A stretch of DNA of 64,000 nt from Methanoculleus sp. (GCA_036794525.1 DAIRGM010000009.1:779-64778); one strand, 5' to 3'; shown: positions 1 to 64,000, numbered from the stretch's first letter. Numbers and translations are program-made. Notes: generated from the sequence alone by a model not told the origin.

Positions 1-273
1 GAGTTCCCTCGACTTCTCGTGCGTCTCGGTGAGTTCCGCAACGAGTTCGGGGGCGAGTTCTTCGAGACGGCTCCTCCTCTCCGCCGCGCTCATCGCCGCC
101 ACCTCCGCAATCGCCTTCCCCGCGAGCGGCCCGAGTTCCTTCGCCCGGCTCCGGAACTCCGGGTGCTTGCCGAGCACCGTGCCGATGACCGTCCCGCTCT
201 TCGGGGCGCTATCGTGCTTCACCGCGTTCTGCAGAGCGTAGATAAAGAGCAGACGCTCGATATCGGTCTCCAT
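1..273 (-). CDS. gltX: glutamate--tRNA ligase (archaeal GluRS), 5' end only (91 codons; gene continues past the left edge)
   Basis: Not in the ORF track (no stop in window). Minus-strand translation from ATG at 273 gives METDIERLLFIYALQNAVKHDSAPKSGTVIGTVLGKHPEFRSRAKELGPLAGKAIAEV... This resembles, from memory, the N-terminal helical region of archaeal GluRS (..YALLNAVKH.G.A..GAVMGAV...PELR..). It starts 5 nt after the idsA stop. Confidence 0.55.
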   Translation of the reverse strand, partial: METDIERLLFIYALQNAVKHDSAPKSGTVIGTVLGKHPEFRSRAKELGPLAGKAIAEVAAMSAAERRSRLEELAPELVAELTETHEKSREL

Positions 274-277
274 GGTA

Positions 278-1243
278 TCAGTTGCCTCGAGCGATGAAGA
301 AATCGGCGATATCGCCGAGAAGACGCTTCTCCTCCGAGTCCGGGATGACCGAGAGCGCCTCTTTCGCGACGGTGGCCCGCTCGACGGCGACCGCCCTGAC
401 CTCGTCGATGACGCCGGCCTCCCCGAGCCGGGCGATCAGGTCGTCGATCTCCGCACCGGAGAGTCTCCTCCGGTACGGGGCGAGATCGAGCCCCTTCTCC
501 CGTGCCCGGATGGCGATCAGGGTCTGCTTTCCTTCCCGGATGTCCGAGGCCCGGTCCTTGCCGGTCACATCGCTGCTCGCGAGGAGATCGATGAGATCGT
601 CCTGGATCTGGAAGGCGATGCCGCTGTTCACCCCGTACTGGTAGAGGGCGTCGGCCTGGATGGCGGTTGCGCCTGCAAGGATCCCGCCGATGGCGGCGGA
701 TGCCCCGTAGAGCACCCCGGTCTTCTTGCTGACCATCTCCAGGTACTCCATCCCGGTAACATCCTCGCGCTTCTCGAACGCCATGTCCATGCTCTGCCCG
801 TCGCAGATATCGGTGCACGTCCGGGCAAGCATCTTCACCGCCCGGATCTTGGCGGCGTCCGCTGCTTCCGAGAGGCAGATGAACTCGAACGCCTTCGCGT
901 AGAGGACGTCCCCGGCGAGGATCGCCGTCGGTTCGTCCCAGACCGTATGCACCGTCGGCACGCCGCGCCGGACGGCGTCGCCGTCCATGATGTCGTCGTG
1001 GATGAGGGTGAAATTGTGGGTCAGTTCGAGCGAAAGGGCCGCCGGGAGCAGGTCGTCCGAGCTCCCCTTCCTCACCGCATCCGCAGCGAGGATGGCGACC
1101 GCCGGGCGGAGGCGTTTGCCGCCCGCAAGCAGCAGGTGAGCGCTCGCCCGGAAGAGATCGCCGTGGACGTCTCCGAAGTAACGGTGAAGCGTCTTGTCTA
1201 TCCGCTCAGCATTCATCTCCAGGTAGTCTTCAAGCGTCGTCAT
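278..1243 (-). CDS. idsA: geranylgeranyl diphosphate synthase (short-chain trans-polyprenyl synthase)
   Basis: 321-aa ORF with both Asp-rich polyprenyl synthase motifs (LIHDDIMDGD and FQIQDDLIDL). Sits in an isoprenoid gene cluster. Confidence 0.9.
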   Translation of the reverse strand: MTTLEDYLEMNAERIDKTLHRYFGDVHGDLFRASAHLLLAGGKRLRPAVAILAADAVRKGSSDDLLPAALSLELTHNFTLIHDDIMDGDAVRRGVPTVHTVWDEPTAILAGDVLYAKAFEFICLSEAADAAKIRAVKMLARTCTDICDGQSMDMAFEKREDVTGMEYLEMVSKKTGVLYGASAAIGGILAGATAIQADALYQYGVNSGIAFQIQDDLIDLLASSDVTGKDRASDIREGKQTLIAIRAREKGLDLAPYRRRLSGAEIDDLIARLGEAGVIDEVRAVAVERATVAKEALSVIPDSEEKRLLGDIADFFIARGN

Positions 1244-1253
1244 GTCGATTCTC

Positions 1254-2591
1254 CTACTTAATCAGGACACTCTTCCCGTTCCTCATGATATGAAGGTCGT
1301 TTCCGAGGGTATACCCGATCTCCTCCGCGAACTTCGCATAGCCGCCGGTCATGCTGATGTCGCCGTGCGACGGGATGACGTGCTGCGGGTTTAAGAGGTG
1401 GAGGAACTCGTAGTGGTCTTCTTTGTAGGCGTGGCCCGAGACGTGCAGTTCGTCGAAGATCCGCACGCCCGCCATCTTGGCACGGGCCTCGACCAGGTAG
1501 CGCTGACCGTAGTTCATCGGGTTCGGGATCACCTTCGCCGAGAAGAGGATCTTGTCGCCTTTCTCCAGTTTGTAGGGGGTGTCCCCCATCACGATCCTCG
1601 TCAGGATGGCGCCCGTCTCTCCCTGGTGGCCGGTGACGATCGGGAGGAACTTGTCCTTTCCGGTCTTCATGATCCGCCGCAGCGTCCGGTCAACCGTCCG
1701 CCGGTTGCCGAACATCGAGAGCGACTCGGGGAACGCGACCAGTTTCAACTGTTCCGCCGCCGAGCTGTAGCGCTCCATCGAGCGCCCGAGCAGGACCGGC
1801 TTTCTGCCGATCTCATGGGCGCATTCGGCGATCGACTTGACACGGGAGATGTGCGACGAGAACGTCGAGACGAAGAGGGCGCTCTTGTCGTCCTCGTAAC
1901 TCGTGATGGTGTCCCGCACGAGATCTCGCGCGATCTTCTCGCTCGGACACCGCCCGTTGTCGGCGATGTTGACACTCTCCGTGATAAGAGCGATGACGCC
2001 CTCCTTCCCGATCTGGCGCAGCCTTGCAAAGTCCGGGGGTTCCCCGAGCACCGGTGTCCGGTCGAGTTTGAAGTCGTTTGCGTAAACGACCGCGCCCCGG
2101 GGCGTATGCAGGACCGGGAAGACGGTGTCGATGATCGAGTGCTGGGCGCGCACGAACTCGAGCGTCAGGTGCGGGGAGATGGTGTAGCGCTGCCCGGCTT
2201 TCAGGGCAAAGAGCTTGTTGTTCACCCCGAACTTCTGTTCGCCTGCAATCTGCTGCCGGATCAGTTCCGAGGTATACGGCGTGCTGATGATCGGGGCGTT
2301 GTAGCGGTGCGCCAGTTTCGGTATCGCACCGATATGGTCAAGGTGTCCGTGCGAACAGACGATAGCCTTGACGCTTCCCTCGATTCCATTCATGATGGTG
2401 TCATCAGGAATGGCCCTCATCTCGATCAGGTCCAGGGAATGCATATTCTCGATATCAGCATCCTCGTGGATCATCACCTGGTCGAGCCGAAGGCCCATGT
2501 CAAAGATGACAATCTCCTTTCCGCAGCGGACGGCGGTCATATTTCTGCCGACTTCGTTATACCCGCCCACTGCTATGATCTCAATATCCAT
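1254..2591 (-). CDS. rnj: archaeal RNase J-like beta-CASP metallo-beta-lactamase ribonuclease
   Basis: ORF 1254..2636. HGHLDH metallo-beta-lactamase motif and a beta-CASP-like C-terminal half (..HVSGHAYKEDH..SHGD). Start placed at MDIEIIAVGG (ATG 2591), which removes the overlap with fni. Confidence 0.8.
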   Translation of the reverse strand: MDIEIIAVGGYNEVGRNMTAVRCGKEIVIFDMGLRLDQVMIHEDADIENMHSLDLIEMRAIPDDTIMNGIEGSVKAIVCSHGHLDHIGAIPKLAHRYNAPIISTPYTSELIRQQIAGEQKFGVNNKLFALKAGQRYTISPHLTLEFVRAQHSIIDTVFPVLHTPRGAVVYANDFKLDRTPVLGEPPDFARLRQIGKEGVIALITESVNIADNGRCPSEKIARDLVRDTITSYEDDKSALFVSTFSSHISRVKSIAECAHEIGRKPVLLGRSMERYSSAAEQLKLVAFPESLSMFGNRRTVDRTLRRIMKTGKDKFLPIVTGHQGETGAILTRIVMGDTPYKLEKGDKILFSAKVIPNPMNYGQRYLVEARAKMAGVRIFDELHVSGHAYKEDHYEFLHLLNPQHVIPSHGDISMTGGYAKFAEEIGYTLGNDLHIMRNGKSVLIK

Positions 2592-2619
2592 GTTGTCTCC
2601 TTGTTGAGATTTTGTGTGG

Positions 2620-3672
2620 TTAGTCGCTGTTTTCAATCATCTGCCGGGTCAGGCCGGTTATATACGTCCTGGCGTGCCGGAGATCCGCTATAGACCGGGA
2701 TCCCGTCAGGAACATCGCCACGCGGAGTTCGCGGTGCATCGCCTCGACGGCTCTAGAGAGCGCATCGTCGCTCTCCATGGCCGGTTTCAAGAGGGGGAGC
2801 GCCATGCCCCCGAGGTCTGCCCCGAGAGCAACGGCCTTCGCGATATCGATGCCGGAACGCAGTCCGCCCGTTGCGATGATCGGTCCGCCTGCCGTCCGCA
2901 CCTCGTGGAGGCTCACCACCGTCGGTATGCCCCACGAGAGGAACGCCTCCCCGAGATCGGCGAGTTCGGGGCCGCTCGCCCGCAGGCGTTCGATCTTCGC
3001 CCACGACGTGCCTCCGTAGCCGCCGATATCGATGGCGCTTGCTCCGGCGCCCCGGATGACCCTTGCGGTTCCGGCCGATATGCCGGAACCCGTCTCCTTC
3101 ACGATGACGGGATAGGAGAACTCCTTGCAGAGGTTTCGCAGCGCTTCGATACACCCCTCTGCGTTGTGATCGCCCTCCGGCTGAATCGCTTCCTGGAGCG
3201 AATTGACGTGGATGGCGATCGCCTGTGCATCGATCATCTCGACAGCCCGTTCCGCCCACTCGATGCCGCGGTCGCGGAGCTGGATGATTCCAAGGTTCGC
3301 GCAGAGGAACGCATGTGGCGCTTCCTCCCGCACGATGGTGAAACTCCCCTCCAGTTCGGGCTTCTCCAATGCCGCTCGCTGAGAACCGACACCCATGCCG
3401 AGGTTATACCGTTCTGCGGCCCGTGCGAGCCGCTGGTTCACCTCGAGGGTGTCCCGGTGTCCTCCGGTCATCGCTGCAATGAAGAGCGGGGAACCGAGTG
3501 TCGCGCCGAGGAACCGCGTCTTCGTCTCGATCGCGTCCATGTCGCACTCGGAAAGGGCGTTATGAACCAGGCGCACGTCCCCGAATCCGGCGTCGCCGGC
3601 CTCGACGGGCTGCTCGCAGCATATCTGCAGGTGTTCCCGTTTCCTTGAAGACGTGGCGGTCTCTTCTCTCAT
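2620..3672 (-). CDS. fni: isopentenyl-diphosphate delta-isomerase, type 2 (FMN-dependent)
   Basis: 350 aa. N-terminal RKREHL.., then FIAAMTGG and ..VKETGSGIS.. TIM-barrel FMN-oxidoreductase motifs typical of IDI-2. Neighbours ipk and mvk. Confidence 0.9.
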   Translation of the reverse strand: MREETATSSRKREHLQICCEQPVEAGDAGFGDVRLVHNALSECDMDAIETKTRFLGATLGSPLFIAAMTGGHRDTLEVNQRLARAAERYNLGMGVGSQRAALEKPELEGSFTIVREEAPHAFLCANLGIIQLRDRGIEWAERAVEMIDAQAIAIHVNSLQEAIQPEGDHNAEGCIEALRNLCKEFSYPVIVKETGSGISAGTARVIRGAGASAIDIGGYGGTSWAKIERLRASGPELADLGEAFLSWGIPTVVSLHEVRTAGGPIIATGGLRSGIDIAKAVALGADLGGMALPLLKPAMESDDALSRAVEAMHRELRVAMFLTGSRSIADLRHARTYITGLTRQMIENSD

Positions 3673-3675
3673 AGG

Positions 3676-4434
3676 TTACTCCTTTATGGTTATCGTAGTT
3701 CCGCCATGCCCGGTGTCGTCCAGGAACCGGCCGATCTTCGAGACATGGAAGATGTGTGCATCGATGCCGGCATCGGCCAGCGCCAGGAGTTCCGCGATCT
3801 TGCCTCGCATGCCCCCGGTCACGTCGGTGTTTCCCGACCCGCCGACATCGAGCGTAGCCGCGGTAGCCCGGTCGATACGCGGGACGACCGCGCCGTTCGC
3901 GAGGACGCCGGGAACGTCGGTCGCAAGGCCCACGCGCCGGCTCCCGAGAGCGGCGGCAAGCCGGGTGACGAGCTGGTCGCCCGAGACGATGCAGGAGCCC
4001 CGGAGCCGGTCCATCACCACGTCGCCGTGCAGCACGGGCACAATGCCGTGTTCCGTCATTTCGGCGATGTGGCGGGTCTCGAACGAGACCAGGCGCCCGT
4101 CTTCGGCGAGACAGAGGTCGAGAGGGTGAATACCGATCGCCTCGACCCCCGCGTCCCGCAGGGCGGTGACGACCGCCGCGTTCAGGCTTGAGACGGCGGT
4201 ATGCGTCTCGTAGACACCGGGGACGTTATCTCCGGCGAGACCGTCGTTGATCCGGTAACGCCGGGCCTCGGGATGCCCGCACGACCCCGCACCGTGGACG
4301 AGCACGAGAGCGGTCTCTCTGTGTGCGGCGAGTTCCCCCGCAATCTCGCGCAGGCGGGCGTGATCGATGGCACAGTTCCCCGACTTGTCGGTGATCACGC
4401 TCCCCCCCAGTTTCAGTACCACCCTCTCAGTCAT
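3676..4434 (-). CDS. ipk: isopentenyl phosphate kinase
   Basis: 252 aa, amino-acid-kinase fold start VVLKLGGSVITDK. Lies between mvk and fni, the classical archaeal mevalonate-pathway arrangement. Confidence 0.85.
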   Translation of the reverse strand: MTERVVLKLGGSVITDKSGNCAIDHARLREIAGELAAHRETALVLVHGAGSCGHPEARRYRINDGLAGDNVPGVYETHTAVSSLNAAVVTALRDAGVEAIGIHPLDLCLAEDGRLVSFETRHIAEMTEHGIVPVLHGDVVMDRLRGSCIVSGDQLVTRLAAALGSRRVGLATDVPGVLANGAVVPRIDRATAATLDVGGSGNTDVTGGMRGKIAELLALADAGIDAHIFHVSKIGRFLDDTGHGGTTITIKE

Positions 4435-5296
4435 GCTTCTCCTTTCTCGCGCCTTCCGTATCTATCGTCGTGATGATCGCCCGCCCTTCGCAGGCCTCGA
4501 TCGCCCCGGCAACCCGGCTCTTTGCACGCCTCGGGCAGAGAGCGATGATGCACCCGCCGCCTCCCGCTCCCGTGATCTTCGCACCGTACGCGCCGCTTGC
4601 CCGCGCCGCAAGCACGAGTTTGCTGCTCACCGGGTGTCCCACACCGAGCGCCTCCAGGAGGGCGTGGTTCATATCCATATACTGCCCGAGTTCCTTCGGG
4701 TTGCCGATGTTATGGAGGGCGGCAAGCGTCAGGGCCCCGATGGCGTCCAGGATCGGGTTCGCGACCTCGGGATGCTTCCGTTGCAGGTTCCCGACCTGTT
4801 CCACCATCTTCGCGGTGCTGTGCGGCACCAGGGTGTTCCCCACGACGACCTGCAGGTTCTCAGGCGGCAGTCTCCGCTTGGAGTTCCCCGTGATCAGCAC
4901 CATCCCTCCGTTCGTAGAGACGTAGGTGTCGGTGGGGCTTGCCCTCCCTTTCTGGACCTTCTTCTCGATGGCGAACGCGGTCTCGGCGATGTACTCGCGG
5001 GTGTGCCCGAGATTGAACTCATCGTTGATCGCAGAGAGCGTCGCCACCGTCACCGCGGCCGACGACCCGAGCCCCGACGAACTCTGGAGCTGGGAATGGA
5101 CATAGACGCTGCCCCGGGCCCCCATTATCCTGAAACACTCGTCGATGTAGGGCGACTTCGGGCGGGTCGGGTTGCGCGACTTCCTCACCGTGACGAAGAC
5201 GCGCGGCTTGATCGCCATCGCGACTCCCGGTTTCCCGTAGACCACTGCATGCTCGCCGAACAGGAAGACCTTGCCCGGTGCGCTCCACGTTGCCAA
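4427..5296 (-). CDS. mvk: mevalonate kinase
   Basis: 289 aa GHMP kinase with GKVFLFGEHAVVYG, SSGLGSSAA and KITGAGGGG motifs. Confidence 0.9.
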   Translation of the reverse strand: MATWSAPGKVFLFGEHAVVYGKPGVAMAIKPRVFVTVRKSRNPTRPKSPYIDECFRIMGARGSVYVHSQLQSSSGLGSSAAVTVATLSAINDEFNLGHTREYIAETAFAIEKKVQKGRASPTDTYVSTNGGMVLITGNSKRRLPPENLQVVVGNTLVPHSTAKMVEQVGNLQRKHPEVANPILDAIGALTLAALHNIGNPKELGQYMDMNHALLEALGVGHPVSSKLVLAARASGAYGAKITGAGGGGCIIALCPRRAKSRVAGAIEACEGRAIITTIDTEGARKEKHD

Positions 5297-6085
5297 TCAG
5301 ACCACCGCTATCGCTGCATACCCCACTACCTGATTGTGATCCTCCGTCACGTCGCCGCTCGTCGTATACCGTAAGAGTTCTGCTCTCTCTGCACCGAGCG
5401 ACCGGCATACCATGCACATGGTCGCGATCGGGCCGTAGCCGCAGACCGTAGCGTGTGTCTCCTGGAGCCGCCGGTAAAACTCGGGTATGTCCAGGGTCTT
5501 GAGCGCGTCGATCGCGTAGAGGTCCTGCCGCCGGGCCACCTCGTCCGGGACGTAATGGGAGAAGTCGCTCGAGGCGACGATCCGCACGTCCCGTCTCGTC
5601 TGCTCGACTGCCTGGAGCAGGTGCTCCGCAAGGTTCTCTGCCGCTTCGTAGGTCTGTTCTCCCATGAGAACGGGTGCGGCCCTTGCTCTCGGGAACCGGT
5701 ATTTTATGAACGGCATCTGCACCTCGATCGAGTGCTCGTTCCGGTGCGATGCTTCGTCTATCTCGATATCCATCGCGTCGATGAACTCTGTATCGACATC
5801 GACGAGCCCGAGCGGCGTCTCCCACGGTACGGCGGAGGCAGAGGTCATGTATCCACGGTGACTCGGGCCTATGACCAGAAACGTGCCGTCAAAATCAGGG
5901 GGTATGGTAGAGAATGCACAGGCTCCGGTCTCTCCCGAGTAGACGTATCCGGCGTGGGGAGAGACGATCCCCCGGGATAGTATCCCCGGGGCCTTTTTCT
6001 GGAAGAATGTCTCCAGCAGTTGCTCCAGATGCCTGGGCTCGGCAGGATAAAACATTCCCGCTACACTGCATGGGCGCATATCCAT
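5297..6085 (-). CDS. MEMO1-family protein (AmmeMemoRadiSam system protein B-like)
   Basis: ORF 5297..6130. MRPCSVAGMFYP.. N-terminus and ..VSPHAGYVYSG.. / ..SSDFSHY.. motifs of the Memo/dioxygenase-like family. Start moved to MDMRPC (ATG 6085) to clear the rps2 stop. Confidence 0.75.
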   Translation of the reverse strand: MDMRPCSVAGMFYPAEPRHLEQLLETFFQKKAPGILSRGIVSPHAGYVYSGETGACAFSTIPPDFDGTFLVIGPSHRGYMTSASAVPWETPLGLVDVDTEFIDAMDIEIDEASHRNEHSIEVQMPFIKYRFPRARAAPVLMGEQTYEAAENLAEHLLQAVEQTRRDVRIVASSDFSHYVPDEVARRQDLYAIDALKTLDIPEFYRRLQETHATVCGYGPIATMCMVCRSLGAERAELLRYTTSGDVTEDHNQVVGYAAIAVV

Positions 6086-6113
6086 CAACGATCGAGCTCT
6101 TGTGCTTCGGATC

Positions 6114-6731
6114 TTATAACTCTGTCTCAAAGTCTTCGGGCGTGAGCGACGTGGTCACACCGCGCAGACGGAGCAGTTCCTTTGCCAGGATGTAGTAGAT
6201 CACCGAGAGCGCCTTCCGACCCTTGTTGTTTGTCGGGATGACCAGATCGACGTACTTCGTCGTGTTGTTGGTGTCGCAGAGCGCGACGATCGGGATACCG
6301 GTCTGGACGGCCTCGTTGATCGCCTGGGCATCGCCGATGGGATCGGTCACCACGACGACGTCCGGCTCGATGTAGGTGTTTAAGCCGTGTAAGCGCTGGT
6401 TGGTGAGCGTCCCCGGGATGAAGCGGCCGACGGCCGACATGCCGCCGATCGCATCGGCGAACTTCTTGGCCGGGTACTGGCCGTACTGCCGGGAGGTGAC
6501 GACCAGGATCTTCGAAGGTTCGTACTGCGAAAGGAACTTCGCTGCAGCCTTGATCCGTTCGTCGGTCGCCTGGATGTCCAGGATGTACAGCCCATCCCCG
6601 CGGACGCGGTAGATGAACTTCATCATATCCTTGCTCTTCTGCTGGGTGCCGATGTGCACACCTGCCGCAAGGTACTCCTCGACGGGCATCAGCGGTTCTT
6701 TCAGTTCAATCTCAAGTTCGTTTCCTGTCAA
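6114..6731 (-). CDS. rps2: 30S ribosomal protein S2 (uS2)
   Basis: 205 aa. ..[10 protein letters not shown]..., archaeal uS2 size. Sits next to eno, the conserved archaeal order. Confidence 0.95.
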
Positions 6732-6732
6732 A

Positions 6733-7920
6733 TTAGATCAGCTCCTCTATGCGAATCAGTTCGTTCAATTTGGCTATCCGCTCACCGCCGACCACGCCGG
6801 TCTTGAGGAAGATGCACCCGAACGCGGTTGCAAGGTGTGCTATCGTCGCGTCGGTCGTCTCTCCGGAACGGTGGCTCATGACGCTCTCCATTCCGTTCTC
6901 CTGCGCGAGGCGTATCGCCTCGAAGGTGTCGGTGAGCGTCCCTATCTGGTTTGGTTTGATCAGGACGCAGTTTGCCGCATCCGTTTCGATGCCCTTCGTG
7001 ATCCGCTCGACGTTGGTCACGAAGAGGTCGTCGCCGCAGATGAGGCACCGGTCCCCGACCTGTTCGGTCAGGTCGGCGAACGCGTCAAAGTCCTCCTCGA
7101 AGAGAGGATCCTCAATGTAGATGAGGTTGTAGTGGTCGACGAGGTCGGCCATGTAGGCGATCTGGTCTTCCCGGCTCCGCACCGCGTCTTTGTAGCGGTA
7201 GTGCTCGCCGTTCCACATCTCGCTTGCCGCTACGTCGATCCCCATCCTGACCTCGACGTTCGTCTCATCGGAGACGGTGTTGATCGCCTCGGCGATGATC
7301 TCGAACGCCTCAATGTCGGATATCGCAGGTGCCCAGGCGCCTTCATCCCCTTTCCCGGAGAGTCTGCCCCGCTCCTGCAGTATCTTTTTCACGGTCTTGT
7401 GAACGGCAGCGTTCACGAAGACGCCTTCCGTCGCGCCCGAGGCCCCGGTGGGAACCACCAGGAACTCCTGGATCGAGGTGGCGTTCGGGGCATGCGCGCC
7501 TCCGCCGATGACGTTGCCGAGCGGCAGAGGCGTCTCGGCGGCGAACGTACCCCCGAGGTAGCGGAAGAGTTCAAGGTCGAGCGACGATGCAGCCGCCTTT
7601 GCGCACGCAAGCGAGAGCGCTACGGCGACGTTTGCACCGATCGAACTGAAGTCGGCCGTTCCGTCGTTCTCCCTGAGCAGTGCGTCGAACGTGATCTGAT
7701 CGCGGGTGTCTTCACCGATGAGCGATGGAATCAGGTTTTTCTCTGCGTCCTCGATAGCCTCGCGCGGCGGCCGCACCTTTGCTTCATAGGTTCCGGTGCT
7801 GGCACCGCTCGGGGCGCAAGCCCGCCCAAAGCCGCAATCGGTGTAGATTTCAGCCTCGACGGTCTCGTTTCCGCGGCTATCCAGGATTGTTCTTAAGATA
7901 ATCTGTTCGATGGTCGTCAT
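6733..7920 (-). CDS. eno: enolase (phosphopyruvate hydratase)
   Basis: 395 aa. ..[13 protein letters not shown].., ..[10 protein letters not shown].., ..SHRSGETTD.. enolase signature motifs. Confidence 0.95.
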
Positions 7921-7927
7921 CAGATCA

Positions 7928-8095
7928 CTACTTTCTCTTCACCGTTATAGGGATCACGCCTTTATCGAACTCTTCAAGTGCGATCTCGAGTGGCTCTGTA
8001 CTTGGTGTTTTGACCAGAACAGGTGCACCCATCGATATCTGAAGAGAACGAGCCCCTATAATTCGCGCCCGTTCATACCGGGTATAAGATTCCAT
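7928..8095 (-). CDS. rpoK: DNA-directed RNA polymerase subunit K (Rpo6)
   Basis: 55-aa ORF, below the ORF-track cutoff; translated by hand: [55 protein letters not shown]. Contains the RpoK/Rpb6 core (YE.ARI.G.RA.QI..GAP). Sits between tRNA-Pro/rpoN and eno, as in other archaea. Confidence 0.85.
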
Positions 8096-8125
8096 CGTGC
8101 AGCCTCAAAATCATTCATGATAAAA

Positions 8126-8199
8126 TGGGGTCGCTGAGATTTGAACTCAGGTCACAGCATCCCGAACGCCATAGGATGGCCAGGCTACCCCACGACCCC
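8126..8199 (-). tRNA. tRNA-Pro (anticodon CGG)
   Basis: Hand-folded 74 nt: GGGGTCG/CGACCCC acceptor stem, anticodon loop TTCGGGA (CGG, G37), T arm CTGAG-TTCAAAT-CTCAG, discriminator A. No encoded CCA. Confidence 0.85.
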
Positions 8200-8388
8200 T
8201 CATTGGTACGGATTCAGGTCCTCCACAGTTTCCTTGTGCGTCAGCAGCATCCGCCTGCAACAGTAACGTTCCAGACCGAGATCGTCGAGGATCCGTTTTG
8301 GATCCTCGCCGGCATCCCGCCGCTCTTTGAACTCCTTCCAGGCTGTAGAGATGACCTTACCGCATGTAAAACATCGTACGGGTATCAT
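8200..8388 (-). CDS. rpoN: DNA-directed RNA polymerase subunit N (Rpo10)
   Basis: 62 aa. [13 protein letters not shown]...RYCCRRM zinc-binding RpoN signature. Confidence 0.92.
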
Positions 8389-8422
8389 AATAATGGTCCA
8401 GCATCCCTTATATCTCTTTTGT

Positions 8423-8824
8423 TCACCGGTAGGACTTCTGGAACCGTGCCCGTGCTCCGGGGCCGTGCGGCTTCTTGGTCTCTTTCTGCCGTGAGTCGTT
8501 TACGAGCAGCGTCCGGTCGTACGCGAGGAATGCATCCTTTATCGCCGGATCGTTGTGCCACTCCACGATGCCGCGCGCGAGCGCCGTCCGGACCGCTTCG
8601 GCCTGACCCATCGTGCCCCCGCCGGAGACGTCGATCGCCGCGTCGACACCGTCGAGCGCGTTCGGCACCAGCAGCAGCGGCTCGGCGATCTTCATGCGGA
8701 TCAGTTCCGTCCCGTAGATATCCAGGGGCACGGAGTTGATGCGGACCCGGCCGTTGCCGGGCTTCAAGGTCGCGCGGGCGATTGCCGTCTTTCTCTTACC
8801 GCTTGAATTGATGATCTTTGCCAC
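8423..8824 (-). CDS. rps9: 30S ribosomal protein S9 (uS9)
   Basis: 133 aa. ..[10 protein letters not shown].., C-terminal ..[10 protein letters not shown]. Confidence 0.95.
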
Positions 8825-8836
8825 TTCATCACCTCA

Positions 8837-9259
8837 TTAGTATTTTGCTCCGAGGTTGTTGCTTATCGCCCCGATCGTCACGTATCTCGTGTTGCCCAGC
8901 CGGTCGACGTGGGCAGCGTCGAGCGTCTCCGTCTCTATCCCGACAAACTCCATCGGGACGCCGACATAGGTCTTGATCCGCTTGAATGCCGCGATACCGC
9001 GCTCGCGCTTGTAGGGGAGCATCCCGCGGATGGTGCGCTTGACGATATGGTCGGGCCTGCGCGGGAAGAACGGACCGCCCTCGCGGGATCCGCGCTCGCG
9101 CTTCGTGGTGTAGTTCGCGAGCACCTGCGCCTTGCTGCCGGAGACGATCGCCTTCTCCACGTTCACGAGGGCGATCTCTTCGCCGGCAAGCGCACGCTGC
9201 GCGACGATGCTGGCCATCCTTCCGAGCAGTAATCCTTCTGCGTCGATAACTGTAACCAT
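8837..9259 (-). CDS. rpl13: 50S ribosomal protein L13 (uL13)
   Basis: ORF 8837..9331. uL13 begins at [17 protein letters not shown] (ATG 9259). The 24 upstream codons overlap rpl18e and look spurious. Confidence 0.9.
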
Positions 9260-9264
9260 TCGTC

Positions 9265-9633
9265 TCACCTGAGGATCCGTACCCTGCTCCCCGTCGGGTT
9301 GTCCCGGACGAGGTCCTCGATAGTCATGCACGTCCCGTTTGCGCCGGTGATCTTGCTCATCGCCGCCTCGGAGAAGTCCAGTGCGGCGATCTTCACCGGC
9401 AGGCTGAGCGCGCCGCTGCCGAGCACCTTGCCCGGCACCAGGATCGTCTCGCCTTCGTTTGCGTACCGGTCGATCTTGCTGAGGTTCACCTCGGCGTAGT
9501 TCTTCCGGGGCGCATCCAGCCTCTTTGCAATCTCGCGCCAGATGCCCGCCTCATGCACGCGCGACGCATCTTTGAGCGTCGCGATGAGGGTGGTCAGCCG
9601 GGGGTTCGATTTATTCTCGGTTGTCTTCTTCAT
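9265..9633 (-). CDS. rpl18e: 50S ribosomal protein L18e (eL18)
   Basis: 122 aa. [12 protein letters not shown]...VNLSKI..VPGKVLG pattern of archaeal L18e. Conserved position between rpoD and rpl13. Confidence 0.9.
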
Positions 9634-10460
9634 TCAGTCCCCTCTCCCGTAATCTCGTTCATCACGTCTACCAGGTCGTCTGATGATCTCTGGATATACT
9701 GTAGCGCTCTCTCGATGATATCGCGGACGGGCATTGAGCCGTCGCTCTCCACCACGAAGATGAATTTCTCTGTGTCCGTGTCGATACGGATGGCCGCTTC
9801 GGTGCCGATCCCGCCGGCAAGGCATGCCCGCTCGCAGAGCCTGCAGAGGGAACAGAGTTCCTGGCGCCCTTCGACGACCCGGGCTTTCCCCTGTTTCGTC
9901 TCGAGCACGTTCCTCGGGCATTCGTCGATGCACATGCCGCACCCGTCACACCTCGCGTCGATGGCGATCACCGGGTAGTTCTTGTAGCCGCAGGCGGTCG
10001 TCGCCTGCCACTTGGCATGCTCTTTTCCGGTGCCGAGGACCGCATGTGCTTCGAGCACGACCTTCTGGTCTTTCGCGAGCTCGATGATGGGGATGCCCTC
10101 CTCCGCCGGTGCGGCGTCGGGATCCTGCGGTATCAGGTCGCTTGAGCTGACGGTCTTCGGCCCCTCGACGGAGAGCGTATAGGTCGCGGTGCAGGCCGAG
10201 CACCCGGCACCTTCGCAGGTGCACTCGCTGCGCGGTTTGTAGACCTTGAGGTCTGTCCGGAGCGGAATGAGTCCCAGGCGGTGTGCCAGCATCTCGTCGA
10301 AGAGAACACTCGTGTTGTCGTAGATGCGGACGTCTTCGATGGCGAGCGTCGGCACTTCGCTGATCATCGCCCGCCGGAACATATTGGCGAACGACATCGA
10401 AACGCCGCTCAAGGTGAATTTGGCGACTCTCTCATCCAGTCGAGAAAACGCTATCTCCAT
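9630..10460 (-). CDS. rpoD: DNA-directed RNA polymerase subunit D (Rpo3) with ferredoxin-like 4Fe-4S domain
   Basis: 276 aa. Rpo3/RpoA-insert architecture. Cys clusters CDGCGMCIDECP and CSLCRLCERAC. Confidence 0.9.
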   Translation of the reverse strand: MEIAFSRLDERVAKFTLSGVSMSFANMFRRAMISEVPTLAIEDVRIYDNTSVLFDEMLAHRLGLIPLRTDLKVYKPRSECTCEGAGCSACTATYTLSVEGPKTVSSSDLIPQDPDAAPAEEGIPIIELAKDQKVVLEAHAVLGTGKEHAKWQATTACGYKNYPVIAIDARCDGCGMCIDECPRNVLETKQGKARVVEGRQELCSLCRLCERACLAGGIGTEAAIRIDTDTEKFIFVVESDGSMPVRDIIERALQYIQRSSDDLVDVMNEITGEGTE

Positions 10461-10849
10461 TACACTCTCCTTCCTCTCCGGCCGCCCTTGCCGCGGATGC
10501 TGTCGTGAGGCACCGGGGTGACGTCTTCGATGCGGCCGATCCTCATCCCTGCACGGGCGAGAGCGCGGATCGCTGCCTGGGCGCCGGGACCGGGGCTCCT
10601 CTGTTTGCCGCGGCCGGGCGCGCGGACCTTCACGTGGACGCCGGTGATCCCCTTGTCCCGTGCGTTCTGCGCAACCTGGATCGCCATCTGCATGGCGGCG
10701 TACGGGGAACTCTCGTTCCGGTCCTGCTTCACGACCATGCCGCCGCTGCTCTTCGTGATCGTCTCCGCTCCGGAGAGGTCGGTGACGGTGATGATGGTAT
10801 TGTTAAAGGAGGCAAAGATATGCGCGATGCCCCATTTCTCTTCTGCCAT
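10460..10849 (-). CDS. rps11: 30S ribosomal protein S11 (uS11)
   Basis: 129 aa. [19 protein letters not shown].., typical uS11. Confidence 0.95.
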
Positions 10850-10853
10850 GGTG

Positions 10854-11402
10854 TTACCTCATTCCTGTGCGGGCGATACGGCTTCTCTCGGGATGAACGT
10901 CGTTCGTGAGCGGGGAGGGGCCGTAGTAACTGATCTCGGCCTCTTCGACTCTCTCGACCCGGTAGCTCGGGATGGTCACCCGGCGGCCCCTGATCGCGAT
11001 GTGGCCGTGGGTGATGAACTGGCGCGCCTGCTTCGGGGATCGTGCGAGCCCTTTGCGGATAACCAGCGTCTGAAGCCGGCGGTCGAGTTGCTGCTCGACT
11101 TTGAGCGCGAGCACATCGCCGACATCGGCGTTCTCGCCGACGAGACCGTAGCGGTACAGGTGGTTGACGAGTTCGTCTCTCTTCTTCAGGTAGTCCTCGG
11201 TGCTGAGCCCGCCCGAGCGCAGCGCCACCAGTTCACGGGCGGCGGCACGGTACTTCCGCAGCACGCTCTGGGCTTTCCAGAGTTCGCGCTTGTTCCGCAG
11301 GCCGTAATCGATGACGAGCCGCTTTTCATCCTCAAGCCGGGTCTTCTCGAACTGCCGCTTGGGCGTCGCATACGTTTTGTAGTTCTTTCCGGGATATCCC
11401 AT
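10854..11402 (-). CDS. rps4: 30S ribosomal protein S4 (uS4)
   Basis: 182 aa. [16 protein letters not shown].., with an S4 RNA-binding domain (..LQTLV...GLA.S..QARQ.I.HGHI). Confidence 0.95.
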
Positions 11403-11413
11403 TCAATCACCAC

Positions 11414-11863
11414 TCAATCCTTCTTTCTCTTGACGCCGACGGTCGTGCCCGTTCTTCCGGTGGACTTGGTGCGCTGGCCGCGGACCTTCTGCCCGGTCTC
11501 GTGCCTGATGCCGCGGTAACTCCGCATCTTCCTCATGCGGTTGACGTCGTCGTCGTTCATCATCGTGAGGTCGGTTCCGAGGAGGTGGCGGACCTCTCCG
11601 GTGTAGACGTCTTTCTGGCGGTTGACCATCCAGTCGGGGACGCTCTCGGTGTAGGTTTCGACAGCGTTTGCGATCCGCCCGACCGATTCGTCGTCGAGCT
11701 TGCCGAGTACGGCACGGGGGTCGACGTTGGCAAGGGCGGTGATGGTGCGCGCCGTGTGCGGACCAATGCCCATGATCCCGGTCAGTGCGATATGCACCGC
11801 CTTGGTGCCGTCGAGATCAGTGTTCCTGACTCGAACAAAGTACTTTATCTCTTCATCATCCAT
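11414..11863 (-). CDS. rps13: 30S ribosomal protein S13 (uS13)
   Basis: 149 aa. ..VRV.NTDLDG.K.V..ALT.I.GIG.., C-terminal basic tail. Confidence 0.95.
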
Positions 11864-11897
11864 GTGATCGCCTCATCATCGACGTTGTCGGTGAAAG

Positions 11898-11982
11898 CGC
11901 TGAGGGAGGGATTTGAACCCTCGAGTCCCAGGGGGACACAGGTTTAGCAAACCTGCGCCATACCAGGCTTGGCTACCTCAAC
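11898..11982 (-). tRNA. tRNA-Ser (anticodon GCU), long variable arm
   Basis: Hand-folded 85 nt: acceptor GTTGAGG/CCTCAGC (one G-U pair), anticodon stem CAGGT/ACCTG with loop TTGCTAA (GCT), long variable arm TGTCCCCCTGGGACTC, T arm GAGGG-TTCAAAT-CCCTC. Confidence 0.85.
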
Positions 11983-12084
11983 ATAGAACTTCGCATCTTT
12001 CGACACTCGCAACACGCGATGTGTTGCTCCAGACACAGCATTCTATGACTTGTGCCTACCTATTTTGGCCCCATTGATTAATAA

Positions 12085-13062
12085 TCATTGTGGTGATCGG
12101 GAAGGCCGGCGGGCACGCTCGATCCCGCTCCCGATCAGCCCCGATGCGACGATGGGAAGCGCGATCGTCGCGTCGCAGAAGCACTGGACCCGGGGTGATT
12201 CGGGCGCCTCCTTGCCCCAGCTGATCGCCTCCTCGAACGTGCACCCGGATAGCCCGCCCCAGTGGGGGGCGTCGGTGGTGTACTGGATGGCGTAGGCGTG
12301 CCCGCCGAGGTTCTGGTCGTGGATCGACGCGATGACCTGGGTCTGCTGGATGAAGTTCTTCGGAACGCCGCCGCCGACGTAGATGACGCCGGTCTTCTGC
12401 GCTTCCTCGACCATACGCGTGATCTCGTCGGTATCGGCGATCTGGTCGACATCGACGGCGACCCCGCGCCGGCGCGCCATCACGAGGCCGATCCCGATGG
12501 ACGAGTCGCAGAGGGCGGGGATGAAGATGGGGACACCGTATTCGGCGCAGGTGGCGATGAGCGACCGGCCTTCCGGCCTCTGCTCGCGGAGCCAGTCCCC
12601 GAGACGGCGGATGAACTCCCGCGAGGAACCCCGGAACGGTGCTATCTCGTCGGCGAACCGGGCGATCTCCGCGTCGATGCTCCGGAACTCCTCTTCATAC
12701 GCAAAGACGTCGTAGATGCGGTCGATCCCCTCGTTAAAGAGCGCTTCGTCGTCGGCGTGGTGGTGGCCGAGGTAGTGCCGGACGCCGAGGTGCTCGCAGG
12801 TGTCGTGGAAGATGTTTGCGCCTGTCGAGACGATGACGTCGACGTAACGGTGCTTGACGAGTTCGATGAGCACGTTCTGCATGCCTGCCGGGATCATCGC
12901 GCCCGAGAGTCCCATGAATATCGTGCAGTCGGGATCGTTGACCATCCTGGTCCAGATGCCGAGCGATTCCCCGAGTTTTCTCCCCTGGAAGCCGGTCTGG
13001 CTCATGGATAGAAGGAGGGCCGTTATATTGCTGGTTGGTTTGACTGGCTGCGTTGGTTTCAT
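12085..13062 (-). CDS. dys: deoxyhypusine synthase
   Basis: ORF 12085..13254. DHS motifs throughout (..MGLSGAMIPAG.., ..STGANIFHD.., ..GGGVPKNF.., ..SGCTFEEAISWGK). Start set at MKPTQPVKPT (ATG 13062); the 64 upstream codons read into the repeat array and are rejected. Confidence 0.9.
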   Translation of the reverse strand: MKPTQPVKPTSNITALLLSMSQTGFQGRKLGESLGIWTRMVNDPDCTIFMGLSGAMIPAGMQNVLIELVKHRYVDVIVSTGANIFHDTCEHLGVRHYLGHHHADDEALFNEGIDRIYDVFAYEEEFRSIDAEIARFADEIAPFRGSSREFIRRLGDWLREQRPEGRSLIATCAEYGVPIFIPALCDSSIGIGLVMARRRGVAVDVDQIADTDEITRMVEEAQKTGVIYVGGGVPKNFIQQTQVIASIHDQNLGGHAYAIQYTTDAPHWGGLSGCTFEEAISWGKEAPESPRVQCFCDATIALPIVASGLIGSGIERARRPSRSPQ

Positions 13063-13127
13063 GGAGATATCGTGATATCGTTTCGGATTGTGGCGTATTA
13101 ATGGTTGGTGCCGACCCGATGGAGCGG

Positions 13128-13335
13128 GGCGGATGGAGGTTTTGGGGCTGCTCCCCCTCTCCGTCGCCCCCACCCCCGGTGGCGATACCCACCACGGTCC
13201 ACTGCATGGGAAGACCTCGGCGAAGAACGGGTTTCCGGCTGTCTCCCGGGACACGGCTTACCACTGGCAACGCCCGGGCACTGCCCCCGCCCCTGCAGGA
13301 AGGGGGAGGAGCGCGAAGCGCGGGTGGGGTGGGGG
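13128..13335 (+). repeat. GC-rich structured interspersed repeat, copy A (divergent)
   Basis: Shares ..GGCGATACCC.CCACGGTCCACTGCATGGGAAG.. and ..CACGGCTT..CACTGCCCCCGCCCC..GGGGGAGGAG..GGGTGGGGTGGGGG with copies B, D and E. The 3' small hairpin is GCGC-GAA-GCGC here versus GGCC-GAA-GGCC in the others. Confidence 0.75.
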
Positions 13336-13360
13336 CAACAGTCAGAGGATTAAATGATAG

Positions 13361-13562
13361 AGACAGGGGAGGGGGCCTTGCCCCCTCCCCGTCGGCCCCT
13401 CTCCCAATGGCGATACTCCCACGGTCCACTGCATGGGGAGACGCTAGAGATGGATGGAGCCCTGGGGGGAACCCGGGACACGGCTTCCCATCGGCTATCG
13501 CCACGCACTGCCCCCGCCCCTCGTGGGCGGGGGAGGAGGCCGAAGGCCGGGCGGGGTGGGGG
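13361..13562 (+). repeat. GC-rich structured interspersed repeat, copy B (full length)
   Basis: AGACAGGGGAGGGGG-loop-CCCCCTCCCC hairpin, conserved core CAATGGCGATA..CCACGGTCCACTGCATGGG, 31-nt variable segment, then CACGGCTTCCCA.CGGCTATCGCCACGCACTGCCCCCGCCCCTCGTGGGCGGGGGAGGAGGCCGAAGGCCGGGCGGGGTGGGGG. Confidence 0.85.
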
Positions 13563-13589
13563 CTACACAGAATGGTCTTACGCGATAGT

Positions 13590-13770
13590 GACAGGGGGGG
13601 CTGCTCCCCCCTCCCCGCGAGCCGCCACCCCGATGGCGATGTTCCCGCGGTCCACTGCATGGGAAGATCCCGGAAAATAATGTTTTCTGGCTAACTCCCG
13701 GGACACTGCTTCCCCCGGCACCGCCCCTTTCTCTGGGACGGTCGTCCTCCTGCCACGACCCCGGTAGGGT
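13590..13770 (+). repeat. GC-rich structured interspersed repeat, copy C (3' arm degenerate)
   Basis: 5' hairpin and the GATGGCGAT..CGCGGTCCACTGCATGGGAAG core are conserved. The 3' arm is partly deleted or diverged. Starts about 230 nt after copy B, as B does after A. Confidence 0.65.
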
Positions 13771-13855
13771 TAAAACTACAGGAGATGACGTCGCCCCAAA
13801 AATCCCCGCGGCCGCCCCGCCGCCCGCAAAAAAGTGGTGGTAGTATCCGGCCGCT

Positions 13856-14638
13856 TCACAGGGCCTGGACGAGTGAACTCCGGGTCACGAGACCCGCGAT
13901 CCTGCCGTTCCGCTTGATCGGGACGGAACTGATATTCTTCTTGAGCATCAGGTCGATGACGTCGGAGACGTCCGTATCCGCGTCCATCGAGATCAGGGGC
14001 GTGGTCATGATGTCCCGCACGAGCAGGTTCCTGATCCGGTACTCCTGCCGGGTATCCTCCACGATATCTTTCAGCGCGTGGAGCGCCTTTGCGACATCGG
14101 TCTCCGTGACGATGCCGAGGACGGTGTCCCCGTCCTCGACGATGAAGCGGTTGATCTCGCCGTCAAGCATCCTGCGGCGGAGGTGGACGGCGCGTTCCTC
14201 GCTCTGGATGGTGTGCGCCGGTTCCATGACGTCGAGGGTGCCGCCCGCCGGGCGGAGCACCTTCAGGAGATCGCCCGCCGTCACCTGCCCGATCAGGCGG
14301 TGCTCGGCATCGAAGACCACGACCAGCTTGTAGTGCTGGAGCAGCGGTACCAGGATGTCGATGCTCTGGTCGGGATACGCGGAGGTGAAGTTCTCCTCGA
14401 CCGTGTTCGCGACATGAATGGATGTGGCCTTCAGCGCCTGGGTCTTCTTGCTCCCGAGCGTCTCGGCGATTGCTGCGCGGGACGTTGTTCCGATGACCGT
14501 GCCGTTGTTGGTCACGATAAGCGGATCGACGCCCTCACCGAGCATCTTATCGAGCGCTTCGCTGACAAAGGCGGACTTCGCGATGGTGATCGGTTTTGCC
14601 ATCACGTCTTTGACAAGTACCTGAAATCTGTCGCTCAT
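13856..14638 (-). CDS. CBS domain-containing protein (four CBS motifs)
   Basis: 260 aa made only of repeated CBS-type segments (..VMAKPITI.., ..GIVTETDV..). Last gene of a five-gene CBS operon; 4-nt overlap with the upstream gene. Confidence 0.85.
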   Translation of the reverse strand: MSDRFQVLVKDVMAKPITIAKSAFVSEALDKMLGEGVDPLIVTNNGTVIGTTSRAAIAETLGSKKTQALKATSIHVANTVEENFTSAYPDQSIDILVPLLQHYKLVVVFDAEHRLIGQVTAGDLLKVLRPAGGTLDVMEPAHTIQSEERAVHLRRRMLDGEINRFIVEDGDTVLGIVTETDVAKALHALKDIVEDTRQEYRIRNLLVRDIMTTPLISMDADTDVSDVIDLMLKKNISSVPIKRNGRIAGLVTRSSLVQAL

Positions 14639-15474
14639 TTTGCCACTTCCTTGATGATATCATCTCTCTTGAGCACGCCCCGGATATCGTCGTCCTCCAC
14701 GACGACGAGGCTGTTGATCTGGTGTTCCAGCATCAGCCCGACAGCATCCTGGAGGGATGCACCGGGGGAGACGGTGATGACCGGGCGGCTCATGATGTCT
14801 TCTGCAACTGCCGAGACCTCAACGACGTACCTGAAGCGTTTCTGCCCCGCCGGCGCCTCTTTCCTGAGGTGAGTAACATCCTTCCTGGGCAGGTTCATCC
14901 GCTCGTCCAGATACTCGTAAAATGCGAGGTTGCTCTCCGTAATTATGCCGGCAAGGCTTCCATTGTCGTTAACGACAATAAGTTTATCGTTTTTTCCCTT
15001 TATCGTGTCGATGACGTGGTCGAGTGAGTGATATCGGTTCACCGTGACCGCATCCTCCATGGCCTCGTCGACCCCGGCGGTGAGCCCGCGGATATGGGCC
15101 GAGCGCATCACATCCAGTTTGGTGACGATGCCGGTCACCCTGCCCTCCTCGACGACGGGGACTCCGGAGATGTCTTTATCAAGCATGATGGTCGCGATAT
15201 CGCGGATGCCGGCCTCCGGCGCTACCGTGATCGGTTCGGGCGTCATCAGGACACTGACCGGGATCCGGTCGATCGGGCGCCGCCGCCACATCGGTTCCGT
15301 CTGCCTGAGCCGGTACGCGATATCCTTCTTGGTGAGGATGCCCCGGAGTTCGTCCCCTTCCATGACGGGCAGCCTCGACACCCGGTGCCTGAGCATGAGG
15401 TTTCGCGCATAGGCGACGTTGTCGGTCGGTGCAACGACGTACACCGGAGATGCCATCACGTCTATAGCTCGCAT
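14635..15474 (-). CDS. CBS domain-containing protein (four CBS motifs)
   Basis: 279 aa. MRAIDVMASPVYVV.., ..GILTKKDI.., ..GIVTKLDV.., ..GIITESNL.. CBS repeats. Confidence 0.85.
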   Translation of the reverse strand: MRAIDVMASPVYVVAPTDNVAYARNLMLRHRVSRLPVMEGDELRGILTKKDIAYRLRQTEPMWRRRPIDRIPVSVLMTPEPITVAPEAGIRDIATIMLDKDISGVPVVEEGRVTGIVTKLDVMRSAHIRGLTAGVDEAMEDAVTVNRYHSLDHVIDTIKGKNDKLIVVNDNGSLAGIITESNLAFYEYLDERMNLPRKDVTHLRKEAPAGQKRFRYVVEVSAVAEDIMSRPVITVSPGASLQDAVGLMLEHQINSLVVVEDDDIRGVLKRDDIIKEVAK

Positions 15475-15481
15475 CTTCGCA

Positions 15482-16429
15482 TCACTCCTGAGAAAACGCT
15501 TTCACAAGGTCGTATTCCGTTACGAGACCGACAAGGTGCGAGTCCTCTATGACCGGGAGCGCCCCGACACGCCGCCGGATCATCTCGAGGGCGATCTCAT
15601 GGATGTTCCGGTCGGGCGTGATGGTGTGCAGTTCCCCGGAGAGGAGCGAGCGCACCGGCACCCCCATCACCTCCGTGGAGTCCCCGGTCGTCAGCCGCTC
15701 GAAAGCCTTGCCCTTCCCGAGATAACTCATGACATCGGTGGCGGTGACGATCCCGCAGAGGACGTCGTCGGCAACAACCGGAAGGCGCCTGAACCGGCAT
15801 TTCACCATCTCCCGGCAGACCTTGCCGATAGGTGTGTCGGGGGCGGTGACGCGCACCGAAGCGTTCATGATATCTTCCGCCCTGCGGCTCGAGTTCTCGG
15901 TGGCGAGCACCTTCATCACGTCGCGTTCGGTCACGATGCCCTTCAGTTCCTCTTCGGCGTCGGTGATGGGGATCCCGCCGATATTTTTGTTGACGATGAT
16001 ATCGACCGCGTCGCCGATGGTTCCGGTCACGGGCATCGTGACCAGGTGCGGCGTCATGATCTCGCGGAGCCCCTCGTTGATGGCCGCAAGGAAGTTCCCC
16101 CCGTGCTTCACCTGCACGAGGTTGAACTTGTCGCCGCCGCCCATGAAGTTGATGATGTCGCCGACGGTCACGATCCCCCGGAGATGGCGCGTCCCCGCGT
16201 CGACGACCGGCAGCCTGCGGAACCCTTCCCGGGTCATGATCTCGACCCCCTGGATGATCGTGGTCGTCTGCTGCGCCACGACGACGTCCCTTGTGGCGAT
16301 CGCCATGATCTCGCCTTCGTGCTCGGCGATCTTTGTCTTGAAGTCGACCGGCCCGCGGTCGCGTTTGCCCGGCATCTTCAGGAGCCTGTCGGCCGGTTTC
16401 TTATCCGAATTATTCGAGTTGGGTTGCAT
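15482..16429 (-). CDS. CBS domain-containing protein (four CBS motifs, short N-terminal extension)
   Basis: 315 aa with repeated ..RRLPVV....L.GIVT..D.. CBS signatures. Confidence 0.85.
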   Translation of the reverse strand: MQPNSNNSDKKPADRLLKMPGKRDRGPVDFKTKIAEHEGEIMAIATRDVVVAQQTTTIIQGVEIMTREGFRRLPVVDAGTRHLRGIVTVGDIINFMGGGDKFNLVQVKHGGNFLAAINEGLREIMTPHLVTMPVTGTIGDAVDIIVNKNIGGIPITDAEEELKGIVTERDVMKVLATENSSRRAEDIMNASVRVTAPDTPIGKVCREMVKCRFRRLPVVADDVLCGIVTATDVMSYLGKGKAFERLTTGDSTEVMGVPVRSLLSGELHTITPDRNIHEIALEMIRRRVGALPVIEDSHLVGLVTEYDLVKAFSQE

Positions 16430-16468
16430 CGTATCACTCCTTTGAAATTGTGGTATTTGGAGTCTTCC

Positions 16469-17224
16469 TCAGGGCAGACGGCCGCTGAGGACATCATGCC
16501 GGTCGATAACGCCGACGAGCCGCTTCTTCTCGTCGACGACCGGGAGCATGCTGACGTCGTGTTCGACCATCAGCCGGCTCGCCGCCGCTATCGTGTCGTC
16601 CGGCGTCACCGAGATGACGGGTGTCGTCATCACTCGCTCGACGGTGGTGTCCGCCTGGTTCTTCACCGATATGCGGAAGTTCCCGGCGCGCAGGAGATCC
16701 CGGCGGGAGACTACGCCGATAGTCTCGTTCTTCTGCACCACCGGGAATGCAGTAAATCCGCTTGTGACGATCAGGCTGTAGATGCGGTGTATGGGCTCGT
16801 CCGGGGTGCAGGTGACGGGCTCTCGCGACATGGCGTCCTCGACCCTGCCGGGGATGGTGCGGCGCGAGATCAGGATGGGGAAGAGTTCGGAGAAGAGCAC
16901 CCCTCCCTGGTATACGCCGTCTTCGTTGACTACTGCAGCGCTGTTTGTGCGGGCGTTCATGATAGCGACGCCTGCCTCCGCAAGAGAGGTCTCCGGGCCG
17001 GCCCGGGCGGCCTCCCGGACGAACCCCTTGATCGTGACGTTCGACTTGGTGTCCACGACTCGCAGGACGTCGGTGATGTCGAGATACCCTCTCAGACGGT
17101 CTTTCTCGTCCACGACGTAGACCTCACGAAAGACGTCGTCCCTGAGGACGCTCCTTGCTTTTGTGACGTAATCGTCGTAATGCAGGGTAGGGATGTCCAC
17201 CATCAGGTCTGAGGCCACCTTCAT
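16469..17224 (-). CDS. CBS domain-containing protein (four CBS motifs)
   Basis: ORF 16469..17314. Start set at MKVASDLMVDIPT (ATG 17224), giving an ATGA overlap with the upstream gene's stop. Confidence 0.8.
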   Translation of the reverse strand: MKVASDLMVDIPTLHYDDYVTKARSVLRDDVFREVYVVDEKDRLRGYLDITDVLRVVDTKSNVTIKGFVREAARAGPETSLAEAGVAIMNARTNSAAVVNEDGVYQGGVLFSELFPILISRRTIPGRVEDAMSREPVTCTPDEPIHRIYSLIVTSGFTAFPVVQKNETIGVVSRRDLLRAGNFRISVKNQADTTVERVMTTPVISVTPDDTIAAASRLMVEHDVSMLPVVDEKKRLVGVIDRHDVLSGRLP

Positions 17225-17784
17225 AGCAACTGCTCCTCCTCCCGACAGACGGGGCAGAGCATAAGGTTGTCGACCCTTGACAGGTCGTCGGACATATTCC
17301 CGCACCGGTCGCATACTCCCATGGCGTACTCCTCTTCGCGGTTGATCTCGATGAGATCCGCGAGGAGTTCGTTCACTTCGGCCGCGACGGTGAGGATGTC
17401 CCGAACAGTCACAATCCCGATGACCACCTGGTCTTCAACGACGGGGAGCCTGCGGACACGGTGCTTCACCATCATTCCCGCGGCATCCCCGACCAGTTTC
17501 TCGGCGCCGATCGTGATCAGAGGCGTGCTCATGATCTCGCTGACGTGAACTTCACCCGGTTTTAAATCTTTAGCCACGACTTTGCAGTTGATATCCTCTT
17601 CCGTGACGATCCCGGTAGGCAGGTTGTTCTGCAGCACAATGCAACTGCCGACCCCATCGCGGCACATGGTCTGAGCCGCCCGGGCGACAGACTCACCGAC
17701 ATCGATGGTTATCGGATGACTCTGCATAACCTCCCTGACCGGTATGCGTGTCTCGAAGCGGATGGTATCACTATTATTCATCAT
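17221..17784 (-). CDS. CBS-pair protein with C-terminal zinc ribbon
   Basis: ORF 17221..17832. Two CBS motifs, then CDRCGN..(13 aa)..CPVC. Start set at MMNNSD (ATG 17784), preceded by AGGAG. Confidence 0.8.
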   Translation of the reverse strand: MMNNSDTIRFETRIPVREVMQSHPITIDVGESVARAAQTMCRDGVGSCIVLQNNLPTGIVTEEDINCKVVAKDLKPGEVHVSEIMSTPLITIGAEKLVGDAAGMMVKHRVRRLPVVEDQVVIGIVTVRDILTVAAEVNELLADLIEINREEEYAMGVCDRCGNMSDDLSRVDNLMLCPVCREEEQLL

Positions 17785-17923
17785 GGTATTCTCCTGATCT
17801 GGTCGTAATGAGGGCCGATTCCCCAGGTGCAAGTCTATCTAGGTTCCAGCAGTATAAAAGAATTCTCTCGCACCGGAAAAGTTGTTTGTCTGCAAAAAAT
17901 AGAGAGAATCAGCCGGACGGAAC

Positions 17924-17940
17924 ATATAATTATATTTATT
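17924..17940 (+). promoter_or_regulatory. candidate TATA/BRE region for the GTPase operon
   Basis: AT-rich ATATAATTATATTTATT in an otherwise GC-rich genome, about 60-75 nt upstream of ATG 17998, in a divergent intergenic region. Confidence 0.25.
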
Positions 17941-17997
17941 TGTGAGTGCCACATCTCACTTAAGTACAGGCAATTTCTGCCTGCCTGAGGGAGCTTA

Positions 17998-18639
17998 ATG
18001 ACGTTCTTTGTTCGTACGAAAAAAAAGATCTCGGGGCTATTGAAGGCGCTCTTTAGGAAGCGAACCTTTCGCATCGGGATCTACGGCCCTCCCAATGCCG
18101 GCAAGACTACACTTGCGAATCGGATTGTGCGGGATTGGGTCGGCGATGCGGTCGGCCCGGTCAGCGAGGTGCCACATGAAACCCGGCGCGTCCGGCGTAA
18201 AGAGGATATCACCATCACCGGGCAGAATGGCGGCTCGGTCACCATCGACATCGTCGATACCCCCGGCGTGACGACCAAGATCGACTACAACGAGTTCGTT
18301 GAATACGGTATCGAGAAGGAGGAGGCGGTCAAGCGGGCCCGGGAGGCGACCGAGGGCGTTGCCGAGGCGATGCACTGGCTCCGCGAGGATATCGACGGCG
18401 TCATCTACATGCTCGATTCCACGCAGGATCCGTTCCAGCAGGTGAACATCATGCTCATCGGGATCATCGAGAGCCGGAAACTCCCGGTCGTGATCGTCGC
18501 CAATAAGAACGATCTCCCCGATGCGTCCGCCGCGCGGATCAAGAGTGCGTTTCCCCAGCACCCGGTGATCTCCATATCGGGTCTTGAAGGGAACAACGTG
18601 GATGAGTTGTACGAGAAGATGACGACATATTTCGGGTGA
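17998..18639 (+). CDS. small GTP-binding protein (P-loop GTPase)
   Basis: 213 aa. G1 GPPNAGKTT, G3 DTPG, G4 NKND. First gene of a three-gene set with overlapping or abutting ends. Confidence 0.85.
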   Translation: MTFFVRTKKKISGLLKALFRKRTFRIGIYGPPNAGKTTLANRIVRDWVGDAVGPVSEVPHETRRVRRKEDITITGQNGGSVTIDIVDTPGVTTKIDYNEFVEYGIEKEEAVKRAREATEGVAEAMHWLREDIDGVIYMLDSTQDPFQQVNIMLIGIIESRKLPVVIVANKNDLPDASAARIKSAFPQHPVISISGLEGNNVDELYEKMTTYFG

Positions 18640-19013
18640 TGGAGATGATACAGGGTGTACAAATCGACCTGATCTCTGCGGAACGTCTCGATCGCCTCAC
18701 GTCGATGGAGAAGATCCGCCTGATCCTCGATGACGTTATGGAAGGAAACATCGTCATCCTGGAGAAGGGCCTTGCGCCGGAGGAGCAGAGCAAGCTCATC
18801 GAGATCACGATGCGGGAGATCGCGCCGGACGGGTTCTCCGGGATCGAGATGGAGACCTATCCGATCAAGGATGCCCAGGGCGGGTTCCTGGCGAAACTTC
18901 TCGGTGGGAAACGCTCCGAGTCCCGTTTGACCGTGATCGGGCCGGCGAACCAGCTCAAGACGCTCAAGAAGGAGAAGGATCTCATCAGTGCATGGGTCTC
19001 CTCGTCGAGATGA
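18636..19013 (+). CDS. conserved archaeal protein (DUF2073-like), coupled to the GTPase
   Basis: 125 aa. 4-nt overlap with the GTPase stop. The family name is from memory of the archaeal GTPase/DUF2073/Zn-ribbon neighbourhood and was not verified. Confidence 0.55.
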   Translation: MMEMIQGVQIDLISAERLDRLTSMEKIRLILDDVMEGNIVILEKGLAPEEQSKLIEITMREIAPDGFSGIEMETYPIKDAQGGFLAKLLGGKRSESRLTVIGPANQLKTLKKEKDLISAWVSSSR

Positions 19014-19034
19014 ACGGATACCGGCGGTGAAGGT

Positions 19035-19412
19035 ATGCCTCACAAGTGCACACAATGCGGCAGGGAGTTCGAAGACGGTTCGACGAAGATACTGAAAGGA
19101 TGCCCGAGTTGCGGCGGAAAGAAGTTTCTCTACATCCGTGAGGCCGAACGGCACGACGACGTTCTGAAGGAGAAGACCATCGACGAGATCGCCCAGGAGA
19201 CGGGCGAGGAAGTGCTCGAGGTCAAGCCGGACCTCCGGAAAATGGAGGAGATCGAGGTCTTCGAGCGTATCGAGAGCATCCGCATCCTCGGCCCGGGTTC
19301 GTACGAACTGAACATCGATAAGCTGGCCCGGTCGGACGAGGTCGTCGTCGGACTGGAAAAAGAAGGTAAATACGTTGTGGATATCCTCTCCATGGCCAAG
19401 AAGAAGAAATGA
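19035..19412 (+). CDS. Zn-ribbon-containing protein (DUF2072-like)
   Basis: 125 aa. N-terminal CTQCG..(13 aa)..CPSCGG zinc ribbon, then a charged C-terminal region. Confidence 0.6.
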   Translation: MPHKCTQCGREFEDGSTKILKGCPSCGGKKFLYIREAERHDDVLKEKTIDEIAQETGEEVLEVKPDLRKMEEIEVFERIESIRILGPGSYELNIDKLARSDEVVVGLEKEGKYVVDILSMAKKKK

Positions 19413-19671
19413 TACGGTATCCGCCGCTTTAAATAGGGGGGCGGGCGCTGCTTCGATAGCATCTCGCCCCCAACCGAAATTATAAATATCCTCAGAACCC
19501 TTTTGAGTTACATCACGTAATCCGACACTCAATGACGCAGGTCGGAGCGACGGTTTCCCGCACGAGAACATGAAACTCTCATGAACCTTTGCGTAGATCG
19601 GATTTCATTCGCGATCTCTGCTCTCGTGCACCTGTCCCCGGCTGTTAGCGGATTGTTTCCTGCACTGGAGA

Positions 19672-20856
19672 GTGTCGGCTGGGAGGTACTCCATGAACAC
19701 GACATACGATATCCAAAATACGATCGGGGGGGAGACCGTGAACCCGATCTATCTCTCATCGCTCGATTCGGTTCCCGGTATCGGTCCGGAGGAGCGCGCC
19801 CGCCTTGCGGAGGTGACCGACCTCTTTGCATTCCGTGCGAACGACTATTACCTCTCGCTGATCGACTGGGACGATCCGGCCGACCCTATCCGCCGGCTGA
19901 TCGTGCCGACCGTCGAGGAGCTTGAGCCCTGGGGAGATCTTGATCCGTCGTCGGAGCACCGGTATACCCGGACTCCGGGGCTGCAGCATAAATACCGTGA
20001 GACGGCTCTCCTGCTCGTGAGCGAGATCTGCGGCGGCCTCTGCCGCTACTGTTTCCGCAAGCGCCTCTTCATCGAGGAGGCGCGCGAGGTGAACAAGGAG
20101 ATATCCGTTGGGCTCGCCTACATCCGGGATCATCCGGAGATCACGAACGTCCTCCTTACGGGGGGCGATCCCCTCTTCCTCGAGACCGGCAGGCTGCTCG
20201 ATATCGTCCGGCGGATCCGGGAGATCGATCACGTCGGGATCATCCGGATCGGCACGAAGATGCCGGCATACAATCCTTACCGGATCACGAACGATCCGGC
20301 GCTACTCGACATGATCCGGGACTACAGCATGGATGAGAAGCGTATCTACATCATGGCGCAGTTCAACCACCCGAGGGAACTGACCGATGCCGCGTGCCGG
20401 GCGATTGCTCTCCTGCAGGACGCGGGAGCGGTCGTGATGAACCAGACGCCGCTCATCCGCGGCATCAACGACGATCCGGAGGTTCTCTCCGCGCTCTTCG
20501 ACAAACTCTCGTTCATCGGCGCGAACCCCTACTACGTCTTCCAGTGCCGTCCGGCGGTCGGGAACCGGACGTTTGCGGTGCCGGTGGAGGAGTCCTACCG
20601 GATATTCGAGCAGGCCCGGTCGAGGTGTTCGGGGCTTGCGAAACGGGCACGGTTCGTGATCTCCCACGCAACGGGGAAGATCGAGGTGCTCGGGAAGACG
20701 GACCGGCACACCTACTTCAAGTACAACCAGGCGGCTGACCCGGGGGATATCGGGCGGTTCATGGCCTATAAGAGCAACCCGGACGCCTACTGGTTCGACG
20801 ACTATACGGAACTGGTGGACGAGGGGCGGTTGAGGGAGCCGGAGGATCTGGTGTAA
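19672..20856 (+). CDS. KamA-family radical SAM protein (lysine 2,3-aminomutase-like)
   Basis: 394 aa. CGGLCRYCFRKR (CxxxCxxC) in KamA-type context (..LLLVSEIC.., ..VLLTGGDPL..). The start could instead be the Met at 19693. No ablB-like acetyltransferase is adjacent. Confidence 0.8.
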   Translation: MSAGRYSMNTTYDIQNTIGGETVNPIYLSSLDSVPGIGPEERARLAEVTDLFAFRANDYYLSLIDWDDPADPIRRLIVPTVEELEPWGDLDPSSEHRYTRTPGLQHKYRETALLLVSEICGGLCRYCFRKRLFIEEAREVNKEISVGLAYIRDHPEITNVLLTGGDPLFLETGRLLDIVRRIREIDHVGIIRIGTKMPAYNPYRITNDPALLDMIRDYSMDEKRIYIMAQFNHPRELTDAACRAIALLQDAGAVVMNQTPLIRGINDDPEVLSALFDKLSFIGANPYYVFQCRPAVGNRTFAVPVEESYRIFEQARSRCSGLAKRARFVISHATGKIEVLGKTDRHTYFKYNQAADPGDIGRFMAYKSNPDAYWFDDYTELVDEGRLREPEDLV

Positions 20857-21034
20857 GATGCCCCGGGCCTGTCGTCTTCGCCGGATGCGGGGTACACGCT
20901 GAGGTGAAGAGGAGGTTTGGGCTCCCGGCCGTATCCTCCGTCCCCGCCAGCGAGATGCTGTCCGGAAATTTTGCAGGGCGGTTTCCCGGAGCAGCCCAGA
21001 ATCTCACACAGAGTGGGAGACCCTGGTGGAGGCA

Positions 21035-23218
21035 TCACCCGAGCGTGTAACCGGTGATTGATCCTTCGAAATAGACCTTCTCCGGGCGATTGTTCAGATT
21101 CATCACCCCATCTTTTCTGGGCATCAGGTTGTAGAGGGTAATTTGACGGTTATCGTCAACATGATTGATAATGGGTGTACCGCCCACCGTGAACTCTGTC
21201 CATGCATTGACCGGTGGTACGTTCAGCGTCAGCGTCGAGACGAGGTCTTCGTGGCTCGGGATCCAGATTCCACCGTCTTCGTTGATTTTGCCGGTTCCGC
21301 TCTCGTCGCCGTTAATGAAGAGCGTTACATCGTCGTAGGCAAATGTTGCGATCCCCGATTTACTCATGTAGATCTTGCCTTTTCCGCTAGTTCCGATGGC
21401 CAGTTTTACCATGTCGCCGATCTCAAGGTCGTGTTGCGTACCCCCTATCGTCACTTTGGAGTTGGCTCCGGTCACCCTGAACTCGAGGTAACCACCCTGC
21501 ATGAGAGTGCCCGACTTTCCGTCCGCTGTGTTGAGCAGGGTGTCGTGCCGGAGTGAAGATGGAGTGACGGTGATGTATCCTGTCTTTGTTTCGGTGTCGG
21601 AGGCTCCAGCCCTGGTTACGGTCAGGCTGACGGTGTAGGTTCCCGGCGCCGTGTAGGTATGGGTTGGGTGCTGGTCGATCGATGTGTTACCGTCGCCGAA
21701 GTCCCAGGACCAGGAGCCTGGGGCGCCGGTGGAGGTGTCGGTGAACGCAACGGTGAGCGGGGCGAGGCCGGAGGTGACGTTCGCGGTGAAGTTTGCAACC
21801 GGGGGGAACCCGACGTTGATGTACGCGGTCTTGCTCTCGGTATCCTCACCATATGCGTTGCTCGCTGTCAGGGTGACGGTATACGTGCCTGGCACCGCGT
21901 AGGTGTGCTGGGGGCTCTGCTCGGGCGACGTCCCGCCGTCGCCGAAGTCCCAGTACCACCTGGTCGGCCCACCCGTGGAAGCGTCGGTGAACTGCACCTC
22001 AAGAGGTGCGGTGCCGTTCAGCGGTGTTGCGGTGAAGTCTGCAGAGACCTGCACCGTGCCCTGGCAGAAGGAGTCGACAGGTTTGCGCTCGAAGTCGGGC
22101 GACGACCACTCGAGGTAAAGGACGGCCGCTCCGTTGCCTTCGAACATCTTCACCTTGATGGGGTGCGACCCGGCGGAGAGATAGATCGAACTGTTCATCT
22201 CCTCCGGAGAGTGGTAACCCCAGTTGTCGATCAGGGGGTCGGCATCCTCGGCCACAGCATCGATCCAGAGGCACGATCCGTCGTCGGAGGTGAGGTAGAA
22301 GGTGTATGTGGCATCCGTTGGAACGAGCAGGTAACCCTCATAGACGACGCTGAACTGATCGGTTTTGCCGAGAGTGCTGTTGGGCCAGTTCTCTTCGTCG
22401 GAGTCATAACGGTATATTCTCCCGGCCTCCGCGTCGGCGAACCGGAGTTTCTGATCGATCCTCTGGACCGGCGTGCCTTTGAAATCCATAGTCGGGTAGT
22501 AGGTGCCGAGAAGACCCGGGGACGAGCAGCCGTAGACGACGATGTATCCTGTCTTCGTCTCGATGTCGCTGCCGGCCGCATTCGCTACCGTCAAGGTGAC
22601 GGTGTAGGTGCCCGGTGCCGTGTAGATGTGGGTTGGGTTCTGCAGTGTCGACGTCCCGCCGTCGCCGAAGTTCCAGAGCCATGAGGTCGGGGTATGGAGC
22701 GATGTGTCGTTGAACTGGACGGCGAGGGGTGCGGTGCCACTGGTGACATTCGCGGTGAATTTTGCATCCGGGGGCACTGTCGTAGGTGCCGTTGTCGTAG
22801 GCCTAGCCGTAGGCTCCGCTGTACCGATCTCGTGGAGGAGCCAGTCGCTGCCGGTGCGACTCACGCCTTCTCCGACGATCTGGACATAAGCACCCTCAGA
22901 CAGATCACTATCGAAGATGAGGATCTGCCCTGTTTCCCACGTTGTCCAGCTGAAATCGCCATCGAGGCTGAAATTATCCGTCCGGTCGACGCCGTCGACG
23001 AGGATTGTGAAGTGCCCCCGTATGAGGGGGTCACCGCCGTCGTGGGAGAGAGAGAGTTTCCCATCTTCCCCCGTCACGTTACGGGCGATCATCGCGGGCG
23101 CCGCGTCGCCGGGTGGGATGGAAAGGAGCGCCACCCCGACTATCGCTGTCGCCGTCACGAAGACGGCGATGAGGGCCATGACAGCGATGAGGTCAGAGGC
23201 GGCGGTGTCGGAGTTCAT
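21035..23218 (-). CDS. archaeal type-IV-pilin-like (class III signal peptide) surface protein with PKD repeats and a PA14 domain
   Basis: 727 aa. N-terminus ..AASDLIAVMALIAVFVTATAIVGVALL (DUF1628-type pilin N-terminus). At least three PKD-like units (..F.DTS.G.P.SW.WDFGDG.TS....P.H.Y..PGTYTV.LT..). Between them a PA14-like segment (GLLGTYYPTMDFKGTPV..). Confidence 0.8.
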   Translation of the reverse strand: MNSDTAASDLIAVMALIAVFVTATAIVGVALLSIPPGDAAPAMIARNVTGEDGKLSLSHDGGDPLIRGHFTILVDGVDRTDNFSLDGDFSWTTWETGQILIFDSDLSEGAYVQIVGEGVSRTGSDWLLHEIGTAEPTARPTTTAPTTVPPDAKFTANVTSGTAPLAVQFNDTSLHTPTSWLWNFGDGGTSTLQNPTHIYTAPGTYTVTLTVANAAGSDIETKTGYIVVYGCSSPGLLGTYYPTMDFKGTPVQRIDQKLRFADAEAGRIYRYDSDEENWPNSTLGKTDQFSVVYEGYLLVPTDATYTFYLTSDDGSCLWIDAVAEDADPLIDNWGYHSPEEMNSSIYLSAGSHPIKVKMFEGNGAAVLYLEWSSPDFERKPVDSFCQGTVQVSADFTATPLNGTAPLEVQFTDASTGGPTRWYWDFGDGGTSPEQSPQHTYAVPGTYTVTLTASNAYGEDTESKTAYINVGFPPVANFTANVTSGLAPLTVAFTDTSTGAPGSWSWDFGDGNTSIDQHPTHTYTAPGTYTVSLTVTRAGASDTETKTGYITVTPSSLRHDTLLNTADGKSGTLMQGGYLEFRVTGANSKVTIGGTQHDLEIGDMVKLAIGTSGKGKIYMSKSGIATFAYDDVTLFINGDESGTGKINEDGGIWIPSHEDLVSTLTLNVPPVNAWTEFTVGGTPIINHVDDNRQITLYNLMPRKDGVMNLNNRPEKVYFEGSITGYTLG

Positions 23219-23246
23219 GTTGATCCTGCCTGGTTTTCTTTTGGAC

Positions 23247-24608
23247 TCAGAACGGGTAGTCTGCGGGATTGCTGATGTACTGGTCTATGTTCTTGAAGGT
23301 GACCTTTGTATTGCCGTTGATGATGAAGAACCCGTCGCGGGCGATGACGACCCCCTCGAGGAAGGCCCCCTCAAAAGTCACCTTTCCGTTGGGAGCGAAG
23401 AAGATGCCAGTGACACCGCTACTTCCCATCCCGGTTATGGTGATGTCGCCGGTGCGTGCGATGATGATGACGTTTTCTGCCGTGTTTCTCCAAGATGTGG
23501 AGGAGTAACTGGGGGCAAATATCCTCAGGTTATTCGTCAGGATTCCGTTTTGGTCATACTCTTTTGCAGTGTACCATTCAGCGGGTTTCGTGGAGGGTAT
23601 CCCCTGATCCGGCATGGTGAATCCCGGGAAGGGTGTCTGATCAGTGCAGTGATCAAGCGTGCTGGAATCAACACCCGGAAGCAGATTGATATTGCCGGTA
23701 CAGTAAATATGTGCACCATCCACAAAACTGATTACATTCCTTCGTAGCGTGACATCTCCATTAACATACACGTCATCATGTATGATGACGCCTCCCAGAT
23801 CGCAGTCGCCGTTAACGTATACTTTGCCGTAAATATTTCTATTTCCTCCAAGGAGCACCAGATCTCCGTTGATATATATAGCGCCGGGCGCCTCCTCTGA
23901 TCCCAGACTGGCACTCCCACTATCCTTGCTAACGCTGCCGTTGATGTAGATGTTCGATACGCTGATGCCACCATTGCCTCCAAGATCCTCTGGCTCCAAA
24001 CCCCTAGTTATAACGATTGTTGCTCCCGGGCCTATGACGTTCACACTTCCCTTTCCTGTTCCTTCCCCTATGCTAAGAGTGGTGCCGTAGACGAAGACGT
24101 TCTCATTGATGACGAAATCGACGAAGGATTCTTCCGGCTCATCATCTCCGTTCGTATCCCCCGGCTCCACCGGGTCCGTGGAGAACTTTGCCCCTCCTCC
24201 TACGAAGGCCGGCTCAGAAAGGATCGTCTCGCTGCCGCCCGATATCACGGTCACGACCACCCTCCTTGGCGTCTCCGTGCCGGTATAGTTGATGCTCTCA
24301 CCGATAGACCAGATGCCGCCCTCGGGTTTGGAAAAATCACTGGTCCTCTCCACAAGTCCGCTCGGTGTGTCAATGTAGATCCGGTACTCCCCCGCTCTCA
24401 GGGGGTCGCCCCCCTCGTGGGCGAGGATGAGTTTGCCGCTCGTATTCCCTGCGGCGATGGCTGCATGGGGAATCTCGTCCGGTTGGGGGCTGGAAAGAAA
24501 GATGGCCGCCACGATCGCCACGCCAAGGACGGTTAGGCCGACCAGGAGCATGACCCCGACAACCTCGGAGACGCCTTCTTCACCGCGATGTTGTCTCATA
24601 CCATTCAC
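23247..24608 (-). CDS. archaeal type-IV-pilin-like protein with beta-helical (bactofilin-like) repeat domain
   Basis: 453 aa. N-terminus ..EEGVSEVVGVMLLVGLTVLGVAIVAAIF. Internal repeats NIYINGSV / AIYINGDL / KVYVNGDC / DVYVNGDV / HIYCTGNI. Confidence 0.7.
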   Translation of the reverse strand: MNGMRQHRGEEGVSEVVGVMLLVGLTVLGVAIVAAIFLSSPQPDEIPHAAIAAGNTSGKLILAHEGGDPLRAGEYRIYIDTPSGLVERTSDFSKPEGGIWSIGESINYTGTETPRRVVVTVISGGSETILSEPAFVGGGAKFSTDPVEPGDTNGDDEPEESFVDFVINENVFVYGTTLSIGEGTGKGSVNVIGPGATIVITRGLEPEDLGGNGGISVSNIYINGSVSKDSGSASLGSEEAPGAIYINGDLVLLGGNRNIYGKVYVNGDCDLGGVIIHDDVYVNGDVTLRRNVISFVDGAHIYCTGNINLLPGVDSSTLDHCTDQTPFPGFTMPDQGIPSTKPAEWYTAKEYDQNGILTNNLRIFAPSYSSTSWRNTAENVIIIARTGDITITGMGSSGVTGIFFAPNGKVTFEGAFLEGVVIARDGFFIINGNTKVTFKNIDQYISNPADYPF

Positions 24609-25534
24609 TCCACCAGTGACGCTGCGTTGTAGATCGTCACCGTGAAGTTCGATGGATACACGGTGAGGAATACGTATTTGTTTTCTGTCGGATCGCCATC
24701 TGCCACCGGGTTGATGGTAAGTCGGACCTTGTTCTCACTCAGTAACTCGGGCACAAGCAACGAAGTGACATTCTCATCAGTCGCCCTTAGCCGGATCTCA
24801 TCAAAAGCTCTCTTCCAGGCCCCGGCTGCCTTAGCGTCGCCGGCCTCAATGGTCAGATTCACCTGGGTATAGGGAACGTCAAGGATGGGCGGATCGCTCT
24901 TGCGCATCCGTGTCTCGACCCGCACCGGCCCCGATCCCGAGATCATATTCATATCTGAGCCCTCAAGGCTGATCGGGGCTACGGTGAGGCTGACATTGTC
25001 ATCCCTCGTCTTCGCCACCGCGATCGAAGGCCCGACCCGCACCGTCGTCCCCCCTTCCTGAGAGAGGAAGACCGCGCCTCCCTGGTAGGTCCAGGTCTGG
25101 TCCACCCAGTAGTTGTTCGAGGATCGGTAGGAGAGGCTCCCGAGGCGGATGGTCTCCGGTTCCTTCCCTGCAGCCTCAATCGTCAGATTTGCCCCGCCGC
25201 TCTCTACCGAGACCGTCCCCCCCGATCCTGCGGGGGTGAGGATCGGGAGCGCGAAGGCGCTGCCCCCGGTCGCTCCCGGCCCCGTCCCGAGGTCGAACGT
25301 CGTCGAGAGGAGCACCCCGCTCCTCTCGTTCACCCACAGTGAATCGAGAGCAATCTTATAGTCCACGAACCGGTCCTTCACCTGGTTCATGTGCGCAATC
25401 TCATTCTCTCTTCCCGCAGCCGGGACGCCGTAGACCTGGTAGAGCGAGAGCGCCACGACGATCAGGGCGAGGAGCAGGACGAAACCGACGACCTCGGAGA
25501 GGCCGTCATCACGTGCGCACAGCGGCATAGTCAA
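24605..25534 (-). CDS. archaeal type-IV-pilin-like protein
   Basis: 309 aa. N-terminus ..DDGLSEVVGFVLLLALIVVALSLY, then a beta-rich extracellular region. 4-nt overlap with the downstream gene. Confidence 0.7.
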   Translation of the reverse strand: MTMPLCARDDGLSEVVGFVLLLALIVVALSLYQVYGVPAAGRENEIAHMNQVKDRFVDYKIALDSLWVNERSGVLLSTTFDLGTGPGATGGSAFALPILTPAGSGGTVSVESGGANLTIEAAGKEPETIRLGSLSYRSSNNYWVDQTWTYQGGAVFLSQEGGTTVRVGPSIAVAKTRDDNVSLTVAPISLEGSDMNMISGSGPVRVETRMRKSDPPILDVPYTQVNLTIEAGDAKAAGAWKRAFDEIRLRATDENVTSLLVPELLSENKVRLTINPVADGDPTENKYVFLTVYPSNFTVTIYNAASLVE

Positions 25535-25709
25535 AGTAATTCTCTACGTGAAGTCTATATTTAGTTATTGCTTGCCATCGCCGCAGCTCTATCAGCGGTT
25601 CTCAAAACGATGACGTATCCTTCGATTTTGTGCTCGCATTCGCCCTTCTCGGCCGTCTCTCATCTCACCATCAAACCTTTTCATCTCCGCCCGCCATTAT
25701 TACTACGAC

Positions 25710-26720
25710 ATGCCACAGGACTCAGGAATAGCCCCGGACGGAGTATCCCTCTCCCCGGGCTGCGTCCTCTGCCACCTGGGAGCGAAGATGGTTCTCTTCG
25801 TGACCGGCCGGTGTCGCCGCACCTGCTGGTACTGCCCGCTCTCGCGTGAGCGAAAAGGCCGGGACGTGGTGTTTGCAAACGAACGGCAGGTCTCGTCGCC
25901 TTCTGAAGCCATCGAGGTCGCGGAGAGCATGAGCGCTCTCGGGACCGGCGTCACCGGCGGCGAACCCCTGATCGAACTCGACCGGGTGGTGGAGTACTGC
26001 CGCTCTCTCAAGGAGCACTTCGGCCCGGATCACCAGATCCACCTCTACACCGGCCTCGCCCCCGATGAGATCACGCTCCGGCGCCTGCAGGGGCTGGTCG
26101 ACGAGATCCGGCTCCACCCGCCCCACGAGGTCTGGCCCTGTATCCTCGAGACCGACTTCGCCCGTTCCGCCGTCCTCGCCCGGGAGAGGGGCTTCCTCAT
26201 CGGGATCGAGGTCCCGGCGCTCCCGGGGATCGAGGACCTCGCCGCCGCCCTCCCGCTCCTTGACTTTTTGAACATCAACGAACTCGAGTGGGGCGAGACC
26301 TGCGCCAACGCCATGCGCGACCGCGGGCTCGAACTCGAGGACGGCGTGCACAACGCCGTGAAGGGTGCCCGCCAGTGGGCGGAGAGACTCGCCGGCGACC
26401 CGAAAGTTCACTTCTGCTCGTCGGTCTTCAAGGACTCGGTCCAGCTACGGGAACGGTTAAAGCGGATCGCTGCCAACACTGCGCGTCCGTTCGAGGAGGT
26501 GACGGATGACGGAACCGTTGTCTACGGGGTGCTCGAGCCGGAAGGTGCCGTCGACGGATTCCTGGAGGGTCTCGATGACGATGAGTATGCAGTTTTTGAG
26601 GGGCGGATCGAGATGGCGTGGTGGGTGCTCACCGAACACGGCGCCGGGCTGCCGGGGAAGAAGTATGTCGTCGAGCGCTACCCGAACGGCGGCATGGTGG
26701 TCGAGGTGACGCCGCTCTGA
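25710..26720 (+). CDS. radical SAM domain protein (PFL-activase-related, COG2108-like)
   Basis: 336 aa. CRRTCWYC (CxxxCxxC) near the N-terminus, and ..VTGGEPL... The true start may be MVLFVTGRC (ATG 25788). Its stop overlaps the uppS start (TGATG). Confidence 0.7.
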   Translation: MPQDSGIAPDGVSLSPGCVLCHLGAKMVLFVTGRCRRTCWYCPLSRERKGRDVVFANERQVSSPSEAIEVAESMSALGTGVTGGEPLIELDRVVEYCRSLKEHFGPDHQIHLYTGLAPDEITLRRLQGLVDEIRLHPPHEVWPCILETDFARSAVLARERGFLIGIEVPALPGIEDLAAALPLLDFLNINELEWGETCANAMRDRGLELEDGVHNAVKGARQWAERLAGDPKVHFCSSVFKDSVQLRERLKRIAANTARPFEEVTDDGTVVYGVLEPEGAVDGFLEGLDDDEYAVFEGRIEMAWWVLTEHGAGLPGKKYVVERYPNGGMVVEVTPL

Positions 26721-27499
26721 TGTTGCGATCGGGGATCGAACCTCTCTACGAGCGTTACCTGAAGTGGCAGGTGAAGCACGTCCCCCGGCACGTCGCGGTG
26801 ATCCAGGACGGGAACCGCCGGTATGCCCGGGAACAGGGGCTCGATACAGCGGTCGGCCACCGGCTCGGGGCGGATGCGACCGAGCAGGTCCTCGACTGGG
26901 CGTGCGACCTCGGCGTGCAGCACATCACGCTCTACACCTTCTCCACGGAGAACTTCCGGAGGGATAGCCGCGAGCTCGAATCGCTCTTTCGCCTCTTCCG
27001 GGAGAAGTTCGCCGCGGTCATGAAGGACGAGCGGGTGCGCAGAAACCGCATCCGGGTGCAGATGATCGGCGATCGATCCCTCCTCCCTGCCGACCTCCTT
27101 GCGACCATCGATGCGGCGGAGGAGGCAACCCGGCAGTACAGCAACTACTTCATCAACATCGCGCTCGCCTACGGCGGCCGGAACGAGATCGTGCATGCCG
27201 CCCGGTCGATCCTCGACGAGGTCAGGCGGGGCGAGATCGATCCCGCGGCCATCGACCCCGACACCGTCGAGAGACACCTCAACCGGGGAGCGCCCATCCC
27301 CCCCGTCGACCTGATCATCCGCACCGGCAACGATTTCCGGACCTCGAACTTCCTCCCCTGGCTCGCGAACGGCCACGAGTCGGCCGTCTATTTCTGCGCC
27401 CCCTACTGGCCGGCGTTCAGGAAGATCGACCTTCTGCGGGCGATGCGGGTCTACGACCAGCGCATGCGCCTGAAAGAGCGCGTGGCCCGGCGGGCGTGA
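26720..27499 (+). CDS. uppS: cis-prenyltransferase, catalytic type (undecaprenyl-diphosphate-synthase family)
   Basis: ORF 26618..27499. UppS begins at MLRSGIE (ATG 26720). HVAVIQDGNRRYA catalytic motif and ..DLIIRTGNDFRTSNFLPW... The C-terminus (..YDQRMRLKERVARRA) lacks an RXG motif. Confidence 0.88.
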   Translation: MLRSGIEPLYERYLKWQVKHVPRHVAVIQDGNRRYAREQGLDTAVGHRLGADATEQVLDWACDLGVQHITLYTFSTENFRRDSRELESLFRLFREKFAAVMKDERVRRNRIRVQMIGDRSLLPADLLATIDAAEEATRQYSNYFINIALAYGGRNEIVHAARSILDEVRRGEIDPAAIDPDTVERHLNRGAPIPPVDLIIRTGNDFRTSNFLPWLANGHESAVYFCAPYWPAFRKIDLLRAMRVYDQRMRLKERVARRA

Positions 27500-27502
27500 G
27501 GG

Positions 27503-28093
27503 TCACTTCCCGAACCGCCGCGCCCGCGATTGGAAGTCCCGGAGCGCCCGGAGAAAATCCACTTTTCTGAGCAGCGCCCAGTTGACGTCGAGGAAGAAGA
27601 GTTCTGAGTAGACCGACTGCCAGATGAGGAAGTCGGTCAGGTGGTCGCCGCCGGTCTTGATGACGAGATCCGGCTCGTATTTGAAGGTGAGGTAGGACTC
27701 GAGCACGTCTTCGTCGACCGACTCCGGGTCCACCCCGTCCTCGGCCATCCTTCGGACGCACCCGGCGATCTCCTCCCGGCCGCTCTTGCCGATCGCCACC
27801 GTCACGTCCATGCCTTCGCCGCTGACCTCCTTCTCGTCGCGGTAGTGCAGGGTCAGGCAGGCGATCGAGGAGACCTCGCGAATCCGCGGGAGGCACCGTT
27901 CCAGCCGGGCGGGGTCGGCGGTGCTGATATGGAACGTGGCGCTCTTGATCCCGAGGTCGCGGCACCACCCGGCGGCACGGGAGAGGTTGCCGGGAGCATC
28001 GAGCATGTCCTGCTCGGTGATCATGAAGCAGACGTGCTCCGGGAGCGTCCGGAGATCGCGGAGGAGGATCTTCTCGTAGAACCTGTAGATCAT
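27503..28093 (-). CDS. cis-prenyltransferase-like protein lacking the DGNRR catalytic motif (putative non-catalytic partner subunit)
   Basis: ORF 27503..28153. Start set at MIYRFYEK (ATG 28093; ATGA overlap with the polX1 stop). HVCFMITEQDMLD replaces the H.A.I.DGNRR motif. The C-terminal half is conserved (DLVIKTGGDHLTDFLIWQSVYSELFF) and ends ..RARRFGK (RXG). Confidence 0.7.
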   Translation of the reverse strand: MIYRFYEKILLRDLRTLPEHVCFMITEQDMLDAPGNLSRAAGWCRDLGIKSATFHISTADPARLERCLPRIREVSSIACLTLHYRDEKEVSGEGMDVTVAIGKSGREEIAGCVRRMAEDGVDPESVDEDVLESYLTFKYEPDLVIKTGGDHLTDFLIWQSVYSELFFLDVNWALLRKVDFLRALRDFQSRARRFGK

Positions 28094-29715
28094 GCCGCCC
28101 ACTCCAGCAGCGCGGAAAGGGAACGGGTGTTCAGGACGTCGTCCGGGGTGCACCAGCCCCGGCGCGCTAGAGTTATACCGTAGCGCATATTTGTAAACTC
28201 GCCGTTTCTATGGGCATCTGTTCCTATAGCCAGTTTCACTCCTTCTTTCTTGGCCTGCCGGATATAAATATCCTCAAGATCGAGCCGGTGCGGTGAAGCG
28301 TTGATCTCGAGAGCCGTCCCCGTCGCCGCCGCGTGTGCGATGACGCGCTCGAGGTCGACGGCATACGCCGGCCTCTGGTCGAGCAGGCGGCCGGTGGGGT
28401 GGCCGATGATGTCGACGTGCTCGTTCTCCATCGCGGTGAGGATGCGCCGGGTCAGGATGTCCTGGTCCTGGGAGAACCCCGAGTGGACGGAGGCGATCAC
28501 CAGGTCGAGGTCGGCAAGAACCCTGTTCTCGTACCCGAGTGTGCCGTCGCTCCTGATGTCCACCTCGCTCCCGGCAAGGAGGCAGCAGTCGTGGTGCCGG
28601 TTGACACGCTCGATCTCGGCCTGCTGCTTTGCCAGGGCCTCAGGGCGCACCCTTGAAGAGTGGTCGGTGATGACGACGTACTCGTAACCCCCTCTCTCCC
28701 CTGCCTCCGCCACATCCTCAAGCGACTGGCGGCCGTCGCTCCATGTGGTGTGGGCGTGAAGATCGCCCCGCACGTCGGAGAGATCGACCAGATCGGGGAG
28801 TGCGTGCCGGAGGGCGAGTTCGATCTCGCCCCGGTCCTCCCGGAGTTCCGGCGGAACCGGCTCCATCCCGAGGAACGAAAAGACCTCGTCCTCGCTTGCG
28901 AACTCCTGCAGCCGCCCGTTTGCGGTCTCTACAAGACCGTCGGGCGTGAGCCGGTAGCCCTGTCGCGCCGCCACCTCCCCGAACCTCTCCAGGAACCCGG
29001 CCGAACCGGTGGCGCAGAGGAGCGCGGTGCCGCACCGGCCGGGTTCGGTGAACCGGACGTCCAGATCGGGGTCGGTGGGTATGCGGTCTCCAGCGGCGCT
29101 TCCATTCCCGGCAACGACGATCGTGAGCCTGTCTACAGTGCTCGACCCCCGCCGGTAACTTCCCGCAACCGTGTACCGGCCGTCCGGCAGGGCCGCGAGC
29201 ACCGCGTCGGCCTGCGGGCGGGTCATCCGGTTCGACCTCTTCCGGAACTGCTCGATGCCCCGCCTGATCGCCTCTTCCTTCTTTGCCCCGAACCCCGAGA
29301 GCGCCCTGAGCCGGTGCCCCTTCACCGCCCGCTCCAGGTCGTCCAGGCTCCGGATGCCGAGTTTCTTGTAGAGGGTGTGGAGCGTCCTCGGCCCCACCCC
29401 GGCAACGCCGAGCAGTTCGACGACCGATCCGGGTATGGCTGCCTGGAGATCTTTTAGTTCCCCGAACGTTCCGGTGGCGGCGATCTCGTGGATCTGCCCG
29501 GCAATCCTCTCCCCGATCCCCGGGATACGGGTGAGACCCTCCTCGTCGAGCCCGGCGACCGGGAGGGAGAGGCGGTCGATCTGCCGCGCCGCCCGTTCGT
29601 AGGCCGCGATCCGGTACCGGTCCTCCCCCGCGATCCCGAGGAGGCGGGCCATCAACGCGAGCCGTTCGGCGACATCCCTGTTCGTGACCTGCCCCTCCGG
29701 GGTTCCCATGATCAC
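28090..29715 (-). CDS. PolX-family protein with C-terminal PHP domain; polymerase DxD motif degenerate
   Basis: 541 aa. N-terminal HhH modules (IPGIGERIA, VAGVGPRT). Palm region GSYRRGSSTVDRLTIVV, versus GSIRRRKETIGDVDILV in the paralog at 50159. PHP motifs intact (GDLHAHTTWSDG, ITDH, ASVH, GHPTGR, GTDAH). Confidence 0.85.
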   Translation of the reverse strand: MIMGTPEGQVTNRDVAERLALMARLLGIAGEDRYRIAAYERAARQIDRLSLPVAGLDEEGLTRIPGIGERIAGQIHEIAATGTFGELKDLQAAIPGSVVELLGVAGVGPRTLHTLYKKLGIRSLDDLERAVKGHRLRALSGFGAKKEEAIRRGIEQFRKRSNRMTRPQADAVLAALPDGRYTVAGSYRRGSSTVDRLTIVVAGNGSAAGDRIPTDPDLDVRFTEPGRCGTALLCATGSAGFLERFGEVAARQGYRLTPDGLVETANGRLQEFASEDEVFSFLGMEPVPPELREDRGEIELALRHALPDLVDLSDVRGDLHAHTTWSDGRQSLEDVAEAGERGGYEYVVITDHSSRVRPEALAKQQAEIERVNRHHDCCLLAGSEVDIRSDGTLGYENRVLADLDLVIASVHSGFSQDQDILTRRILTAMENEHVDIIGHPTGRLLDQRPAYAVDLERVIAHAAATGTALEINASPHRLDLEDIYIRQAKKEGVKLAIGTDAHRNGEFTNMRYGITLARRGWCTPDDVLNTRSLSALLEWAA

Positions 29716-29796
29716 TCTTCCTCCCCAAAACCATATAGGCCTTGATGCTTGCCGGGTGCAGGCTCGGGCAGGAAACCTGCCTGGCCGATACAGTCA

Positions 29797-30035
29797 CTAC
29801 CTGGCATCTCCCGGAAAGAGTTTCTTTCCTTTTTCCGTGTATTCGATGACGCCCGGTTGTTTGAGGAAATCCCGGTCCTCATCGACTTCCCATCCCTCTG
29901 CAAGTTTGCCGTTATCTATGCGCCAGATGAAGACCATCGTCATTGCCACCTTCCTGCCGGTAGGAGGTAACGGTCATGCCCGAAAGATGCGTGTAGATCG
30001 AATAGTTCGGATCCCAAAAAAACGTCTGGAGTCAT
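29797..30035 (-). pseudogene. SnoaL-like ester cyclase remnant (5'-truncated and frameshifted)
   Basis: Hand translation. One frame gives ..PPTGRKVAMTMVFIWRIDNGKLAEGWEVDEDRDFLKQPGVIEYTEKGKKLFPGDAR* (29973->29797). The upstream part (..DVFLGSELFDLHASFGHDRY..) is in another frame that stops at 29940. There is no plausible N-terminal half. Lies directly downstream of the TnpB-1 right end. Confidence 0.45.
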
Positions 30036-30105
30036 AGATCGCTTCACGCTCCCGCTGCCGACCCGGCCCACCCATCCTCCTCAGGCCGTAGATCGTTGAC
30101 AATTC

Positions 30106-31380
30106 CTATGGTACTACCCAAATCCGCGAACTACCCCCGCCTACGCAGGGGGCTTCCTGCGAGTGTACTGGAATTTCCAGACCTGTTTGTCGCAGATTAT
30201 CGGCGAACTGCCGGTAGCCCGTTCGCAGGGCATTCTGTGATAGGAACCGTACCATGATATTGACCGCACTGTTCCGGTCTCGATCCATGGTGTTCCCGCA
30301 CTCACATTCTATAACTCGCTTCCAGAGCGGCATGTCGTGAAGCGCCCCGCAGACACAACAGGCTTTTGTCGTGTTCTGTTCATCGATTTTTATTACTCTC
30401 TTACCTGCAAGGGTTGCCTTGTAGGTCAAAAATCTGATGAACCGCGACAGGTGTCCCGTGTTCTGGGTGGCGCGGTTGAGCCCCGGGGTCGCCTGCCGGG
30501 ACCGGGGCATCTGCTTCACGCTCAGATCCCCAACGAGGATCGTGTTAGCGCGAGTGTTCTCAACGATTTTCTTGCTCAATTTGTGCTGGAAATCTTTGAT
30601 CTGGTTGCCCTGTTTTCGTTCACACTTCCGCTTGAGCCGGTTCAGCTTCTGCCACTTTCGACTCTTCTTCTTACAGTGGTCTCGCCGGGCCTGCAACTCA
30701 GCGATCGGGGTTTTCCAGTACTTGTCCGGGCGAGCCACAGAAAACCCAATGAACTTCCCGTGACTGTTCACCCCGACGTGCTGGGTCACCCCGAGGTCAA
30801 ACGCTTGGTAGAGCCCGTTGTCACGGTACTCCTGCGCCGGCTGGACCTCATGAACGATCGATACATAGTACGCGCTCTTGATGTCGTCGTAGAAGAGATC
30901 AACCTGTTTGACGTTGATGAACTGAGAACCAGCGGGTAGGGCGAAGATCAGTGGCACCGTGTTGTAGAAGTGGGAGAACCAGATCTGGTCCCTCTCGATC
31001 TTGAATCCGCTCTGGTTGTAGCGTAGCGTGCAGAAGTGGTCTTTTCCCTTGAACCCTGGGGGATTTGCCCCCTTATCCCCATTCTGTCGCAGGGCGAAGA
31101 ATGAGCGAAAGTCGTCGTCCAGGGACTTCAACGTCGTTTGAAGCACTTTTGAGTAGACCCACTTGTACTCGGGATACTTTTCCTTCAACTTGGGGAGGGC
31201 GTTCGCCTGCTGCACATATCCGATGTACTGTTTGCCGGGTCTGTCTTTGTTTTCCTGGTAATTTCGGTTCCGCTCGGCAAGCGCAAAATTGTAGACTAAT
31301 CGGCACTTCTCGGAGAGATGCCAGAGCACGTCCTCCTGCTCAGGTATGACCTGAATCCTGATCTTTGCGGTGATGTGCAC
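30106..31380 (-). CDS. tnpB: TnpB (IS200/IS605 OrfB-type RNA-guided endonuclease family), variant RuvC-II
   Basis: 424 aa, GTG start. RuvC-I FDLGV. ILVGDLS sits where I/V-E-D-L is expected. KIDEQNTTKACCVCG...CECG zinc finger. RuvC-III MDRDRNSAVNI. Confidence 0.88.
   Translation of the reverse strand: MHITAKIRIQVIPEQEDVLWHLSEKCRLVYNFALAERNRNYQENKDRPGKQYIGYVQQANALPKLKEKYPEYKWVYSKVLQTTLKSLDDDFRSFFALRQNGDKGANPPGFKGKDHFCTLRYNQSGFKIERDQIWFSHFYNTVPLIFALPAGSQFINVKQVDLFYDDIKSAYYVSIVHEVQPAQEYRDNGLYQAFDLGVTQHVGVNSHGKFIGFSVARPDKYWKTPIAELQARRDHCKKKSRKWQKLNRLKRKCERKQGNQIKDFQHKLSKKIVENTRANTILVGDLSVKQMPRSRQATPGLNRATQNTGHLSRFIRFLTYKATLAGKRVIKIDEQNTTKACCVCGALHDMPLWKRVIECECGNTMDRDRNSAVNIMVRFLSQNALRTGYRQFADNLRQTGLEIPVHSQEAPCVGGGSSRIWVVP
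30129..30280 (-). ncRNA. predicted omega-RNA (reRNA) scaffold of TnpB-1, overlapping the tnpB 3' end
   Basis: By analogy with characterised TnpB systems, the guide RNA is made from the tnpB 3' end and right end. Terminal hairpin CCCCC..GGGGG followed by TAGTT. The putative guide would be the flank CGCGGATTTGGGTAGTACC (30128 downward). The 5' limit is a guess. Confidence 0.3.
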
Positions 31381-31520
31381 CGGAAACTCTCCTGCTGGCT
31401 ATCGCATGAGTGATCTGCAGTTTTTCGACATAAAGAAGAGCCGTGCACGGTGAAAGTGATCCTGGAGGAGGGAGGCTATGCTCTCATCCCTCAGCCTGCG
31501 CAAGGGGTCTTCCCGCGTAT
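30129..31520 (-). mobile_element. TnpB-only IS200/IS605-type element 1 (no tnpA); left end approximate
   Basis: Right end defined by the motif AAGCCCCC..GCGGGGGTAGTT (minus strand, ending at 30129), which is shared with element 2. The left end is not resolved but must lie before the dtxR TATA box near 31536. Confidence 0.55.
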
Positions 31521-31535
31521 GCTGCCTACACCCCC

Positions 31536-31544
31536 AAATATAAA
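31536..31544 (+). promoter_or_regulatory. candidate TATA box for the dtxR-feoB operon
   Basis: AAATATAAA centred about 31 nt upstream of ATG 31571, consistent with a leaderless or short-leader archaeal transcript. Confidence 0.3.
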
Positions 31545-31570
31545 CTTATAGGAGTCAAAGAAATTGTAAC

Positions 31571-32200
31571 ATGCTTCCTTCCACGTTTGAGGATTATCTC
31601 GAAGCAATCCTCACGATCACGGAGAGCGGCGGCCGGGCGGCGACGCTGGACGAGATAGCGGCGGCCCTCGATACCGGGAAGGAGACCGCCGGGACGACCG
31701 TCGCCTCTCTGGTCGAGGAAGGATACCTGGAACGTGCGGACGGCGACGCCGTCAGGCTTACCGGGAAGGGCTCGTCGTTGGCAGCGAGGGTGGCCCGGAA
31801 ACACCGTGTTCTCCAGTGTTTTTTGACGGAGATGCTCGGTGTCGATGAGGACGCCGCGAGCAGGGAGGCCTGCACCCTCGAGCACGGGATATCCGACGAG
31901 ACGATCGAGCGGCTCTCCTCCTACATGGACGACTCCCAGTCTCCGCCGGGGCGTATGGGACGCTGCCGGGGGCAGGACTGCACGCTGCTCGACTGCAAGG
32001 AAGGCGACACCGTCCGGGTGGCGATGATGCGCGGGCCCCGGCGGCACCGGAGGCTGCTCGATCTCGGCATCTTCCCCGGAGAGATCGTGCAGATCCGGCG
32101 CAAACTCCCGAACGAGTCGGTCGTCGTCAGGGTGAAAGGCTGCGACATCGCTATCAGCCCGGAGATCGCGCGATCGATCGTCGTGGAGTCATGTCCATGA
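31571..32200 (+). CDS. DtxR/MntR-family metal-dependent repressor fused to a FeoA domain
   Basis: 209 aa. N-terminal wHTH (EDYLEAILTITE..), metal-binding/dimerisation region (..ARKHRVLQCFL..), C-terminal FeoA/SH3-like (..GDTVRV......LLDLGI.PG..V). Confidence 0.85.
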   Translation: MLPSTFEDYLEAILTITESGGRAATLDEIAAALDTGKETAGTTVASLVEEGYLERADGDAVRLTGKGSSLAARVARKHRVLQCFLTEMLGVDEDAASREACTLEHGISDETIERLSSYMDDSQSPPGRMGRCRGQDCTLLDCKEGDTVRVAMMRGPRRHRRLLDLGIFPGEIVQIRRKLPNESVVVRVKGCDIAISPEIARSIVVESCP

Positions 32201-34047
32201 GGTTCGCGCTGATCGGCAACCCCAGCGTCGGCAAATCCCTCATCTTCAACCAGCTCACCGGCCTCGGGGTGGAGGTGAGCAACTACCCCGGAACCACCGT
32301 CGAGCTGCAGCGGGGCAACACCTGTTTCCAGCGCGAGATCGTCGAGCTCGTGGACCTTCCCGGGGTCTACTCGCTGGAAGGGAACTCGGACGAAGAAGGC
32401 CTGGTCCGCCGGTTCCTGGAGCAGCAGGACGTCGATGCGGTCATCGTGGTGACGAACGTCACCCGCCTGGAGCGCAACCTCTACCTCCTCCTCCAGGTGG
32501 CGGAGTACGGCCTCCCGATGGTCGTCGTGCTGAACATGATCGACGAAGCCACAAAACGGGGGCTTGAGGTCGATCCCGGCCCGATTCACGACCTTCTCGG
32601 CGTCGAGGTGATCCAGACGGCGGCGTCGCAGGGGAAGAACATCGACCGGATCATCCCGGCGGCCCTCGCCGCCTCGAGCCCGTCGGTGGTCGAGATCCCC
32701 TACGACCACCACATCGAGGCGGCCGTCCGGAGCCTCGGGAAGATGTTCGGTGCCGACCGGAAAGAGAGCGTCCGTGCGCTCCTTGGGTTCGGCGACAACC
32801 CGGAACTGCTCGAGGCGGCGCGGACGATCTCCGACGAGATCGAGTCCCGGCACCGGATGACGGTCGCCCAGATCATCGCGGCCAACCGGCACAACTTCGC
32901 CCGCAAGATCGCCGACCTCACCGTGAAGGAGGAGCCCCACCTCCCCCAGACCGATCCGGACAGCATCCTGACGCGGATCATCCCCGGGATGCCGATCCTC
33001 ATCGGCATCCTGATCGGGATGCTCCTCTTCGTCTTCATCGCGGGATCGTTCCTTGAGAAGATGATCGTGGAGTTCTTCGAGGTCTTTGCGATACAGCCCT
33101 TCGTTGCGCTCGGGCTGCCGCCGATCGTCGAGACGCTCGGAACATCGATCCTCATCGCGCTCCAGGCGGGTCTCGGGATAGCGTTCCCGTACGTCCTCCT
33201 CTTCTTCATCACCATCTCCATCCTCGAGGACTCGGGTTACATGACCCGGGCGGCGTTCCTCGCCGACAACGCGATGCACCGCGTCGGGATGCACGGCGGG
33301 GCGGTCATCCCTTTCACCCTGGCGTTCGGGTGCAACGTGCCGGCCATCATGAGCATCCGGCTCCTGCGCTCCCGGCGCGAGCGGATCATCGCCTCGTTCC
33401 TGGTCACGATGGTTCCCTGCTCGGCCCGGACGGTCATCATCGCCGGGATCGTGGCGAGTTTCGTCGGCATCGCGGCGGCGTTCAGCGTATACGCCATCGT
33501 CTTCGTCCTGATCCTCATAACAGGGCTCGTCCTCTCCCGGGTGACGCCGGGCGAGCGGTTCGGGATGATCATGGAGATGGTTCCGCTCCGCTGGCCCGAC
33601 CCGAAACTGGTGATGAAGAAGTCCTGGACGCGCCTCTCGGAGTTCCTCTTCATCGCAATGCCGCTCCTCCTCGCGGGGAGCGTCGTCCTCGGCCTCCTGG
33701 AGTTCTTCGGCGTCATGACGTTCTTCGAGGGGCTTGTGGAACCCTACACCATGGCCCTCCTCGGCCTTCCCGGCTACTCGGCGACGGCGCTCATCTTCGG
33801 GATCCTCCGAAAAGAGATGGCGTTCGAGACCCTTGCCATCCTCGCGGGCACCGCCGACCTCGGATCGGTGCTCTCGTCGCTGCAGCTCTACATATTCGCG
33901 GTCGTGACCGTCCTCTTCGTCCCCTGCCTCGCGACGATCACGGTGCTGCTGCGCGAAGTCGGGTCCCGGATCACGCTCGCGATCACAGCCTACACGGTCG
34001 CCCTCGGGCTCCTGATAGGAGGCCTTATCCACTATATCCTGTCATAA
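32191..34047 (+). CDS. feoB: ferrous iron transporter FeoB
   Basis: 618 aa. N-terminal G domain GNPSVGKS, DLPG, NMID, then a polytopic membrane domain. 10-nt overlap with the upstream repressor gene. Confidence 0.92.
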   Translation: MSMRFALIGNPSVGKSLIFNQLTGLGVEVSNYPGTTVELQRGNTCFQREIVELVDLPGVYSLEGNSDEEGLVRRFLEQQDVDAVIVVTNVTRLERNLYLLLQVAEYGLPMVVVLNMIDEATKRGLEVDPGPIHDLLGVEVIQTAASQGKNIDRIIPAALAASSPSVVEIPYDHHIEAAVRSLGKMFGADRKESVRALLGFGDNPELLEAARTISDEIESRHRMTVAQIIAANRHNFARKIADLTVKEEPHLPQTDPDSILTRIIPGMPILIGILIGMLLFVFIAGSFLEKMIVEFFEVFAIQPFVALGLPPIVETLGTSILIALQAGLGIAFPYVLLFFITISILEDSGYMTRAAFLADNAMHRVGMHGGAVIPFTLAFGCNVPAIMSIRLLRSRRERIIASFLVTMVPCSARTVIIAGIVASFVGIAAAFSVYAIVFVLILITGLVLSRVTPGERFGMIMEMVPLRWPDPKLVMKKSWTRLSEFLFIAMPLLLAGSVVLGLLEFFGVMTFFEGLVEPYTMALLGLPGYSATALIFGILRKEMAFETLAILAGTADLGSVLSSLQLYIFAVVTVLFVPCLATITVLLREVGSRITLAITAYTVALGLLIGGLIHYILS

Positions 34048-34060
34048 CTGGTATAGGAAG

Positions 34061-34780
34061 ATGTACACCTACGAAACCGGCATTCCGATGATCGACAGGG
34101 AGTACGGGGGCCTGAGGGCCGCCACAAATATTCTCCTCCTGGCGCCCCCTCTCTCCTACGCTGAGCTTCTGGCATACCGGATAGCCTCTCCCCGGCCCGG
34201 GGAATGGGCTGTTGCCATATCGACCGACGAGCGTGCTTCCGACGCGGTCGATGCGTTCCGCAGGTTTGGGGCGGACAGGGGCCGGATCGGGATCATCGAC
34301 GCGGTCACGAAGAGTTCGGTGCCCACCCTGCGGGACACGAAAAAGGCAAAGTTCGTCACGAGCCCTCTCGACCTGACCAGCATGGGGATCAAGTTCTCCC
34401 GGATGGTGGAGGATATGTGGAAGGAAGGGGTGATGGCCGATCCTCCGGGGCCGATGCCTCCGCCGATCCGGCTCTGCGTCCACTCGGTCTCGACGCTTCT
34501 TATGTACGCGCAGCTGGAGGTGACCTACAGGTTCCTCCACGTGATCACCAACAGGGTGAAGAAACTGGAGGGGATCGGGATCTACATCCTCAACAGCGAG
34601 TCGTTCGACGAGCGAACCATCTCCACGATAAAGCAGTTGATGAACACGGTCATCGAGGTGAGGGCTGAAGACGGGGGAGGGGCGGTGGAGCGGGAGTTCC
34701 GCATCATCGGCATCCGTGGGAGGACGGCCCCCTGGATCCGTTACTTCTACGACGATGGAGCGCTGACCTTTGAGCAATGA
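34061..34780 (+). CDS. KaiC/RecA-superfamily-like protein with degenerate P-loop
   Basis: 239 aa. GIPMIDREYGGL...NILLLAPPLSYAE looks like the KaiC/RadA-type start (GI.GLD..LGGG....L..G.PGTGKT), but the GKT is absent. Function unknown. Confidence 0.4.
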   Translation: MYTYETGIPMIDREYGGLRAATNILLLAPPLSYAELLAYRIASPRPGEWAVAISTDERASDAVDAFRRFGADRGRIGIIDAVTKSSVPTLRDTKKAKFVTSPLDLTSMGIKFSRMVEDMWKEGVMADPPGPMPPPIRLCVHSVSTLLMYAQLEVTYRFLHVITNRVKKLEGIGIYILNSESFDERTISTIKQLMNTVIEVRAEDGGGAVEREFRIIGIRGRTAPWIRYFYDDGALTFEQ

Positions 34781-34843
34781 CGGCAGAACCCGTGCAGCCG
34801 CATCCCGGCTGCGTTCCGCCCCCGTTCCGGGAGTGAGGCATCG

Positions 34844-35596
34844 ATGTTGACATTCGTGGGTCTCGGGCTCTTCGACCTCGGGGATATATCGGTCAAAGGC
34901 CTCGAATACGTCAGGAGCGCCGATGCCGTCTTTTTAGAGGCGTATACGTCGCGGTTGATGGGGACGGACGTCGGTGCGATGGAAGCGTTCTTTGGAAAGG
35001 AGATCCGGGTGCTCGGCCGGGAGGACGTCGAGCAGAACCCCCGCGAGATCCTCGATCGTGCCGCTGCCGGCCGGGTGGCGTTCCTGACCGGAGGGGATCC
35101 CATGGTCTCGACGACGCATGCGGATCTCCGGCTGCGGGCGGCCGCCGCCGGGATCGAGACCTCCATCATCCACGCGTCGTCGATATCGAGCGCGGTCTCG
35201 GGCCTCTCGGGCCTGCAGAACTACCGGTTCGGGAAGTCCTGCTCGGTGCCGTTCCCCGCGAAGGGCTGGTTCCCGACGGCTCCCATCGAGACGATTGCGG
35301 CGAATCTTGCGCAGAACCTCCATACGCTCGTCTACCTGGATATCCAGAACGATCGCTACATGCGTGTCCCGGAGGCGATCGCCGTCCTCGAGGAGATGGC
35401 AGAGAAGCGCGGTATCGAACCGCCCGCGCTCTACGTGGGGATCGCCCGGGCGGGGTCGAAGCATCCCGTGGTTGCCGCCGGGACCGGTGCGACCCTCAAG
35501 GAGACGGATTTCGGCCCCCCGCTCCATATCCTCGCCGTGCCGGCGGATCTCCACCCGGTGGAGCGCGAGTACCTGGAGACCTTCGCCGGCCTATGA
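34844..35596 (+). CDS. dph5: diphthine synthase
   Basis: 250 aa tetrapyrrole-methylase fold. [25 protein letters not shown].. and ..LT.GDP.V.TTH. Confidence 0.9.
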
Positions 35597-36162
35597 ACCT
35601 CGACGACTACGGTGCTCTGTATGGAGAGGCACTCTCCCTCGCCCGGATCGCCGTCCCGGACGGCACCTCCCTCTCCCGGGCGGCCGGGGAGGTGTTCGAG
35701 ATGGCTGCCGCCTACCACAGCGACGGGTTCGCGTTTCTCCGGGCGGGCGACCGGGTGAACGCCCTCGCCGCGTTCGCCTACGGGCTCGGCTGGCTTGATG
35801 CAGGCTCGCGCCTCGGGTTGCTCGCGCCTTCTCTCGCCCACCCCCCGGAGACGGTGGACGCGGGCATACCGGCATTGCAGGCTGCCCGCCTCGACGAGAA
35901 GACGCACCGCTACCGGCGGATGCTCGATGCGGCACTTGGAGCGGTCGAGGCGGCGGCGGACGAGGCGAGCCCGCTTCACGCAGCGGCCGGAGAGTTTTAT
36001 TCGGCGGCACGCGCCTGGTATGCCCAGGGTGCGGCATACCTCGATGCCGGCGACCTCTCCGCCGCCCTCGCCCGGTTCAGTTATGGCTATGCCTGGCTCG
36101 ATGCCGGCATCCGCGCGGGGCTGTTTCGGATAACCGGGGAGCGCGGCCTCTTCACCGTTTAG
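35593..36162 (+). CDS. DUF357-like protein (two repeats)
   Basis: 189 aa with two copies of the ..A..Y..DG..F...GD...ALA.F.YG.GWLDAG.R.GL motif. 4-nt overlap with dph5. Confidence 0.6.
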
Positions 36163-36360
36163 GATCCGGTTTTTTCGCGGATCCCCGGTTCTATCGATTT
36201 TTCGATGAAACCATCGTTAAATAGTAGCCGCACGATAAATTATTACTAAAAATTCGGGTGTTTCCCCCCGGTGCTGCCCGGCCGTTCGCGGACGGCTGCA
36301 GCACCCGGGGGTGAGGGTGACGGCCTTTGGGACCGTCCCCGTGGCCCGGGAGCGTAGAGG

Positions 36361-37401
36361 ATGAAGAAGTCTCAGTGGAAGTGGCTGATCGTCTCGCTCA
36401 GTTTCAGCGCTCTTGTCATGGTGGGCGTTCTCTACTTCACCGTCAACGAGTCGACGATCGAGTACCTCGGCCGGATCAACCCGTACTACCTGGTTCTTGG
36501 CGCCCTCCTCCATCTTCTCTCGCTCGGGTTCTGGGCGCTCCGCATCCAGAAGATGTCGGCGTCGCTCGGCTACCGGGTACACCTCACCCACTGCATGAAC
36601 CTGGTTCTGGCGAACCTGCTCGTCGCGGCGGTAACCCCGTCCCAGGCGGGCGGGGAACCGGTCCGGATTCACGAACTCTACCGGGCGGGCGTTCCGGTCG
36701 GGGACGCCACCGCCGTCGTCATCATGGAGCGGATCCTCGACGGGATCATCCTCGGGGTGCTCGGGGCGTTCGCCATGCTCTTCCTCGGCAACTACTGGAG
36801 CAGCCTCGCCTCGGGGTTCAGCGGGCTGAGCGCCCTGATGTACGCCGCCTGGATCTTCGTCACCCTCTTCGTGCTGGTCTTCGTCTACTCGGTGAAGAAC
36901 CCGGACCACCTCAAACGGGCCCTCAAGTGGGTGTCGCGGTGGATCGACCGGCGATGGCACTTAAAGCGGCTCGAGAGCCTGCTTGAAGCGATCGACCGGG
37001 AGGTGGACAACTTCAACAAAGGCCTTGTCAAGTTCGTGAACCACGGGAAGAGCGGTCTCGTATGGGGGATGTTCTTCACCCTGCTCTTCTGGGTCTCGGA
37101 GTTCGTCGTCGCATCGCTGCTGCTCATCGGCCTCGGGCAGCCCCCGTATTTCATCGAGTCGTTCGTCGTCCAGCTCGTCCTCGCCATCATCATGATGATC
37201 CCGCTCACCCCGGGCGGCTCGGGCGTTGCGGAGATCGGCGCCACGTCGCTCTACAGCCTCTTCGTCCCGTCGGCGATCGTGGGCGTCTTCGTCCTCCTCT
37301 GGCGGCTGATCTTCTACTACCTGAACATCCTCCTCGGTGTCCTGTCGAGTCTCATCATTGTCCGGCGCGAGTTTCTTGCCCGCGCCAGAAAGCAGCGGTG
37401 A
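36361..37401 (+). CDS. integral membrane protein, flippase-like / LPG-synthase-TM (UPF0104) family
   Basis: 346 aa, about 8 predicted TM helices. ..PSQAGGEPVRI.. and ..TPGGSGVAE.. motifs characteristic of UPF0104-type proteins (from memory). Confidence 0.6.
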   Translation: MKKSQWKWLIVSLSFSALVMVGVLYFTVNESTIEYLGRINPYYLVLGALLHLLSLGFWALRIQKMSASLGYRVHLTHCMNLVLANLLVAAVTPSQAGGEPVRIHELYRAGVPVGDATAVVIMERILDGIILGVLGAFAMLFLGNYWSSLASGFSGLSALMYAAWIFVTLFVLVFVYSVKNPDHLKRALKWVSRWIDRRWHLKRLESLLEAIDREVDNFNKGLVKFVNHGKSGLVWGMFFTLLFWVSEFVVASLLLIGLGQPPYFIESFVVQLVLAIIMMIPLTPGGSGVAEIGATSLYSLFVPSAIVGVFVLLWRLIFYYLNILLGVLSSLIIVRREFLARARKQR

Positions 37402-37432
37402 TTGACCCCAAGGTTTAAGCATCAGAAGGCTG

Positions 37433-37894
37433 ATGTCCGGTGATCACATGACGACTCAAAGCTGCAGGGTGCAGGGCGTGTTCATGTCGGTGAGCGAGAT
37501 GGGAGCAGCACCGACCGTTATCCTGGATGCCGGGAGCGACAGCACGATACCCATCTACGTCGGGCTCTGGGAGGCGATCTCGATCAGCAACGCGCTCAAC
37601 AGCGAGATGCTCCCCCGCCCCATCACCCACGATCTCATCGTTGAGATGTTCCGGAGCTTTGAGATATCGCTCGATTCTCTGCACATCGATTCTCTGGAGG
37701 AGGGGGTCTTCTATGCCAAACTCCATCTGCGGCAGGGGTCGCGAACCGAGATCATGGATTGCCGGCCGAGCGACGGGATAGCCATCGCTCTGCGTTACCG
37801 GGCGCCGATCATGATCGAGGATACGGTCGTGGAGACGGCGGCGGTGAAGAAGGACGATCTCCCGAGGATGGTCGACCTGAAAGAGTATCTCTGA
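37433..37894 (+). CDS. bifunctional nuclease family protein (DUF151)
   Basis: 153 aa. ..IYVGLWEAISI..AL......RP.THDL....F.. motif. The start may be an internal Met. Confidence 0.7.
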   Translation: MSGDHMTTQSCRVQGVFMSVSEMGAAPTVILDAGSDSTIPIYVGLWEAISISNALNSEMLPRPITHDLIVEMFRSFEISLDSLHIDSLEEGVFYAKLHLRQGSRTEIMDCRPSDGIAIALRYRAPIMIEDTVVETAAVKKDDLPRMVDLKEYL

Positions 37895-38197
37895 TTACTT
37901 CCGGCGCGCTGCAAGTTCGTCGAGCACGTCGCCGACATCGGTGCCGGATGCCTGGAGCGCCACCAGCAGGTGGAAGAGAAGATCGGCCGCCTCAGAGACC
38001 GTCCTCTCCGGGACCTGGTTCTTCGCGGCAAGGATGAACTCGACCGCCTCTTCACCGACCTTTTCGAGGGATTTGTCGACCCCTTTCCGGTGGGTCAGGA
38101 CGGAACTGACGTAGCTCTCGCTCGACGGGTGTTCCGCCCGGTCCTGGATGACCTGCCAGACCTCTTCGAGGATATCCCAGTCACGCATGGGCATCAC
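37895..38197 (-). CDS. hisE: phosphoribosyl-ATP pyrophosphatase
   Basis: 100 aa. ..SYVSSVL..G.DK.L.KVGEEA.EF.LAAKN....... EAADLLFHLLV.L.., the MazG-like HisE pattern. Confidence 0.85.
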   Translation of the reverse strand: MMPMRDWDILEEVWQVIQDRAEHPSSESYVSSVLTHRKGVDKSLEKVGEEAVEFILAAKNQVPERTVSEAADLLFHLLVALQASGTDVGDVLDELAARRK

Positions 38198-38621
38198 CTC
38201 CCGCGAGCACCTCGCCGAGTTCGGTATCGAAGTACCGGGAGAGGAAGACCCGTGCCTTCTCGATGGTGCATCCGCCTTTTCCTATGGCGATGCCGAGGTC
38301 GCTTTCGCTGACATACACCGTGAGCTTCCCGTCGTCTCTCTTCGCGACGCCGATGACGGCGGCAGGCTTGAAGACGTTCTTCGCGAACTGCTCGATCTCC
38401 GGGGAGTACTCGACCATCTCGATGCGTTTTCCAAGAACTCTCTGCATCTTCCTGATATTGCTCCCCTGCCGGCCGATGGCGAGACCCATGTCTCCTTCTT
38501 TTATGAGGTATACTATGCGGTCGAAGCGCTCGTCGATGATGCAGTCGAGCGCAGTCGCCCGGGTAAGAATTCTCAACTCTTCGATATATCTTCGTTCTTT
38601 AAAGCATATGGTTCGTATCAT
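38181..38621 (-). CDS. nusA: archaeal NusA-like transcription termination/KH-domain protein
   Basis: ORF 38181..39035. The real protein starts at MIRTICFKERRYIEEL (ATG 38621). Two KH motifs (GLAIGRQGSNIRK, GIAIGKGGCTIEK). The upstream 138 codons translate the repeat array and are rejected. Confidence 0.85.
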   Translation of the reverse strand: MIRTICFKERRYIEELRILTRATALDCIIDERFDRIVYLIKEGDMGLAIGRQGSNIRKMQRVLGKRIEMVEYSPEIEQFAKNVFKPAAVIGVAKRDDGKLTVYVSESDLGIAIGKGGCTIEKARVFLSRYFDTELGEVLAGGDAHA

Positions 38622-38910
38622 TGAAGCGGTCCCCAATGGGAATGATGCGGTATGATATAGTCGCTCGCGGGATATATATCTGAGTGACTTGCTCCCACGA
38701 CTAAAGTCGTGGGCTTTCTGCCTGGTTGATCGTAACCCGGGCGTCGGGGGGAGGAGCCCGGCGGAGAGGATTGCGCCCGATTTTTCACCCGGTCGGTGCT
38801 TCTCTTGGTGCTGTGAGGATCCGGGGCTGCCCGGGCCGGGAGCAAAGGGGGGTGTGCGATTTTTCCTCCTGGGGGAATGGGGGTTATTGATATCCTTTTG
38901 TATAAGGCGG

Positions 38911-39092
38911 AGACAGGGGAGGGGGATGCTTCCCCTCCCCGTCGGCCCCGCCCCCAATGGCGATATCCCCACGGTCCACTGCATGGGAAGGCTCTGGAGA
39001 AGAACCGTGCACGGCTTTCCCCCGGGTATCGCCACGCACTGCCCCCGCCCCTCGGGGCGGGGGAGGAGGCCGAAGGCCGGGCGGGGTGGGGG
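38911..39092 (+). repeat. GC-rich structured interspersed repeat, copy D (short variable segment)
   Basis: Same arms as copy B, same orientation. The variable segment is only about 15 nt. Confidence 0.85.
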
Positions 39093-39120
39093 CTAAAGAT
39101 GTTCTGGATAGGTAGAGACA

Positions 39121-39339
39121 CAGTACTTCGCTACATTGTTTGAGAACGTCCTCAGGAGGTCAAACCGTCGACTTCCCTTCGCGTTCTTCGCGACTTCGCG
39201 TGCGTTTTCAGCACAGGAGGTGAGAGAGCCTCACGCGAAAGACGCGAAGTCGCGAAGTCCGGGGGTTGCTAACTCCGGGTTAAGTCGTCGCGCGAGGCCG
39301 TATCACTCGATGCCGGATGTCAAAATTAGCGAAGTACTG
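39121..39339. mobile_element. 219-bp MITE-like insertion with perfect 13-bp terminal inverted repeats and 5-bp direct duplication
   Basis: Left end CAGTACTTCGCTA (39121-39133). The right end TAGCGAAGTACTG (39327-39339) is its exact reverse complement. Flanked by AGACA at 39116-39120 and 39340-39344. No ORF inside. Confidence 0.7.
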
Positions 39340-39543
39340 AGACAGGGGAGGGGGTGAACCCCCTCCCCGCGGGCCGCCGCCCCCAATGGCGATATCCCCA
39401 CGGTCCACTGCTTGGGGAGATACTGGAATGGGTGTAATCCTGATTCCCCTCCCGTGACACGGCTTCCCACTGGCTATCGCCACACACTGCCCCCGCCCCT
39501 CGTGGGCGGGGGAGGAGGCCGAAGGCCGGGCGGGGGGTGGGGG
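39340..39543 (+). repeat. GC-rich structured interspersed repeat, copy E (full length)
   Basis: AGACAGGGGAGGGGG-TGAA-CCCCCTCCCC hairpin, conserved core, 31-nt variable segment, full 3' arm. Confidence 0.85.
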
Positions 39544-39568
39544 TTACAAGTGCCCGTGTACAAGGTGG

Positions 39569-39583
39569 AGACAGGGGTGGGGG
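39569..39583 (+). repeat. truncated start of a further repeat unit (copy F)
   Basis: AGACAGGGGTGGGGG, 229 nt after the start of copy E (same period as array 1), then the similarity is lost. Confidence 0.4.
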
Positions 39584-39694
39584 TTACAGGGAGAAAGCGA
39601 TAGGTTCTGCCGACAGGGAAGGCGAGCCGGATCCATCCTCCGAACCCCGTATCCTCCGGACGGCGGCCCGCACCCGGAGGCGCGAAAAATCCCA

Positions 39695-41128
39695 CTAGCA
39701 CTTCTGCAGGATCATCTTGATCGCCGCCCCTTCGCCTGGTTTGCCGGGAACCCGGTCGGCCGCCCAGACGCGTCCGCCGTAGCGGGTCACGAGGGTCTTG
39801 ACGATGTGAAGCCCGAGACCCCTGCCTCCGGAGGGGGTTTTGCTCCCCTCACGGCTGAAACGGTCGAAGATGTTCGGCTTTGCGTGATCCGGTATGCCGA
39901 TGCCGGTGTCGGCGATGCTGAGCATCACGGTGTCGGCGGTCTCCATGACGGATATATCGATCCTGACCTTCATGCCGCCGAACTTGATGCTGTTGCTGAT
40001 CAGGTTCGATACGGTGTGCTCAAGAAGGGGGTTTGCCCAGACCATGCAGGTCCCCCCCTCATACCGGATATCGATGCCCGCATACCGGTGCACCTGATCG
40101 CGGATGGTGGCGGAGAGGTCGACCGGCTCCAGGCGGATGCTGTGCCTGTCGAGCGTGGTCAGCAGTTCGACGTTCTTGATGACGTTGATCCCCTGCTCGA
40201 TCGTGATCTTGACCCTCTGGGCGAGTTCCGCCTCCTCGCCGGAGAGCCGGTCGCGGAGCATCTCGATGATCGTTGCCGCAACCATGCTGGTATTGTAGAT
40301 ATCGGTGCCGAGCAGGTCGAGGTAGAGGCTGGAGAGCCGGCTGGCCTGTTCGCAGGCGATCTCCCGGGTGAGATCCCGGCCCACCCCGGTCGCGGCCACG
40401 GTCCTCCCGGAAGCGTTGTGCAGGGGATGGATGGCGATCTGCACCGACCGCTCCTCATCGCGCCATGAGAACGACCGGGTCTCCGCTACAGTCTCCCCCG
40501 TCTCGATGACCCGGGACGCCGCCCCAACCAGAAAGTCAGCCTCTTCCGGCGGAAACAAGGCGTAGGGCGTCTTGCCCACGATTTCATCCGGGTTTACGCC
40601 CAGGTTCCAGCCGCCGCCCCAGAAGAACTGGGTGAAGATGCCGTCCCCATCGAGGGTGAAGATCATGTCGGGCAGGGCGCTCGCCAGGATCTGCACCTGC
40701 TCCTCCGGCACGCCGCGGGACTCGTCGGCCGCCTCCTCGTGCGGGGCCTCGCGGAAGGTCTCGACCGCACCTATCTGCCGACCGCCGGTATCATAGAGGG
40801 GGGCTGCCACACAAACGGCCGTTCTCCCGGAGAACGCGGGGATCTGCGACTCAGCAAGCAATTCTTCGCCTTCGTGGTGCAGCAGGCGGTAATGGGCGCT
40901 CCCGGCATCCTCGTGAGTCAGGATGCTGTTTGCCAGTGTGGGGCATGCCTCGCCGAACAACGCCTTTCCATGAGCGTACCCGCCTTTTCCCACGATCTCT
41001 TCCGCCGGGACGCCGGTGGACCGCTCCATGCTCTCATTCCAGACGATCACCCGCCCCTCGCAGTCGAGGACGAGCGTCGGCTGCTGGAGGTGGGCGAAGA
41101 TACTCACGGGTATCTGGCTGTGGTTCAT
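39695..41128 (-). CDS. PAS-domain sensor histidine kinase
   Basis: ORF 39695..41287. Start set at MNHSQIP (ATG 41128). Two PAS-like segments, a dimerisation region, and an HATPase_c domain (..NLISNSIKF.., ..DTGIGI.., ..GGRGLGL..). No TM segment and no adjacent response regulator. Confidence 0.8.
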   Translation of the reverse strand: MNHSQIPVSIFAHLQQPTLVLDCEGRVIVWNESMERSTGVPAEEIVGKGGYAHGKALFGEACPTLANSILTHEDAGSAHYRLLHHEGEELLAESQIPAFSGRTAVCVAAPLYDTGGRQIGAVETFREAPHEEAADESRGVPEEQVQILASALPDMIFTLDGDGIFTQFFWGGGWNLGVNPDEIVGKTPYALFPPEEADFLVGAASRVIETGETVAETRSFSWRDEERSVQIAIHPLHNASGRTVAATGVGRDLTREIACEQASRLSSLYLDLLGTDIYNTSMVAATIIEMLRDRLSGEEAELAQRVKITIEQGINVIKNVELLTTLDRHSIRLEPVDLSATIRDQVHRYAGIDIRYEGGTCMVWANPLLEHTVSNLISNSIKFGGMKVRIDISVMETADTVMLSIADTGIGIPDHAKPNIFDRFSREGSKTPSGGRGLGLHIVKTLVTRYGGRVWAADRVPGKPGEGAAIKMILQKC

Positions 41129-41546
41129 GGATTCACTGACCCTTTTCTGTTCTATCTTCACCGTATCACCCGGGAACTGTTCTCGTCCCGCAACGCCGCG
41201 AGAAGGCTCTCTCGCCCGAAACTCCGGGTGAGCCCTCCATGGCGGCCGATGTACGCCCCTGTATATCACTGTTCGGGGCGAACGCACAGGAAAAATGTCT
41301 GGAGCGGTCGCTTAAAAGAGTGTCTATTTATCTTCTGCGAAATATACTATCAAAAAGATTGATTATTTATACCTTCCCAGTTCGTTCTCCCACTAATCAG
41401 AAAGAATTCCCACAACCGCTCTATCCTGTTTGAGTATCGCCATAAACAGCCGCATTTATTCGTCTGCCGGGATCGGGTGCCGGAACGCGAACCTGACAGA
41501 TTGCGTCTATCGCGTAGATTAATATTTGAGTATTCGCAGATCATAG

Positions 41547-42251
41547 TTGATGTTCGGACGTTACAGGGACACTTTCCACCAGGAATCCGGCGATATTATG
41601 GTGGAAGCCGAGAGCGTCGAGGGTCTCCTGACCTACCGGCGCAGGTGCGAAGGAAAGACGTTCGAGCGGATCCTGGTCTTGAATACCGGCGAGGTGATCA
41701 TCAATCCGGTCGAACCGGTCAACCTCCCAAAAGAGATCACGAACTTCCTGCAGATGGAGTTCTCCCCGATGATGATCGAGCCCGGCGCCTCCCGGACGGT
41801 CTACCTGAAGTTCCCCGTCGAGATCGGCGTCTTCGTGGAGTCCAAAAAGGATATCGAGGTGCTGGACGTCTTTGCTCGCGGCAGCCAGAAATACGCGCTC
41901 TACGGTTCGCCGACGACCGGGGTCATCGCGCGGTGGTACCGGAGCGCGGTCTACCCGGCGGTTCCTCCCGTCGAAGGCTTCTGCGAGGGCGTGATGGAAC
42001 TTTCCATCCATAACGCGTCCCACGAGTGGGTGGAGGTCTCCACCGCCGTCTTCGAGAGCGTCGATATGAAGATCTACTACGGCGACTTCGTGGCCGCCAC
42101 CGCTACGATGAAGATTCTCAGCCCGGGTCTGGCGGAGACGGACTTCATCGACGCCCCGCTCCGGCCCGGGATGGTGAAGTCCGTCGAACTGTATACCGCC
42201 CGCAAGCTCCCGGTGATCAACCGGGGATACCTGATGGAGTGGGGTTTCTGA
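41547..42251 (+). CDS. conserved archaeal hypothetical protein (possibly DUF432 family)
   Basis: 234 aa, soluble. The family name is from memory only. Its stop overlaps the MscS start (TGATG). Confidence 0.4.
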   Translation: MMFGRYRDTFHQESGDIMVEAESVEGLLTYRRRCEGKTFERILVLNTGEVIINPVEPVNLPKEITNFLQMEFSPMMIEPGASRTVYLKFPVEIGVFVESKKDIEVLDVFARGSQKYALYGSPTTGVIARWYRSAVYPAVPPVEGFCEGVMELSIHNASHEWVEVSTAVFESVDMKIYYGDFVAATATMKILSPGLAETDFIDAPLRPGMVKSVELYTARKLPVINRGYLMEWGF

Positions 42252-43102
42252 TGGCGTTCAACATGACGGAGATCCTGGAGATCCCGATCGGCGTCGGCGA
42301 CATCACCGTCGAACGTATCCTGTACTTCGCCATCATCCTCACGATCGGCGTCATCATAGCAAAGGTCGTCGCGACGAACTTCCGGAGGATCCTCGCCGAG
42401 CGGCTGCCCAAGAACGAGCGCGAGTTGCTCACGAAGCTGGTCTACTACGGCATCATCGTCTGGGCGTTCGTCGTCGCTCTCCCGCAGCTCAACTTCGACC
42501 TCTCCGGCCTCCTGGTGGCCGGGGGAATCGTCGGCCTGGTCATCGGTTTTGCGAGCCAGAGCGTCGTCTCCAACCTGATCTCCGGGCTCTTTTTGATGTT
42601 CGAGCACCCGATCCGGATCGGCGACAACATCAACGTCGCCGACGTGAGCGGGAGTGTCGAGGATGTCCGCGTTCTCTCGACGGTCATCAAGACCTACGAC
42701 GGGATCTACATCCGGATCCCGAACGAGAAGGTCTTCACCTCGAACATCACGAACTACGTCCACAACGCAGCCCGGAGGTTCGAATACCAGATCGGCATCC
42801 GGTATCAGGACGATGCGAACGAGGCGATCCGGATTGCCGAGGAGGTCATCGAGAAGCACCCCTTCGCGCTCAAGAGCCCGGCGCCGTCGGTCTTCGTCGA
42901 TAACCTGGGGGACAACAGCGTCAACCTGACTGCCTACATCTGGGCCCCGGCCCGGAACTGGTGGGACGTCCGGACGGATCTCCTCTGGAAGATCAAACTG
43001 GCGCTCGAAGAGAACGGCATCGAGATCCCCTTCCCGCAGCGCACCGTCTGGTTCGCGGACGGCCTTGAGGTGAAGGGCGGCTCTGCCGAAAAGAACGAAT
43101 AA
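42251..43102 (+). CDS. small-conductance mechanosensitive channel (MscS family)
   Basis: ORF 42026..43102. Start at MAFNMTEILE (ATG 42251). Three TM helices, then ..GFASQSVVSNLISGLFL.FE.P.RIGD.I.V....G.VE.V..L.T.... Confidence 0.88.
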   Translation: MAFNMTEILEIPIGVGDITVERILYFAIILTIGVIIAKVVATNFRRILAERLPKNERELLTKLVYYGIIVWAFVVALPQLNFDLSGLLVAGGIVGLVIGFASQSVVSNLISGLFLMFEHPIRIGDNINVADVSGSVEDVRVLSTVIKTYDGIYIRIPNEKVFTSNITNYVHNAARRFEYQIGIRYQDDANEAIRIAEEVIEKHPFALKSPAPSVFVDNLGDNSVNLTAYIWAPARNWWDVRTDLLWKIKLALEENGIEIPFPQRTVWFADGLEVKGGSAEKNE

Positions 43103-43109
43103 CTTTTTT

Positions 43110-43775
43110 TCAGCCCAACCGGTGCACCTTTCCGACGCCGCCGGGCAAGAACGACCCCGGGTAGCGCTCCGCGAGTTCCCCGATCCGGTCGGTGCAGTGC
43201 GACACCGAGAGGTACGCCACCCCTGCGAGCGCGTCGATGTCCTCGCCGGAGACGGTGTGGACCCCGCCGATGATGCCCCGAACCGGCCCGACCTCCGAGA
43301 CCCGCTCGATGATTCGGCCGATGTGGGGATGTGCGCACCCGGTGACGACCAGATAACCGCCCGGCGTCGATAATACGAGCGACTGCTCCCGGATATCCGT
43401 TCCGAGCGGCCCGGTCACGGCGATGCCGTTCGCGATCTCCGTCCACCCAGAAACGATCCGCGGCTCGGTATACTTCCGGATCAGCGAGAGCGTCGTTTCC
43501 GAGAATGCGTCGTGGACATAGACCTCAATCGCCGGGTTTGCAGCAAGAACCGCTTCGATGCCGCCGGTATGGTCCCAGTGGTCGTGGGAGAGGACGAGGC
43601 GCCGGATGCCCGCAGGATCGATGCCGAGCGCCCGCATATTGAATACGAGCACGTCTCCTTTAGCCCCGGTGTCGAAGAGCAGCCCCGCCTCCTCTATCTG
43701 GCAGGAGAACCCCCAGTCCGCCGTGAGCCCCTCCCGGCAGGGGATGTTGTTGTAGACTTCGGTCACCACGAACAT
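43110..43775 (-). CDS. MBL-fold metallo-hydrolase (family of the methanopterin-pathway beta-RFA-P-related enzyme MJ0301?)
   Basis: ORF 43110..43814. Start at MFVVTEVYNN (ATG 43775). SHDHWDHTGG metal motif and ..TGCAHP... The specific function is a guess. Confidence 0.6.
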   Translation of the reverse strand: MFVVTEVYNNIPCREGLTADWGFSCQIEEAGLLFDTGAKGDVLVFNMRALGIDPAGIRRLVLSHDHWDHTGGIEAVLAANPAIEVYVHDAFSETTLSLIRKYTEPRIVSGWTEIANGIAVTGPLGTDIREQSLVLSTPGGYLVVTGCAHPHIGRIIERVSEVGPVRGIIGGVHTVSGEDIDALAGVAYLSVSHCTDRIGELAERYPGSFLPGGVGKVHRLG

Positions 43776-43879
43776 AGAAGAGACTCCCACTATTTGGTCT
43801 CTCCTCAGAGGCAATGATGCTTTCCGATGGGGCAGTCCGGGGTTCGGAGCCCCCGGATCTCGCAGACGAAAAGAGGTGA

Positions 43880-44626
43880 TCAGGAGATGATGTAGGAGAT
43901 GGAGACGGTGGCGGTCACGTCGATATCGCCGACCTCGAGCGGGGTTGCGACGGCTGAGCCCGCCGCCTTCTCCATCATATCGTAGCGACCGTCGTAGGCC
44001 ATGGGCACGTAGCTGCCGCCGACGTTGACCTCTTTGACGTCGAGGATGGTCTTGCCGATGGCCGCGGCGACGGCGTCGGCGTCACCCCGTGCCTGTGCGA
44101 CCGCGGCGGTCAGGGCCTGCGCCCGGAACTCCTGCTGCTTTGCGTCGCTCAGGGTGAACGCGAACCGGTTGACCTTGTTTGCACCGTTCGCGACCGCGAG
44201 GTCGACGATCTCGCCTGCGCGGTTCACGTCGTTCATCGTGACCTCGAGGCTGTTGACGACCCGGTAGTACTTGACCTTCGACGTTGTCAGGCCCCGGTTG
44301 TCGGTCTCGGTCACCGGGATGATGTTGTAGCCGGCGGTCCTGATATCCTTCTCCGGGATGCCCGCCCTCTTCAGTGCGTTGACCACGGCATCCATCCGCT
44401 CTGCGTTCTGCTGCTGTGCTGTCTTGACGTCGGTGTTCTCGGTCTCGACCGCGAAGACGACGACGGCCTGGTCGGGCGTGGTCGTCACTTTGCCCGTGCC
44501 GGAGACGTGGATCAGTTTGTCCTTGGACTCCTGCGGCAACTGTGCGGTGACGCTGCCGATCACCGCGGCGCAGAGAACCATCAGGGCGATCCCCAGAAGT
44601 GCTGCTTTTCCTCGCATAGGTATCAA
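43880..44626 (-). CDS. SIMPL (DUF541) domain-containing secreted protein
   Basis: 248 aa. Signal/anchor MIPMRGKAALLGIALMVLCAAV. ..V.GTG.V...PD.A.V.F.VET......A.......M..V...L...G I....I.T..Y.I.P, the SIMPL pattern. Confidence 0.75.
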   Translation of the reverse strand: MIPMRGKAALLGIALMVLCAAVIGSVTAQLPQESKDKLIHVSGTGKVTTTPDQAVVVFAVETENTDVKTAQQQNAERMDAVVNALKRAGIPEKDIRTAGYNIIPVTETDNRGLTTSKVKYYRVVNSLEVTMNDVNRAGEIVDLAVANGANKVNRFAFTLSDAKQQEFRAQALTAAVAQARGDADAVAAAIGKTILDVKEVNVGGSYVPMAYDGRYDMMEKAAGSAVATPLEVGDIDVTATVSISYIIS

Positions 44627-44738
44627 TCATCTCTTGAATTGGTCAAAATATATATCTTGCTTTAGCTACGAGAATTTTCGTAGTTTTAACCGGACGGATC
44701 AGGAAATCCGCCATTCCTCTCCGGAATCGAGGGGCAGT

Positions 44739-45377
44739 TCACTCGCCCCCGGCATCGTTCCGCCATCCGGCCGCCGCCACCAGGCGGGCGATCAGGACGG
44801 CGATGTAGAGCGTCCCGCTCACGGTCTCGAGCAGGGCGAGCGATCTGGCCTGGTCGGTGATCGGCGTGATGTCGCCGTAGCCGAGCGTCGCAAGGGTGAC
44901 GAAACTGAAGTAGACGAACGCAGGAAAGGCGAGCGTACCCTCTCCCGACTCGGCCGAGAACGATCCGGGGTTGATGCTCTCGACGAGATCGTAGGCCGTC
45001 GCCCAGGTGAGGCCCATGAGGAGGTAGACGGAGACCGCGCCGTAGATGGTGTCGGTGGTGATCCGTCGTGTCCCGAGCACCCTCGAGAGGCCGACAAGCG
45101 CGGTGAAGGCGTAGAAGAGGAGCGTAAAGACGCTCTCGACGGCGCCGGTGACGGGTTCGCCCGTGAGGACGTAGAGCCAGCCGAGGCCGAAGGCGGGCAC
45201 CGCGAGGAATGCGGCGATCACGACCTGCCTTCGGCGGTTGCTCACGGCGTAGACGCCGGTGATCAGGATGAAGGACGTGAGCACCTTCAGGGCGACCGGG
45301 CCGCTTGGCCCCGCGCTCACGTAAGGGTAGACGGCGAGCAGGAGGACGAGCGACGCGAGCAGGTAGTGGAACTGCAT
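44739..45377 (-). CDS. potassium channel protein (TxGYGD pore)
   Basis: ORF 44739..45515. Start at MQFHYLLAS (ATG 45377). About 6 hydrophobic segments. Selectivity filter TLATLGYGDITP. No RCK/TrkA domain. Confidence 0.8.
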   Translation of the reverse strand: MQFHYLLASLVLLLAVYPYVSAGPSGPVALKVLTSFILITGVYAVSNRRRQVVIAAFLAVPAFGLGWLYVLTGEPVTGAVESVFTLLFYAFTALVGLSRVLGTRRITTDTIYGAVSVYLLMGLTWATAYDLVESINPGSFSAESGEGTLAFPAFVYFSFVTLATLGYGDITPITDQARSLALLETVSGTLYIAVLIARLVAAAGWRNDAGGE

Positions 45378-45415
45378 CGCCCTGGCGCGGGCGAGATACC
45401 GGGAAAGAAGGCTCT

Positions 45416-46690
45416 TCACGGCCGCTCCACTCCTGCATCGCCCGTCGATGCCTCGATCGCCGCGAGGAGTTCGCCGGCGGATTGGTAGCGGTCGGCAGGA
45501 TCCTTTGCGAGGCACCGGAGGATGATCGGGTCGAGTCCTGCAAGGTTTGGGTCGAGTCCTGCAAGGTTCGGGTCGATCTCCGATGGAGGGACGGGCTGCT
45601 CGCGGATGACCGCTTCGGCCAGCCCCGCAAGGCTCTCGCGGGCAAAGGGCGGCTTCCCCGTCACCAGTTCGTAGAAGACGGCGCCGAGCTGGTAGATGTC
45701 CGTCCGTGCATCGGCCCTGCCGAACCGCTCCGGGGCGATCTGCTCCGGGGCCGCGTAGGCGAGGGTGAACCCGGCGATGCCGGTATCCCGGATCGCCACG
45801 AGCGTCGTGCTCATCCCCCAGTCGGCGATCTTCGGCGTCAGGCCGTCGTCAAGAAGGATGTTCCGCGGCTTGATGTCCCGGTGGATCACACCCTTTTCGT
45901 GGGCGTAGGCGATTCCTGCGGCTATTCCTGCGGCAATGCGGGCGGCGGTCTCTGCCGGGAGGGGTTTTTCAAGGTCGTCCAGCGTCCGGGGGAGGTACTC
46001 CATCTCGACGAACGGCACCGGGAGGATGTTGACCGAGTGAACTGCCACGATGTTCGGGTGAGCCAGGTCTTCCCAGAACCGCATCTCCTTCATGAAGGTC
46101 TTCCCCGTCGCCTCGTCGTAGGCGGCCGGGATCTTCACCGCTACGGTTCGACGGTCATCGCGCCTGACCGCCGAGAAGACCTGCCCGAGCCCCCCTCTCC
46201 CGACGAGGGCGACCCGGTCGTAGCGCTCCGCAAGTTCGGGCGGGAACCCTGCCGGGCGGGAGAGCACTGTTTGGTATGCGTCGGCAGGGGCGGTCGCGGC
46301 GGACTCCGCCTCCCCCCCGTCCGGCCGCTTCAGGTGCCGGGCGCCGAGAACGACGGCGCCGGCGAGGAGAGCGAGAGCCAGGGCGGCCCCGAGCCAGGGG
46401 AACGGGTTGGTGTCGGCCGGGGTTGCCGTCACTTCTGTCGGGGTATCGTCGGGCGTGGTGGTCGCGTCAGGCGAGGGCGTCTCTTCCGGTGCATCTCTCC
46501 CCTTGTTCTGGCCGGGACCGGCGTTCTTATCATCGTTCGGGTTCTTTCCGGCGGACCCGATGCCCTGGGGGGAGGGGTTTGCGTGTTCGGGCGGGCCTCC
46601 GGCGCCCGAGACGATTGGGACGAAGGCTGCGAGGAGCAGCGCGGCGGCGAGGAGCAGGGCGGCCGCCCGCCCGGCCCGGTCAGGCGGCAT
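45416..46690 (-). CDS. membrane-anchored Hanks-type Ser/Thr protein kinase
   Basis: ORF 45416..46771. Start at MPPDRAG (ATG 46690). N-terminal signal/anchor, Pro/Thr/Asp-rich segment, TM FPWLGAALALALLAGAVVLGA. Kinase domain GRGGLGQVF, AVK, HRDIKPRNILL, DWG, APE. Confidence 0.85.
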   Translation of the reverse strand: MPPDRAGRAAALLLAAALLLAAFVPIVSGAGGPPEHANPSPQGIGSAGKNPNDDKNAGPGQNKGRDAPEETPSPDATTTPDDTPTEVTATPADTNPFPWLGAALALALLAGAVVLGARHLKRPDGGEAESAATAPADAYQTVLSRPAGFPPELAERYDRVALVGRGGLGQVFSAVRRDDRRTVAVKIPAAYDEATGKTFMKEMRFWEDLAHPNIVAVHSVNILPVPFVEMEYLPRTLDDLEKPLPAETAARIAAGIAAGIAYAHEKGVIHRDIKPRNILLDDGLTPKIADWGMSTTLVAIRDTGIAGFTLAYAAPEQIAPERFGRADARTDIYQLGAVFYELVTGKPPFARESLAGLAEAVIREQPVPPSEIDPNLAGLDPNLAGLDPIILRCLAKDPADRYQSAGELLAAIEASTGDAGVERP

Positions 46691-47477
46691 CCGGCACCGG
46701 CACCCCACCGGGAGCGACGAAGACGAGGGTTGCTCCCGGTGCGCCTTTCGCAAGTTCGATGAGGTCCCCATCGTGAAGTTCCCGCCGCGTGCCCGTCTTG
46801 AGCGGCGTACCGTTCACGAAGGTGCCGCCCGTGCTGCCGCAGTCCTCGATGAGCCGGACCCCGTCTCGGCGGCGGGTGATCCGGGCATGCGGCTTCGAGA
46901 CGCGGGTGACCGCCGCGTACTCCTCGCCGAGGACGATCGCCTCTCCGGCCCGTTCGGGCGCTCCCGGGTCCGCCCGGCCTACGGCGATGCTCTCCTCGGC
47001 GAGCGCAAAGACCCTGCCGTCCTCCGCGCCCCCGAGGAGGATGACGACCGGGGGCTGCCCGGAGAACTCCCCTGAGAACGTCTCACGGACGGCGGCGAGT
47101 TTCTTCGCGAGCACGGCGTCCGTGAGGGTCAGTTTCAGGTTCGCAAACAACCCGAGGCTCCGCGTGATCGCTTCGAGCCCTCCGGGCACGAGCGAGTATT
47201 TCCAGACCGGGTGGACCCCCTTTGCGGTCGGGCGCGAGAGGCCGGCCTCTTTGCGGACGACCCCGATGCTCATCAGTTTGTCGAGGTGTTTCTTCGTGTT
47301 CTCGTAACTCGTCTTGATCGCGGCCGATATCTGCCGGACGTCTTTCGGGCTTCGTTCGATGGCTTTCAAGATCTTTAAGCGCGTGCTGCTGCTCAGCACG
47401 TCAAGGTATTCGGAGAGTTCCTGCAGGTCGTCGTTGTCTGTATCGAGGATGAGTGTCCTTGAGTCGTCGTCGGTCAT
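46680..47477 (-). CDS. ArsR-like winged-helix / FHA domain fusion protein
   Basis: 265 aa. N-terminal wHTH (..STRLKILKAI....DV.QISAAI..SYENTKKHLDKL..IGVV). C-terminal FHA (..IAVGR......I.L......V.SKPHA.I.........ED.GSTGGTFVNG.P......L.DGD.I). Confidence 0.8.
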   Translation of the reverse strand: MTDDDSRTLILDTDNDDLQELSEYLDVLSSSTRLKILKAIERSPKDVRQISAAIKTSYENTKKHLDKLMSIGVVRKEAGLSRPTAKGVHPVWKYSLVPGGLEAITRSLGLFANLKLTLTDAVLAKKLAAVRETFSGEFSGQPPVVILLGGAEDGRVFALAEESIAVGRADPGAPERAGEAIVLGEEYAAVTRVSKPHARITRRRDGVRLIEDCGSTGGTFVNGTPLKTGTRRELHDGDLIELAKGAPGATLVFVAPGGVPVPDAA

Positions 47478-47643
47478 AGGCTCTCGTGCGGGGCTCCGTT
47501 GCTGTATGGTTTAACGAGGTCTCTGATGAAGGTTGTGCACCTCGATGACCGGCGAATCGTGCCGGCACGCTCCGATTGACGCCGCCCGGTGCATGGCCCC
47601 GCCCCGGATCATCTTTTATACGAGGGGGGTGTTCAGGGGCGGC

Positions 47644-47928
47644 ATGCTTGGCGAGTTCGAGACCCTGCAACGGCAGGCCATGATGGTGGAGATCGAGGAG
47701 ATCATCCAGGCGACGCCCGACTACACCGATGTCAGGGAGGCGCTCCGGTCGCGCAACTTCATACCGGAGCGGGACGAGGAGAACGTCGCGATATGGGTGC
47801 AGCCCGAACTCGGGATCTTCGTCCTCCTGCAGATGAACCTCGGGGGCGGGTACGCGGGCTACCGGGTGGCCTCCTACGATGACCTGGAAGAGAGCGAGGA
47901 CGGATCTGCCGGGTTCAACGCCCGGTAA
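47644..47928 (+). CDS. small acidic hypothetical protein (paralog 1)
   Basis: ORF 47533..47928; likely start MLGEFETLQ (ATG 47644). Paralogous to the next gene (shared ..P.Y.(D/E)(V/I)RE.L....F........A(I/L)W......(I/L)FVL(L/V)......G......(V/A)S.(Y/F)(D/E)(D/E)(L/V)E.SE). Confidence 0.5.
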   Translation: MLGEFETLQRQAMMVEIEEIIQATPDYTDVREALRSRNFIPERDEENVAIWVQPELGIFVLLQMNLGGGYAGYRVASYDDLEESEDGSAGFNAR

Positions 47929-47996
47929 GCTCCTTTTGGGACCCGCCGGCAGGCTCACCCTTCATCGCCCCTGCCGGGTCAGGTTTATCCGGGCGT

Positions 47997-48281
47997 ATGC
48001 GGTATGGTCGGCGTATGCCGGAACAGGTACCCCTCAACCGGGACGCACAGGAGGCCATGAAGGCCAGGATCAGGGAGAAACTCGCGGCGAACCCAACCTA
48101 CGACGAGATCCGGGAACTTCTTGGAACTCTCGGATTCCACGCGAAGGAGGACAGGCCCGCCCTCGCCCTCTGGGAGAACGGCGAGCACGAGCTCTTTGTG
48201 CTGGTGCATATCGACCCGAAGACCGGGAGGCTGCGCGACCACGCGGTGAGCACCTTCGAGGAGGTGGAGGGGTCCGAGTAG
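47997..48281 (+). CDS. small acidic hypothetical protein (paralog 2)
   Basis: 94 aa (or starting at MPEQVPL, ATG 48015). Clear similarity to the preceding ORF. Confidence 0.5.
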   Translation: MRYGRRMPEQVPLNRDAQEAMKARIREKLAANPTYDEIRELLGTLGFHAKEDRPALALWENGEHELFVLVHIDPKTGRLRDHAVSTFEEVEGSE

Positions 48282-48288
48282 CCCCGGG

Positions 48289-48633
48289 TCATGCCGGGTC
48301 CGTAAAGAGCCCGATGTAGCCCGCGATGAGTGCGATGACGAAGACGAAGAGGTAGACCGGGAGCGCGAGCGCCCCCTCAAGGACAGAGAAGACTTCGACG
48401 CCGGTGATCTCGCCGATGAGCAGGAAGAGCCGGACGAGGAAGATGACCAGGAGCACGGCGCCGGATGCGCCGAAGACGGGGCCGGGCAGGCTCAGGGGGA
48501 GTGGAAGCGCCCCGAAGAGGTCGCCGATGAGGAAGAGGACCGATATCAGGATGAGCAGCCCGAGGTTGGCGTTGAGGAACTCGACGATCTGGAGGAAGAT
48601 CGGTGTCTGGACGTAGGCGTCCGCGAGGATGTT
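48289..48633 (-). pseudogene. 3' part (114 codons) of a small polytopic membrane-protein gene split by TnpB element 2
   Basis: NILADAYVQTPIFLQIVEF..., hydrophobic throughout. The reading frame is closed by TAG immediately upstream, inside the element's left end. It joins in frame to the 30-codon fragment at 49929-50018. Confidence 0.65.
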
Positions 48634-48711
48634 CAACTAATTCCGCAAGGAGTCCCCGGTTTTCAGGCCGGGGAGGAATTGCGGTTCACACACAACGCTA
48701 AATATCTTTGA

Positions 48712-49893
48712 GTGAAATTAGTATGTGTGCTCACCACAAAGACCATCATCCTCAAGATGGACTGTCCTGACTCCGATCTTCTCGACCGGACGGTACAGAC
48801 CTACACCGAGGGGATGAACTACGTCTCTGCGGTCGTGTACAAACTCGGCAAACCCAAGGGTTCTGCCGCCCTCCAGACGATCGTCTATCCTGCTCTCCGG
48901 GAACAGATCGGTCTCAAGTCCCAGATGTCCTGCAATGTCGTCCGGCAGGTCACAGGAACCTACCGGACACTCCAGGAGCAGATCAAGGCGAAAAAGACCG
49001 AGTGGCAGCAGATTACGTATGCTCCTACATCCATGACCTTCTCCTTCGGGCGGGACTTCTCCCTCGACGGAGACGAGATCGGGCTTACGACTCTTGACGG
49101 GAGAAGGAAGTATCGGTTCTTCCGGTACCCTCACATGGAGCAGTATCTCGACGGAACATGGAAGTTTGGCGCGTCAAAACTGGTGAAACACCTGGATGGG
49201 ACGTACTATTTCCATCTCTGTTGCGAGAGGGAGACAGAGACCCGTGAGGTCGCGGAGTCTTCGACCTTCATGGGGGTGGATGTGGGTCAGAACTTCCTTG
49301 CGGTCGCCTCGACGACCGACAAGAAGTGTCGGTTCTTTTGTGGCGGGAAAGCCAAGGATCTCCGCAACATCTATTCTACTCTGCGGAAACGGTTGCAGTC
49401 GAAGGGCACCCGGGCGGCAAAGAGGATGCTGAAGCATCTCTCTGGCCGGGAGAGACGGCTGATGACTGATATGAACCACCGCGTCTCGAAGGCGATCGTT
49501 CGTTTTGCCGTTCAGAACAAGGTTGATGTGATCGGGCTGGAGGATCTCTCCGGGATCAGGGAACGGACTGAGACCTCGAAGAAGCAGAGGTACACCCATC
49601 ACTCCTGGGCGTTCTTTGAACTCCAGACCTTTATCGAGTACAAGGCACGGGAGAAGGGGATATCGATGGTCTATGTCGATCCGGCCTACACTTCCCAAAC
49701 CTGTCCTCGATGCAACCATATCAGTAAGAACAATCGGAATGGAAGATCGTTTGTCTGCGAATGCTGCGGGCACTCGCTCCATGCTGATCTTATCGGTGCT
49801 CGGAACATCGAGTCCAGAGCACGCACCTACAGGTATACCCTGGAGGTGCAGGGGTGCAGTCAACCACCCATACGAGAACTATCGACACGATAA
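48712..49893 (+). CDS. tnpB: TnpB (IS200/IS605 OrfB-type RNA-guided endonuclease), canonical D-E-D RuvC
   Basis: 393 aa (GTG start; exact start uncertain). RuvC-I GVDVGQNF, RuvC-II VIGLEDLSG. VDPAYTSQTCPRCN...CECCG zinc finger. RuvC-III LHADLIGARNI. Confidence 0.9.
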   Translation: MKLVCVLTTKTIILKMDCPDSDLLDRTVQTYTEGMNYVSAVVYKLGKPKGSAALQTIVYPALREQIGLKSQMSCNVVRQVTGTYRTLQEQIKAKKTEWQQITYAPTSMTFSFGRDFSLDGDEIGLTTLDGRRKYRFFRYPHMEQYLDGTWKFGASKLVKHLDGTYYFHLCCERETETREVAESSTFMGVDVGQNFLAVASTTDKKCRFFCGGKAKDLRNIYSTLRKRLQSKGTRAAKRMLKHLSGRERRLMTDMNHRVSKAIVRFAVQNKVDVIGLEDLSGIRERTETSKKQRYTHHSWAFFELQTFIEYKAREKGISMVYVDPAYTSQTCPRCNHISKNNRNGRSFVCECCGHSLHADLIGARNIESRARTYRYTLEVQGCSQPPIRELSTR

Positions 49894-49928
49894 AGTCTCA
49901 AGCCCCGCCCGAGAGGAGCGGGGTAGTT
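49780..49928 (+). ncRNA. predicted omega-RNA (reRNA) scaffold of TnpB-2
   Basis: By analogy with characterised TnpB systems. Terminal hairpin CCCCGC (49903-08) / GCGGGG (49918-23), followed by TAGTT at the element end. The putative guide is the flank GACTACGGCGAGCACGATCA (49929 onward). The 5' limit is a guess. Confidence 0.3.
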
Positions 49929-50018
49929 GACTACGGCGAGCACGATCAGGAAGACGACGATCCCGATGACTCTCGATACCAGGACTCCGGCGACTGACTC
50001 CTTCCTGTGCCCGGTCAT
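49929..50018 (-). pseudogene. 5' part (30 codons) of the membrane-protein gene split by TnpB element 2
   Basis: Hand translation from ATG 50018 (GGAAGGA 8 nt upstream): MTGHRKESVAGVLVSRVIGIVVFLIVLAVV. Reading then continues into the element for 22 unrelated codons to a stop. Confidence 0.6.
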
Positions 50019-50158
50019 GCGATCCTTCCGGGGGTAAAAGGCATTTCGATCTTATGGAGTTACCGGCCGGGGCTTCTTCCGTCAAAGACCACAACCTTCA
50101 AGTCGGCGCCGACGATGAATAAACCAGGGATCGCAGGCCGCAGTCCCTCTGCCTTCCG

Positions 50159-51901
50159 GTGAGCGTCATGGAGAACCACTCAATGGTGACGAACGTCGAG
50201 GTCGCGGCGATCCTTTACGAGGTCGCCAGCCTCCTGGAGATCAAGGGCGTCCGGTTCAGGCCGCAGGCATACCGGCGGGCGGCGCTGGCGATCGAGGCCC
50301 TGCCGGAGCGTATCGTCGACGTCGCACAGCGAGGCGATCTCGAGGATATCCCCGGGGTGGGCAGGGCCATCGCTGAGAAGGTCAACGAGATCATCGAGAC
50401 CGGCAGCCTCGGGTACCTCTCCGCTCTCCGTGAGGAACTCCCGGAGGGCGTGCAGCACCTCACCAGCGTTCCGGGGATCGGGCCGAAGAAGGCGATCGCC
50501 CTCTCCCGGGAACTCGGCGTCAGGACGGTCGACGACCTGGAGGCGGCGGGGCTGGCCGGCCGGATCCGTGATCTCCCCGGTTTTGGTGAGAAGACCGAGG
50601 CAAATATCCTCGCGAGCATCCGCGTGAGCCGGACGGCAGAGGGGCGCCGCCTTCTCGGGGAGATCCTTCCCGTCGCCCGGGAGATCGAGCGGCGGCTTGC
50701 CTCGTTCGCCTCTGTCGGCCGCGTGAGCCTCGCCGGGTCGATCCGCCGGAGGAAAGAGACGATCGGGGACGTCGACATCCTCGTGACCTCTCCCCGACCC
50801 GACGAGGTGATGGAGGCCTTCGCCACCCTCCCCGGGGTCGAGCGCGTCCTTGTCCGGGGGCCGACGAAGACCTCGGTGGCGCTCTCGACCGGCGTCCAGA
50901 TCGATCTCCGGGTGGTGGAGGACGAACATTTCGGGGCCGCCCTCCAGTATTTCACGGGCTCAAAGGAGCACAACATCGCTCTCCGGAGACTTGCGATCGC
51001 GAGGAACTGGCGGCTGAACGAGTACGGGCTCGTCGATCTCGAAACCGGCCGGACGGTCGCGGGAGAGGACGAGGCCGGGATCTACCGTGCTCTCGGTCTC
51101 GCCTGGATCGAACCGGAACTCCGGGAGGACCGGGGCGAGGTTGAGGCCGCCCGGGCGGGGACGCTCCCCGACCTGGTCGGCTACGACGCGATCCGCGGCG
51201 ACCTCCACGTCCACACCCGCTGGAGCGAGGGCGCTCATTCCATCGAGGAGATGGCACGGGCGGCCCGGGCGCTCGGCTACGAGTACATCGCCATCTGCGA
51301 CCATGCCGAGAGCCTCCACATCGCCCGCGGCCTCTCCCCCGCGCGCCTCGCCGACCAGGTGCGGGAGATCGAGCGGATCAACGCTGAGAGCGACGGCGCG
51401 TTCACCCTCCTCTCCGGCACCGAGTGCAACATCGGCATGGACGGCACGCTCGACCTCCCCGACAGCATCCTCGCCGACCTCGACGTGGTGGTAGCGAGTG
51501 TCCACTCGGGGTTCAAGCAGTCCGAGAAGGAGATGACCGGGCGGGTGCTGACGGCGATGCAGAACGAGCACGTCGATATCATCGGCCACCCGACGGGCCG
51601 GATCCTCCTCTCCCGCGAACCCTGCCAGATCGATCTCGCTACGATCTTCGATGCCGCGGCAGCGCTCGGGGTTCTTATGGAGATCAACGCCTTCCCCGGG
51701 AGGCTCGACCTCTCCGACGTCAACGCTCGTTCGGCCCTTGGAGCGGGCGTCCGGTTCTCCGTCGCCTCGGACGCCCATCGCCGTGAGAACCTCCGGTGTA
51801 TGGAGCTCGGGGTTGCGACCGCCCGGCGGGGGTGGCTCTCCACGGGCGATATCGCCAACACCCGGCCGCTTCCGGAGTTAAGGAAGATTCTGCGCTCTTA
51901 G
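50159..51901 (+). CDS. polX: DNA polymerase X family protein with C-terminal PHP domain (intact catalytic motifs)
   Basis: 580 aa (GTG 50159, or ATG 50168). HhH motifs IPGVGRAIA and VPGIGPKKA. Palm GSIRRRKETIGDVDILV ... QIDLRVV. PHP GDLHVHTRWSEG, CDH, ASVH, GHPTGR, SDAH. Confidence 0.9.
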   Translation: MSVMENHSMVTNVEVAAILYEVASLLEIKGVRFRPQAYRRAALAIEALPERIVDVAQRGDLEDIPGVGRAIAEKVNEIIETGSLGYLSALREELPEGVQHLTSVPGIGPKKAIALSRELGVRTVDDLEAAGLAGRIRDLPGFGEKTEANILASIRVSRTAEGRRLLGEILPVAREIERRLASFASVGRVSLAGSIRRRKETIGDVDILVTSPRPDEVMEAFATLPGVERVLVRGPTKTSVALSTGVQIDLRVVEDEHFGAALQYFTGSKEHNIALRRLAIARNWRLNEYGLVDLETGRTVAGEDEAGIYRALGLAWIEPELREDRGEVEAARAGTLPDLVGYDAIRGDLHVHTRWSEGAHSIEEMARAARALGYEYIAICDHAESLHIARGLSPARLADQVREIERINAESDGAFTLLSGTECNIGMDGTLDLPDSILADLDVVVASVHSGFKQSEKEMTGRVLTAMQNEHVDIIGHPTGRILLSREPCQIDLATIFDAAAALGVLMEINAFPGRLDLSDVNARSALGAGVRFSVASDAHRRENLRCMELGVATARRGWLSTGDIANTRPLPELRKILRS

Positions 51902-51903
51902 GG

Positions 51904-52359
51904 TTACCGGGCCGCCTGCTCCTGTTTGGCGCCGATGATGTCCACGAGTTCGATATCGAACGTCAGGGGCTGTCCGGCAAGGGGATGGTTTGCGTCCAGG
52001 GTCACGGTCGATTCCGAGACGTCGCTGACGACGACGATCGCCGTCCTGCCGTCCGGCTGCTGAACCTGGAGCTGCTGGCCGGGTTCGGGGTTGATATCCT
52101 CGGGGAACTGCCCTCTCTCCACCGCGAGGGTCATATCCTCGCGATGCTGGCCGTATGCCTCTTCGGGCGAGATGGTCGCCGTCTTCGTCTCTCCCGGCTC
52201 CATGCCGACCACGGCGCGCTCGAACCCCGGGATGATCTGGCCGCTGCCGATGGTGAACTCAAGCGGCGTTTGTTCTTCCGACGTGTCGAAGACCGTCCCG
52301 TCGCCAAGTTTTCCGGTGTAGTGCACCTTTACGGTGTCGCCTTCTTTTGCCTGCGCCAT
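51904..52359 (-). CDS. slyD: FKBP-type peptidyl-prolyl cis-trans isomerase (SlyD-like, with IF insert)
   Basis: 151 aa. GDTVKVHYTGKL.DGTVFDTS....PLEFT.G.GQ.IPGFE.AV.GM..GE.K. Confidence 0.88.
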   Translation of the reverse strand: MAQAKEGDTVKVHYTGKLGDGTVFDTSEEQTPLEFTIGSGQIIPGFERAVVGMEPGETKTATISPEEAYGQHREDMTLAVERGQFPEDINPEPGQQLQVQQPDGRTAIVVVSDVSESTVTLDANHPLAGQPLTFDIELVDIIGAKQEQAAR

Positions 52360-52467
52360 ACTGCATCACCAGCGGGTGCGTTGTTATCGGTCTCTATTTA
52401 TTCATGCCGGTGGGCCGCGATCACCCGGATCTCGGGGAATTTACCGGCGATGGTGTTCCAGCCGGGA

Positions 52468-53145
52468 TTACCTGAACCGCCCCGTCGGGCGTTGACCTGT
52501 GGATCTTCGGTGACCGTCCTTGCGGACGGCGTGCAGAACCCCTATGACGCCCATCACGTCGTATCCGGGCGTCCGCTCTATCTCAAAGTCGTAATGCTCC
52601 CCGATGTAGGCGAGGAGTCTCCGGTTCACCGGCCCTCCGATCGGGGGCACGTGGAGTTCCATCTCGATACGGCGCACCCCATCGAGGTCATCCGGCCTGA
52701 TCGACCACTCTGCGCCCTCGCAGTCGCACTTCAAGAAGTCGCAGCCCCCGGCCGCTGCGGCGAACTCGCCGAGGGTGCAGGTCGTCACGGCGAGGGTCTT
52801 CTCCCCCCAGGTTATCCGGACGCTCTCCCCCGTCCCGAGCGCCCCGTCCACCACCTCGACACCGCCGCCGTTTCGCTCGACGTTCTCCCGGAGCGCCTCC
52901 GTGAGGATGGGTTCGACGGCCGTTACGTGCCCTGAGCGGCGGGCGGCCCGGATGGAAAAGGCGCCCACGTTGGCCCCGAGGTCCAGGACTCTGTCGTCGG
53001 GCCGGATGTCGTCGAAGCGGTACTCGCCGACGACGTAGACGGCATCGGCTCCGGGCGGCATCCTCCGAAAGGTTACGCCGTCGTGTGTGGTGACGAGGGG
53101 TGTCTCCGGGCTGGTGCCGTCTCCTCTGGTGTGCTCTCGATACAT
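52468..53145 (-). CDS. FkbM-family SAM-dependent methyltransferase
   Basis: 225 aa. VLDLGANVGAFS motif I. ..FLKCDCEGAE.. is typical of the FkbM family. Confidence 0.7.
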   Translation of the reverse strand: MYREHTRGDGTSPETPLVTTHDGVTFRRMPPGADAVYVVGEYRFDDIRPDDRVLDLGANVGAFSIRAARRSGHVTAVEPILTEALRENVERNGGGVEVVDGALGTGESVRITWGEKTLAVTTCTLGEFAAAAGGCDFLKCDCEGAEWSIRPDDLDGVRRIEMELHVPPIGGPVNRRLLAYIGEHYDFEIERTPGYDVMGVIGVLHAVRKDGHRRSTGQRPTGRFR

Positions 53146-53440
53146 CGCGCTGGGTAACGTTGGGGTTCTTCTCTATATGGGCATTTCTTCTTCTGTTCCG
53201 GCTGCGCGCTCTCCGGATCCGCGTCGCCTCCGGGCCCGGAATCTTCTCATTCTATTAACCTTTTTTGCTCCGCCGTCATCGCTCCGCATCGCGCAAATCT
53301 GGATTGTATCGGCAAAAACCGTGCAACGGGTGCGATCTCACGATAAAGAGGGTATTTTTATAAGCATATATTTATTATTATCTGAGTATAGATGTCCTGT
53401 GCAGCAAGTCTCTGTGCTACCTTTGAGGGGGAGTTTTTCG

Positions 53441-54700
53441 ATGGCCTATATGGACGGAATAACCTGTATCTGCGACAACGGCCGGACACTCGAGGACCAC
53501 CGGCCCATCGTCGGCGACGATGTCATCTCCGGGATCTACCGCAAGGCGGCGGCGCTCCAGGGGAAACGGGTCCTTCACGTGAACTCGACCTACCAGAGCG
53601 GCGGCGTGGCGGAGATGATCCTCTCGCTCGTTCCGCTCATGAACGACGTCGGGATCCGGACGCAGTGGAATATCCTGACCGGCGAGGGGGACTTCTTCGT
53701 CATCACGAAGAACTTCCACAACGCGCTCCAGGGGCAGGCGATACCCTTCTCGGACGCCGAGAAGGATCTCTATCTCAGGACGAACGAGTGCTTCTCCGGG
53801 CAGATGACGATCGACCACGACCTCGTGGTCATCCACGACCCGCAGCCCTTGCCGCTGATCCGGTTCTACGAGAAGACCCAGCCCTGGGTCTGGCGGTGCC
53901 ACGTCGATCTCTCGAACCCCGATCCCGGTCTCTGGGAGTTCCTTAAGAACTTCGTTCTGGACTACGACCGGATGGTCATCTCGCACGATGAGTACCGGCG
54001 CCGCGGGATGCCGATGGAGCAGTGGATCTGCCGCCCGGCGATCGACCCCCTCTCGGAGAAGAACCGCGATCTCACCGACGCGGAGATCGCAGGCCTCCTT
54101 GAGAAGTACAACGTGCCAACGGACAAACCGCTGATCACCCAGATCTCGCGGTTCGACAAGTGGAAGGACCCCGAAGGCGTCGTCGACGTCTTCCTCCGGG
54201 TGCGCGAGCACGTCGACTGCAGGCTGGTCCTCTGCGGGAGCATGGCCCCCGACGACCCCGAAGGCTGGGAGATCTACCGGAGCGTCGAGGAGAAGGCGCG
54301 GGAGTTCATCGAGACGGGCGACGTCATCCTGATCACCGCCGAAGACCACCTGCTCGTCAACGCCCTGCAGCGGGTCTCGTGCGTCATCCTCCAGAAGTCG
54401 CTCCGCGAGGGGTTCGGCCTGACCGTCACCGAAGGGCTCTGGAAGGGGCGGCCGGTCATCGCGTCCCGGATCGGGGGGATACCGCTCCAGATCCAGGACG
54501 GCGAGACGGGGTTCCTCCTCGACCCGACCGATACCGACGGGTTTGCCTGGAGGGTCCGGGAGGTCCTCGAGAACCCGGAAATCGGGGAGCGGCTCGGCCG
54601 GGCGGGAAAAGAGTACGTCAGGCAGAACTTCCTGATCACCCGCCTCCTCTCCGACTACCTGGACATGCTGAGCGCGGAGCTCGGCGTTCTGAAGACCTGA
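53441..54700 (+). CDS. treT: trehalose glycosyltransferring synthase (TreT; GT4 family)
   Basis: ORF 53087..54700. Start at MAYMDGITC (ATG 53441). Long collinear similarity, from memory, to Thermococcales TreT: HVNST..GGVAE.L.SLVPL....GI...W.....EFF..TK.FHNALQG, HDPQP..LI.FYEK..PW.WRCH.DLS.P, DPLSEKN, ITQ.SRFD.WK, DDPEGW, REGFGLTVTE..WKG.PVI....GGI..QI.DGETGFL. Confidence 0.85.
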   Translation: MAYMDGITCICDNGRTLEDHRPIVGDDVISGIYRKAAALQGKRVLHVNSTYQSGGVAEMILSLVPLMNDVGIRTQWNILTGEGDFFVITKNFHNALQGQAIPFSDAEKDLYLRTNECFSGQMTIDHDLVVIHDPQPLPLIRFYEKTQPWVWRCHVDLSNPDPGLWEFLKNFVLDYDRMVISHDEYRRRGMPMEQWICRPAIDPLSEKNRDLTDAEIAGLLEKYNVPTDKPLITQISRFDKWKDPEGVVDVFLRVREHVDCRLVLCGSMAPDDPEGWEIYRSVEEKAREFIETGDVILITAEDHLLVNALQRVSCVILQKSLREGFGLTVTEGLWKGRPVIASRIGGIPLQIQDGETGFLLDPTDTDGFAWRVREVLENPEIGERLGRAGKEYVRQNFLITRLLSDYLDMLSAELGVLKT

Positions 54701-55240
54701 TCACAAAAGCGGACACTCACCTGCTCCGGGTGCGGCCGTGAAAGCGGCCCCGCGGCCACACCCGTTCGGCAGATCCGTGTGGATTTTTTCGGGGATCCGA
54801 ATTTTTTCAGAGGAGGCGCTTCGGGTCGGGTTGCCCGTCGCGCCCCCCGATGCAAGGGCAGACAGCAGAGGTGGCCGGTCGAACCCGGGCAGGAGTTTGC
54901 AGCACACCATTACTGAAGTATGGTATTTACGGGTCTTAGGGCAGATAATCCTCGAATCTTCTTCGATGGCGATGAGACTTCGGAAGACAAGAGATTGTAC
55001 CGTAACCTATTGACGCCACCACCCCCCGACGCTGTAGGATACGCATCTGTGTATATAACCGTTTCTCCCGGGCGGGGCGGGTGCCGCTACCCCGGAGAAT
55101 CCCCCGCACCTTCGCGTTTGCCGTGCGGCGCTCCCCCCGGTGCGTAGCGGACGATGCACCGGTCTCGGGAAAACCGTCCCGGCTCGATGACGGTTCTGCT
55201 CTGCAGCCCTTGCGGTGCAGCTCGAGTGTCCCTGGAGGTC

Positions 55241-56824
55241 CTACCGCCCGCCGGACGGATCGATGATCTCGATCGGCTGGGTCAGCCGGGCCCGTGAGAT
55301 CGTCTTCCCTTTCATCCCCTCGATGACCTGTTCGGCGGCCTCGACGGGCACGTCGACGGTGGAGTAGGTGTCGTAGATGTTGATCGCGCCGATGACGTTA
55401 CCCGGGATCCCGGTCTCCCCTGCTATCGCTCCGACGATATCCTTCGGCCGAATCTGGTCCTCCCTTCCGACCGGGATCCTGAGGAGGGCGAGCCCCCGGG
55501 CGGGCCTGATATCCTGCGGCTGGCCCTGGCCAGGCCCGCCGAGTTCCTGTTTCAGGAGGGCGGCGGCGACCTCGAGCGAGGTGTAGTTGTCGGCGACGAT
55601 CCGCTCGGCGAGGTTGATATATTTGTCGAGATCGCCCTCGTCGATGGTCTGATGCACCCGGTCGATGAGTTTCCTGGTCCGGCTCTCCTCGACGTCTCCC
55701 TGCGTCGGGAGCGGGATCCGGCCGATCTTGATCTTCGTGTAGTTCTGGATCGTCCGGAGCTTGAAGTACTCTTTCGGGCCGACGAACGTGACAGCCCGCC
55801 CGGTGCGTCCGGCCCGCGCCGTCCTCCCGATGCGGTGGATGTAGTAATCGATATCCTGCGGGACGTCGTAGTTGACGACCAGGTCGACGTCCTCGACGTC
55901 GATGCCCCGTGCGGCGACGTCCGTCGCGACCAGGATGTCGATGTTCCCGCCACGGAACTTCGCCATCACCCGGTCGCGCAGGGCCTGCTTCATGTCCCCG
56001 TGAAGCCCCTCGGCGAAGTAGCCGCGGGCCTGGAGGTGCGTGGTCAGGTCGTCGACGCCCCTTTTGGTGTTCGAGAAGATCAATGTCAGGTCGGGGTCGT
56101 ACATGTCGAGCAGCCGGGTGAGGACCTCGAGCCTTTCGCGGCCCCGCACCTCGAGGTAGAGTTGCTCGATCTGCGGGACGGTCACTTCCTTGCGCGCGAC
56201 CGAGATGAACTCGGGGTCTTTCTGGAACCTCTTCGAGATCTCTAAGATGGGTTTCGGGAGGGTGGCCGAGAAGAGGACCGTCTGGCGGTCACGCGGGGTT
56301 TCGTCGAGGATCTTCTCGATGTCTTCCCGGAAGCCCATGTCCAGCATCTGGTCGGCCTCGTCGAGGACGACGAGTTTCACCCCGCCAAACGAGAGCGTCC
56401 CGCGGTCGAGGTGGTCGAGCACCCGACCGGGTGTCCCGACGACGATCTGGACGCCGCGTTCCAGCGCCCGGAACTGCCGGTCGATCGGCTGGCCGCCGTA
56501 GATCGGGAGGATGTTGATGCCCCGGTGGTATTTCGCGAGGCGGGCAAACTCTTCGGCAGTCTGGATGGCGAGTTCCCGGGTGGGGGAGAGGACGAGGACC
56601 TGTGTCTCCCGGCTCTCGGTGTCGACGCGCTCGATCGCCGGGACGCCGAACGCCGCCGTCTTCCCTGTTCCCGTCTGTGCCTGGCCGGTCACATCGCGGC
56701 CGTCGAGTATCGCCGGTATGGTGCTGGTCTGGATGGGTGTGGGCTCTTCAAACCCCATATCTTCTATGGCGCGGAGTGCTTCTGGCGAGATATTGAGTTC
56801 CTGGAAGGTAATATTCTTCTCCAT
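55241..56824 (-). CDS. DEAD-box ATP-dependent RNA helicase with DbpA-type C-terminal RNA-binding domain
   Basis: ORF 55241..56878. Start at MEKNITFQEL (ATG 56824). Q motif, AQTGTGKT, PTRELA, DEAD, SAT, HRIGRTARAG. C-terminal ..IGAI.....I....IG.I.I.D.YS.V.V.. Confidence 0.92.
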   Translation of the reverse strand: MEKNITFQELNISPEALRAIEDMGFEEPTPIQTSTIPAILDGRDVTGQAQTGTGKTAAFGVPAIERVDTESRETQVLVLSPTRELAIQTAEEFARLAKYHRGINILPIYGGQPIDRQFRALERGVQIVVGTPGRVLDHLDRGTLSFGGVKLVVLDEADQMLDMGFREDIEKILDETPRDRQTVLFSATLPKPILEISKRFQKDPEFISVARKEVTVPQIEQLYLEVRGRERLEVLTRLLDMYDPDLTLIFSNTKRGVDDLTTHLQARGYFAEGLHGDMKQALRDRVMAKFRGGNIDILVATDVAARGIDVEDVDLVVNYDVPQDIDYYIHRIGRTARAGRTGRAVTFVGPKEYFKLRTIQNYTKIKIGRIPLPTQGDVEESRTRKLIDRVHQTIDEGDLDKYINLAERIVADNYTSLEVAAALLKQELGGPGQGQPQDIRPARGLALLRIPVGREDQIRPKDIVGAIAGETGIPGNVIGAINIYDTYSTVDVPVEAAEQVIEGMKGKTISRARLTQPIEIIDPSGGR

Positions 56825-56909
56825 TCTCCAACCTCTTGGTGTTGCTACCTCTTTATATGTCGCATCCTCCACCCGCAAAGATATCCGTCAGCGCGGCAAA
56901 CCTCGGGTG

Positions 56910-57632
56910 ATGGACCGAGTGCCTTCTTCACCAGCGATGCGGGACGTGTATCGCCGTTACGCGCTCGAGCGCCCCGATCTCTCTGGCATCCTCCTGCCCG
57001 ACCTCCTGCCCCACGACGCCTGCGCCGTTGCATCCTGGAGACCCGGCCGCGTGAAGATGCTCTACGTCGCCGAGTCCCCGCCCTGGGCCGCCGGGCGGCG
57101 CGAGGTCGCGGAATCGGCCGATTGCCGGGACCCCGGCTACCCCTACTTCTGGAACGACCGCTACGACGCGCCGCACCGTCCCGGAGCCGCGCCCCTCTCC
57201 CGCGGGCTTGCGGAGAACCTCTTTTCGCTGCTCGGACTCGACGGCGGGTCGCGCCGGGAGAACCTCGCCCTCTTCTCCGGGAAGGGTCTCTATCTCGTCG
57301 ATACGGTACGGTGCGTCTTTCGGAAGAACCGGAAGGCGGCCATCCCGGCCGACCTCATCCGGATGAGCGCGAGAGATACCCTCGCGCCCGAGATTGCCGC
57401 CCTCGCCCCGGATTATGTCGTCGCCCTCGGGAACACGGCGACGACCGCCCTCCGGCATATCGAGCCCTACGCGAGCGCCCTCTCCGGCGCGGGGCGGGTC
57501 ACCAGCCCCTTTCCCGAGGTGATCTTCGAAGAGAGCCATCTCCTCTGCCTCCCCTACCCGGGCTGGCGCAACCGGCGGTACCTGGCCTCGATCGAGTCGG
57601 GGTTCGAGATCCTCCGGGATCTCGCGGGATAA
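56910..57632 (+). CDS. hypothetical protein, possibly uracil-DNA-glycosylase-superfamily fold
   Basis: Read from the 56511..57632 ORF, starting at ATG 56910 (or 56937). LYVAESPPW, LYLVDTVRC and VVALGNTA loosely resemble UDG motif positions (GE.PG / ..N.VKC / ..LG..A). This is a weak, memory-based call. Confidence 0.35.
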   Translation: MDRVPSSPAMRDVYRRYALERPDLSGILLPDLLPHDACAVASWRPGRVKMLYVAESPPWAAGRREVAESADCRDPGYPYFWNDRYDAPHRPGAAPLSRGLAENLFSLLGLDGGSRRENLALFSGKGLYLVDTVRCVFRKNRKAAIPADLIRMSARDTLAPEIAALAPDYVVALGNTATTALRHIEPYASALSGAGRVTSPFPEVIFEESHLLCLPYPGWRNRRYLASIESGFEILRDLAG

Positions 57633-57637
57633 CGGGG

Positions 57638-58327
57638 TTACTCCGCGAGTCTCTTCCTCCCCTCCTCGTAGAGCCGCTCCTTCTGCTCGCGGAGTTTCGC
57701 GGCCATCTCCTGCTCCTCGGGGCTCCCTTTGTCCTCTATCCGGATCTTCTGCGCCGCTTCCTGTATCTCGCGGGGGCTCAGGTACCCGGACGGCTTCACC
57801 TTCTCCCGGTCCTCGCGGTACTCCCCCTCGATCGTTTGGCGCCGCATCTCTGCGGCGGCCTGCCCGGCCTGTGTGCCTATCCGGATCTCCTTGCCGCGAT
57901 CCTCGGCCACCTTCTTCAGCCGCACCTCGAGGACGCCGTTCTTGAACGTGGCGGTCGCCCCTTCCTCGAGGACGTCGGTGGGGAGGGTGACCGTCCGGGA
58001 TATCGCTCCGTACCTCCGCTCCCGCATGTGGTACCCGACCTCGCGCTCCTCCTTTTCCTCCTCCCTCCGGGCGGTGACCCTGATCGTCCTCGCATCAAGG
58101 AGCCGGACGGATATCCCATCCCTATCGACGCCGGGGAGGTCGACAACGACCATGATCTCGTCCTCGCGCTCGACGACGTCGACCACCGCTCCGGTTCCCC
58201 CGAGCATGGGCACCTGCTGTGCGGCCCCTGCAAGCTGCCCCATCACCTCGGAGAACTGCTTCTGCATATCCCCTATCACCCGGTCGAATTCGCTCCGGAT
58301 CTCACCAGACGGTCTTCTCCATGCCAT
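57638..58327 (-). CDS. Hsp20/alpha-crystallin small heat-shock protein with about 90-aa charged C-terminal extension
   Basis: ORF 57638..58363. Start at MAWRRPSGE (ATG 58327). ACD core VVDVVEREDEIMVVVDLPGVDRDGISV...RERRYGAISRTVTLP..V....ATATFKNGVLEV.L.K. Followed by a Glu/Arg/Lys-rich tail. Confidence 0.85.
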   Translation of the reverse strand: MAWRRPSGEIRSEFDRVIGDMQKQFSEVMGQLAGAAQQVPMLGGTGAVVDVVEREDEIMVVVDLPGVDRDGISVRLLDARTIRVTARREEEKEEREVGYHMRERRYGAISRTVTLPTDVLEEGATATFKNGVLEVRLKKVAEDRGKEIRIGTQAGQAAAEMRRQTIEGEYREDREKVKPSGYLSPREIQEAAQKIRIEDKGSPEEQEMAAKLREQKERLYEEGRKRLAE

Positions 58328-58429
58328 GATTCCTACATCCTGCCTCACTGTCGATATCGGCATGCTCGACAGGGTGCGAGCACTTCATATAGGTTCCTGT
58401 GCCGGGGTAAAAAGAGAGAGGGGTGTCCG

Positions 58430-59002
58430 TCAGACCGGCGCGTCGGGTTTCTCCAGGACGTAGGAGACCGTCCCTTCCTCGAACCCCTCGCCGGCGCAGA
58501 CGAACCCGTTCTTCTCCAGCACCTTGATGGATGCCGTGAGGTCGGGGTAGATCGCCGCCTCGATCCGCCGGATGCCCGGGAGGGAGAAGAGCGCGGGGAC
58601 GAGGTGGCGGATCGCTTCGGTCGCATACCCCCGGCCCTGGAACTCGTCGAGCACCGAGCAGCCGATGAGGATCCGGTCTTCCGTCTCCTCGAGCGTCGGG
58701 GGCGTGGCGGTCCCCACGGTGCCGATGAGGACCCGTCCTTTTTCTGCCGGGTCGTCAAGCACCCAGTACCAGGTGGCGAAGAGGGGGTCGCCGCCTTCGG
58801 TCATCATCTGGATGAACGCCCCGAGCGTCTCGTCGTCGAGGAGCGACGGCGGCCACGACCCCGGGATCTCGGCATCGAGGAGGCGTCCAAGGTTCCGGCG
58901 GTCGTTACGGTCGCTCTCGAGGAGTTCGAGCGTTGCCGGGACCAGGTCCAGGCGCTCGGTGCGGATGCGGGTGGGTTTCATCGTAGTCACGGCCATAATC
59001 AT
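58430..59002 (-). CDS. GNAT-family N-acetyltransferase (RimJ/RimL-like)
   Basis: 190 aa. ..TERL.L.P.T.. start. ..V..EFQGRGYATEA....... acetyl-CoA-binding motif. ..S..VLEK.GF. Confidence 0.8.
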   Translation of the reverse strand: MIMAVTTMKPTRIRTERLDLVPATLELLESDRNDRRNLGRLLDAEIPGSWPPSLLDDETLGAFIQMMTEGGDPLFATWYWVLDDPAEKGRVLIGTVGTATPPTLEETEDRILIGCSVLDEFQGRGYATEAIRHLVPALFSLPGIRRIEAAIYPDLTASIKVLEKNGFVCAGEGFEEGTVSYVLEKPDAPV

Positions 59003-59219
59003 ATCGTTAGCCGCGGGATGGTTCTTATCTGTTGCGGATCCTCCCCGGGAGAGGCGCCCTGGCCCCGCTCACGCGCGAGGGTGGTGGAGCCCGGCAGAGG
59101 AGATTGCAGAATGCTCTGAATCGGGGTCTGGGTGCAGAACGTACTATAAAAAAACATATCCCGGCTGCCACCGAGTATATGGATCGACTGCCGCTTCCGA
59201 CCCCGGACGGAGATCCACC

Positions 59220-61394
59220 ATGACCGCACCCCTCCCGCTCGCAAAGACCGGCTTTATCCTGGCACTTGCCATCGTCTGTATCATCACGCTCGGAACCGCC
59301 TCCGCAGGCTGCACCGCTGCTCACGAACCGGTCAGGATCGGTGTCCTGCTGCCTTCAACCGGCCCGTCTGCCGTGCATTCGCTCGACGGCCTCGCCTGGG
59401 CGGTGGACGCGCTGAACCGGGAGGGCGGCCGGCCGGTCGAGCTCGTCTACCGCGACACGAGCACGGGGAATATCTCCGCATACGCGGAGGAACTTGCCGG
59501 GCGCAAGGATATCGACGTCATCATCGGCCCCGCGACAAGCGCGGAACTCATCGAGATCGCCCCCCTCGTCACGGCGAAGGGCAAACTCCTCATATCGCCG
59601 AGCGCCACCTCGGCCCTTGTCGCGGCCGAGTTCCGGGAGAACGATCTCGTCTGGCGGACCTGCTCCGGCGATGGTGAGCAGCTGAAAGCGATCTTCGGGT
59701 TCCTCTCCGGCTCCGGTATAGAGAACGTCTCCCTCGTCGCTGCGAATGACACCTACGGGGCGACGTTCGTCCGGCTCGCCCCGGCAGCGGCCACACGGTA
59801 CGGGATCCGGCTCACCGGGGCGGCGTTCGTCGATGCACCGGATGATCTCGCGGCGGTTGCGGCACGGGTCGCCGGGGAGGAGCCCGATCTGGTCGTCGCC
59901 GCCGTCTATCCCGAGGAGGCCGCCGGGCTTGCGGATGCCCTCTCCCCCATCCCCCTCTTCCTCGCCGACGCTGGCCGTTCGCCCTACCTGATCGAGCGCC
60001 TGGGCGAACGCTCGGAGGGGATATCAGGTACGTCGCTTGCCCCCGACCCTTCGACCGGCTACGCGATCGCCTATGATGAGGTCTTCGGCGAGGAACCCCC
60101 GGCGTTTGCCGCACAGACCTACGACGCCCTCCTCCTCGCCGTCTACACCGCGGCCCGGCAGGAGGCGGCACCCGGCGAACCGCTCGCGGCCTCCCTCCGG
60201 TGGGTCGTCTCCGGCGACGGCATCATGAAGGGCTGGGACCCCCAGGAGGCGTCCGAGGCCGCGGGGATGATCCGTGCGGGCGCTCACCCGGCGGTCACCG
60301 GCGCCTCCGGCCCCCTCCGGTTCGGCGAGAACTCCGCCGCGGGACCGCTCGCCGGTTACTACACCCGCTGGACGGTCGAGGGCGGGGCGTTCTCTGAGAG
60401 CACCCCGGTCGCATCCGCGGAGGTCCCGGCGCGCCTCCCTGCTCTCTCCGGCACCGCCGGCGATAGACCCGTTGTCTGGATGGTCTATCCGCTCGCAAAG
60501 GGCGACCGGTCGTTTGCCGACTCGGCCTACCGGGGGCTCTTCCGGGCAGAGGAGGCGTTTGACTTCACCAAGCGGGAGTTCACCTACGCCGACCTCGCGC
60601 TCCTCGACGCGGTCTTCGCCGCCCGGAACTTCACCGAGAAACCCGACCTCGTCATCACCGAGGGGTTCCAGTTCACCGACGCCTCCCGTCGCTGGGCGGT
60701 AGCGAACCCCGATATCCGGTTCGTCACCCTCGAGCAGGAGGACTTCGGGCTCCCGAACGCCTGTGAAGCCGTGATGGTTCCCTACGGTGCCTCCTACCTT
60801 GCGGGCGTGATGGCGGCGAACATGACGGAGACAGGGAGGGTCGGCGCGGTCGCCGGCGCCCCGGTGGGGGTCATCGAGCCCTTCGTCGAGGGATTCCGCT
60901 CCGGGGCGGCGGCATACGATCCGGCCGTGAACGTGACGGTCCTCTACGTCGGCGAGTCCTTCGAGGGCTTCGGGATGCCGGGGCGTGCAGGCGACCTCGC
61001 CCGCGACCTCCGCAGCGGAGGCGCCGACGTCATCCTGATGATCGCGGGCTCCTCCAACACCGGGATCGTCGACGCCGTCCGGGAGGCCGGCGACGTCTCC
61101 CTCATCGGGGAGGACACCGACCAGTCCTACCTCGCCCCGAACCTGGTGGCCGCGTCGGTGGTGAAGAACATCGACGCGGTCGTCTACCGCGCGGTGGAGG
61201 ACGAGGTCACGGGCCGGTTCCGGGCCGGACAGGAGGTCTGGACGCTTGAAGACGGCGGGACCGGGCTCTTCGTCTCCCCGCGGTTCAGCCGGTACGCGGG
61301 GCTCGCCGCAGCGTGGCATGACCGGGCGGTCGCCGCGGAGGATGCGTATTTGAAGCCGGCGGCCGGCCGGGAAGACCCGGATCCGCCGGTCTGA
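59220..61394 (+). CDS. fused solute-binding lipoprotein: type-1 periplasmic-binding (LivK-like) domain plus BMP/PnrA-like domain
   Basis: Read from ORF 58572..61394, starting at MTAPLPLAKTGF (ATG 59220). Signal peptide with lipobox-like TASAGC. N-terminal half ..IGVLLP.TG......G...A.D.LN..GG...ELVY.DT.. C-terminal half ..GRVGAVAG.PV.VIEPFVEGF..GA........V.V.YVG.F......... and ..LIGEDTDQSYLAP..V.AS.VKN.D. Confidence 0.65.
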   Translation: MTAPLPLAKTGFILALAIVCIITLGTASAGCTAAHEPVRIGVLLPSTGPSAVHSLDGLAWAVDALNREGGRPVELVYRDTSTGNISAYAEELAGRKDIDVIIGPATSAELIEIAPLVTAKGKLLISPSATSALVAAEFRENDLVWRTCSGDGEQLKAIFGFLSGSGIENVSLVAANDTYGATFVRLAPAAATRYGIRLTGAAFVDAPDDLAAVAARVAGEEPDLVVAAVYPEEAAGLADALSPIPLFLADAGRSPYLIERLGERSEGISGTSLAPDPSTGYAIAYDEVFGEEPPAFAAQTYDALLLAVYTAARQEAAPGEPLAASLRWVVSGDGIMKGWDPQEASEAAGMIRAGAHPAVTGASGPLRFGENSAAGPLAGYYTRWTVEGGAFSESTPVASAEVPARLPALSGTAGDRPVVWMVYPLAKGDRSFADSAYRGLFRAEEAFDFTKREFTYADLALLDAVFAARNFTEKPDLVITEGFQFTDASRRWAVANPDIRFVTLEQEDFGLPNACEAVMVPYGASYLAGVMAANMTETGRVGAVAGAPVGVIEPFVEGFRSGAAAYDPAVNVTVLYVGESFEGFGMPGRAGDLARDLRSGGADVILMIAGSSNTGIVDAVREAGDVSLIGEDTDQSYLAPNLVAASVVKNIDAVVYRAVEDEVTGRFRAGQEVWTLEDGGTGLFVSPRFSRYAGLAAAWHDRAVAAEDAYLKPAAGREDPDPPV

Positions 61395-61439
61395 TATCCT
61401 CGCACGGCGATACCTGTATGTTGCGCCGCGTGCGCACGG

Positions 61440-61826
61440 GTGATCGAAACGACCTGGCAGGACTTTGCTATCACCGGTATCACGGTGCTCTTCGCGGTCA
61501 TGCTCCTTCCGCAGCTCCGCGACGTGATGACACGCGGCACCGTGCTGAACTTCTTCACGGCGCTCGCGACGAGCCTCCTCGGCTACCTGCTGGCCCTGGT
61601 CTTTACGACCCTCGGCCTCTGGCTCTCGGCCTTCGGCCAGGGCCTCGGCGCGACCGTCTGGATGCTGCTCGCCTGCTTCTCGCTCCGGAACGTCCGCGAC
61701 CATGCGTTCCCGGAAGAGACGCTTCTATCCGTCGCCCTGGACATCGGGACGGTCTGGCTCCAGGGGGTGGCCTTCACCGTTGCGGGGGGCGTGAAGGAGT
61801 TCTTCTCGCGGAAGAACCGGGGCTGA
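61440..61826 (+). CDS. small integral membrane protein (about 4 TM), function unknown
   Basis: 128 aa, hydrophobic segments. Immediately follows the binding-protein gene. Confidence 0.45.
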   Translation: MIETTWQDFAITGITVLFAVMLLPQLRDVMTRGTVLNFFTALATSLLGYLLALVFTTLGLWLSAFGQGLGATVWMLLACFSLRNVRDHAFPEETLLSVALDIGTVWLQGVAFTVAGGVKEFFSRKNRG

Positions 61827-61862
61827 CGGCAGATATAAATCAGGCCGGAATGATGAGCAGGT

Positions 61863-62462
61863 ATGGACTTCAAAGACTGCGTGCAGCAGCGCTACGCGAC
61901 GAAGCGGTTTGACGGCAAGCCGATCCCCGATGCGGCCGTCAGGGAACTCCTGGAACTGGTCCGCCTGGCCCCCTCGGCGCTCAACCTCCAGCCCTGGCGG
62001 ATCCGGGTGGTCTCGGACCCGACCCAGAAGGAGACCTTGAAGCCGGCGGCCTTCGGCCAGGAGCAGATCACGACCTGCTCGCACCTTCTGGTATTCTGCG
62101 CAGACCCCGATTATGACGGGCTGATCCGGCGGCTCGATGCCCTGCTGAAGACGAACGGCGTCCCCGAAGAGACGCGTAGCGCCATCGTGGAGATGGCCGC
62201 CCGGTTTGCCGATGCGATGACGCCCGAGCAGCGGCTCGCCTGGTCCCAGGCCCAGACCTATCTCGCCCTGGGCAACGCCCTGCACGGGGCGAAGTCGCTC
62301 GGGTTCGATTCGTGCCCGATGACCGGGTTCGACCCCGCGGCGTTCAGCCGGATCCTGGCGATCCCCGCCCCGCTCGTGCCGGTCATCCTCTGCCCGGTCG
62401 GCTACGCCGCGGACAGCCCGGGACCGAAGATCCGGTTGCCGCTCGAGGAGATCCTGGTCTGA
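61863..62462 (+). CDS. nitroreductase-family NAD(P)H-flavin oxidoreductase
   Basis: 199 aa. ..RYATKRFD.K.I........L.E..RLAPSA.NLQPWR..V. is the canonical nitroreductase N-terminus. Confidence 0.88.
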   Translation: MDFKDCVQQRYATKRFDGKPIPDAAVRELLELVRLAPSALNLQPWRIRVVSDPTQKETLKPAAFGQEQITTCSHLLVFCADPDYDGLIRRLDALLKTNGVPEETRSAIVEMAARFADAMTPEQRLAWSQAQTYLALGNALHGAKSLGFDSCPMTGFDPAAFSRILAIPAPLVPVILCPVGYAADSPGPKIRLPLEEILV

Positions 62463-62650
62463 GCCGGGGGTCTCCGGGCCGGAGATTCATGAGCGTGGAG
62501 GACGATGGCTCCAGCGCTGAAACGTTCGCCGCTCGTGAAGAGCCGGTCACAACGGCACACTCTGGATCGACGATTGCACCATGAGATGGCGTAGCATTAC
62601 CTTTTTAAGCACCGGGGTCCAGTAGCGTTTCGTATTCAGGTGAGCGGGCC

Positions 62651-63574
62651 ATGGAAAGCATTGAGTTCGATCATGCGTACTACATCAAGCTGGGAGAGAA
62701 GGGGAAGTGGGAGCGGTCAAGCATCGAGGAAGGAAAGATGCGGATCGGCTGGACCAACGTCGCCCTCGAGGATCTCCATCGGGGAAACTGGGATGACATT
62801 GAGAGGGCGATCCGACAGAAGGTGAAGAATCCCGGATCTGCCACCCACGACTTCAACTCCCTCCGGACGATCCACGCCTCGAACCACGGCGACGTCTGGA
62901 TCACGTTCTCCGACTCGAAGCTCTGGTGGTGCCGGCTCGAGGACGGCCCGATCCTCGAGGACGAGATCTCCAAATACCGGCTGACCGCCGACGGCTGGCA
63001 CGATAGGAGCCTGCAGGGGAAGGTGCTGCTCGTGAACACGCTGCCCGGCGCCGTCGCCCAGTTGCAGGCTTACCAGGCCACGTCCTGCACGGTCGGGCCG
63101 CTCGACACCCTCAGGCGCCTGATCAACGACGGGCATACGCCCGAGTATGCCGCGGTCGTCGAAGCACGGGAAGACCTGGTCTGCCGGACCGAGGCCCTGG
63201 TCCGGCACCTGCACTGGAAGGACTTCGAGGTGCTCGTCGATCTGGTCTTCTCCGGGGCGGGCTGGAGGCGGCGGAGCGTCGTCGGCAAGACGATGAAGTT
63301 CGCGGACATCGAGTTCGAGGACCGGATCAACAACGAGTCCTACCAGGTCCAGGTGAAGTCGCGGTCGACCCTTGCCGAGTTTCGTGAGTATGCGGATCAG
63401 TTCAACCGGGGCGAGTTCAGGAGACTCTTCTACGTGGTCCACTCCCCCGACGACGCCCTGGCGGCATACGAGGTGCCCGCGGACTCGGGGGTGGTGCTGG
63501 TTCCTCCCCGGCGGCTCGCCGCGATGGTCGTGGACGCGGGACTGGTCGGGTGGGTGCTGGAGAAGACGGTATGA
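62651..63574 (+). CDS. two-domain protein: unknown N-terminal domain plus Mrr-like PD-(D/E)xK restriction-endonuclease domain
   Basis: 307 aa. C-terminal WKDFEVLVDLVFSGAGW....VGKTMKFADIEFED....ESYQVQVKS fits the Mrr_cat pattern (FE.LV..L....G......D.GID.......iQ.K). The N-terminus YYIKLGEKGKWERSSIEEGKMRIGW resembles starts seen on defence-island nucleases. Confidence 0.55.
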   Translation: MESIEFDHAYYIKLGEKGKWERSSIEEGKMRIGWTNVALEDLHRGNWDDIERAIRQKVKNPGSATHDFNSLRTIHASNHGDVWITFSDSKLWWCRLEDGPILEDEISKYRLTADGWHDRSLQGKVLLVNTLPGAVAQLQAYQATSCTVGPLDTLRRLINDGHTPEYAAVVEAREDLVCRTEALVRHLHWKDFEVLVDLVFSGAGWRRRSVVGKTMKFADIEFEDRINNESYQVQVKSRSTLAEFREYADQFNRGEFRRLFYVVHSPDDALAAYEVPADSGVVLVPPRRLAAMVVDAGLVGWVLEKTV

Positions 63575-63712
63575 GCGGCAAGAGGGGATGACTCCCTCTC
63601 CCCTCGACCTGCCTCGCGCTTGTGAGGGGGGTGTTCTAGGTTTTACCCGGGGCCACCCTCTATCCGCAGGAGACTCGGAGCCACGGCGGTCTGTTCCCGG
63701 ACGATAGAACGG

Positions 63713-63991
63713 TTATTCCGTTTCCTCTTCCGGGATATCGAGTTCCGTGAGAATGGCCCGCACTCCCGGTTCCAGGGCAGGGACCTCGTTCTGGATGATG
63801 TTCCAGACGATCCTCCAGTCGACCTCGAAGTAAGCATGGATGAGCTTGTCCCGGGAACCGGCAATCAACCGCCAGGGGATCTCCGGGTGTTGTTCTTTCA
63901 GGGGCCCAGAGATGTTCTTCGTCGCCTCTCCGATGATCTCGATTGAGCGGACGACAGCACGCTGCCGTATCGGATCTGTAAGCAGCTTGTC
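63713..63991 (-). pseudogene. HepT (DUF86) toxin-family remnant; in-frame TAA at 63992-63994, window ends at 64000
   Basis: Hand translation: DKLLTDPIRQRAVVRSIEIIGEATKNISGPLKEQHPEIPWRLIAGSRDKLIHAYFEVDWRIVWNIIQNEVPALEPGVRAILTELDIPEEETE*. Contains the R(x4)HxY HEPN motif (RDKLIHAY). There is no start codon after the upstream stop. Confidence 0.5.
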
Positions 63992-64000
63992 TTACGTCAG

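Follow-up and report, generated by a model that had tools for sequence, protein, structure and literature searches.

A TnpB-only IS200/IS605 element interrupts a membrane-protein gene in Methanoculleus: its ends, its target motif and its predicted omega-RNA

We found that a membrane-protein gene of a Methanoculleus species is very probably interrupted by a non-autonomous, TnpB-only (IS1341-type) element of the IS200/IS605 family, inserted at positions 48637-49931 of the DNA that we analyzed. This DNA, hereafter the window, is a stretch of 64,000 nucleotides from Methanoculleus sp. (GCA_036794525.1 DAIRGM010000009.1:779-64778), and all positions are counted from its first letter. The element encodes TnpB and, as we infer, an omega-RNA that would read its guide from the flank.

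Background

In the IS200/IS605 family, the target of the transposase TnpA and the TAM of TnpB coincide, and an altered motif at the right junction is the usual way in which an occupied site escapes cleavage. IS608 of Helicobacter pylori, an autonomous element with both tnpA and tnpB, is the paradigm of the peel-and-paste transposition carried out by Y1 transposases. ISDra2 of Deinococcus radiodurans is an IS200/IS605 element, whose TnpB works with an omega-RNA (reRNA) derived from the right end of the element (Karvelis et al. 2021, PMC8612924). In Halobacterium salinarum, IS1341-type tnpB elements with sotRNAs have been reported, together with a UUCA-tetraloop motif that they have in common with the Rfam family HgcC (Gomes-Filho et al. 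2015, PMC4615843). The retention of transposons by TnpB and IscB has been described (bioRxiv 10.1101/2023.03.14.532601); this study and that of ISDra2 (PMC8612924) are the precedents for the mechanism considered below.

Results and discussion

The interrupted gene and its intact orthologs

The two parts of the interrupted gene lie on the minus strand, one on each side of the element. The 5' part (codons 1-29) occupies positions 49932-50018, as determined by translation and by alignment with orthologs. The 3' part, which extends from ancestral codon 30 (TTG, Leu) to codon 144 and the stop codon, occupies positions 48289-48636, and its translation aligns with residues 30-144 of the intact orthologs in 19 congeners. 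When the two parts are joined, they form a single open frame of 144 codons. An earlier note on this DNA had given translations of the two minus-strand fragments, which proved to be exact, and had proposed that one ancestral gene was split; the 144-codon frame and the presence of intact, syntenic single genes, not two genes, in the 19 congeners support this proposal.

In 23 of the 36 genomes of the same genus, the larger fragment matches one undivided open frame, about 146-200 codons long, and its weaker relatives are found in other families of the same order. The joined protein of 144 residues could be aligned at 19 loci from residue 1 to residue 143 or 144, with 64-88% identity and with no gap at the junction. 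A gene for an acidic protein of 94 amino acids adjoins the ortholog at all 19 loci, and polX lies inside the fetched flank at nine of them. The shared neighbors and the gap-free alignment indicate that these loci are orthologous empty sites. No Pfam or NCBIfam family was found for either fragment or for the intact ortholog.

Ends of the element and its target site

The inserted element is 1,295 bp long (48637-49931, plus strand), beginning with CTAATTCC and ending with GTAGTTGAC. Three kinds of evidence bear on its ends: the empty site of the closest relative (L009), copies of the element with 89-91% identity, and metagenome contigs. Codon 30 of the membrane-protein gene encodes leucine (TTG, CTG, CTC, TTA, or CTA) in all 19 relatives, and L009 has GCC GTA TTG AAC ATC at the junction. 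The left junction in the window keeps TTG AAC ATC; on the plus strand, it reads GATGTTCAA and then CTAATTCC. As the leucine codon of the relatives is retained as TTG at the left junction, the element corresponds to 48637-49931 and one ancestral membrane-protein gene is split by it into 29 + 115 codons.

The empty site of L009 is GAGGATGTTCAA/TACGG (here and below, a slash marks a boundary of the element). Because the bases flanking each boundary differ, the comparison with L009 places the boundaries without slack, and the reconstructed join, TTCAA/TACGGC, is unambiguous. When 48637-49931 is cut out, the sequence of the relatives is regained with no leftover bases, and the empty allele expected from this reconstruction is ...GATGTTCAA/TACGGCG... 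In metagenome contigs, similarity is lost before 48631, just upstream of the target motif, and after 49931. Two further metagenome contigs (X8 and X9) bridge the site without the element and have the length of the expected empty site. They were rejected as conspecific empty alleles, because their sequence variants are those of other species (L013/L018-like and L010-like), and they bear out how long the empty site is.

Searching genus-wide at the DNA level with 48637-49931, we found copies in eight other genomes; these are 89-91% identical, match exactly positions 1-1295 of the element, and diverge outside it. Their sites are TTCAA/GTAATT...GTTGAC/GCAACC; TTCAG/CTGATT...GTTGAC/CCCTCT, which is one orthologous site in five genomes and in a second contig of one of them; TTCAA/CTAACT...GTTGAC/TCCTCT; and, in a Methanofollis MAG, TTCAA/CTAATT...GTTGAC/ACACCG. 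Such copies at unrelated sites are, as far as sequences can tell, the pattern of a mobile element. The right end is GTTGAC in every full copy. We also found a MITE-like derivative of 225 bp (L046), in which the left end (1-96) is fused to the last 136 nt and which is preceded by TTCAA. TTCAA or TTCAG thus stands 5' of the left end at five independent full-copy sites and one MITE site, that is, at six insertions with that of the window included.

More distant elements extend this picture. In the same genome, TTCAT stands before two paralogous elements, whose last bases are GGGGTAGTT[G/C]AC. In another Methanoculleus species (G006), five elements with tnpA share the left-end hairpin; it follows directly on TTCAA in each, and the five upstream flanks all differ. 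The empty-site sequences place TTCAA in the host gene, and the insertion is oriented and lies directly 3' of this fixed target of 5 nt outside the element. As all six sites lie 3' of TTCAA or TTCAG, and the full copies all end in GTTGAC, the target is TTCAA here (48632-48636, plus strand, directly 5' of the left end) and TTCAR more broadly. The same pentanucleotide is the predicted TAM of TnpB; this prediction follows from the insertion sites of the copies, the MITE, the paralogs and the tnpA-bearing relatives, which reflect the target choice of TnpA, and from the family rule mentioned above. A search for inverted pairs linking the termini and for direct repeats found neither terminal inverted repeats nor a direct repeat in the flanks, and there is no target duplication.

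The tnpB gene and its product

The tnpB gene (48727-49893, plus strand) has 388 codons from a conserved GTG, as supported by Pfam, NCBIfam, motif alignment, and the comparison of copies. The open frame in the window is longer (48712-49893, plus strand, 393 codons), but it is open from 48712 in the window copy only, and five other copies have a stop at codon 3 of this longer frame; therefore, 48727 is likely to be the start of tnpB. A TAAATAT box is located at 48699-48705, about 25 nt upstream of the GTG at 48727, and its position possibly fits a leaderless archaeal transcript.

The protein contains OrfB_IS605 (PF01385) and Cas12f1-like TNB (PF07282) domains, both above the Pfam cut-offs, and matches guided_TnpB of NCBIfam (NF040570) with 213 bits against a cut-off of 100. 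A second NCBIfam match, Cas12f2, has 136 bits, far below its cut-off of 450. The C-terminal half of the protein, which consists of the RuvC and zinc-ribbon parts, aligns with solved Cas12f/TnpB chains (E about 1e-25), the best-scoring of which are titled Cas12f; the TnpB of ISDra2 was not identified among the matched chains, several of which are titled only 'Transposase'. Comparison with the solved chains placed the glutamate of RuvC-II in LEDL and the aspartate of RuvC-III in HADL, and showed the zinc ribbon (CxxC...CxxC) to be present as well.

Among nine full copies of the element, 8-19 of the 30 third codon positions per 90-nt bin are variable, as against about 3-10 of the 60 first and second positions, with one bin excepted. 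This concentration of variability at third codon positions indicates that tnpB is under purifying selection. By its frame and its motifs, TnpB is intact and catalytically complete.

Hairpins at both ends

A subterminal imperfect hairpin (CCGCAA / TCCCCGG ... CCGGGGA / TTGCGG) is located at the left end (48643-48684, plus strand), where the DNA fold gave z = -3.4 and an inverted repeat (I1) was detected. Ten family members, tnpA-bearing ones among them, retain this two-tier hairpin, and some of its pairs have changed on both sides. The right end has a terminal hairpin by folding (GCCCCGCCC-GAGA-GG-A-GCGGGGT; 49902-49924, plus strand), which is followed by AGTTGAC. It is GC-rich and common to distantly related TnpB elements of the genus, and among the copies a C-G pair is exchanged for G-C, a compensatory change. 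In the window copy the loop is GAGA and an A is bulged; the loop of the other full copies is TTCA or TTTA.

A candidate HgcC RNA (Rfam RF00062) at 48583-48696 was rejected, with a score of 24.4 bits against a gathering threshold of 50 and with half of the match in the host coding sequence. The similarity is limited to the left-end hairpin, CCCCGG..CCGGGGAGGA, and this weak match is accounted for by the UUCA-tetraloop motif of Gomes-Filho et al. (PMC4615843).

The predicted omega-RNA and its guide

In the last full bin of tnpB (49792-49881), the variability at third positions collapses to 2 of 30, and the MITE derivative keeps exactly this 3' segment of low variability. RNA folding of the 172 nt that finish at the right end gave z = -4.7. 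We built a covariance model from the final 140 nt; it hits five paralogous tnpB genes of this genome (contigs C35, C31, C10, C61, and C2), each time at the 3' end and in the same orientation. The proteins of these five genes are only 22-41% identical to the TnpB of the window. In the 26 aligned matches, 36 of the 41 pairs change on both sides, and 93% of the cells are paired, compared with 36-44% after a shift of the partners by 1-3 columns; these counts come from an alignment fitted to the structure of the model and are somewhat inflated, and the margin is still large. From these data we infer that positions 49792-49931 (plus strand) would form an omega-RNA scaffold of about 140 nt with five helices, which overlaps the last 100 nt or so of tnpB and the right end, and that a guide would follow from 49932.

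The predicted guide segment, TACGGCGAGCACGATC, is the first 16 nt of the right flank (49932-49947, plus strand), directly 3' of the conserved right end, and begins with TACGGCGAGC at 49932. The length of 16 nt is assumed from ISDra2 (PMC8612924). Relative to the 5' fragment of the broken gene, the guide region runs antisense. In L009, the empty site consists of TTCAA and a 24/24 match to the predicted guide and right flank. The empty sites of more distant relatives have TTCAG, TTTAA, or TTGAG, with 1-6 mismatches in the first 16 nt. In the genome that contains the window, the sole near match to the TAM plus guide is the right-end junction, where TTCAA is replaced by TTGAC.

Parts of the element, and a copy elsewhere, are covered by assembled contigs of the metatranscriptome run X15; these contigs give neither strand nor ends, and their RNA origin is not assured. 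A candidate pseudoknot between 49858-49869 and 49921-49932 (12 nt, 92% complementary) was not adopted, as the relatives that end in GTTCAC mostly lack a compensating GTGAAC and the upstream arm is also coding; one relative that ends in GTTCAC has GTGAAC, but at a different distance.

Supply of the transposase and present mobility

No tnpA was found in 48637-49931 when all six frames were read. The element occurs once in the assembly, which is 92% complete and consists of 96 contigs, and the only Y1 transposase gene there (PF01797, C95) is located inside a different IS200-like unit. We did not accept this gene as the cognate mobilizer: its unit has a different hairpin (CCCACGAC-TTCA-GTCGTGGG) and no matching end motifs. 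The gene adjoins a zinc-ribbon gene and an MNT/HepT pair, and its product is 40% identical to the G006 type of transposase that accompanies the matching left end. Because the element is present as a single copy and the only tnpA is of this 40% identical type with a different hairpin, the current mobility of the element is doubtful. The previous description of the element as immobile or mobilized in trans was therefore reasonable, and is refined here by the finding that the one tnpA of the assembly belongs to another IS200-like element. In the metagenomes of a second study, ten years later, word shares of 0.93-0.96 were obtained for the insertion, which suggests that the same insertion persists after ten years.

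A model of insertion and retention

The element lies directly 3' of TTCAA on the antisense strand of the membrane-protein gene, between codons 29 and 30 and with no duplication, and probably inserted there by the single-strand 'peel-and-paste' route. A Y1 TnpA acting in trans, from a presumed source outside the element, would excise the top strand and rejoin TTCAA to TACGGC. Transcription through the scaffold of about 140 nt, which overlaps the 3' end of tnpB and the right end, would continue into the flank, and processing of this RNA would yield an omega-RNA with the guide TACGGCGAGCACGATC. By analogy with ISDra2 and the Geobacillus IS605, the TnpB-omega-RNA complex would then cleave the site that lacks the element, whether vacated or empty (TTCAA + TACGGCGAGC...), and repair from the occupied copy would restore the element, resulting in its retention. 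The occupied site itself would be protected, with the right end offering TTGAC, not TTCAA. Two of our observations fit this retention model, namely the 24/24 match at the empty site of L009 and the TTGAC at the element's own right junction.

A bolder version of this model is possible, and we hold it only tentatively, as somewhat less probable than its converse. It supposes an active, miniature archaeal TnpB of 388 amino acids, with a TTCAR TAM and a five-helix omega-RNA of about 140 nt, that polices a target perfectly matched in a sister species, and one type of TnpA and one RNA architecture that serve many TnpB lineages in Methanoculleus. The sharing of the right-end module (the GGGGTAGTT[G/C]AC hairpin and the scaffold plan) by TnpB lineages that are 22-41% identical suggests such a single TnpA type and RNA architecture.

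Alternative explanations

The earlier note had placed the element 3 nt upstream, at 48634-49928, with the junction at GTT/GAC, a guide beginning with GACTACGG, and a TAM at the end of ...GGATGTT. This placement was understandable in that GTT is present at both junctions and that the removal of 48634-49928 also restores an open frame of 144 codons; both points hold, but the frame so restored is not the ancestral one, and we regard the placement as hardly credible. It would make codon 30 valine (GTC), a codon that is leucine in all 19 relatives and that, in the closest of them, is the TTG retained at the left junction. At unrelated sites, every copy finishes with the conserved triplet GAC, whereas CAA varies from site to site (TTCAA, TTCAG, TTCAT) as a flanking target does, and the BLAST matches of the foreign copies span exactly 1-1295 of 48637-49931. 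A conspecific empty allele of GATGTTGACTACGG would be called for by this reading. The note's predicted empty site, GAGGATGTT/GACTACGG, is replaced in the relatives by GAGGATGTTCAA/TACGG (L009); the guide begins not with GACTACGG but with TACGGCGAGC at 49932, GAC being part of the right end of the element; and the TAM becomes TTCAA instead of ...GGATGTT, with CAA belonging to the host gene and completing the target. The same note's assignment of the insertion as TnpB-only and IS200/IS605-style agrees with the Pfam and NCBIfam matches, with the hairpins at both ends, and with the lack of terminal inverted repeats and target duplication.

Two other explanations accept the ends and the split gene as described above. 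The element may be a dead relic, with a TnpB and an RNA that are no longer expressed or active and a copy that persists unexcised. The open frame, however, is of full length with all the catalytic and zinc-binding motifs, and the differences among the copies are mostly synonymous, with the RNA region nearly invariant, a pattern that speaks for selection on the protein as well as the RNA, at least until recent times. The maintenance of TnpB-only elements is also common. Against these points stand the single copy in the genome and the lack of a matching tnpA in the assembly, the difference of about 10% from all other copies, and a right-end loop unlike that of the other full copies; on balance, we consider a relic unlikely. 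It is very improbable that the element is an RNA-guided regulator recruited by the host, similar to the nuclease-dead TldR type, or an insertion that modulates the downstream polX. The tnpB gene points toward polX, which lies 227 bp downstream of the right end, and the antisense relation of the guide region to the 5' fragment of the broken gene would suit a regulator, but the RuvC residues are intact, and none of the 19 relatives has the element at this site, while elsewhere it occupies unrelated sites, as is typical of a mobile element and not of a fixed regulator.

Comparison with known systems

As a member of the familiar IS200/IS605 family, the element is unremarkable and follows the textbook biology of these transposons. 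It resembles ISDra2 in its insertion 3' of five nucleotides that also serve as the TAM (TTGAT in ISDra2; TTCAA, by prediction, here), in its subterminal hairpins with neither terminal inverted repeats nor target duplication, and in a TnpB with RuvC and a zinc ribbon. A scaffold that overlaps the 3' end of tnpB and the right end, with a guide taken from the flank, is a feature of ISDra2 and is predicted here. In contrast, ISDra2 has its own tnpA and the present element has none; the host here is an archaeon, and activity here is a prediction only.

As in the case of the Halobacterium elements, the element is archaeal and TnpB-only, and a sense-overlapping RNA is predicted at the 3' end of tnpB. 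Most family members share with the Halobacterium elements a TTCA loop at the right end, and fusions of the left and right ends (PATE/MITE) have a counterpart here in L046. The differences are the methanogen host, the GAGA right-end loop of the window copy, and an HgcC score below the threshold. The strand-specific insertion 3' of a short fixed motif without duplication, and a right end that finishes in a related motif (TTGAC versus TTCAA here), recall IS608; unlike in IS608, the transposase must come in trans.

The similarity to Cas12f, the effectors of type V-F CRISPR systems, consists of the alignable RuvC and zinc-ribbon half and the similar miniature size. The element differs from these systems in having no CRISPR array or adaptation genes and a guide encoded by the transposon, and in its Cas12f2 score below the cut-off. 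The literature that we searched, with incomplete coverage, contained no TTCAA TAM for a TnpB and no TnpB associated with Methanoculleus, which is weak evidence of novelty.

Conclusions

The interrupted gene, the many orthologs with an empty site, and the independent copies together fix the ends of the element to the base, without an experiment. For a methanogen TnpB, they allow the prediction of a base-exact TAM (TTCAA, or TTCAR), a guide start at 49932, and a scaffold at about 49792-49931. With the earlier coordinates, the guide of an experiment would have been displaced by 3 nt and its TAM wrong, and the experiment would probably have failed. For the host lineage, the insertion means that a conserved membrane protein, to which Pfam and NCBIfam assign no family, has been knocked out. 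A natively matched set of TnpB, omega-RNA, and TAM could be a practical start for genome editing in methanogens, and if the reading of an active TnpB is true, the element would provide methanogens with a ready-made programmable nuclease.

Left junction and the predicted omega-RNA

At the left junction of the element, the ancestral leucine codon TTG (48634-48636) of the interrupted membrane-protein gene now starts a 115-codon frame (48289-48636, minus strand) in the ORF listing. If a transcript runs in from the left end of the element, translation of the last 80% of the membrane protein would in principle still be possible.

Within the predicted omega-RNA, two 12-nt arms are 92% complementary: AGTCAACCACCC (49858-49869), in the loop of predicted helix 3, and GGGTAGTTGACT (49921-49932), at the extreme terminus of the right end. 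This pair could represent an omega-RNA pseudoknot or a guide for the TnpA cleavage site. The upstream arm doubles as tnpB coding sequence, and the compensating GTGAAC is mostly missing in relatives with the GTTCAC terminus, so both readings are tentative. The only Y1 tnpA of the window's genome lies on another contig (locus L037, C95:21220-24543); behind it come a Zn_ribbon_2 gene and a toxin-antitoxin pair of the MNT (nucleotidyltransferase)/HepT type.

Derivatives and copies in other genomes

A MITE/PATE-like derivative of 225 bp (L046, G008:C30:60167-60391), in which the left end (1-96) is joined to the last 136 nt of the element, is inserted directly after TTCAA, and in another genome a remnant of the right end only (G022:C69:13555-13721) retains 96% identity over 168 nt. 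Outside the Methanoculleus bins, a MAG of Methanofollis sp. (L071, L072) contains a copy that is 88% identical, with a frameshifted tnpB, at a separate TTCAA site, and a 93% identical fragment (L074) was found on a 1,621-bp contig binned in a Synergistaceae MAG. These two matches indicate either inter-genus transfer or mis-binning.

Other TnpB elements in the same genome

The window contains a second TnpB-like open frame on the minus strand (about 30247-30651; C44:31025-31429), a 430-aa frame that is a distant relative, 25% identical in its C-terminal part. Elsewhere in the genome there are at least five more TnpB elements (C35:929-2166, C31:11235-12473, C10:12657-13794, C61:3133-4431, and C2:20585-21330), and their proteins are only 22-41% identical to the TnpB of the window. 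Two more sites, which gave no match in the tnpB search, resemble remnants of a right end or an omega-RNA: one has the right-end motif (C26, about 6055) and the other was found by the covariance model only (C90:16007-16183). The right-end terminal module GCCCCGCCC-loop-GGGCGGGGTAGTT[G/C]AC is common to several of the elements and sites listed here. Divergent TnpB lineages seem to share their end and RNA architecture.
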